The position numbers and the translations under genes are program-made. From NCBI GenBank assembly GCA_030606485.1, contig JAUWGH010000005.1, positions 150,001-182,000 of the forward strand: a stretch of 32,000 bases of DNA, read 5' to 3'. Numbering within the stretch: the stretch's first letter is position 1; each line of letters starts with the position of its first letter. Shown piece after piece: positions 1-32,000 of this stretch. This DNA comes from Promethearchaeota archaeon (GTDB lineage: Archaea > Asgardarchaeota > Lokiarchaeia > Sigyniarchaeales > SOKP01). The notes beneath the pieces are model-generated. The model searched no databases and had not been told where the DNA came from. It saw nothing but the letters and a program-made list of their open reading frames with translations.

Positions 1-857
1 TCAAAGCAACCGCAACTTGTATGCGGATTAGTCATCGAAGAATAGATCCAAATCTTATCGACTTCACCCAAAGACCTTTTTTTTAATGTTTCATTTACTC
101 CCGTATATTCTCCGGCAAAATCATCTAAACATTCGCCGGGTGGAATTTCAAAAATAGGTCCCTTTGGATCCACTTTCGCCGCAGCTCTTGCATCAAACCA
201 ACTGATTGAACCACACGAACTGGTTCTATCTGGCGTTATGCAACAACAATGGCTCGGGGCAAAACTCTGGCAGAGCACACAGCCGTAAAACATATCAACA
301 TCCTCATCGTGTAAGCCACGTGCTCGCTCGTCCCTTTGATCATAAATTATCATTGCTTCTTCATATGGTTTAGCTATTGCATCCATCGTTGTGTAAAATG
401 TCACTTGTGCTTGTTTTACAATTGGAAGTTCCGCTTTATATAAACGAATGATGATGGTCCCTAAAAACTTCAAGGAATTGAATCCATCCTGGTAAGCTTT
501 TTTAGATAATCGCAACCAGTTTGTATATCTTTGATTGAGATGCATAATCCCATTAACGAAATTACAGAATTCATGTATTCTTCTTTCGAGAACGGCTTCA
601 ATATCGACCTCTAATTCTGGACCGGCGGTTTCAACAAGAATTCCAATAGGATATGCTTTTCCTTCTTCCATATCTGAAAGGTCGGGTCCAACTATTTTTA
701 CATCTCCATCTTTTATCTCTTTTGGCTCTTTAACTCTAACGAGTTCAAATTTCTTTTCAATTTTTGGACCGCCCAGTTCAACATACATTTGCTTAGCTCT
801 AATTCTTTCTCCTTCATATACGGGTCCAACATCAACGGGTAAATCACTAAAACTCAT
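1..857 (-). CDS. cdhC: Acetyl-CoA decarbonylase/synthase (ACDS) beta subunit, acetyl-CoA synthase; 3' end runs off the window
   Basis: Not in the ORF track; translated by hand from ATG at 857: MSFSDLPVDVGPVYEGERIRAKQMYVELGGPK...FYGCVLCQSFAPSHCCCITPDRTSSCGSISWFDARAAAKVDPKGP...HTSCGCF. These are ACS beta motifs, including the A-cluster CxxC and the HTSCGCF Ni ligands. Confidence 0.95.
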   Translation of the reverse strand, partial: MSFSDLPVDVGPVYEGERIRAKQMYVELGGPKIEKKFELVRVKEPKEIKDGDVKIVGPDLSDMEEGKAYPIGILVETAGPELEVDIEAVLERRIHEFCNFVNGIMHLNQRYTNWLRLSKKAYQDGFNSLKFLGTIIIRLYKAELPIVKQAQVTFYTTMDAIAKPYEEAMIIYDQRDERARGLHDEDVDMFYGCVLCQSFAPSHCCCITPDRTSSCGSISWFDARAAAKVDPKGPIFEIPPGECLDDFAGEYTGVNETLKKRSLGEVDKIWIYSSMTNPHTSCGCF

Positions 858-911
858 CTTTCTTTACCTTTTTATTATTTTTTTTAATATAATGATTTTT
901 AATTAATTAAT

Positions 912-1442
912 TTACAATTTTACGGTTAATTTTTCTAAAAAATCTTTCCATTCTTCGTCGCTTAAATTAGCTAGGGAAAATCTCGCATTTGGATGGGAAA
1001 ATTTATCTAAGTCAATTGTTCTTAAATAAGTAGTGAAATTTTTCAGATTACTTAAGGTTTGACTCACATAAAAAACGATATGTCCTCCAAAAATAGCCAT
1101 GTCATATTGACCGTTACCATCAATTCCTTTCCAGTTTGGGTCTGAGAGTCTTTGCGTAATATTGATTAGAGACATCATTGTAACTTTGTCTTTCCCGAGT
1201 TTTTCAGATACGTATTTATATGAATGTCCAGTAGCAACGACCGGTACATCTAATTTTTTAACAATTTCGATGAAGTAATCCGCGAGTTTTTTACCATCGA
1301 GTTCCCAAGTTAATGATTCTGCACCAATTACGAAAAGCTTACGTTTTCCTTGAACTTTTAAGATATTTGCCATAGTCTCCGGTTCGAAGACTGTAACCCC
1401 CATATCGGGGTTTATATTTGGTTTTTGGTAGGGTTTAACCAT
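912..1442 (-). CDS. cdhB: ACDS/CODH epsilon subunit
   Basis: 176 aa, directly upstream of cdhC. Segments KLFVIGAE, PVVATGH, LSDPNWKGIDGNGQYDMAIFGG, LSNLKNF and DKFSHPNARFSLANL match the CdhB pattern. Confidence 0.88.
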   Translation of the reverse strand: MVKPYQKPNINPDMGVTVFEPETMANILKVQGKRKLFVIGAESLTWELDGKKLADYFIEIVKKLDVPVVATGHSYKYVSEKLGKDKVTMMSLINITQRLSDPNWKGIDGNGQYDMAIFGGHIVFYVSQTLSNLKNFTTYLRTIDLDKFSHPNARFSLANLSDEEWKDFLEKLTVKL

Positions 1443-1703
1443 TTTTATATTATCTCAGTAAATCATTAAAAATATATCAAATCGATTGTTTAAAATCAAT
1501 TGTCAATTATTTAAAAAAATTGTTTTTAATGCACATTATTGATATTGAAATTTTAATTTTCAGAAATAAAATAAATCACATGATTAATTTTTTTTTCTTA
1601 CAATATTGGAATTATTAGATAAAGTTAGTAAATCTAATCTCGATTAGCTTAATTGAATTTAAGTCATCAAATTTAATCAATTGAATTTAATTCAAATTTA
1701 ATT

Positions 1704-2330
1704 TTAAGTTGGTGTAATCCTTAAAACTAATGATTCATTTCTTGAAAAAATTTCAACCTCACACTCTTTCTGAGTTCGTAATAACTCATTGAAATAATTG
1801 CCCCAAAAATCGCTAAATCTTTTTTTATGGAAATCGTGATAAAATGACATTTGATATGTTCCTTTACTCCCAATTTCAATATCAATTTTATAAAAGTAAT
1901 TTGCTACTAACCATATGTTTTTAATTGATAATAAAAGCTCATTGAGAGTTAAATCATCAATGTTTTTCCCTTTATACCATTCTATGAGTTCAATCGCAAT
2001 ATTTTTTTTAAATGCCTTTTCATAATCTCCAGATATATAAGATAGAAAAGTTGTTTTTCCAACTAATACCATATTAAGTTCCTCTTTTAATCTATTCCAA
2101 GTTTCCTGAGACTCATTTTTTTCGGGATTATAATGCTTATCAAGTAATTCTAATGCTTGTTCTATAACTTTTGATTTATTTCCAAAAATCTTTTGGTTAT
2201 TTTTATCCTCTAATGCTGCATATTTTTCTAATAATTCATAACTTTCATTAGAAATTGTTGTATGAATTGATTTTCTTACACTTTTACCATTATTTTGTTC
2301 CGCATTTTGTTTTTCTGCATTCTTGCTCAA
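1704..2330 (-). CDS. Putative transcription regulator: N-terminal ribbon-helix-helix domain plus C-terminal alpha/beta (V4R-like?) domain
   Basis: RKSIHTTISNESYELLEKYA...GNKSKVIEQALELL fits the RHH strand-helix-helix pattern. TTG start is preceded by an AGGTGGGA SD-like sequence. The C-terminal assignment is from predicted secondary-structure pattern only. Confidence 0.6.
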   Translation of the reverse strand: MSKNAEKQNAEQNNGKSVRKSIHTTISNESYELLEKYAALEDKNNQKIFGNKSKVIEQALELLDKHYNPEKNESQETWNRLKEELNMVLVGKTTFLSYISGDYEKAFKKNIAIELIEWYKGKNIDDLTLNELLLSIKNIWLVANYFYKIDIEIGSKGTYQMSFYHDFHKKRFSDFWGNYFNELLRTQKECEVEIFSRNESLVLRITPT

Positions 2331-2456
2331 TTATCCCACCTAATTTTCTTAGAATATGTTCATTATTATATTAAAAAATGAACATAGATTTTAAAAATAT
2401 CATCATAAAGATATATACTTTTTTATATAAAAAATCAATTTTCATATATTTAAATC

Positions 2457-2531
2457 TAATGTCCAAACATTTATAAATAATGTCCACTACTAAATATATG
2501 AATGACCAAGAAATATATGGATATGGACATT
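2457..2531. promoter_or_regulatory. Divergent promoter with four phased AATG(T/A)CCA boxes flanking a TTTATAAA TATA-like element
   Basis: AATGTCCA at 2458-2465 and 2479-2486, AATGACCA at 2501-2508, inverted TGGACATT at 2524-2531. TTTATAAA lies at 2470-2477 between boxes 1 and 2. Confidence 0.55.
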
Positions 2532-2625
2532 TATTAATTAATTAATTAAATTTGAAAATAAATAAAATGCAAACTCTTCCAAACTCGCAGATATTAATCT
2601 AAAATTAGAAAAAGGAGTAAAAAAT

Positions 2626-3219
2626 ATGAGGGAATTGTTTATCTCTAATAAAAAGAAGGGAGTTATTCTTATCATACTAATTATTTTAATCATTACTGAA
2701 GTTTTATTTTTTATAAGTTCACTTAGTTATAATGAAAGCATTAACAATCCAATTATTGTTATATCTCCTGTATTAATTATTTATGTGATCCTTTTTCTTG
2801 TCATTTTTTCACTGGCTTCCAATTCTCAAGAATCTAAAAAGAAAATCCAATTTCATAGATCACAATTTGATTATTCAAAAAGTACTAATCATTCAAACCC
2901 TTACGAGAAAAATTTAAATGAAAGTCAGATTCAAATAGTGGATAAAAACTTAGACAAATCTTCTTATTATTGTCCCAATTGTGGTCAGATATTAAATTCT
3001 GTTAATATTAATTATTGCGTAAATTGTGGTTATCAATTAAATCACAATGATCTAAGTAAGCCAGAAGATAAATTTATTTCTACTAAACAAAGAGAAATAC
3101 TTTCTCAAGAATCCAAAAAAAATATGGTTTCAAAAAATATTTCGAAATTTTGCCCATTTTGTGGGTGTAAATTAAAAAACAATAACATATGCCTTTTTTG
3201 TGGGAGTTTGTGGCATTAA
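2626..3219 (+). CDS. Membrane protein with two N-terminal TM helices and two C-terminal zinc ribbons
   Basis: Two hydrophobic stretches (about aa 12-33 and 42-63), then CPNCG...CVNCG and CPFCG...CLFCG. Confidence 0.75.
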   Translation: MRELFISNKKKGVILIILIILIITEVLFFISSLSYNESINNPIIVISPVLIIYVILFLVIFSLASNSQESKKKIQFHRSQFDYSKSTNHSNPYEKNLNESQIQIVDKNLDKSSYYCPNCGQILNSVNINYCVNCGYQLNHNDLSKPEDKFISTKQREILSQESKKNMVSKNISKFCPFCGCKLKNNNICLFCGSLWH

Positions 3220-3261
3220 TAAAAATTTTAGAAATTATTATGATATTTAAAAAAAAATTAT

Positions 3262-3373
3262 TGGGTAAATCAGGGCGAACAGTAAAAAATATTAAAGAAT
3301 TACAGGGTTGTAATTCAAATTATAAGAAAACCATTAATTATCGCCTGATGTAGGTAAAACACCTACTGACCCA
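3262..3373 (+). ncRNA. Candidate structured RNA or leader element with nested stems and a K-turn-like motif
   Basis: Nested complementary segments: TGGGT 3262-3266 / ACCCA 3369-3373; ATCAGGGCGA 3269-3278 / TCGCCTGAT 3341-3349 (one bulged G); GAATTACA-GGGT-TGTAATTC 3297-3316; GTAGGT-AAAAC-ACCTAC 3350-3366, flanked by TGATG and CTGA. Confidence 0.4.
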
Positions 3374-3412
3374 TCTAAATATAAAAATTAAAAAAAAAAG
3401 GAGGGAAAAAAT

Positions 3413-4312
3413 ATGGGTCGAATTTTTCGGCATTTTAAATTAAAAGGACTTTTTGCTATTTTTATATTGGTTTTAGGAATTTCAATTGTTACAATTTTAG
3501 TATGTTCCTTTGAGCAAATAGATTTTAATGAATATGGATTAAAGCAAAATATTTGGACGAGAGAAATTAGTGAGGAAATTTATGAAGAAGGATTATATGA
3601 TGTTGATCCATTCCATACTTTTTTACGTTTTCCGAGTACTTGGCAAACCATTGAATTTACTCCCGATTCTTCTTCTGATGATATACCATTAACTACTCAA
3701 ACTAAAGATGGCCTTGAAGTAACTGTTGATGTGAGTTTTCAATTCCGACTAAGAAAACAAGATTTGCTTGTTTTATATTCTTCATATGGTATGGATTATA
3801 GAGATTTTTTTATAAGGGTTTCTCGTTCTGCACTAAGGGAGGTTTGTGGTGAATTTTCGGCAATAGAATTTTATGCCACTCGTTCAAAAGTAAATTTAGC
3901 AATGAAGTCCGCTCTTAATGATTCTCTAGCATCTTTAATGGATGTAGGAGAATTTCAACTGAGAGATATTGATTTACCAGATTCATTTGAAGCAGCAACT
4001 GAAGAACTGGAAGTTGCAAGAATACAAATTCAAATTGAACAATACGCACAAGAAGCTGCAATTATTGAAGCACAAACCTTAATTTTTCAGGCTCAAGCAG
4101 ATGCGAATATAACTATTATTGATGCTCAAGCTGCAGCAGATGCATTAGATATAACTCTTACGGCAGAAGGAATATTATTATCTGAACTTGCAACTGCAGT
4201 TGGATTAAACAGCACAGAATTGCTTACTTATCTTTGGATTCAAGCAATATTGGAACATGATTCTTCATATCTTATAATTGGAGAAAATACACCAATTTTA
4301 TGGGAACTTTAA
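3413..4312 (+). CDS. SPFH/band 7/prohibitin-domain membrane protein
   Basis: N-terminal TM helix, TKDGLEVTVDVSFQFRL SPFH motif, Ala/Glu/Gln-rich coiled coil (AQEAAIIEAQ...AQADA). AGGAGG SD at about 3399-3404. Confidence 0.92.
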   Translation: MGRIFRHFKLKGLFAIFILVLGISIVTILVCSFEQIDFNEYGLKQNIWTREISEEIYEEGLYDVDPFHTFLRFPSTWQTIEFTPDSSSDDIPLTTQTKDGLEVTVDVSFQFRLRKQDLLVLYSSYGMDYRDFFIRVSRSALREVCGEFSAIEFYATRSKVNLAMKSALNDSLASLMDVGEFQLRDIDLPDSFEAATEELEVARIQIQIEQYAQEAAIIEAQTLIFQAQADANITIIDAQAAADALDITLTAEGILLSELATAVGLNSTELLTYLWIQAILEHDSSYLIIGENTPILWEL

Positions 4313-4417
4313 AATTTAAATTAATCTTTTTTTTTTCATTTTCTTAGTTCATATAGCTTTTAATTAAGAGAACTGATCTTTATATACCTACTTTAATCTT
4401 TTATATAATAGGGTTAA

Positions 4418-4578
4418 ATGAGAAAAAGAGTAATAAATCCAATTTCAATAAGGATTGGGAGGTCTAAAGAGAGAAAATAGACAAAATATATTCTGAGGAT
4501 ATGCCTCATTATGAAATTTGTTGCTGTGTGGTTATTATATTAGTAATAATCGTTTTAATATTGGTTTTCTTTGGATAA
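4418..4578 (+). pseudogene. Possible small tail-anchored membrane protein, frameshifted, or a 25-aa micro-ORF at 4501-4578
   Basis: ATG 4418 gives MRKRVINPISIRIGRSKERK*; ATG 4501 gives MPHYEICCCVVIILVIIVLILVFFG*. Removing one GA from GAGAGA (4469-4474) fuses them into 52 aa. TTTATATA boxes at 4379-4386 and about 4400-4407. Confidence 0.3.
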
Positions 4579-4705
4579 TATCAAAAATTAGCCAAATCCA
4601 AGCACAGCAAATAATACAAATTTTTAAATACTTTCTTTTAGTAATTAAATCGATTATAAAAATAAAAAGAAGTGATTAGCCATTTGTGAATTTAAAGTAT
4701 TAAAA

Positions 4706-4996
4706 ATGGAAGGGAATGATTTAAAACAAGTTGCGGAGGAGATTTTGGTTTTCAAATATGATGAAGATACCGGAACTTCTGCATTTTATGGAATTCTTGG
4801 GGAGAAAGTTGAATTAAATAATGCATTAGTTTTGGAGGTTAATATGATACCAAAAAGGCATGATATCGTTGTAATTCAATCTCCTTTGGTTTCTGATTTT
4901 GTATCACTCGTAAAAAAAATAAATAAAAATTCTGTTACACAAAAAGAAATCGAAGATTTCCAAAATAAATTAGAAAATATTAAGAAGAATCTGTGA
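4706..4996 (+). CDS. Hypothetical protein, 96 aa
   Basis: Intact ORF with protein-like composition; no family recognised. Confidence 0.6.
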   Translation: MEGNDLKQVAEEILVFKYDEDTGTSAFYGILGEKVELNNALVLEVNMIPKRHDIVVIQSPLVSDFVSLVKKINKNSVTQKEIEDFQNKLENIKKNL

Positions 4997-5111
4997 AAAG
5001 TGCATTATTTTATTTTTGTTCTAATTAAATAAAATTCCATTTTCCCAATTTAAAAAATCAAAAATCAATAATGATATCCCATTTAAATATTGTATTAATT
5101 TTTATTTATTT

Positions 5112-6065
5112 GTGGAGTTCTACGGAGTTAATATCACAAATTTAATTGAAAAATATAAAGGAAAATCAATAACAGAGATCTTCCCAAATAACAAAATTAA
5201 AAATAATTCAATGGGTTCTTTTTTAAATATTTACTGGAAACAGAACTTACCATTTAATTCAAAAACCTCTTCTACTAGAAAACGATTGCTTAGAAATTTA
5301 AAAACAGTTCATCAAATTGGGGAAAAGACAGAATTTTATCTAAAAAAACGTGGTGTTAATAGTCTATTTGATTTAATTGGACACTGTGGATATCAAAAAA
5401 ACGCAATGAAACTTATTAATATGATTAAGGAAAAAAATTTTCAACTCCTCGAAAAAAACTATTATATCAAAGATATTGACTTATTATTTTGCTTTAAATT
5501 GGAAGATTTACTATTTCTAGATATAGAAAGCACTGGATTATACGGCTCGAGTGTTTTTCTCATAGGTTTAGGGTATTTTAAAAATGGAGTATTTAAAATC
5601 AAACAATATTTTGCAAGAACATTAGATGATGAAATAGCAATATTTGAGAGATTAAAGCATTTTTTTAAAAAATTTAAATGTTTTGTGTCATATAACGGTA
5701 AATCGTTTGATATTCCTGTCTTAGCTGACAGATTTTTATATTTTTTTGACGAAAATCCAATGATATCTGAAGATGATGACCCTTATGAACAAAATAACAC
5801 ATTATATCACCATGTCGATTTATACCATAATAGTAGGCGATTGTGGAAAGGGAAATATATTAATTATAAATTATCAACAATCGAGCAAGAAGTTTTAGAA
5901 TTAAAAAGGGATGATGATGTTCCGGGGGCTTATATGGGGCATTTCTATGAAATGTATTCTCAAAATCCGGAAAAATATAGTGGATTAATTCAAGCTTGTA
6001 TTGAGCATAATTATAATGATGTGAAAAATTTGCCTTTAATATTAGATCAAATGCTTAAATCTTAA
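5112..6065 (+). CDS. YprB/MrfB-like RNase H-fold (DEDD) exonuclease with an N-terminal helix-hairpin-helix
   Basis: LFLDIESTGL, SYNGKSFDIPVL, HVDLYH, KLSTIEQEVL...RDDDVPG and HNYNDV motifs. HhH-like VHQIGEKTEFYLKKRGVNSLFDL. Confidence 0.88.
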   Translation: MEFYGVNITNLIEKYKGKSITEIFPNNKIKNNSMGSFLNIYWKQNLPFNSKTSSTRKRLLRNLKTVHQIGEKTEFYLKKRGVNSLFDLIGHCGYQKNAMKLINMIKEKNFQLLEKNYYIKDIDLLFCFKLEDLLFLDIESTGLYGSSVFLIGLGYFKNGVFKIKQYFARTLDDEIAIFERLKHFFKKFKCFVSYNGKSFDIPVLADRFLYFFDENPMISEDDDPYEQNNTLYHHVDLYHNSRRLWKGKYINYKLSTIEQEVLELKRDDDVPGAYMGHFYEMYSQNPEKYSGLIQACIEHNYNDVKNLPLILDQMLKS

Positions 6066-6212
6066 TAGTATTTAGACTTTTTTTTTATTATCAAATTAGA
6101 TTTCAATAATTATTAGTTAGAATATCTTCCCCTAATATAAAATGTAATGCTTAAATTTTTTTTAAAAAAAAGGAATTTGGAATTATGAGTATATCTTAAA
6201 ATTTTTGTTTTT

Positions 6213-6518
6213 TTATGTTCTACCCATTACTTTAACCACATCTTTAATTCCCAATAAAGTTTCTATTCTCATTGAAAACCCTTCAATTTCCCAGAATGGC
6301 TGAAATGTTTTTGTTATATGCATCAAGGTTTCATCTCCCTTATCCTTCTCCGTCATTATAAGATTATATCCCTTAAATCCACGCTCACTGTCGGGAACAG
6401 TAAAAATCTGCCATTTCTTTATAAAAGAAGGCTGTGGATCTTTACTTGCTTTGAGAAATAGTTCCATTATCTTTTTCGCCTTATTAGTTGGATACCATTG
6501 AGTTACCATAATAATCAT
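6213..6518 (-). CDS. Small hypothetical protein, probable ferredoxin-like/dimeric alpha-beta barrel fold
   Basis: Alternating strand/helix pattern (MIIMVTQWYP, KGYNLIMTE, FSMRIETLL). Confidence 0.65.
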   Translation of the reverse strand: MIIMVTQWYPTNKAKKIMELFLKASKDPQPSFIKKWQIFTVPDSERGFKGYNLIMTEKDKGDETLMHITKTFQPFWEIEGFSMRIETLLGIKDVVKVMGRT

Positions 6519-6687
6519 TCATATTTTACCTCTTTTTTAATTAATTTTAATAAAATTGAATTTCACGAACGAATTATTATTGGATTGAAAATATATTTAA
6601 ACTTTTACTTTTCTATACAAAATTAAAAATTTAATTATCAAAAAATAACATAAAATAAATTTTAAGAAACATTAGTCAGAATATATT

Positions 6688-7881
6688 ATGGAGATTCCAC
6701 ACAACAAGTATGATGTGACCCAAAAGGCATTAGTTGGAGTAAAATCAAAAATCGATGCCATGGAAGAATCTGCTTCAAATAAATACATTTTTCTTGGGTT
6801 TGATGGTTATATAGATTCTCTCTATTCTTTAGTTTCAAATCGAGAAGATGTTAGTAATTGGACTTTAATGAATTCAATGAAACAGATGGCTGAGAGAATT
6901 ATTGATTCAGCCGGAAGTTCAACTAATATTGAGCGGGTTTTGAAGCGAAAAGTTGCCGGAGGTTTTGCGCCAAATACAGGAAAGGCATTATGGCATTTAA
7001 GACTTCGAGTTTTCTTGGTAGCTGCGATGGGTCTGCCAAAGGCTAAGGAGATCTTTAAAATTTATCCAGAATTCGTGGAAGATATATCTATAAACGAACC
7101 TGGACGTACTGTAGGTTTAGAATTTAATGATGGTAAGGTTATGATCACAGATTTCCACAACATTTATGATATCTCTTGGGATAGAATTATAAAAAAAATA
7201 AAAATCCCCAAGTTAATCGATAGATTTAATATTTGTGATGGATATGGTTTTGGGCATTGGTCATTATTGCTTGAAATGAATAATATATGGAGGAAAATTA
7301 AGACTAAAATATTTCCATCCATCTCAAATCTAAAAGAAAAAATATTTTTTATTGATTTAGCTGATCTCAGGAAAAGGAGGGATAAAGATATAAAAAAAAT
7401 GCTTGATTTATTAATCGAACTCGAAGATCAAGTCCAAATATGTCTTAGTTTAAATGATAGAGAAGCAATTGATATTTCAAGGGTAATTGACGGAGTTGAT
7501 GAGATTGATCCTAATCGGCCAAATTTTGAAGGTTATATTGAAGCAGGTAAAAATATCAATGAAATATTGAATTTTTCTTATTTGATCATTCATGAACCGC
7601 ATTTTGCTACAATCACGAGGAAAAAAGATCATTACTGGGTATATCAAGCTTATACAAGCACACCAAGATTTAGTACTGGTGCGGGAGATCATTTTAATGG
7701 AGCAACCCTAGCTGGGTTGGTTCTAGATTTAGATCCAGCTGAAGCTATATTATTCGGGAATATTAACTCTGCAATATTCGTGAGAACAGGAGAATCCCCA
7801 AGATTTAAACATATGAAGGCATTTGTGAAAAATTATATGGATTATTTAAAAAATGAGAATCTAGAATTTAAAATGAAATAA
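6688..7881 (+). CDS. PfkB/ribokinase-family carbohydrate kinase, substrate unknown
   Basis: GFDGYID near the N-terminus, AGGFAPN (signature-1-like) and STGAGDHFNGA anion-hole motif. Confidence 0.85.
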   Translation: MEIPHNKYDVTQKALVGVKSKIDAMEESASNKYIFLGFDGYIDSLYSLVSNREDVSNWTLMNSMKQMAERIIDSAGSSTNIERVLKRKVAGGFAPNTGKALWHLRLRVFLVAAMGLPKAKEIFKIYPEFVEDISINEPGRTVGLEFNDGKVMITDFHNIYDISWDRIIKKIKIPKLIDRFNICDGYGFGHWSLLLEMNNIWRKIKTKIFPSISNLKEKIFFIDLADLRKRRDKDIKKMLDLLIELEDQVQICLSLNDREAIDISRVIDGVDEIDPNRPNFEGYIEAGKNINEILNFSYLIIHEPHFATITRKKDHYWVYQAYTSTPRFSTGAGDHFNGATLAGLVLDLDPAEAILFGNINSAIFVRTGESPRFKHMKAFVKNYMDYLKNENLEFKMK

Positions 7882-7922
7882 AATAAAATTAATGAAAATT
7901 TCAATTAATTAGTGATATAATT

Positions 7923-9608
7923 TTGGAAATAATGGAATCCTTGCGAAAAAAATTGTATGAAGAGAAATGGAATTTTAAAAATAGAGACATTATTATTAAC
8001 AAATTACAAAAAGACCCTTATGATATTATTATTATAGGAGGAGGCATCACGGGGGCTGGAGTTGCAAGAGAAGCTGCCCTAAGGGGCTTAAAAGTTGCTT
8101 TAATCGATAAACAAGATTTTGCTACAGGAACATCATCTAGAAGTACAAAAATGGCCCATGGTGGTCTTAGATATTTAGAAAGTTATGAATTTAGATTGGT
8201 CCGTGAAGCTACTACAGAAAGAAATTGGTTATTGGCTCATCTCCCTCATCTAATTAGACCACTTCGGATATTAATGACTATATGGCAGGATAGGAAAGAT
8301 AGTCTGTCTAAAGCTAATTTAGCTCTAAGAGTATACGATCTTTTAAGTGATTCATACTCCAAATTTAAAACTTATAAGAAACATGAAGTTCTAAAACCGG
8401 AAGAAATCATAGAGCTCGAACCTTTTATGAAAAAGGAAGGTCTTTTGGGAGGCGGCACATATTATGATACAAATGTAGACGATGCAAGATTAGTATTAGA
8501 ATCGCTAAAAGAAGCAGTTGTAAGAGGGACTGACGCAATTAATTATGTTGAATTTAAATCTTTTATTAAGGAAGACGGAAAAATTATTGGAATTAAATGC
8601 TTAGATCTTGAAAAAAATATAGAATTCGAAATAAAAGGAAAGCAAGTTGTAAATGCAACGGGAATATGGACTGATCAAATCCTTGAAAAATATCCTGATG
8701 ATATTCCAGAACCGGTCATTAGCCCAACTAAAGGAGTTCATTTAGTATTTCCTCTTGAAAAAATAAAAAATAATAATGCATTGATTATGCGCTCAGTTGA
8801 TGATAATCGCGGGATGTTTTTAATACCTCGAGGAAATTTTACTTTAATAGGAACAACAGATACAGATTATAAAGATGATCTAGATAACCCGTACTGCACT
8901 AAAGAAGATGCAGATTATATAATTAGAGCTGTTAAATATCTTTTTCCTGATGCAGACTTAAAATATGACAATATGATTTCAACATTTGCAGGAATTCGAC
9001 CTTTAGTAATGCAAAAAGGAAAATCTGAAAGCGAACTCTCAAGAGATCATTTGATCTTCTGGTCCGATGATGGATTGCTTACAATCACTGGCGGTAAATT
9101 AACTACATATAGAAAAATGGCAGAAGATTTATTTAAAAAACTCATAAAGCAAAAGACGTTTAAAGGTATCAAGAGAAAGAAAAACTTCTCCAGACAAAAA
9201 TTTATCATCGGCTTAGAAAAGTCTGAATGGCAAGAATTTATTGAAACTAATAATCCAAAATTAGACAAAGATATTTTAGACTACCTCTATCAACAATACG
9301 GACATGGTGCCATAAAAATTGTAGAAATGTGTCAAAAAGACACTGTTCTAAAAGAGCGACTCTTACCTGAGCATCCCTTTATTACTGGAGAAATTGTGTA
9401 TTCGCTTAAAAATGAGCAAGTTCCTCATTTAATTGATGTCTTTTGCAGACGAACTGAAATGGCAATCCTAATACATCATACAAAACAGAAAATCGTTACC
9501 GAAAAAGTCGCCGAAATTATGGCTAAAGAATATGGATGGAATGAAGAGAAAAAAAGTGAGGAAATTAAAATCCATCTGGACCACATCAAAAAAACTATCT
9601 TTTTTTAA
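7923..9608 (+). CDS. glpD: FAD-dependent glycerol-3-phosphate dehydrogenase (GlpD/GlpA family)
   Basis: IIIIGGGITGAGVARE, DFATGTSSRSTKMAHGGLRYL, VDDARL, VVNATGIWTDQI, TKGVHLV, GTTDTDY, FAGIRPL, GGKLTTYRKMAE and RRT motifs. The start may be ATG 7932. Confidence 0.93.
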   Translation: MEIMESLRKKLYEEKWNFKNRDIIINKLQKDPYDIIIIGGGITGAGVAREAALRGLKVALIDKQDFATGTSSRSTKMAHGGLRYLESYEFRLVREATTERNWLLAHLPHLIRPLRILMTIWQDRKDSLSKANLALRVYDLLSDSYSKFKTYKKHEVLKPEEIIELEPFMKKEGLLGGGTYYDTNVDDARLVLESLKEAVVRGTDAINYVEFKSFIKEDGKIIGIKCLDLEKNIEFEIKGKQVVNATGIWTDQILEKYPDDIPEPVISPTKGVHLVFPLEKIKNNNALIMRSVDDNRGMFLIPRGNFTLIGTTDTDYKDDLDNPYCTKEDADYIIRAVKYLFPDADLKYDNMISTFAGIRPLVMQKGKSESELSRDHLIFWSDDGLLTITGGKLTTYRKMAEDLFKKLIKQKTFKGIKRKKNFSRQKFIIGLEKSEWQEFIETNNPKLDKDILDYLYQQYGHGAIKIVEMCQKDTVLKERLLPEHPFITGEIVYSLKNEQVPHLIDVFCRRTEMAILIHHTKQKIVTEKVAEIMAKEYGWNEEKKSEEIKIHLDHIKKTIFF

Positions 9609-9704
9609 TTTTTCATTGTGACAAAAATCGGACGCAATAAATATTTAAAATCAAGAATTCATCTAATACTTAAAATTATAATATTTTAGAAAATGTGATG
9701 TTTA

Positions 9705-10388
9705 ATGATTTTTCAAATTTGGGATATATTTCAAGTTTTCTTTGATTGGGTTGCAGAATCGGCCGCAATCATGTTAGTTTTATCGGGATTAATGGCAATT
9801 ACTTGGATATTTTATGAAGGTAAGCGACGACGCAGCTTTACTAAAAGAAAGGTTGATGAATATGAGTTCGATGTTACTAAATTTTTAAGAATATTATCTT
9901 ATCTAGGAATTGTACTTGGAGTTTTTTGTATTTTTGCTGGAGCTGTGGGTTTGCTCCGAAATCTTCCACCAAGCTTTAAGTATGAGGAGGTTTATGGCCC
10001 CAATGCAGGAGCTAATATTTTTACCTCAATATCTTTAATAATCCTCGGAATTGTTATGTTCTTGAAGCCAATAAATGATTTACCTTGGGCTGGAATAATT
10101 GGTTTAATTGTAGGAAGTGTAGTAACCTTTATTATAGCAATAGCTGTTCCAGATATACTTGTGGAGTTTATAGCAGCTTATATAGACCCGCGGTGGGTGC
10201 TAGGGATCATATTTCTTATCATGGTAGCAATAGTGGCGCTAACAGTAAAATTTTACATTTCTGGGCTGATGGCAATATCAAAAGTGCTTTCCTGGCCTCC
10301 AATAGCCCTAATAATTGTGCTCTACTGCTTCATACAGGGATTCTGTTTGTGGGGATTTGGATTTTCTGTAGTTCCGAACCTATTTTAG
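9705..10388 (+). CDS. Multi-pass membrane protein (about 6 TM), function unknown
   Basis: About six hydrophobic segments, with a basic KRRR loop after TM1. Confidence 0.75.
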   Translation: MIFQIWDIFQVFFDWVAESAAIMLVLSGLMAITWIFYEGKRRRSFTKRKVDEYEFDVTKFLRILSYLGIVLGVFCIFAGAVGLLRNLPPSFKYEEVYGPNAGANIFTSISLIILGIVMFLKPINDLPWAGIIGLIVGSVVTFIIAIAVPDILVEFIAAYIDPRWVLGIIFLIMVAIVALTVKFYISGLMAISKVLSWPPIALIIVLYCFIQGFCLWGFGFSVVPNLF

Positions 10389-10429
10389 TTATATACCTAA
10401 ATTAATAATATTTTTTCTTTTTAATTTTT

Positions 10430-11536
10430 TTAAAAGAAAGAGAATCTTCTGGATTTGGAATTGGTATTATATTGTCCAACTAATCCTGGTAATTTTTCCC
10501 CACAATTACCACATTTATTGCCATCTTTTAAATTAATTTTTGTAAAACTATAACCTGAACGTCCCAATACTAAATTATCACAATTGGGGCAGTAGGTATT
10601 ATCTCCCTTGGGATGTCTCATATTCCCGACATAGACAAAATACAGCCCTTCTTCTTTCGCAATATTATACGCTTTATCTAAAATCTCATAAGAAGTTCTT
10701 TTTTCGGACATTTTAAATGTGGGATAATATGCAGAGAAATGTAATGGTGTTTCGGGACCCAAATTATCCTTTACCCATTTTGCCAAATTTCTAATCTCAT
10801 CTAAATCATCATTCTGATTAGGGATTATTAAGTTAGTTGTTTCAATATGCATGCCCGCTTTTTTCCATCTTATACAAGTATCTAATACTGGTTGTAAGGA
10901 GGGAACTCCACACAATTCTTTATAAAACTTGTCAGTAAAGGCTTTAATATCCACATTTGCAGCATCCATATATTTCACTAGTTCGGCAGATGCTTCTGGT
11001 GTTGAATATCCATTCGTCACAAGGATATTAAGTATATCGTGTTCATGCGCAAGTTTCGCTACATCTATTATAAATTCATGCCAAATTAAGGGTTCATTAT
11101 AAGTGTATGCGATTGTCTCCGCTCCACTATCAATTACTTTTTTTATCAATTTTTCTGGAGTTGTTTCATATAATCCCATACCTTTTCCTTCAAGTTCCTG
11201 AATATCGAAATATCCACTTTTTCCATTTTCAGTGGGAGTGCATTGTGAAATATTCCAATTTTGACAGTGTTTACATGTAAAATTGCACCCAATTGAGGCA
11301 ATAGAATAAGCAATTGCACCAGGCCAGAAATTATATAGTGGCTTTTTTTCAATTGGGTCTAAACTTCCCGGCGAAATCATTGACCCATAGATTAATGTAT
11401 ACATTTCACCATCAATATTCATTCTGGTCCTACAAAACCCTCTTTTTCCTGGAGCTCTAACACATCTCCATGCACAGACATTACATTTAACTTTTTTATC
11501 ATCTAATGGATCCCACAAAACAGCCTTTTTCTTCAT
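10430..11536 (-). CDS. amrS: AmmeMemoRadiSam-system radical SAM enzyme (PflA-like)
   Basis: N-terminal CxxCxxxC...GFCRTR, DPIEKKPLYNF, GCNFTCKHCQNWNISQ (CxxxCxxC), YTYNEP, DAANVDIKAF, and C-terminal CPNC/CGNC. Confidence 0.92.
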   Translation of the reverse strand: MKKKAVLWDPLDDKKVKCNVCAWRCVRAPGKRGFCRTRMNIDGEMYTLIYGSMISPGSLDPIEKKPLYNFWPGAIAYSIASIGCNFTCKHCQNWNISQCTPTENGKSGYFDIQELEGKGMGLYETTPEKLIKKVIDSGAETIAYTYNEPLIWHEFIIDVAKLAHEHDILNILVTNGYSTPEASAELVKYMDAANVDIKAFTDKFYKELCGVPSLQPVLDTCIRWKKAGMHIETTNLIIPNQNDDLDEIRNLAKWVKDNLGPETPLHFSAYYPTFKMSEKRTSYEILDKAYNIAKEEGLYFVYVGNMRHPKGDNTYCPNCDNLVLGRSGYSFTKINLKDGNKCGNCGEKLPGLVGQYNTNSKSRRFSFF

Positions 11537-11655
11537 ATCATCCCAAATCTTTTCTTTTTATTATTACATTTAATCAAATATATTATTGATAATTTTTTTT
11601 ATATTTTTAATTGTCTTTTTTTTAAATTTTATAGGAAAAATAGATAAAAGCACTT

Positions 11656-12576
11656 ATGTCTAAAAATTTATCTGAAATATCTAAGAGAGAATTGGAAAAT
11701 CAAATTAAAAGCTTAAAATTAGAATTAGTAGATTTAAAAAAGGAAGAGAGTAAATCAGATTATATTCATAAACTATACGATTTAGCACTACTTCAATCTG
11801 AGAATCACCAATTCGATGAGTCTATAAAAAATTTAGAAGAATGTTTAAAATATTATGAAACTAATCCCAATAATTTAGGAAAATCATCTATTTTCGGTTC
11901 TTTAGGAGTGGTTTGTTATTTAAATGAGGATTATATTAAGTCTCAAAAAAATTATCATAGCGCTCTTGAGTTGTATGAAAAGTTAAATCTTAAGCATGAA
12001 CAAATAGTATGTATGAAATCAATTGGGCTTAATTTAATGAAATTAAATAAACTAGACGAAGCTGTAAATATTCTTTTAGAATGCGCAGAACTTAGTAGTA
12101 AAGAAAAAAAGATTGAGGATTTTTTGGATTGCATTTCGAATTTAGTGCAAATTTACGAGCCTCAAAAGAAATGGGATGTAATGATTGAGCTTTATCAAAA
12201 AGGATTTAAGGCATTTGAAAAGTTAAACGACATAAAGGGCATAATTAATTCGCATTTTAATTTAGGAATTTTATATAAGAAATTAAATCAATATTTCGAA
12301 GCATTAAATCATTTCAAAAAGGGAACAAACTTAGCAAATGAAAGTAATTATGCAGAGTCTATTATAAAGGGTACTTCTTTAATAGGTGAAATTTACGTTA
12401 AACAAAACCAAATTAAAAAAGCTACTAAAGAATTTATTAAAAGTCTAAGTGTTGCAAAAAGGATTAAAGCAAATAACGCTGAAGCTCAATTAAATATATT
12501 ATTAAACAGCATGGGGCTTAATAGCAATCAAATAAATATTATGTTAAATGAATATGAAAAAGAATTGAATTCCTGA
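11656..12576 (+). CDS. Tetratricopeptide-repeat protein
   Basis: About 40-aa TPR periodicity (e.g. SIFGSLGVVCYLNEDYIKSQKNYHSALELYE; SHFNLGILYKKLNQYFEALNHFKKG). Confidence 0.85.
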   Translation: MSKNLSEISKRELENQIKSLKLELVDLKKEESKSDYIHKLYDLALLQSENHQFDESIKNLEECLKYYETNPNNLGKSSIFGSLGVVCYLNEDYIKSQKNYHSALELYEKLNLKHEQIVCMKSIGLNLMKLNKLDEAVNILLECAELSSKEKKIEDFLDCISNLVQIYEPQKKWDVMIELYQKGFKAFEKLNDIKGIINSHFNLGILYKKLNQYFEALNHFKKGTNLANESNYAESIIKGTSLIGEIYVKQNQIKKATKEFIKSLSVAKRIKANNAEAQLNILLNSMGLNSNQINIMLNEYEKELNS

Positions 12577-12583
12577 AAAAATA

Positions 12584-14035
12584 ATGAATGAGATAAATAT
12601 TTGCCCACATTGCGGTTTGGATATAGAAGAAGGTGCAAAATTCTGTTATAATTGTGGAAAACCGCTAATCTCGGGTTTAGATCATGATTCAGATACAAGC
12701 AATTTTAGTTTTGAGTTAGATAAAATTGAGATGGATTATTTATATGAACCATTAGATTTTTCCACATTATTGTCAATTTCCGAAGAAAAAGAGAAGTCTT
12801 TTACAAATTTAGAGATCGAGCAAAAGATTGCTGATATTGATATAGAAATAAATAAAAAACAACAATTTGGTGAAGATGTTAACGAATTATTAATTGAAAA
12901 GGCAACCTTCTATTATTTAAATAGAGATCTAAGTAATGCATCAAAATTATTTGAAACAGTGTTAGAAATATTCAGAAATGAAGGAAATCAAGAAAAAATG
13001 GGTCAAATTTACAATGATTTAGGTTTAATTTATGAGGATCTTGGCTATTTAGATGATTCTTTAAACAATTATGAAAATTCTATTGAGATATTTAAAAAAA
13101 TTGGAGATAATTTTACTTATGTAAAAGTGCTCAATAATATGGGAAATGTCCATATAACATTGCAAAATATCGAATTGGCTTATGAATATTATAGTAAAGC
13201 TCTTAATATATGTAAAGAAAATAAATTTCATAATGAGTATAGGCAAACTACAAGTAATTTAATTGAAATATATTTTAAATTAAATAATTTCCCTCAATCA
13301 TATAAGGCTTTAACTGAAAATATGCAATTTTTTAGAGATCATAATGATATTATTGGAGAAATTATTGCAAATTCAAAATTTGGAAAACTCTATTTTCTTT
13401 TAGGAAAGAATTATTACAAGCTAGCTACGAGTTATATTGAGATCTCCCAAAATCTTATCGGCACAATTGAAAATGAGATTGGGGAATTTAAAAAAGCTAA
13501 ATTAAGTTGGGAAAATTATAGATTCTTAGGATTGATTAATCTCGTATGGAATCAAAATGATATAGCAAAAAAAAATTTAGAATTATCCTTAAATTCAATT
13601 AATGTATTCAAATTGGGACCGAAAGTAGAAGAAGCTGTTATTTTAGAAGATATGGCTAAATTGTATTTCCTTAATGGTGATGACAATAATTCTTTGTTAT
13701 ATTATCAAAAAGCTGAAAAAACTTATGGTAATATTGGAAATGAAATTAAACAAGCAGAAATTAAAACTAAAGTTGCTGATATACTTTTCCAAATTTTCGA
13801 TGCTAATGATTCGGCTATTACTCATCTTGAACAATCATTAGATTTATACAGAGCGAATAATTATTTAAAAGAATCAGCTGAGGTATATGAAAAATTAGCT
13901 GTTATTTATGAAAAACTTGGCTCAAATGATAACGTAATTTTTCACTTAGAAAATGCGTTAAAGATATATACTAATTTGAAGGATGAGGATAGACAAAATC
14001 TATTAGAAAAAAAATTAAAAGAATTACTTTTTTAA
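12584..14035 (+). CDS. TPR protein with an N-terminal zinc ribbon
   Basis: CPHCG...CYNCG, then many TPRs (IYNDLGLIYEDLGYLDDSLNNYENS; VLNNMGNVHITLQNIELAYEYYSKAL). Starts 7 bp after the previous gene. Confidence 0.87.
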   Translation: MNEINICPHCGLDIEEGAKFCYNCGKPLISGLDHDSDTSNFSFELDKIEMDYLYEPLDFSTLLSISEEKEKSFTNLEIEQKIADIDIEINKKQQFGEDVNELLIEKATFYYLNRDLSNASKLFETVLEIFRNEGNQEKMGQIYNDLGLIYEDLGYLDDSLNNYENSIEIFKKIGDNFTYVKVLNNMGNVHITLQNIELAYEYYSKALNICKENKFHNEYRQTTSNLIEIYFKLNNFPQSYKALTENMQFFRDHNDIIGEIIANSKFGKLYFLLGKNYYKLATSYIEISQNLIGTIENEIGEFKKAKLSWENYRFLGLINLVWNQNDIAKKNLELSLNSINVFKLGPKVEEAVILEDMAKLYFLNGDDNNSLLYYQKAEKTYGNIGNEIKQAEIKTKVADILFQIFDANDSAITHLEQSLDLYRANNYLKESAEVYEKLAVIYEKLGSNDNVIFHLENALKIYTNLKDEDRQNLLEKKLKELLF

Positions 14036-14047
14036 AAAAATAAATAA

Positions 14048-15418
14048 CTACTCATTTGGGTTTTTCTTATGGTCTATTTTATATTTTTCAATTGCTTCTT
14101 TTGATTTATCTTCAACTCTCGTACCAATCCGCCCCATTTGAATAATGATCCATTCTGGGCTTCCTTTTCCATCTCCAAATTCGATCCACAAATACATGGT
14201 AAAACCCAACAGTGCTACGTATCCAATAATTATAAAAACGGCCCAAATTATATTCAAACTTGCGGGAAATAAGAAGAAACAGAGGTAATGTATTAAAAAC
14301 AGACTCAGGGATGTTTTACCATAATATATTAACATTATGAAAAAATCATTACTTGATCTTTTAATATCTAACAAGTAAAAGAAAATCGCTAGAATTAATA
14401 AAGCCATACCCATTAGGTAAATAGTATTACTGGGTTGACCATGAATTAAAAATCGAAACATTCCAGGAAAATAAGTTATAGGTTGTTGGTTCGCAATTGT
14501 CCAGAGTGTTATATCAATATATTCAACTCTTGCTGATTCTACATTCATCAATTCATATCCGAAAAAAATACCAATTAACACGAAAAAAAATCCCCATTTT
14601 ATAATTCTTTTTAAGAAGTTTTTATATGCCTTAAAAGTAGATTTTTGCATAGCCTCAGCTAACCATTCACCCCAAATTGACGAGATAAAACATATAGAAA
14701 TCCATGGAAATGGTGGTGCTTGGGGCGTTGGAGAATAAAGTATAAAATATATAAAGCTTGTGAATGAATTTATATCTGCATTATTTGTTATTAATGGGGG
14801 AACTGTAGTAGTAGAATCAACACCCATTTGAACCCACCAAATTGTAGGATCTATACCTTGTTCCACTAAGATTAATTCAGTTAAAATTATATTTAATTGT
14901 GGGGAGAACATAAGTATTATAAAACCGATAAATATTCTTCCCGGTTGTGATATTTTTAAAGCATAATATGAAAAAATTTGAGAAGCTCCGATGAAAACAA
15001 GTATATTCCATCCCCACATGTTAAAAGGAAATGTTAAACCCGGTAAATAAACCATATTGGATGCAAGAGTATAGAAACTACCAACCAACATTATCAAAAG
15101 TCCTCGACTAATAATTCTATTTCTAATTACGCTTTGTGGTAATTTGTCTTTCTTTTTTGTTAATGAAAATACTACTGAGAGAGCACTTAGAAAAATAAAC
15201 AGGGATGGTCCAAAGACATCAAGCCACATATATAAAATTCCATGTAAAAATATCCAATCTGAATCAAACCAATGACCTGATGTATGACATAAAATAATTA
15301 AAATAATTGCAAGACCTTTAACCAAATCGATTGATTGAATTCTTTTAATGCTACTATAATCTCGAATCTCTTCTTTAGGGATTGTTTCTTTTAAATAATC
15401 TGGAATTATTGAGATATT
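14048..15418 (-). CDS. DUF1624 / heparan-alpha-glucosaminide N-acetyltransferase-like multi-pass membrane protein; start uncertain
   Basis: The open frame extends 31 codons upstream of the called TTG (15325) and contains KRIQSIDLVKGLAI. Also has CH, FIFLSALS, PPFPW and YYGKTSLSLFLIH motifs, and about 10 TMs. Confidence 0.75.
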   Translation of the reverse strand, partial: NISIIPDYLKETIPKEEIRDYSSIKRIQSIDLVKGLAIILIILCHTSGHWFDSDWIFLHGILYMWLDVFGPSLFIFLSALSVVFSLTKKKDKLPQSVIRNRIISRGLLIMLVGSFYTLASNMVYLPGLTFPFNMWGWNILVFIGASQIFSYYALKISQPGRIFIGFIILMFSPQLNIILTELILVEQGIDPTIWWVQMGVDSTTTVPPLITNNADINSFTSFIYFILYSPTPQAPPFPWISICFISSIWGEWLAEAMQKSTFKAYKNFLKRIIKWGFFFVLIGIFFGYELMNVESARVEYIDITLWTIANQQPITYFPGMFRFLIHGQPSNTIYLMGMALLILAIFFYLLDIKRSSNDFFIMLIYYGKTSLSLFLIHYLCFFLFPASLNIIWAVFIIIGYVALLGFTMYLWIEFGDGKGSPEWIIIQMGRIGTRVEDKSKEAIEKYKIDHKKNPNE

Positions 15419-15514
15419 TCAACACTTCCTTTCAAAAAATATTTTTAATTGATAAATATATAACAAATTTATTTATAATACTTTATAAAAACTAGATTTT
15501 TTTAGAGATTTATA

Positions 15515-16195
15515 TCAGTTATCTTTTTTTTTATTGTCTACTTCAAAATCTTCGGTTCCATAAGTTATTCTATCGAATTCCTCGAATCCAAGACCTTTGA
15601 TAAGTTTATATGATGCCATATTATCAACATAGACTTCACATCTTAATTCTTTTATTTTTTTTTTTTTAAAATATTCCCAACCATGCATTCCCAGTATTGT
15701 TCCAAGATATCTTCTTTGAAAGCGTGGTAATATTCCTAGACCAGCAATAGCACCAATTTTATTATCTTCTCCTTCTAAGTCTGTAATTATAAACCCCCCA
15801 TCTTGACCATATACTCTCGCAATAAATATTTTTGTTGATGGAATTTCAAATACGCCCTTTATCCCTTCTAAAGTAATAGGAGAGAAAGGAGTATTGCTTG
15901 TTAGCCATGCTCTATTATGAATATATCTTACGGATTCTAAATCCTCTATTGTTGCTTCTCTAATTTTTGCTCGTAATATATTACGAGAAATTTTCTCTTT
16001 TAATGATTGTTCAAATTCTTTAGTTATTTTTTCTACAGGTAATTTCATTTGTATATATGTCAACCCTTCTTCAATTAAACGAGTTTCGGTTGTTTCTTTT
16101 CCTTCTATAATATCTCGTCTGAAAAAGAAATTCCTAAGTAAAGTTTTTTTATAATTGAAATATCCCTTCTTATCTTTTTTCTCCTTTTTTGTCAT
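15515..16195 (-). CDS. GNAT-family N-acetyltransferase
   Basis: IREATIEDL, IAGLGILPRFQRRYLGTIL (acetyl-CoA motif A) and CEVYVDNMASYKLIKGLGFEE (motif B). Confidence 0.88.
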   Translation of the reverse strand: MTKKEKKDKKGYFNYKKTLLRNFFFRRDIIEGKETTETRLIEEGLTYIQMKLPVEKITKEFEQSLKEKISRNILRAKIREATIEDLESVRYIHNRAWLTSNTPFSPITLEGIKGVFEIPSTKIFIARVYGQDGGFIITDLEGEDNKIGAIAGLGILPRFQRRYLGTILGMHGWEYFKKKKIKELRCEVYVDNMASYKLIKGLGFEEFDRITYGTEDFEVDNKKKDN

Positions 16196-16315
16196 GATAA
16201 TCTGAATATTCTTATATTTTTAAGAAAAATTATTTTTAATTAATAAAAAAAGGCAAAATATATTAAATCTTATATTTCTAGTTGAGTAAGATTTAATAAA
16301 ATTAATAAGAATCTT

Positions 16316-17965
16316 TCAAGAGATAAAATTTAACTTTTCTTCCATCTCTTTAGCTAAAACATCACTAATTATAGCGGAACTTTGTAAAGATGAAATTCCA
16401 TTTTGAATCTGCTTTTTAATATTTAGATCTTCTAATAAATTATTCTTCTCTCCAGAGAACTCAAAATTACTTCGAACCTTCATGTCTTCTTCAATTTTCA
16501 TCATTAAATTTTGAAAATATATGGAATAAGAGGGATCTAATTCTTCTTTTAATGATTCTGTATTTAATGCATTTCGATTTATGAAGCCTGGCAAAAGTAA
16601 TTTAATTTTTTCTTCAAATTCACCTTCTATTAGGCTCATATATAATGGAAAAAAGACCCAAATTACAGGCATGGATAAATTTCCTGCTTCATTATCTTTT
16701 ATATTCCAATTTTCAAGAACTTTTGCTTCTCTTAAGCAATCTTCACTCTTTTTCGATATTAAATCTTTAATTTCTTGAGATTTATTTTTTATATTATTTT
16801 TTAAATTTTTTAATTCACCAGATTCAAACTCTTTTTCCATCTGATACTTTAATATCATTTCATCTTTCTTAGAAAGTTGTTCGCCTAAGTTTTGTTTTAA
16901 ATCTTCTAATCTTTGTGTAGCTTTCTGATTAATTTCCTCACTTCTTTTAACATAACCATTAACTTGAGTCGTTATATTTCTTACTAGAGCGAATAAAGAC
17001 TGTATTTTTTCATTCATACCACCTATATGGTTTCTGCATTTAGAAATTACCTCCTCTAATCTAAACGCCTTTAGAGCATCATAATTAGTAAAAAATTTAT
17101 TTTTACCACCTAATTCCAATATTTTTCGATCTACAGTCATAAATTGTTGGGATATTGCTTCAATGAGTTTCTTTTTTTGTATTTGAATCCATAAGTCAAT
17201 TTTATCTTTCTCTTCTTTAATTCTCTCGTTGATAATTGAAGAATCAATAACTTTACTCATTTTTCCAATTTCCGAATCGTATCGTCCCTTAATATCTTTT
17301 TTCTTCACTTTTAAATCTAATAGCCATTTATCTGTTTCTTTATCGATTAACTTGATTAAATTCTGCCATCGCATTGCATTTCCTTTTAATAACTTAATAG
17401 TATTTCTATAATATTCTGCTAAATCTAATGCTAATTCGGTTATCAATGAACTATCTAAAACAGTATAATCCCTTATAGGTACATACTTTAATTTTGGTAG
17501 GACCTTTTTCAAACCTTCTAATAATCCAGGATTTAATAGAAATTTGATAGTAACTGTTTTAAATTCAGCCTCTTCTTCCTCTTCTTTAATTAAAGATAAT
17601 TGTTTTGCATCCTCATCTTTATAGGTGATTACAGCAATAATTTTCTCAAGAAGCTCAACTTGCGTTCTATTATCAATATTTCTTAAAATATGACCAACAA
17701 CTCCTTGCCTTGGAGGGTTAGTAATTTTATCATTAAATGATGCAATTGATAATCCTTCTAAAACAATATGGGTTGAAATTAATCCTTGTATAAAGACCAT
17801 TGGAATTAAAAGACGTGCAAATGATTTTATTTTTTCATTTTCTTTTAGGTCATGTGTCAATAAATAAAAAGATAAAGATAATTCTTCGTTTAAAGAAATT
17901 GGCTTAGATGCATATTCTTTTAAATAAAACATTGGAAGTATATTTTGCTGACCGTGAAACGACAT
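16316..17965 (-). CDS. Hypothetical protein with a long central coiled coil
   Basis: 549 aa; K/E/L/I heptad-rich middle region (about aa 185-420) between globular-looking termini. Confidence 0.75.
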   Translation of the reverse strand: MSFHGQQNILPMFYLKEYASKPISLNEELSLSFYLLTHDLKENEKIKSFARLLIPMVFIQGLISTHIVLEGLSIASFNDKITNPPRQGVVGHILRNIDNRTQVELLEKIIAVITYKDEDAKQLSLIKEEEEEAEFKTVTIKFLLNPGLLEGLKKVLPKLKYVPIRDYTVLDSSLITELALDLAEYYRNTIKLLKGNAMRWQNLIKLIDKETDKWLLDLKVKKKDIKGRYDSEIGKMSKVIDSSIINERIKEEKDKIDLWIQIQKKKLIEAISQQFMTVDRKILELGGKNKFFTNYDALKAFRLEEVISKCRNHIGGMNEKIQSLFALVRNITTQVNGYVKRSEEINQKATQRLEDLKQNLGEQLSKKDEMILKYQMEKEFESGELKNLKNNIKNKSQEIKDLISKKSEDCLREAKVLENWNIKDNEAGNLSMPVIWVFFPLYMSLIEGEFEEKIKLLLPGFINRNALNTESLKEELDPSYSIYFQNLMMKIEEDMKVRSNFEFSGEKNNLLEDLNIKKQIQNGISSLQSSAIISDVLAKEMEEKLNFIS

Positions 17966-18068
17966 AATTTATTTTTTAAATCTTTTTTTTAAAAAAACGG
18001 ACTTACTTTAAGAGCTATTATAAAGGATTATTATAAATAATTTTTTGAATTCTATCTTAAATTTCAAT

Positions 18069-18875
18069 TTACCGAAGCTGCTCATAATTATTAGCTATAA
18101 CAATCAATAATAGCGCTAATAAGATTATAAATGGAGGAATTAATGCTTGAGTCATAGAAGAGAGTGTTGTAAATTGAAGTGCTCCTTGAAGAATCCTTCC
18201 TGTGTAATATATAAGAAAACCTATAGAATTAAGTAAATAAGAACGTCGCAAAACCCCAAATGTCCTGATAGCAAGATATAGAAATAAAAATGGAATTACA
18301 AAAGTAAAAATCGGTGATAATATTAAAGTAAAAATGAATCTTCCCATCGGATATTGCCATGATCCAATTGTAAAAAAAACGGAATCAACAGTTAGTCCAT
18401 ATTCAGTAATAGTATCTTGGGTTAAAAAATATCCTTCAGGTAAGATTAAAGCTATAATACCTATAATTATTGGCCCAATAACTAATAGAGTTTTTAAAAT
18501 TAATGATTTTTTATCCTTTTCAGTAAATAATAAAATTCCTAAAATTCCCATTAAACAACTTATACCGAGCCAAGAAAAAAACGTTGCTAATTTCCATAGC
18601 AAACCTGGTAGATATGCTAGCGAACGATTTATTGTCCCGTCTATAAAATCTTTGAATTGTAGTAAAAAAAAATCATTAAAAATGAAAAATACTCTTGCAA
18701 AAGCAAAACATAAAAATAACAATGAAAAGAATAGCCAATATTCCTTCTTTGTTAATCTAAATCGCATAAGTAAAAAAAATGCAAATAATAAAAAATAATA
18801 TCCGATAATGACAAAATAAAGGCCCGACTCCAGAGATTGTTCGAAGTTTAAGATATTATTATCTTGAAAAATCAT
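18069..18875 (-). CDS. Seven-TM integral membrane protein, function unknown
   Basis: Seven hydrophobic segments by eye; no soluble catalytic domain. Confidence 0.75.
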   Translation of the reverse strand: MIFQDNNILNFEQSLESGLYFVIIGYYFLLFAFFLLMRFRLTKKEYWLFFSLLFLCFAFARVFFIFNDFFLLQFKDFIDGTINRSLAYLPGLLWKLATFFSWLGISCLMGILGILLFTEKDKKSLILKTLLVIGPIIIGIIALILPEGYFLTQDTITEYGLTVDSVFFTIGSWQYPMGRFIFTLILSPIFTFVIPFLFLYLAIRTFGVLRRSYLLNSIGFLIYYTGRILQGALQFTTLSSMTQALIPPFIILLALLLIVIANNYEQLR

Positions 18876-19002
18876 ACTCTATTCAATTTTTTGTTTTTTA
18901 ATTTTAATATTGTTATAAAAAAACTAATTATTTAATTATTTATCTTTATTGTTATTTTATTATTATTTTGTTATTAATCTTAATGGTTGATTTAGAGAAA
19001 TT

Positions 19003-20499
19003 ATGAAAATTGAGGATAATATAGACACATTTAATTCTCTAGTAAAGAGGAGAGGTTTCATATGGGGCCCATCACCGGAAATATATGGTGGTTTTGCTGG
19101 TTTTTATACATATGGACCCGCTGGTTCGGCGTTAAAAAATAAAATTCTCTCTTTATTTAGGAAAGAACTCTCATATTTTGGATTTTTAGAAGTTGAATGT
19201 CCAACAATCATGCCTGAGATTGTCTGGGAAGCTTCTGGGCATCTGGAGAGATTTATTGATTATATAACTCGATGCACAGAATGTAAATTATTATATAGAG
19301 CAGATAAAATTCTAAAAGAATTATTACCAGATGTGATGATTGATGGGTTATCTAAGGAAGAATTAAATAAACTTATCAAAACTAAAAATCTTAAGTGCCC
19401 CAATTGTGAAAGTTTGCTTGGAGAAATTGAAGAATATAACTTAATGTTAAAGACTAACGTGGGAGATAATAATGTTGCATATTTACGCCCAGAAACTGCA
19501 ACCAGTACATACTTATTATTTAATCGATTAGATAATTATGCACGAAAACAATATCCAATCAAAGTCTTTCAATATGGTAAAGCTCATAGGAATGAAATAT
19601 CCCCAAGGCAAGGAGTTATCCGGATGAGAGCATTTGATCAATTGGAATTACAACTATTCATAGGAAAGGAACAAGAAATGACGCTTGAGGAGTATTTTGA
19701 TGTAAAAAGTGAAAAACTTCCCTTCTTAGATTGGAAAACTCAAATAAAAAATATTAACAAGCCAAATATTATTTCTCTTGAAGAAGCCATAAATTCTGGA
19801 GTTATACAAAAACCAGCTTTTGCATATTGTCTCTATATTTCATATTTCTTGACTAAAAGGTTTGGATATAAAGATGAGCTTATACGTTTAAGGCAACATT
19901 CACCTGCAGAAAGAGCTCATTATGCAGATGATGCATGGGATTTGGAGATAGAAACAAGACAGTATGGTTGGATTGAAATCTGTGGAATTCATGATCGAAC
20001 AGATTACGATTTAAGACGGCATCAAGAATTTTCAAAACAAAATTTCGAAATCTCTATGGATACAAGATCGAATAAAAAAGAGATACCTCAAATACTCGAG
20101 ATCGCTTTTGGAATAGATCGTATATTGTATACTCTTTTAGAAAGTTGCTTTGATGTTAAGGAGGAAAGAATAAATTTAAAGCTAAAACCATTTCTTGCAC
20201 CTTATTCCGTTGCAGTTTTTCCTTTAATTAAAAATAAAAAAGAAATTAGGGATTTGGCAAAAGAAGTTCAAAAAAAATTATTGAATAATAGGATTGCTTC
20301 TTTCTATGATGAAGCTGGCTCAATTGGAAAGCGATATAGACGTCAAGACGAATTAGGAACTCCGTTTTGCATTACAATAGATTATGAATCTTTAGAAGAT
20401 CAATCAGTTACAATAAGATATAGAGATTCTATGGAACAAGAAAGAATAAAAATTGATAAGATTACGGATATAATCTCGAAAAAATTAATCTCAATTTAA
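19003..20499 (+). CDS. glyS: Glycine--tRNA ligase (homodimeric archaeal/eukaryotic type)
   Basis: RRGF...EIYGGFAGFYTYGP, WEASGH, YLRPETA, FQYGKAHRNEISPRQGVIRMRAFDQLE, AHYA, EIAFGIDR, and anticodon domain GSIGKRYRRQDELGTPFCITID. Confidence 0.96.
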   Translation: MKIEDNIDTFNSLVKRRGFIWGPSPEIYGGFAGFYTYGPAGSALKNKILSLFRKELSYFGFLEVECPTIMPEIVWEASGHLERFIDYITRCTECKLLYRADKILKELLPDVMIDGLSKEELNKLIKTKNLKCPNCESLLGEIEEYNLMLKTNVGDNNVAYLRPETATSTYLLFNRLDNYARKQYPIKVFQYGKAHRNEISPRQGVIRMRAFDQLELQLFIGKEQEMTLEEYFDVKSEKLPFLDWKTQIKNINKPNIISLEEAINSGVIQKPAFAYCLYISYFLTKRFGYKDELIRLRQHSPAERAHYADDAWDLEIETRQYGWIEICGIHDRTDYDLRRHQEFSKQNFEISMDTRSNKKEIPQILEIAFGIDRILYTLLESCFDVKEERINLKLKPFLAPYSVAVFPLIKNKKEIRDLAKEVQKKLLNNRIASFYDEAGSIGKRYRRQDELGTPFCITIDYESLEDQSVTIRYRDSMEQERIKIDKITDIISKKLISI

Positions 20500-20693
20500 T
20501 CTCAATCTTAAAGTTTCTCCCATTCTTAATTATTCCAAATTTTCTAAACAAAAATATGGGAAGCCAAAATTAATTCAAAAAAAAATTTAAATGAAGCAAC
20601 TTTTTAAAAATAAAAAGTTATAGTAAGAAAAGACCTCTAGGAATTAGGTTAAATCGGAATTTTTCAAAATTAAACATATTTTAAAACGAATAG

Positions 20694-23447
20694 ATGTATT
20701 TTATGATAAAAAAATTATCAAGATGCAATAAATGTCAACATAAAGTACTAATTATTCTTTTTATCAGTTTTTTCGTGTTTAATTTGTTTTATTACAATAA
20801 TTTTTCATTTAATCAAAAAGATAATTCAAGTTCTAATTTTCAAAATAAAGATAATCTCAATAATATATTTGATCCCTATTTTAATGAAAATTCACTTAAT
20901 CCCAAACTCTCAACAATTCCATTATTAGAAAATCCTTTTTTGAATCACTTAGATAATACTACTCAATTTTTTCTCGAGAATTTATACCAAAATGAATCTG
21001 TTTCATCAATTATGAATGGAACTTTTTTTCACAGTAGTAATAAAACAGGTGATACATTAGTAGATAACAGGATTTACTCATTAGATAACATTTTATATTC
21101 TTGGGGTTTCGGTTATGAAAATGATTCTTCTGATAATATCGATAGAATTAAAGAATTAAAAAAAAAGCCTTTGTGGTTATCTGAAAATGTCTCCGAATAC
21201 AACTATGGATTTATTCAATCTACTGATAGTAATGGTGGAGGAATTAATACAACTCGATATTTAATTGATAACGTTGCTGTATTATTGCCTTTAATAGAAA
21301 ATTATTATCAGGAATCTCCGGGAGAGAAGAGAGATGATGCAAAAGAGGTTCTGGAAACCCAATTTGAATTACTAAACACATCACAATTTTGGGATGATAC
21401 TGATACTAATGGAGGTTTTGTTCATTATAATAATAGTGATGTAAAATATGCTCATGAGAATTTTTTAGCTGTATTAGCAAATATCTTGTGGCATAGATAT
21501 GCTGATGAAAATCTTTCATATGGGGAAGAATGTTTAGATTTTGCAAGCTATACAATCTCAAATTTGAGCAGCTCCGAAATGTGGGATAATACTTTTAAAG
21601 GATTTTATTATGAAGCTGACCGAAACTGGAACCGTATTGGAGATAATTACAAATATTTAAAAACAAATGCATTGGGAATAATTGCTCTTACAGAATATTA
21701 TATAGAAACTGATAATGATACTGCAATTCATATGGCAGAAACAATATATCAAAATATTAAAGCAAATCTGTATAATGTTACTTATGGTGGATACGCTAAA
21801 TCTGGTCAGAATACCTGGACTCCTTACAATTATAGTTTAATGTTAGAAGATAATGCTTGGTACCTGATGGCGCTTACAAGGCTTTTTAAAGCAACAAGTA
21901 AAGAAGAATATTATGAAGATGCAATTGACCTATTTCAATTTTTTGAGACTTATATGTATGATAATGAAAATGGTGGATATATTTACTCCATCGGTCCCCC
22001 CAACAATATTACGGATAAGAATATTTTCGCAAATAACTTATTGATAAGAGCTTATCATGAAATGTCTGAAATTTTTCATAATACAGAACTAAAAGGAGAT
22101 TTAAACGATACTCTCTTAATTAAAGGCGAAGAAACTTTAAACTTAACCTGTAATTATAGAATATATAAAGAATATGTATTTGAGAATTCACAAACCTCAT
22201 TTACATTAATCAATAATACAGAGAATGCTAATATTACGTTCATAATAAGGTATCCAGATGATACCATATTAGAAATAATTAAACCTAATAATACAGATAG
22301 TTCTGGAAGCCAATCAATTATCTTTAAAGTTAATGATGATTTATCTGATGGCACATATTCTATATCTGTTTATGCAAATAAATCATACAGAGCAACGGCC
22401 TTTAATACTTTTTATTTTAATGTAATATCCGGGTTATCATTTAAATCAGATGAAATTGAAGGTCTTGACCATGGTATTTATCGAGGAGATACACTTGAAA
22501 TAAATCTTACAGTATCAAGTACAAGAAATAATAATGATTTCCTGAATCTTTATAGTGACAGTGATTCTTTTTCTGTTGATGACAAAAATATCATAATAAA
22601 TGGACAAACCGATACTAAATTTCCTATAAACATTACAGCGAATTCTAATGCCAATTTAGGAAACCAAACAATCAATTTCTACATAAAAAACGGAACAAAA
22701 ACATATTTAACATTCGATTTTACAATTTTTATCAACCAATCAATTGAAGTTTTATTAATATCCCATAAGTATGAAGTATTTGAAAATGACACATTACCGA
22801 TCTCAATGTCTTTTATAAATTACTTATCTGATATAGAACAAAGCGTTAAAGTTGAATTCTTTGGTTTATATATTGAAAATATTGATGAAAATGTTGATAT
22901 TGCTGCCAATACGATAAGCTCTAAGACCTTTTATGTCCAAGTTAATAATACTATTCATACTAATTCAATAATAATTAATATTAATGTCTCACGAGCTGGA
23001 GAATCTATTTATTTCAGTGAAAAGGAGATCTCTGTTATACAACCAATAGAAATAAAAAGTATATCTTTTCCATCTAGTGTATATCAAGGTCAACGAGCAT
23101 TTTTGATTATAAAAATTATTAATAATAGAGAAGTACCATTGAACTTTACTCTTTATATTAATAATATCCCATTTCCTACAAATTTAGATCAAATAGGATA
23201 TGGTGAAAATGAAATAATTGTTGATTTTACTCCATCCATAAATCCCTTCGATTTTGAAACTAAGGAGTATGTAATAAGTATAAAAGATGATTCTGGAAAA
23301 GTTCTAATTATAGAAACTTTCCAAACTGAAATAAGGCTCTCTGTTTTAAATTTTATGTTATTCTATTTGATTCCTATCTTGTTGCCTGTTTTAATCATTA
23401 TATATTATAAAAATAAAGAGATAAAAAGCAGAGAATTAGAAAAATAA
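20694..23447 (+). CDS. Large membrane-anchored surface glycoprotein: (alpha/alpha)6 six-hairpin glycosidase-like barrel, beta-sandwich stalk and C-terminal TM
   Basis: N-terminal hydrophobic segment. Six repeats of G(F/Y)...(K/R)YxxxN-helix, including EDNAWYLMALTRL...DNENGGY. Beta-rich C-terminal half with many NxS/T sequons, and terminal TM FMLFYLIPILLPVLIIIYY followed by KNK. Confidence 0.75.
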   Translation: MYFMIKKLSRCNKCQHKVLIILFISFFVFNLFYYNNFSFNQKDNSSSNFQNKDNLNNIFDPYFNENSLNPKLSTIPLLENPFLNHLDNTTQFFLENLYQNESVSSIMNGTFFHSSNKTGDTLVDNRIYSLDNILYSWGFGYENDSSDNIDRIKELKKKPLWLSENVSEYNYGFIQSTDSNGGGINTTRYLIDNVAVLLPLIENYYQESPGEKRDDAKEVLETQFELLNTSQFWDDTDTNGGFVHYNNSDVKYAHENFLAVLANILWHRYADENLSYGEECLDFASYTISNLSSSEMWDNTFKGFYYEADRNWNRIGDNYKYLKTNALGIIALTEYYIETDNDTAIHMAETIYQNIKANLYNVTYGGYAKSGQNTWTPYNYSLMLEDNAWYLMALTRLFKATSKEEYYEDAIDLFQFFETYMYDNENGGYIYSIGPPNNITDKNIFANNLLIRAYHEMSEIFHNTELKGDLNDTLLIKGEETLNLTCNYRIYKEYVFENSQTSFTLINNTENANITFIIRYPDDTILEIIKPNNTDSSGSQSIIFKVNDDLSDGTYSISVYANKSYRATAFNTFYFNVISGLSFKSDEIEGLDHGIYRGDTLEINLTVSSTRNNNDFLNLYSDSDSFSVDDKNIIINGQTDTKFPINITANSNANLGNQTINFYIKNGTKTYLTFDFTIFINQSIEVLLISHKYEVFENDTLPISMSFINYLSDIEQSVKVEFFGLYIENIDENVDIAANTISSKTFYVQVNNTIHTNSIIININVSRAGESIYFSEKEISVIQPIEIKSISFPSSVYQGQRAFLIIKIINNREVPLNFTLYINNIPFPTNLDQIGYGENEIIVDFTPSINPFDFETKEYVISIKDDSGKVLIIETFQTEIRLSVLNFMLFYLIPILLPVLIIIYYKNKEIKSRELEK

Positions 23448-23457
23448 GGTCACTAAT

Positions 23458-25206
23458 ATGAATTTGAATAAAAAATCTATTTTATTTATTTCACTACTTT
23501 TTAGTTCGTTATTAATTTCCAATTTTACAAATATTATTAGTAAAGAAATCCTAAAAGAAGAGAACCCAAATTATTTTTTATTAAAAAATCTTAGAACATC
23601 CCAAGTACATCCAATCGCATATGAAGATATTTTACGTAATACAACAGAGATTAAAAGATTTTACGACACAATCAATATAACCTTAAAAAATCTTGATGAT
23701 TTTTATAACGCAACCAAACTTGATGTTTATATTAACGTTTCCTTTACGAATGGTACATTAGTAAATTATTCAATGATTATTGTCGAAGATTTAAATATTT
23801 CATATTGGCTTTTTACTCCTGCTATTGATAGTATTTTGGAGATTCAATATGTAAATTTTTCTATATTTAATAAAACAGACCAAACTTTAATGAACACTCA
23901 AACTACACAAACAAATTTCACTATTTTAAATAATTTAGCTGAATGTGCTGCATATTTAAGCACCACAAAAATATATCGAAATCAATTTTTAAATGTAGAT
24001 ATATCACCTTGGGATGTTGAAGATCGAACTATTGATTTAAATTGGAAAACTACAATTGTAGATCAATCCTATAATCAAATAAAATCGATCGGTTTGAATA
24101 TATCTACCTTCCAACAAAAAATCGATAGTGCTTTTAGCGTTGTCAATGCTATTTATCGAATAAAAGTGAATATCACGGATAGTGATAATCATTCAGTTCA
24201 TTATTTTCCATTTGAGGTAATTAATTCTCCACCACAAATTGTAATAAGTCCAATAAATACAATAATAATCACACCAGATGATAGAGGTGTTAAACGAAGT
24301 TCAGAATTAGTTAGAATTACTCTAAATGTTACAGATATTGAAGATAGTTCACCCTCTAATGTTGATGTAAAGTTAATAATTGAAGATACTAATGGAGTTG
24401 AAGAACAACTCGTTTTTACAAACAATGGAGATGGCTCATACGAATTAGAATTTAATATTACAGCATCAAAACCAATGGGATGGTATGACTTAACTATAAT
24501 TGCTGAAGATCAGGATGGAGGAACTGATGAGCATTCAGATTATTTAATAGTAGAAAATAATCCCCCTGAAATTTTGGGGTATTACATTAATAATATGAGT
24601 ACAGAAAATAATATTTCGATTGGATATGGACTTGATTTGGTTTTCACATTTAATATTAGTGATGTTGAAGAATTTGAAGGCTTGGGATTTGTCAAAGTTT
24701 GTTTATTGAACTCAGAAAACAAATGGTTTAATGTTTCTAATAGATATTCTGAGAACGGAAGCATAACAATTAGAACAGTCGATTTAATCGGAGGAAAATG
24801 GTTAGTATATATCTTTGTTATTGATGCTGATGGTGCAGAAATTGGACTTGATATAGGATTCGATGATGCACCGCAAGAAATTGAGATAATTCCCGATATT
24901 TCTCCGATAATTACGTGGATATATATCATCTCCGCAATCATCTTTGGATTTGGGTTTGGATATATAATTTTTTTTATATTAAATAGTCGAAAAAGAGAGG
25001 AAATATCTAAAACCATAGAAAAAGAAAAAGTTAAGAAAATTAAACCGAGTGATAAGACAAAAAAAATTGTGAAGAAAAAAGATAAAAAAATTAAAAAAAT
25101 ACCAGAAGAAGCAGAAAAGGATGAAGAACCCGCACTCAAAGAAAAATCGGAAGATGAAGAAATAAAACCAAAATCTCAATTAAAAATTAAAAGAAAAATA
25201 AGATAA
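23458..25206 (+). CDS. Surface protein with tandem Ig/cadherin-like domains, C-terminal TM and K/E-rich cytoplasmic tail
   Basis: Signal-like N-terminus; NSPPQI and NNPPEI domain starts; ITDSD, VTDIED, AEDQDGG, ISDVEE and VIDADG motifs; TM ITWIYIISAIIFGFGFGYIIFFIL; about 75-aa charged tail. Starts 10 bp after the previous gene. Confidence 0.72.
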   Translation: MNLNKKSILFISLLFSSLLISNFTNIISKEILKEENPNYFLLKNLRTSQVHPIAYEDILRNTTEIKRFYDTINITLKNLDDFYNATKLDVYINVSFTNGTLVNYSMIIVEDLNISYWLFTPAIDSILEIQYVNFSIFNKTDQTLMNTQTTQTNFTILNNLAECAAYLSTTKIYRNQFLNVDISPWDVEDRTIDLNWKTTIVDQSYNQIKSIGLNISTFQQKIDSAFSVVNAIYRIKVNITDSDNHSVHYFPFEVINSPPQIVISPINTIIITPDDRGVKRSSELVRITLNVTDIEDSSPSNVDVKLIIEDTNGVEEQLVFTNNGDGSYELEFNITASKPMGWYDLTIIAEDQDGGTDEHSDYLIVENNPPEILGYYINNMSTENNISIGYGLDLVFTFNISDVEEFEGLGFVKVCLLNSENKWFNVSNRYSENGSITIRTVDLIGGKWLVYIFVIDADGAEIGLDIGFDDAPQEIEIIPDISPIITWIYIISAIIFGFGFGYIIFFILNSRKREEISKTIEKEKVKKIKPSDKTKKIVKKKDKKIKKIPEEAEKDEEPALKEKSEDEEIKPKSQLKIKRKIR

Positions 25207-25246
25207 AAAAATGTAAAAAAAAAACCATTAATATTTTTGTTCTTTA

Positions 25247-26161
25247 TCAACTTAAAACTTCTAATAATTTATAATAAAATTTACCTAATTTTCCACCATA
25301 ATTGCCAGCTGAGATTCTTTTAATTCCTGATACTTGACAAGCTGCCTTTATCCCAACTTTCATTGCTTGCTTAATAGCTTCTTCTGTAATTCCATCAATA
25401 ATTACTTCATATACACAATTTTCTCCTTCCTTTAATTCTGAATCATCAATTTTATCCTTTAAGGTGGGACATAACGGATGATTTGTAGACGCACCTAAGA
25501 AACTATATTTAGAACCAACCTTAGATCCAGAACGAGCTATTCCTCCAGGAAAAGGACATATTACTAAATCAACATTCTTAATTACTTCAATCGCTCTTTC
25601 TGCAGCTTCTAATGTAGAATTTTGATCAATCCCATGAATTAAAAAATTACCACCAGCGATTCCTTTTCCACCTTTAAACATCTCTTGAACAATAAAAAAT
25701 CCGTCCATTACAGGAATTTTATATGCAACAAAATTATAGGTTGTTTCATCTTTCTCTTCAAACTTATCACCAAAAAATTTCAATTTAAATCCTGTCTTTA
25801 CTTCTACCATTTTCGCATTTGGATCATATTCTTTTGGAAATGCATCAAAACAGGCTGTTGTTGGGCAAGTTAAAACACATTGTCCAATCCGATCTAATAA
25901 TAAAGAATCAATATTTGCTTTTCCTTTAACAAAAAAGAGAAGTATTACACCTGGTCGGCCATCTGGAGTATCGTTCTCAGATACATATTTTTCAATTCCA
26001 GCTTCAGCCGGACAATGTATCGTTGATGTTGCAAAACCAGTCGTTACCTGAGCACATATGTCCAGCCATTTCTTATTTTTAGCAGTTACCAAAATGCGAC
26101 AAAACCAACCGGGAAATGCTTCACAGTATGTATCATCAATCAAAACGCCATTAATTTCCAT
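25247..26161 (-). CDS. ftr: Formylmethanofuran--tetrahydromethanopterin N-formyltransferase
   Basis: NGVLIDDTYCEAF, TGFATSTIHCPAEAGIE, TPDGRPG, RIGQCVLTCPTTACF, GIAGGNF, FPGGIARSGSKVGSKY, ASTNHPLCPTL, VYEVIIDG and ISAGNYGGKLG. Confidence 0.97.
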   Translation of the reverse strand: MEINGVLIDDTYCEAFPGWFCRILVTAKNKKWLDICAQVTTGFATSTIHCPAEAGIEKYVSENDTPDGRPGVILLFFVKGKANIDSLLLDRIGQCVLTCPTTACFDAFPKEYDPNAKMVEVKTGFKLKFFGDKFEEKDETTYNFVAYKIPVMDGFFIVQEMFKGGKGIAGGNFLIHGIDQNSTLEAAERAIEVIKNVDLVICPFPGGIARSGSKVGSKYSFLGASTNHPLCPTLKDKIDDSELKEGENCVYEVIIDGITEEAIKQAMKVGIKAACQVSGIKRISAGNYGGKLGKFYYKLLEVLS

Positions 26162-26442
26162 ATTTTACACCAATTTATTTTTTATTTGTTATTCTTTTTT
26201 TGAAGTTAAAATTATTGTAGTTTTTTTAGTTGTAATAATAATTAGGAACTTAATTATATTTAATTTTTATTGGCTAGTTTCTATAACTAAAAATATTTGC
26301 TACTCAAATTATTAAAAAAAGAAAATAAATTTTATGATTAATTTTATGTGAGCATAGAAGTAGATTGTCCAAAATCTTAATCATAACTTTAAAAAAAGGA
26401 AAAAAAAGATTATTTTTTCTATTCAAGCAATTGATAATCAGC

Positions 26443-26646
26443 CTAAAGCATTTCAATCGCGATTTTCATATCGTTCTTAGTTATCTTTTTTCGTCCACTA
26501 TGTTTGCTGATGTCGATAGCGCATGCAGTTAATGCTTTAGCTCTTTCTTCTAGATAGTCCATTAATCTATCAACTGCATTCCTGCTAACAATTTCTGCGC
26601 CAGCTTTTTTCATCAAAGAACGTAGTGGAGACCAGGCAAATGCCAT
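26443..26646 (-). CDS. Archaeal histone (HMf-type histone fold, no tail)
   Basis: 67 aa colinear with HMfB: P7, K13, AGAE.VS, LEE, A43, H49, GRK, D59. GGAGGT SD at 26660-26655. Confidence 0.95.
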   Translation of the reverse strand: MAFAWSPLRSLMKKAGAEIVSRNAVDRLMDYLEERAKALTACAIDISKHSGRKKITKNDMKIAIEML

Positions 26647-26745
26647 ATCTTATTACCTCCGCTTATAATTTTTGTATTAAGTTTGTTTTTTTTAATCAAT
26701 TTATGATGAAATTAAATCATCTATAAAATATTATTGATTATCTAC

Positions 26746-26753
26746 TATATAAA
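26746..26753 (-). promoter_or_regulatory. Candidate TATA box (TTTATATA) for the histone gene
   Basis: Consensus match on the minus strand about 100 bp upstream of the ATG. An alternative TTTTATAG lies at 26728-26721. Confidence 0.35.
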
Positions 26754-27125
26754 GATTATGGAAAAAAAGGAGTGTTTATTGGAGAAATTGGTTGAGTAAA
26801 ATTATACAAATATGATCTATAATTTTTGTCGGAAATTATTAATATTGGTTCTAGAGTAGATCATGGATTCTGTAAATTATTTGTATCCTAAAATTAAGAT
26901 TCATTATTTATAACAAGAAAGAGAATTGGATAGATGATATTTACCGAATATTGGCTCAATAAATTGATTGAATCCGACCTATAAAAATTCTTCAAATTTC
27001 ATTCTATGATGATTTTTCTAACAATATATTGAATTTATTCTTAGTTAATTATTATTTTATTAGCAATACATCCTTATCCAATCAATTTTAACCGATATTA
27101 TTTTAATTTGAAGTACATTTGTCGG

Positions 27126-27734
27126 TTAAATTTCATTATTACTTTTTATCTTATTTAAACAATTATAACAATAAAGAGGTACAGATTCATATTCAGTTCC
27201 ACAATGGGGACATTTAGTTTTATTAGATCTAGCAAGTGCCTCAAGTCTAATCTCGTGATTTTCGCTTTTTTGAAATATTTTATAAATTTTTTCAATAAAA
27301 AATGCCGAGATAAAAGAAAAAAGACTAATATATATCAACAGAAAAATAATATGAATGAAAATTTGGGGAAAAAATGAAGTAAAATAATTTGGAGAATGGC
27401 GAAATCCGAATATTAATAAAAAAAAACTAATGAAGAAAATTAATATAGTAGTATTGGTAAGAGTCTTTTTAGGATTTGCCAAAATTAAAGATGCGAATAG
27501 GGCTCCTAATGTCCAAGCTAAATAGATATTAATTAATGCTTGATTAAATTGAATGGGAATTTCAGCCAAAAAATATGATGCAAGTATTTCTATAATTAGT
27601 TTTTGCTCATCTAAAATGATTGAATCAAGTGGTAAGCTGATTCTTCCATTTAAAGAGAAAATTAGAATTGATATTATAATTATCATTAAAAAAATAATGA
27701 TAAATCTACTTTTTAAAAACTTAAATTTATTCAT
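27126..27734 (-). CDS. Membrane protein (about 4 TM) with a C-terminal zinc ribbon
   Basis: Hydrophobic segments followed by CPHCG...CYNC. Confidence 0.75.
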   Translation of the reverse strand: MNKFKFLKSRFIIIFLMIIIISILIFSLNGRISLPLDSIILDEQKLIIEILASYFLAEIPIQFNQALINIYLAWTLGALFASLILANPKKTLTNTTILIFFISFFLLIFGFRHSPNYFTSFFPQIFIHIIFLLIYISLFSFISAFFIEKIYKIFQKSENHEIRLEALARSNKTKCPHCGTEYESVPLYCYNCLNKIKSNNEI

Positions 27735-27838
27735 CGTTCTAATATCTAGAAATGTTTTTATATATTAAAAATGGTTATTTGTTTGAATTTATTCACGGAA
27801 TAAAAGATAAGATCTAAAATTAAAAAAAATTTTAAGAG

Positions 27839-28186
27839 TTGTTAAAAAATTTGATTCTGGTTCAATGGTCATGTGAGGTGCCTCCAGAAAAGTTGGAAGA
27901 CTTCATTAAGTTTGCAAGGGAAAAATTGAAACCGCTTTATGAATCCCACTACTGTAAGCGGTATGAATTATTTATGCCCATGGAAATGAAAAAGTACTTT
28001 TCCTACCAATTTACTCAGAAAAAAAACAAATATACAGAGCAAATGGTCTTCAAAGATCTTGAAAACTTTGAAGAGTTTCTTGAAGCGAATGAAAAGGATA
28101 TTCGGATAAGGGAGATTATAGAAAAGTACATAAAAAAGTTCAATGTTTCTTCTTGCGGCTTTACAATATTAAATCAAAAAGTATAG
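27839..28186 (+). CDS. Small NIPSNAP-like/dimeric alpha-beta barrel protein
   Basis: Strand-helix-strand-strand-helix-strand pattern (CEVPPEKLEDFIKFAREKLKPLYE; YTEQMVFKDLENFEEF). TTG start. Confidence 0.6.
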   Translation: MLKNLILVQWSCEVPPEKLEDFIKFAREKLKPLYESHYCKRYELFMPMEMKKYFSYQFTQKKNKYTEQMVFKDLENFEEFLEANEKDIRIREIIEKYIKKFNVSSCGFTILNQKV

Positions 28187-28570
28187 TGGCGATCACTTGA
28201 ATTTTATGTAGAGAATTGTGTTTCATTGCTGGGAATAACGATTTTTGGTTCCAATTCGCTCAGTTTGCCAGTATTTCTCAATTTATTTTCTTTATTTTAG
28301 ATTTATTATGTCATTTTGCGTTGTAGATAACTTTTCTTTGATATTTTGGCTAATATTTAGATAAAATTTTAAATATTAAAAAAAGGCTTATTTTGTTTGA
28401 CTTAATTTGCTGTTTAATCGAGTTAAAACTAAAATTTTAGTAAAATTTTTAAGATTTGCTTCATGAGAAAATCTTACAAACCAAAATTAGGAGATTTATT
28501 CTAACTTGTTTTGTAGGTTTATTTCTTATTTCAATCAATATATAAAAAAATAAAATGAGGTCCTTACTCT

Positions 28571-31500
28571 TTGAGTAGTTATTTAAAAACCAAGATAGTC
28601 GAAAAAATTAGGTTCGGAATCCTCTCTCCAGATGAAATACGTAAATTATCTAGTGCTAGAATAATTACTGCCGATACATATGATGAAGATGGTCTCCCTA
28701 TCCCATCTGGCCTTATGGATCAACGTTTGGGCACGATTGAACCTGGCCAACGTTGTCGAACGTGCGGAAATCTTGTAAGTCAATGTATGGGACATTTTGG
28801 TCACATCGAAATGGCAAGACCCATTATTCATTGCGGATATGCAAAGAAGGTTTTAAAGATCCTCCGTAGCATATGCCCAGAATGTTCAATGCTCATGCTC
28901 ACACATGAAGAAAAGGAAAAATCCATTAAAGAACAAGAGAAACATCGTGAGATGTATTTTGAAAGTGATGTAGAATTAACTAAGTTAATTTTTAAATCAG
29001 CGAGAAAAACAAAAAAATGTCCATATTGTGGAGCAAGAAAGAAAAAAATTGTTATTGAGAAACCAACTACTTTTTATGAAGAGGAGGAGGGTAAAGGTTC
29101 AAGAAGATTGACTCCAATGGATATTAGAGAAAGGTTAATACAAATTTCTGATAATGACCTTAGAATTATGGGAATCTCTCCAGCTTCTGCTAGACCAGAA
29201 TGGACAATATTGGAGGTTTTACCCATCCCACCAGTTTGTGTTAGACCTTCAATTACTTTAGATAGTGGAATTAGATCGGAGGATGATTTAACTCATAAAT
29301 TAGTTGATGTAATCCGTATAAACCAAAGATTGAGAGAAAATCTTGACGCTGGCGCACCACATCTTATTGTGGAAGACCTGTGGGAACTTTTACAATACCA
29401 TATTACAACATATTTTGATAATGAAGTTTCTGGAATTCCTCCTGCACGGCATAGATCTGGTAGAGCCTTAAGAACAATTACACAGAGATTAAAGGGTAAG
29501 GAGGGACGATTTAGAAGTAATTTGAGTGGAAAACGAGTAGATTTTTCCGCCAGAAGTGTAATTTCACCTAATCCTCATATTAGTATTAATGATGTTGGAG
29601 TACCAGTCAGTATTGCAAAAATACTCACAATTCCATCAAACGTAAATCCTTGGAATATTGAAGAGATGAAACAACTGGTTATAAATGGACCTATTGATCA
29701 TCCGGGAGCAAATTATATAATAAGAACTGATAATCGTAGAATAGATCTCCGATATGTTAAGAATAGAGATGTAATTGCAGAAACTCTAGTGCCTGGTTAT
29801 ATTGTTGAAAGGCACCTTAATAATGGAGATTTAGTTTTATTTAATCGCCAACCTTCACTCCATAGAATGTCAATTATGGCTCATGAAGTAAAAATTATGG
29901 ACGGAAGAACATTTAGATTAAATTTGACAATTTGTCCTCCATATAATGCAGATTTTGACGGGGATGAGATGAATTTACATGTCCCACAGAGTGAAGAGGC
30001 AAGGACTGAAGCAGAATTACTTTTAAAAGTTCAAGAACATATGTTATCTCCTCGTTTTGGTGGACCAATAATAGGTGGAATTCAGGATTTTATATCTACT
30101 GTTTATCAATTTACAAGTAAGGACTCTGTTTATAATATTAAGGATACTTTAAAATTATTATATTTAGGTAGAATATTTGACACAAATCCAGATTTTTCAA
30201 TAAATGATTTAACACCAGTAATAACTGATCCAGAACCAAAATATTCTGGAAAGTCAATTTTTAGTGCATTATTTCCAAAAGACTTAAATTTACGGCAAAG
30301 ATCAAAGTTTTGCAAGAAATGTGACGTATGTAAAGAGTATGATTGTGAATTTGATGCATATGTTCATATTGAAAACGGGAATTTGTTAACTGGAACTATT
30401 GATGAAGCAACTTTTGGAGCAATGAAACCAAATAGTATTTTACACCGAATAATAAAAGATAATGGAAATGAAAGAGGGAGAGTGTTTTTGGATAATTCGA
30501 TACAAATGCTCCTTCATGTAATCAGAATGAATGGGATTACTATTGGTCTAGATGAAGTTTTTGTAAAAGGTGATGCAATGGAAGAAATCATAAATGCTCT
30601 AGATAAAGCAAATATAGAATGTGAAGAACTCATAAAAGCATACCATAATAAAGATGACACTATTTTATCTCGAGCCCCAGGAAGAACTTTAAAAGAAACT
30701 TTGGAATTAAGAATTAGAGGGATATTAAACGATGCAAGAAAGAAAGCTGAAACGATTGCCTCCATTGATATTGGAGATCAAGCCCATTCGGTTATAATGA
30801 CAAAGTCTGGAGCGCGAGGTAATCCTCTAAATCTTGGTCAAATGGCTGCAGTGGTTGGGCAACAAGCAATTCGGGGAGAAAGAATACATCGAGGTTATAT
30901 GAAGAGAACATTACCTCACTATAAGATTAATGATCTCTCTGCTAAAGCAAGAGGATTTGTTTCCTCATCATATCGAAAAGGTTTAAATCCTGAAGAGTTT
31001 TTCTTCCATTCAATGGGTGGTAGAGAGGGACTTGTTGATACTGCTGTTAGAACCAGTCAGAGTGGATATATGCAAAGAAGGTTAGTTAATGCATTACAAG
31101 ATGTAATTGTTGAAAATGATAATACTGTAAGAGATGCTAATAAGAGTATTGTTCAATTTCAATTTGGCGATGATGGAATTGACCCCTCTAAGAGCGACCA
31201 TGGTTTAGCAATAAACCTTGATCTTTTAATATTAAAAGCCAAAGCGTTAAAATCTATCAAGAAAATACCAATTATTAAAACTTCGGTGAAAAAAGCACCA
31301 GTGAAAAAAGCACCAGTGAAAAAAGCACCAGTGAAAAAAGCACCAGTGAAAAAAGCACCAGTGAAAAAAGCATCAGTGAAAAAAGTTCCAGTAAAAAAAG
31401 CATCAGTGAAAAAAGTTCCAGTAAAAAAAACAAAAAAAAAAATTCTAAAGCAACCAACGAAAAAAGATAAAAAAAGTCCTGATGAAGAATCTATAATCCA

Positions 31501-31600
31501 AGAATTTGAAAATGAAACGGGGAAAAAGGCAATCTGGCGTGGAAAACAAACAAAACAATTTAATGAATGGAAAAAAGAAAAATATGGAGTTAAAAAATAA
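28571..31600 (+). CDS. rpoA1: DNA-directed RNA polymerase subunit A' (Rpo1N) with a ~120-aa C-terminal extension
   Basis: FGILSPDEIR, CRTCGN...CMGHFGH, KGKEGRFRSNLSGKRVDFSARSVI, LFNRQPSLH, YNADFDGDEMN (catalytic), HSMGGREGLVDTAVRTSQSGYMQRRL. Core ends near GDDGIDPSKSDHG (H877). Confidence 0.98.
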   Translation: MSSYLKTKIVEKIRFGILSPDEIRKLSSARIITADTYDEDGLPIPSGLMDQRLGTIEPGQRCRTCGNLVSQCMGHFGHIEMARPIIHCGYAKKVLKILRSICPECSMLMLTHEEKEKSIKEQEKHREMYFESDVELTKLIFKSARKTKKCPYCGARKKKIVIEKPTTFYEEEEGKGSRRLTPMDIRERLIQISDNDLRIMGISPASARPEWTILEVLPIPPVCVRPSITLDSGIRSEDDLTHKLVDVIRINQRLRENLDAGAPHLIVEDLWELLQYHITTYFDNEVSGIPPARHRSGRALRTITQRLKGKEGRFRSNLSGKRVDFSARSVISPNPHISINDVGVPVSIAKILTIPSNVNPWNIEEMKQLVINGPIDHPGANYIIRTDNRRIDLRYVKNRDVIAETLVPGYIVERHLNNGDLVLFNRQPSLHRMSIMAHEVKIMDGRTFRLNLTICPPYNADFDGDEMNLHVPQSEEARTEAELLLKVQEHMLSPRFGGPIIGGIQDFISTVYQFTSKDSVYNIKDTLKLLYLGRIFDTNPDFSINDLTPVITDPEPKYSGKSIFSALFPKDLNLRQRSKFCKKCDVCKEYDCEFDAYVHIENGNLLTGTIDEATFGAMKPNSILHRIIKDNGNERGRVFLDNSIQMLLHVIRMNGITIGLDEVFVKGDAMEEIINALDKANIECEELIKAYHNKDDTILSRAPGRTLKETLELRIRGILNDARKKAETIASIDIGDQAHSVIMTKSGARGNPLNLGQMAAVVGQQAIRGERIHRGYMKRTLPHYKINDLSAKARGFVSSSYRKGLNPEEFFFHSMGGREGLVDTAVRTSQSGYMQRRLVNALQDVIVENDNTVRDANKSIVQFQFGDDGIDPSKSDHGLAINLDLLILKAKALKSIKKIPIIKTSVKKAPVKKAPVKKAPVKKAPVKKAPVKKASVKKVPVKKASVKKVPVKKTKKKILKQPTKKDKKSPDEESIIQEFENETGKKAIWRGKQTKQFNEWKKEKYGVKK
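31286..31435 (+). repeat. In-frame 15-bp tandem repeat (GTGAAAAAAGCACCA) encoding VKKAP-type pentapeptides
   Basis: Five identical units (31286-31360), then VKKAS, VKKVP, VKKAS, VKKVP (to 31420) and a degenerate VKKTK (31421-31435). Confidence 0.97.
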
Positions 31601-31621
31601 AATTTTACAATCTAGAGGTAA

Positions 31622-32000
<379 letters not shown>

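Follow-up and report, generated by a model that had tools for sequence, protein, structure and literature searches.

A lineage-wide appendage on RNA polymerase subunit A' of Lokiarchaeal genomes: a conserved terminal module behind a variable linker

The cores of RNA polymerases (RNAPs) are highly conserved, and lineage-specific appendages, such as the bacterial alpha-CTD, Rpo13 and the Pol II CTD, are the attachment points of regulation. The locus discussed here raises the question of what is attached to the A' subunit in a Promethearchaeota archaeon, and which part of the attachment matters to the cell. The stretch analysed, referred to below as the window, is 32,000 nucleotides of contig JAUWGH010000005.1 (assembly GCA_030606485.1, positions 150,001 to 182,000), with a G+C content of 29%, and it ends within the pair of genes for the two halves of the largest RNAP subunit. 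A preliminary description of the window had drawn attention to a run of (VKKAP)n repeats near the end of A', compared it with the tails of histone H1 and HupB, and proposed a disordered polybasic arm that binds DNA or RNA or forms condensates. That description ended at the poly-Lys run after the repeats, and the non-repetitive module at aa 972-1005 was absent from it.

The rpoA' gene and the position of its tail

The open reading frame at 28571..31600 on the forward strand has a TTG start and no internal stop, and is rpoA', encoding an Rpo1N protein of 1009 aa. Membership of the archaeal A' family is given by full-length matches above the curated cut-offs of two subunit A' equivalog models, NF006336 (aa 7-890, 1327 bits against a cut-off of 819) and TIGR02390 (aa 8-886, 1286 bits against 1043), and Pfam domains Rpb1_1 to Rpb1_5 are all found, in order. 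The C-terminal extension beyond the family models (model position 883/867) is 119 aa, in good agreement with the continuation of about 120 aa after about aa 890 that was first described, and A' and A'' are split, with rpoA'' beginning 27 bp after the rpoA' stop. The nine complete 15-bp repeats, the poly-Lys, the TAA and the nearby rpoA'' gene are all present as described (TRF, codon listing and ORF). The features are collected in Table 1.

Table 1. Features of the rpoA'-rpoA'' region, in window coordinates
Feature	Position	Strand	Basis
rpoA' core, aa 1-890	28571..31240	+	Pfam Rpb1 domains 1-5; NF006336; TIGR02390
Lys-rich low-complexity linker, aa 891-971	31241..31483	+	AF2 (prediction); charge and composition computed
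15-bp tandem repeat, 9.6 copies	31286..31429	+	TRF score 232, period 15, 89% matches
(VKKAP)5	31286..31360	+	Codon listing
(VKKAS-VKKVP)2	31361..31420	+	Codon listing
Partial repeat unit	31421..31429	+	Codon listing
A8-C-A11 homopolymer runs in coding frame (KKTKKK)	31423..31442	+	Direct reading; TRF period-1 row
Conserved terminal module, aa 972-1005	31484..31585	+	Alignment, AF2 (prediction), genome sampling, codon usage
Final four residues GVKK and TAA stop	31586..31600	+	Direct reading; TAA at 31598..31600
27-bp spacer, with GAGGT at 31615..31619, 8 nt upstream of the rpoA'' ATG at 31628	31601..31627	+	Direct reading
rpoA'' (Rpo1C) 5' part, running off the window	31628..32000	+	TIGR02389 E 2e-43; Rpo1C and Rpb1 alignments

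In alignment with yeast Rpb1, A' extends to residue 876 and A'' starts at residue 1031 (the aligned part running to 1121); the 5' part of rpoA'' also aligns to solved Rpo1C chains. It is thus at the Rpb1 foot, an insertion of about 150 residues, that the tail leaves the enzyme, which is where the preliminary description had put it. Solved archaeal A' subunits end within 13 aa of the aligned core, and the statement that typical archaeal A' subunits have no such tail also stands. The tail is in the same position as the foot, but a PDB profile search with its terminal module gave nothing relevant, and no Rpb1 was matched at E up to 10.

With the Pol II CTD the tail has in common that it is a repetitive, predicted disordered appendage of the largest subunit. 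However the CTD consists of conserved heptads on the A''-equivalent C-terminus, whereas here the repeats are specific to strains, which vary in both unit and copy number, and are on the A' end, at the equivalent of Rpb1 residue 876. It is not a tail of the Pol II CTD type.

A length-polymorphic repeat in a variable linker

The (VKKAS-VKKVP)2 segment is followed by VKK and then by the Lys run that is encoded by A8-C-A11. The 15-bp repeat is a recent, length-polymorphic expansion, as had been suspected from its perfect units. The 90% identity cluster that holds this A' has 28 members, of 973-1009 aa, and the 14 full-length tails read from it differ mainly in how many pentapeptide units they have, about 1 to 9. 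A genome of the same genus, with the aligned C-terminal part of A' 98% identical, has three units. As strains at 90% identity or more cover this whole range, the repeat number is without tight constraint. In other genera the same linker has independent and unrelated repeat expansions, among them one of a Thr/Pro/Lys decamer and one of a Lys/Glu/Pro unit.

Both flanks and the unit-to-unit junctions are found again in Logan contigs of three DNA studies, which break inside the repeat (31315..31400), so that the exact unit number rests on the present assembly. In two of the sequencing runs (X1 and X3) the 15-nt cycle is represented by two short unitigs, at about 2x and at most 1x the k-mer depth of the flanks, where five perfect units are expected to give 4x and 3x. 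This is a rough depth estimate, and it hints that about three perfect units dominate in those two samples. The contig from an RNA library (X17) goes up to 31315 only and does not reach past the break in the repeat. When the repeat pattern itself is used as query, it pulls out mostly unrelated bacterial KKAP-repeat loci.

The linker that carries the repeat (aa 891-971) has in this strain a net charge of about +32 and is 41% Lys. It is predicted to be intrinsically disordered, as the preliminary description had proposed for the tail; AF2 on the last 179 aa gives no secondary structure at aa 895-971, with pLDDT of about 48-59. For comparison we made six-frame searches of 40 related genomes, in 37 of which A' was found, fetched and read 30 orthologue tails, and read the open frames in the others. 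The linkers of the 30 are unrelated to each other in sequence, with nothing conserved, and have net charges from -6 to +32, near zero or negative in several, the linker of the window being the longest and most basic of the 30. The H1-like character is thus a strain-level state and not a conserved one and, with several linkers near zero or negative, charge-driven binding of nucleic acid by the linker cannot be its general function.

The kinship of the repeats with H1-like proteins also fails on direct comparison. PF07382 (HC2) gives 21.3 bits against a cut-off of 40, NF038053 (Burkholderia H1-like) 24.5 against 80 and NF050153 (Rv3852 family) 30.4 against 100, and all of these matches are, on the sequences, purely compositional. 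Many orthologue linkers are rich in Lys, Pro and Ala, and a few have precomputed HC2 matches. What the tail shares with those of histone H1, HupB and Hc2 is Lys/Ala/Pro pentapeptides and weak compositional matches; it differs from them in that the A' repeat is not conserved within the genus, and in that it links an enzyme to a module predicted to fold and is not the tail of a nucleoid protein.

The terminal module, its searches and its distribution

All 30 A' orthologues, which are from the same order, have after the variable linker a common terminal motif. Every tail read from two families of the Promethearchaeia, f1 and f2, has this arrangement, with the motif [FY]xxETGKxA[IV]WRGxxTxx[YF]xxW, or in summary form ETGKxAIWRGKxTxxFxxW, and A' tails of family f2 have two or three copies of it. 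Alignment of Rpo1N C-termini among relatives thus shows a tail common to both families, but it is the terminal module that is conserved and not the repeat. With the module as the conserved part, and with linkers so different in sequence and in charge, the polybasic repeat cannot be kept as the defining feature of the tail.

An alignment of 38 modules shows an invariant A and T, with T, K, R, G and W conserved in at least 90%. Among the terminal modules of the 30 orthologues all four codons are in use for each of the invariant T, A and T and for the near-invariant Gly positions, and Arg is encoded by both CGN and AGA. That invariant residues use all of their synonymous codons indicates that selection acts on the protein, and that the tail is read in this frame. 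From separate alignments, one of the 55-aa module and one of the last 179 aa, AF2 predicted the same order of helix, beta-hairpin and helix, with pLDDT of 84-90. The module as predicted is about 34-35 aa, and in it a two-residue beta-hairpin tipped by R-G joins an acidic helix to a basic one. Paralogous modules have Ser, Lys or His in place of the hairpin Arg.

There was no match to the module in Pfam or NCBIfam at E of 0.01 or below, nor in the PDB by Foldseek at E of 0.001 or below; tblastn against 50,697 phage records found none, PHROGs gave weak unannotated matches only, and a feature search of the named clusters of the ESM Atlas gave no usable match. On the evidence of these searches the terminal module is a new, uncharacterised domain that matches no described family.

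Several resemblances were followed further. Phage_Gene33 (PF25742) is matched by 10 of the 38 modules at 13-16 bits, against a cut-off of 27, with control genomes silent. Cauli_VI, the RNase H1 hybrid-binding domain, is matched by 4 of the 38 at E of about 0.02-0.08 over 14 residues, and was set aside, as its secondary structure is unlike that predicted for the module. Resemblances to LEM/HeH/SAP and to Sso7d-like proteins were also considered, and have no Pfam or structure match. The motif is also not a canonical AT-hook, which has R-G-R-P in an unstructured basic context: here W-R-G-K-x-T is in a predicted beta-hairpin, and there is no GRP core anywhere in the tail.

When about 48,000 representative solved chains were searched with VIA, the Lsr2 DNA-binding domain (6qkp) ranked first, with an rmsd of 6.4 A over 48 residues and a Z of 2.9 that unrelated chains equal. 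This top place could be a further hint of nucleic acid, though with Z of only 2.9. The module as predicted has its elements in the order of those of Lsr2 (there helix, RGR loop and helix), with a basic R-G-K/R turn in both, but helix 1 is acidic in the module and basic in Lsr2. PF11774, which is the N-terminal domain of Lsr2, gives noise only in this genome, and was used to fetch Lsr2 genes from actinobacterial genomes. Homology is not supported by an hhalign comparison of 22 modules with 8 Lsr2 C-terminal domains (probability 0.4, E 0.14, 24 columns), although the two do align in the register that had been proposed. The module and Lsr2 may have a similar topology with a basic turn, and their likeness may reflect convergence or chance.

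The module profile matches 43 of the 43 genomes sampled from families f1 and f2, whereas in 25 other families of the phylum, represented by 157 genomes, it has no match. In two genomes of family f4, of the same order, A' stops right after the core, and one incomplete genome of family f3 has a Lys-rich A' tail without the module, the assembly having Ns there. Other orders of the class have either an undivided rpoA, in which A' and A'' are fused and inteins are present, or a split that lies about 50 aa further downstream, and there is no module. The tail was first thought unusual for an archaeal A'; that is so with regard to solved archaeal A' subunits, none of which has one, but it is universal in the A' subunits sampled from f1 and f2. 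A search of 5.8 billion proteins gave 388 matches, of which the 120 listed are almost all A' subunits. Six matches with the labels Heimdall-, Thor-, Odin- or Hermodarchaeota were compared with this A', and we take these labels to be loose, because the proteins are about 77% identical to the core of this A', as are those of family members. The closest named record is a Promethearchaeia archaeon MAG, and in the literature we found no publication on this tail or module. The tail is thus a lineage-wide appendage of Lokiarchaeal RNAP, and the VKKAP expansion a recent polymorphic change of its linker.

The module is not confined to A'. In this genome it is on only four proteins, namely A', a zinc-ribbon fusion and two tandem receiver proteins. 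The fusion is a 248-aa protein with two modules joined to a zinc-ribbon protein; it is specific to the genus, and the zinc-ribbon protein stands alone in other genera. The two tandem proteins have an N-terminal module, a weak ribbon-helix-helix match, a HisKA-like segment and a receiver domain, and in receiver-domain proteins the module is about 10 aa upstream of the weak ribbon-helix-helix match. A search of 1.8 billion representatives gave only 59 matches at E of 0.001 or below, of which at least one, with an unrelated repeat protein, is due to chance, and among them are arrays of up to eight modules with Lys-rich linkers between. The module is also fused to Ras/Arf-like GTPases, FG-GAP/BBS-like beta-propellers and a membrane-anchored beta-helix protein, and to a PD-(D/E)XK nuclease, a transposase HTH and a zinc ribbon. 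These fusions are mostly terminal and usually behind low-complexity linkers. Across family f1 there is a recurrent polytopic membrane protein, about 257 aa long, with a C-terminal module. Further carriers come from a structure search of the ESM Atlas, namely LRR proteins, ABC and MoxR-type ATPases and a receiver family of 374 members, all of them from Promethearchaeota. Identification of the ligand of the module would define a new domain family with several hundred members.

Possible roles of the tail

The best-known case of a folded mini-domain on a flexible tether is the bacterial alpha-CTD, a small folded domain joined to the polymerase core by a flexible linker, by which it reaches DNA or regulators. 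With that precedent we read the module as a tethered contact domain on the polymerase with nucleic acid as its most likely ligand, a reading to which we give an even chance. What the tail would share with the alpha-CTD is a small, independently folded domain, here predicted by AF2, on a disordered tether to the polymerase. The differences are in the subunit (the N-terminal half of the largest subunit and not the assembly-platform subunit), in fold and size (about 34 aa against about 85 aa, without a sequence or structure match), and in the A' linker, which is much longer and driven by repeats.

Rpo13 is another parallel. It is a small helical subunit of crenarchaeal RNAP with a Lys-rich C-terminal tail that in Sulfolobus has been reported to touch downstream DNA. 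Like the tail described here it is a lineage-specific archaeal appendage with two short helices and a Lys-rich disordered segment, and is absent from other archaea. However it is a separate subunit of some Crenarchaeota, whereas the tail is fused to A' and found in two families of the Promethearchaeia, and scans of the tail gave no Pfam match to any Rpo13 family.

The module is the part under selection, and the linker a spacer that evolves fast as its tandem repeats expand and contract. From this anatomy we infer a leash mechanism. Leaving the enzyme at the Rpb1 foot position, the tether could sweep tens of nanometres, and the module on it would contact its ligand as the alpha-CTD does on its linker. 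By charge and by the hairpin Arg the most likely ligand would be AT-rich duplex DNA, and a Lys-rich linker could add non-specific affinity.

We slightly favour nucleic acid over a protein partner as ligand, a guess that could go either way. We lean to it because Lys-rich linkers accompany the module, both on A' and in the multi-module arrays, because a conserved basic hairpin is central to it, because it adjoins a putative DNA-binding ribbon-helix-helix, and because it is fused to nuclease, zinc-ribbon and HTH proteins in an AT-rich genome. Against this, its presence on GTPases, propellers, LRR proteins, ATPases and a membrane protein would fit a hub or localisation signal at least as well. 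It may also be noted that the hairpin Arg is variable in paralogues and helix 1 strongly acidic, neither of which speaks for nucleic acid. The nucleic-acid and protein-hub readings are compatible and not exclusive.

The first alternative is that the module is a protein-docking tag, binding a shared partner or hub or itself, that would recruit the polymerase to one site together with the membrane proteins, GTPases, propellers and regulators that have the module, the Lys-rich linker being a mere spacer. We hold this as a tentative second choice. The promiscuous, mostly terminal fusions to unrelated classes of protein are what one might expect of such a tag, as are the scaffold-like proteins with up to eight modules and the regulator-like receiver proteins that share the module of the polymerase; in addition the invariant T, G, A, T and W look structural, with the hairpin tip varying among paralogues. 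However no gene-neighbourhood link was found, the zinc-ribbon case being a simple fusion within this genus, and the frequent Lys-rich linkers would be left unexplained.

The second alternative is that of the preliminary description, in which the polybasic (VKKAP)n arm would itself be functional, binding DNA or RNA or forming condensates in the manner of H1 or HupB, with the module secondary. It could draw on the charge and Lys content of the linker in this strain, on the compositional matches to the HC2, Burkholderia H1-like and Rv3852 families, and on the many orthologue linkers of Lys/Pro/Ala-rich composition. We think it improbable, as those matches are far under their cut-offs, orthologue linkers vary in net charge from -6 to +32 without conservation of sequence, strains of at least 90% identity have anything between about 1 and 9 units, and both conservation and the synonymous-codon evidence concentrate on the module. 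The last alternative, that the extension is an artefact of a mis-assembled repeat or missed frameshift and the true end of A' is near aa 890 or within the repeat, has in its favour the break of k=31 contigs of public runs inside the repeat, the A11 run in frame, and one 1-kb metagenome contig that calls the Lys-rich segment and module as a separate 71-aa ORF between the polymerase genes, but is close to refuted by the in-frame architecture in dozens of independent assemblies and of genera, by protein-level selection on a module in frame downstream of the repeat, and by the flanks and unit junctions reproduced in three independent studies.

Among the archaea closest to eukaryotes an entire clade carries a previously undescribed module, predicted to fold, on a disordered leash at the place where eukaryotic Rpb1 acquired its foot domain, and knowledge of the ligand would reveal how transcription is coupled to DNA, chromatin or cell structure. 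A much more speculative proposal, to which we give little credence, is that the module is a lineage-specific Asgard address tag that gathers RNAP, the membrane protein, GTPases, propellers and regulators at a common structure, which might be chromatin or DNA at the membrane or a cytoskeletal or scaffold hub. It would imply a rudimentary spatial organisation of transcription in these archaea. Given the place of the tag at the A'/A'' junction, the foot insertion of Rpb1 could also have originated when such a tailed A' became fused with A''. The strains with about 1 to 9 repeat units are a natural allelic series, and may be useful for testing the effects of linker length and charge.

Organisation of the polymerase genes

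The usual arrangement is an rpoH-rpoB-rpoA operon. There is no rpoB directly ahead of rpoA' in the window, where what lies upstream is a gap of 385 bp and an ORF of 115 aa without a family match, and the operon is therefore broken up in this genome. The sole rpoB match is on another contig of the same genome (C6:95664-96785) and is an unsplit frame of 1133 aa.

The division of rpoA itself varies within the class. In two other families the gene is unsplit (loci L068, G224:C75:9000-17500, and L069, G222:C111:8000-17500), with A' continuing straight into A'' sequence in a single frame of 1844-2293 aa; the A'' part carries intein-like insertions with LAGLIDADG-type blocks, and L069 has one more intein-like insertion in A'. 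In a third family (L070, G226:C10, and L071, G225:C112) the split lies about 50 aa further downstream; A' there ends in a helical segment that in the window is part of the N-terminus of A''.

Variation in the A' tail

The A8-C-A11 run in rpoA' is slippage-prone, and a frame shift there would remove from A' the module, the conserved 34-aa unit at its C-terminus. In relatives the run is interrupted (K-N-K as against K-K-K). A metagenome contig from ENA (P0020, 1038 bp) has the Lys-rich segment and module annotated as an ORF of their own, of 71 aa, between two polymerase gene fragments. Either the gene has genuinely split there, or the low-complexity sequence contains a frameshift.

In f2, a Promethearchaeia family in which all sampled genomes match the module, the A' subunits (L032 and L035) have 2 or 3 modules each, and N-terminal to the Lys-rich part their tails include an additional conserved segment of about 50 aa with the sequence HPEFPV; this segment possibly forms a foot-like extension that is folded. 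The A' of L072 (G216:C29), from a genome in the same family as that of the window, has an intein-like insertion near the catalytic NADFDGD region, giving an open frame of 1485 aa, and retains both tail and module.

The module on other proteins, and neighbouring genes

Across family f1 there is a roughly 256-aa polytopic membrane protein that has an acidic linker and the RNA polymerase module at its C-terminus (L146:373-1140; L147:881-1648), and that gives a weak PIG-P match (E 1e-5). The two tandem paralogues L004 and L005 have an unusual regulator layout within one protein, in which an N-terminal module is followed by a stretch with a weak match to ribbon-helix-helix, then a segment resembling HisKA, and finally a receiver domain; the ESM Atlas has 374 members with this type of layout in Promethearchaeota.

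Elsewhere in the window, the 917-aa and 582-aa ORFs match no Pfam family apart from MG2 (alpha-2-macroglobulin), to which the 582-aa ORF shows weak similarity.

Coordinates of the features discussed
Feature	Position	Strand	Remarks
Two large adjoining ORFs, 917 aa and 582 aa	window 20694..25206		
Formylmethanofuran-H4MPT formyltransferase	window 25247..26161	minus	adjoins the 917-aa/582-aa ORF pair
Gap upstream of rpoA'	window 28187..28570		385 bp
A8-C-A11 homopolymer	window 31423..31442		in coding frame of rpoA', directly after the 15-bp repeat
Two tandem module-bearing paralogues	L004:1483-2343, L005:1456-2343		genome C8:52454-54656

Follow-up and report, generated by a model that had tools for sequence, protein, structure and literature searches.

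The rpoA' locus and its tail

The analysed window comprises 32,000 nucleotides of a Promethearchaeota archaeon contig and has a G+C content of 29%, in keeping with the AT-rich setting to which an earlier note on this DNA had appealed. An ORF on the + strand (28571..31600) encodes a protein of 1009 amino acids, residues 8-869 of which are covered by Rpb1 domains 1-5 in Pfam (PF04997, PF00623, PF04983, PF05000, and PF04998, with E-values from 1e-96 to 5e-29). The domains stand in the order 1-5, the A'/A'' split lies inside domain 5, and the next gene, rpoA'', begins 27 nt past rpoA' and matches Rpb1 domain 5 at profile positions 59-132 (E-value 2.8e-23, Pfam), as is characteristic of the archaeal RNA polymerase subunit A' (Rpo1N). 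The end of the core, ...DHGLAINLDLLILKAK, is common to all orthologues, and past it the ORF continues for about 120 amino acids. The features of the locus are listed below.

28571..31237, + strand: rpoA' core, RNA polymerase subunit A', Rpb1 domains 1-5 (about aa 1-889)
31238..31480, + strand: disordered Lys-rich linker (about aa 890-970)
31286-31429, + strand: 15-bp tandem repeat inside the linker, encoding VKKAP/VKKAS/VKKVP (Tandem Repeats Finder, 9.6 copies, 89% matches)
31423-31442, + strand: A-run inside the linker
31481..31597, + strand: terminal mini-domain, RpoA' aa 971-1009, consensus FExETGKxAIWRGKxTKxFxxWK (alignment A1, AlphaFold2)
31484..31519, + strand: predicted helix 1, acidic, EESIIQEFENET, aa 972-983 (AlphaFold2, helix 4-15)
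31532..31549, + strand: predicted mini beta-hairpin or turn with W-R-G-K, aa 988-993 (AlphaFold2, strands 20-21 and 24-25)
31553..31585, + strand: predicted helix 2, basic and aromatic, KQFNEWKKEKY, aa 995-1005 (AlphaFold2, helix 27-37)
31598..31600, + strand: TAA stop of rpoA'
31628..31999, + strand: start of rpoA'', which continues beyond the window (Pfam Rpb1 domain 5)

The linker gave weak Pfam matches to HC2 (E-value 2.7e-4, below the cut-off) and Extensin, both of which reflect low complexity only. Across 19 RpoA' orthologues the linker varies in length from 32 to 88 aa and in net charge from -2 to +28, and its repeats differ by genus (VKKAP, KKAPA, TPKTKQP, or K/E-rich). With 68 aa, against 32-38 aa elsewhere in the genus, the linker of the window is the longest of its genus, so the 15-bp repeat is a recent expansion. 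The Lys-rich tether described in the earlier note is present here, but it does not hold for all relatives: the repeats are unconserved and the linkers of three orthologues (L027, L012, and L013) are of mixed charge or net negative, so that a DNA-binding polycation is not what every RpoA' has at this place. As all 19 tails end in the same module while linker length, charge, and repeats vary, selection acts on the terminal cap rather than on an "H1-like" tail. The tail resembles histone H1/HC2-type tails and the Rpb1 C-terminal repeat domain in being a short-repeat, low-complexity extension of a nucleic-acid enzyme. It differs from both in that the repeat already changes between members of one genus and the conserved part is a predicted folded cap, and from the Rpb1 repeat domain also in its position, since the end of A' corresponds to the middle of Rpb1 and not to its C-terminus.

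Conservation, predicted fold and hosts of the terminal module

The terminal mini-domain starts with residue 971 (D) at nt 31481 and its last codon ends at 31597; the interval 31481-31600 and the 39-aa peptide given for it earlier proved exact on codon check. Relatives have kept the tail at the C-terminus of their own RpoA' (E-values down to 1e-21, 55-95% identity), and all 19 orthologous tails, which come from several genera, terminate in it. Three modules are present on the RpoA' of a second family of the order (L033, P0019). Judged by its sequence, the terminal stretch is real and conserved far beyond chance. The module is defined by the pattern Aromatic-x3-T-G-K-x-A-[IVY]-[WY]-x-G-x2-T-x2-[FY]-x2-[WYF] together with a predicted helix-hairpin-helix, and the RpoA' tail fits both. 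In the alignment of 78 module copies (A1), on which the consensus, the column counts, and the AlphaFold2 model are based, T994 (module position 26) is invariant (78/78), followed by K985 (K17, 95%), G991 (G23, 91%), A987 (A19, 90%), T983 (T15, 88%), and G984 (G16, 87%). Aromatic residues occupy positions 979, 989, 997, and 1000 (module positions 11, 21, 29, and 32). Of the R-G-K triplet, the RpoA' orthologues have R in 19/19 and G in 18/19 cases, and in the entire family the frequencies are 51% for R, 91% for G, and 63% for K.

AlphaFold2 modelled the module from A1 with a mean pLDDT of 88.2 as a helix (residues 4-15), a two-residue hairpin (20-25), and a second helix (27-37; model m0349e3df9270), which fits the earlier description of a stretch that leaves low complexity and reads as helix-loop-helix. 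The invariant T994 looks structural, as it N-caps helix 2 in the model. The same is probably true of most of the other invariant positions, namely the T983-G984 cap, the G991 turn, and the aromatic core. That the most strongly conserved residues look structural rather than ligand-contacting speaks against a nucleic-acid ligand. The conserved positions beyond these structural-looking ones are basic. The entire module is near-neutral, helix 1 being acidic, and this too counts against such a ligand. Repeat proteins of about 420 aa carry the module as a tandem pair, a Trp-rich W-type copy followed by a Tyr-rich Y-type copy. This pair was modelled with a pLDDT of 89.6 and a pTM of 0.76, and helix 2 of the first unit is continuous with helix 1 of the second in the model. 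The N-terminal 165-aa domain of these proteins had no match in Pfam or the Atlas.

The RpoA' tail had no match in Pfam (E-value up to 10) or NCBIfam (E-value up to 1). A phmmer search with the tail against PDB sequences returned a single low-complexity match to a ribosomal protein, and when PDB sequences were searched by hmmsearch with the A1 and A2 profiles of the module, nothing meaningful came up. When the single-module and tandem-pair models were compared with the PDB by Foldseek, nothing scored below an E-value of 2.3 and there was no convincing fold match. The ESM Atlas shape search returned module-bearing proteins of the same lineage and chance short matches only, and the Atlas feature searches gave no match. 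No DNA- or RNA-binding family was thus detectable from sequence or structure, another point against a nucleic-acid ligand. Literature searches yielded no account of the tail or the module, nor of Lsr2 in Asgard archaea.

A search of the source genome with the 41-aa tail revealed four copies besides that of RpoA'. Two form a tandem at the N-terminal end of a protein of 248 aa with a terminal Zn ribbon (contig C12), and one stands at the N-terminus of each of two adjacent paralogues composed of the module, an RHH-like segment, a HisKA-like segment, and a receiver domain. All four carrier proteins of this genome are of transcription or DNA type. Matches were found in 40 of 41 genomes of the same order (1-10 per genome), both in frames as long as RpoA' and in many others that span 60-650 aa. 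An exhaustive phmmer search of 1.84 billion representatives gave 62 matches at E-values of at most 1e-3, with up to eight copies per protein. Two of them (P0004 and P0020) were rejected as false positives of FG-GAP-type repeats and 60 were kept. The earlier suggestion that similar motifs occur on other Lokiarchaeal proteins was thereby borne out, many of the hosts being unrelated. Within the phylum sample, the A1 profile was found in all 25 genomes of the family of the window, in both genomes of the second family of the order, and in none of 123 genomes from the other 25 families. The named database matches are hypothetical proteins of "Lokiarchaeia/Promethearchaeota". A degenerate DNA pattern for ETGK[KN]AIWRGK had no match in viral contigs. 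As far as sequence searches can tell, the module is an undescribed domain family limited to one archaeal order (Lokiarchaeia/Promethearchaeota in database names).

The hosts are diverse. Among them are RpoA', ribosomal protein eL13 (P0029), a methyltransferase-like protein, and a histone-H1-like repeat protein (P0123). RHH segments occur in RHH-HisKA-receiver regulators (several per genome), in an RHH/LRR protein, and in GIFT (IFT52-like) proteins with an RHH-like segment, and Zn-ribbon and SWIM-finger proteins also carry the module. Further hosts are Ras/Roc GTPases (P0013) and a BBS-like beta-propeller (P0027), which like the LRR and IFT52-like hosts are of "eukaryotic signature" type, and ATPases (AAA+ of the CbbQ/MoxR type and ABC). 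The module is also found in the cytoplasmic tails of membrane proteins, and its hosts include four-TM proteins and a NosD-type surface protein that has such a tail. Stand-alone module peptides of 46-110 aa also occur. For many of the hosts, including the GTPases, the BBS-like, IFT52-like, and LRR proteins, the ATPases, and the membrane-protein tails, a connection with nucleic acid is not apparent, and a spread of this kind is typical of localisation or adaptor modules, which likewise argues against a nucleic-acid ligand. Usually the module is terminal and follows a flexible low-complexity linker. Within a "C-terminal cap" subtype, the module of RpoA' is 66% identical to that of the beta-propeller P0027. 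What is established is a conserved and promiscuous module with a predicted fold, unmatched in the family and structure libraries searched.

Possible function of the tethered module

The explanation that we prefer, with a probability of roughly 0.45, is that the module is a tethered mini-domain that binds an anionic ligand, which we infer to be nucleic acid most probably. The last 37-39 residues of RpoA' would form an independently folding mini-domain of an acidic helix, a Gly-turn hairpin with W-R-G-K, and a basic aromatic helix. On the polymerase, it would hang off the A'/A'' split point by a disordered tether of 30-90 residues that is mostly rich in Lys and evolves fast, and would serve as a "hook" for an anionic ligand common to all hosts. 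If this is nucleic acid, as is most probable, it would be either RNA or DNA in the vicinity of the polymerase. The terminal position behind a linker and the identity of up to 66% between unrelated hosts point to one common ligand. A polyanion, in the simplest case nucleic acid, is favoured because the conserved surface positions are basic, the neighbouring sequences are Lys-rich, the pairing with RHH segments is repeated, and the four carriers of the source genome are of transcription or DNA type.

In bacteria, the C-terminal domain of the RNA polymerase alpha subunit, a small helical domain of about 85 aa and helix-hairpin-helix type, reaches flanking DNA or regulators from a flexible linker. 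The likeness to the RpoA' module, a linker-tethered small helical domain on the polymerase core, is a functional analogy only: the subunit and the fold are different, there is no sequence relation, the tether is far longer and repeat-rich here, and the function of the module is putative. RNA polymerase large subunits are rarely known to bear lineage-specific folded appendages, and the cases known, the C-terminal domain of bacterial alpha and the repeat domain of eukaryotic Rpb1, play a central part in regulation. The RpoA' fusion is a variation on the known theme of lineage-specific tethered RNA polymerase appendages, while the module family itself is new. Throughout one order of Asgard-related archaea, such a mini-domain has become fixed on subunit A', and it is reused there on eL13, transcription regulators, and several proteins of "eukaryotic signature" type. 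The identity of the ligand would tell whether the polymerase is anchored or steered by DNA or RNA contacts or by a shared cellular hub, and the small size of the domain family, about 35 aa, makes it suited to NMR and peptide synthesis.

A serious alternative, though a less likely one, is that the module is an address tag or adaptor for one shared target other than nucleic acid. This target could be a hub protein, the cytoskeleton, or an anionic membrane surface, to which RNA polymerase, eL13, GTPases, regulators, ATPases, and membrane proteins would be recruited. The extreme diversity of the hosts, from Ras/Roc GTPases, LRR, and BBS- or IFT52-like proteins to AAA+, ABC, and membrane-protein tails, would be expected of such a tag, as would the placement at the termini after flexible linkers, and the near-identical "C-terminal cap" subtype on unrelated proteins suggests a single ligand. 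The Trp/Phe and Lys composition resembles that of interfacial membrane binders, and the Y-type variant of the tandem-pair proteins shows a weak resemblance, not significant, to the V region of syndecan-4, which binds PIP2 (E-value 0.23). However, the aromatic residues are probably buried, since a fold of 30 residues would need them for its core; the exposed conserved residues are basic and suit nucleic acid at least equally well; and the source genome has the module exclusively on carriers of transcription or DNA type. The strongest form of this idea, a universal, order-specific address tag that takes polymerase, eL13, Ras-like GTPases, GIFT/BBS-like proteins, regulators, and membrane proteins to one cellular structure or hub, is unlikely. 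If it were true, a lineage placed by database names among the Asgard archaea would possess a prokaryotic domain-based system for subcellular targeting or coupling, and in one version the same tag would physically couple the transcription and translation machines.

Comparison with Lsr2 and other DNA- or RNA-binding domains

The earlier note had read the tail as an Lsr2-like binder of AT-rich DNA. We consider it quite unlikely that the module is a strict Lsr2/H-NS-type minor-groove binder, in which the R-G-K loop would correspond to the R-G-R "AT-hook-like" loop of Lsr2 by remote homology or convergence. The peptide given for M. tuberculosis Lsr2 was correct, being identical to residues 13-43 of 2KNG, and so was the ungapped register, which has 5 of 31 positions identical (I6, E8, G14, R20, and G21) and two similar (F9/W9 and K22/R22). 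The module and the Lsr2 domain (PF23359; 2KNG and 6QKP) both consist of about 35-40 residues with a helix, an x-G-x loop, and a helix, which in the module are predicted. The Gly-Gly spacing is the same (7), the register also aligns the helix-1 aromatic and [RK]-G-[RK], and the superposition of the structures spans the entire Lsr2 domain. Of the profile comparisons, only the sum in the fixed register stands out (z 3.8). On the other hand, the module has an acidic helix 1 and, where Lsr2 has its loop, a mini-hairpin centred on Trp, and the Arg is not conserved across the module family. The lineages also differ, the module being confined to one archaeal order and Lsr2 occurring in Actinobacteria and their phages.

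No homology signal was obtained with HMMs or profile-profile comparison. The Pfam HMM PF23359 (Lsr2_DNA-bd), which scores the true Lsr2 peptide at an E-value of 2.5e-18, matched neither the RpoA' tail nor any of the 78 copies at an E-value of 10 or better. Against an alignment of 12 actinophage Lsr2-like proteins and the M. tuberculosis peptide, HHalign (three modes and a reversed control) gave the module a probability of 0.6% locally and 0.07% globally, in another register, and the best ungapped local profile segment had a p-value of 0.43 against column shuffles. The A1 search of PDB sequences returned no Lsr2, H-NS, or other DNA-binding chain. In the source genome, PF11774 (Lsr2) gave no match stronger than E 0.3 and none at the module loci. 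Thus, what stands of the earlier reading is a real, conserved, and shared mini-domain, while a relationship to Lsr2 is undetectable, and annotation of the module as Lsr2-like or as an AT-hook is inappropriate. A canonical AT-hook is an unstructured R-G-R-P core with basic residues on both sides; this assignment was rejected, as W-R-G-K-Q-T lies in a predicted hairpin, has no Pro, and has no Pfam match. The architecture of a nucleoid-associated protein of Lsr2/H-NS type was likewise rejected, the module being fused to RpoA' and many other proteins and having no N-terminal oligomerisation domain.

It is very improbable that the module is a degenerate relative of the N-terminal hybrid-binding domain of RNase H1 (Pfam Cauli_VI, PF01693), which would engage an RNA:DNA hybrid or dsRNA near the polymerase. 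The two share the string A-[IV]-x-R-G-x-x-[TP]-x-x-[YF]-x-x-W, and weak Cauli_VI matches recur on the A[IV]xRGxxTxx[YF]xxW stretch: in 5 of the 78 isolated module copies, on the RpoA' fragment P0019 from the second family of the order (19.1 bits, E-value 0.0016, cut-off 21), on P0016 (17.7 bits), and on the two-module Zn-ribbon protein of the source genome (contig C12, E-value 0.036). However, every match falls below the curated cut-off and spans only profile positions 4-21 of 44, with positions 4-19 covered by the best-scoring one, and the RpoA' tail of the window itself has none. The predicted secondary structure is also different, as the F..W segment is helical in the AlphaFold2 model and the corresponding segment of the hybrid-binding domain is a strand, and half of that domain, including its third strand and second helix, is missing from the module. 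The PDB profile search returned no hybrid-binding domain chain, no bona fide Cauli_VI domain was found with PF01693 across 81 genomes of the phylum, and the search of the source genome likewise gave no relevant match.

A non-functional appendage, produced when the repeat expanded and the A'/A'' split was read through, and similar to other termini through low complexity, has a practically negligible chance of being the explanation: the linker is indeed a young expansion of the 15-bp repeat, longer than is usual in the genus, but the terminal module is not of low complexity, it is kept in at least 19 orthologues from several genera despite the divergence of the linker, and its invariant Thr, conserved Gly/aromatic pattern, and predicted fold mean that the pattern of conservation effectively refutes this view.

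Proteins carrying the module

The conserved mini-domain of about 40 aa that ends RpoA' (the module) is also found on unrelated proteins, as follows:

L052 753-2015 (extracted locus); also library proteins P0007, P0002, P0067 and others: tandem-pair family, ~420 or 330 aa
G000:C8:52460-54660 (L004 1477-2337; L005 1468-2343): two neighbouring paralogues in the host genome, 286 and 291 aa
G000:C12 (L002 1069-1815), minus strand: two-module protein of the host genome, 248 aa

In the tandem-pair family, an uncharacterised 165-aa N-terminal domain is followed by two to three tandem pairs, each made of one Trp-rich (W-type) and one Tyr-rich (Y-type) module, with Lys-rich linkers as spacers. The family was without a match in Pfam, PDB or Atlas, and it appears to be a candidate for a chromatin or scaffold role. 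The two paralogues carry, in order from the N-terminus, the module, an RHH-like segment, a HisKA-like segment and a receiver domain, an architecture with 374 members within one Atlas cluster. The 248-aa protein starts with a tandem module pair; its middle is acidic, and a zinc ribbon (CxxC...CxxC) lies at the C-terminus. This protein is kept throughout the family, in frames of ~260-280 aa. Among metagenomic relatives, ribosomal protein eL13 (P0029), a Ras/Roc-family GTPase (P0013) and a BBS-like beta-propeller protein (P0027) each bear one or two C-terminal modules after long low-complexity linkers.

RpoA' frame, linker and tail

The longest rpoA' frame is opened by a TTG at window position 28571, with the Pfam match to domain 1 starting from aa 8. 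Two features were noted in its linker region:

window 31286-31429: (VKKAP)n repeat, 15-bp unit
window 31275-31457, minus strand: 60-aa ORF (…LFSLVLFSLV…)

The RpoA' linker is 68 aa long in the window, versus 32-38 aa in three further genomes of the same genus, and other genera build theirs from markedly unlike repeats. The (VKKAP)n repeat of the window is a recent expansion. The minus-strand ORF is merely the Lys-codon repeat read in reverse complement, and almost certainly no gene.

RpoA' of a second family within the order bears three modules in its tail (L033, from G025:C15; P0019/P0016), in which Trp/Arg are replaced by Tyr/His (AIYHGK, AVYHSK, AIVRGS). These modules gave the strongest sub-threshold matches to Cauli_VI, the Pfam RNase H1 hybrid-binding domain.

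Likeness of the Y-type module to syndecan-4

Columns 39-58 of module alignment A2, covering the Y-type motif ETGKxAYYKGKPTxNF, resembled the cytoplasmic V region of syndecan-4 (LGKKPIYKKAPTNEF) with an E-value of 0.23, a likeness that is probably due to chance. The resemblance bears on the alternative that the module is an adaptor for anionic membrane.
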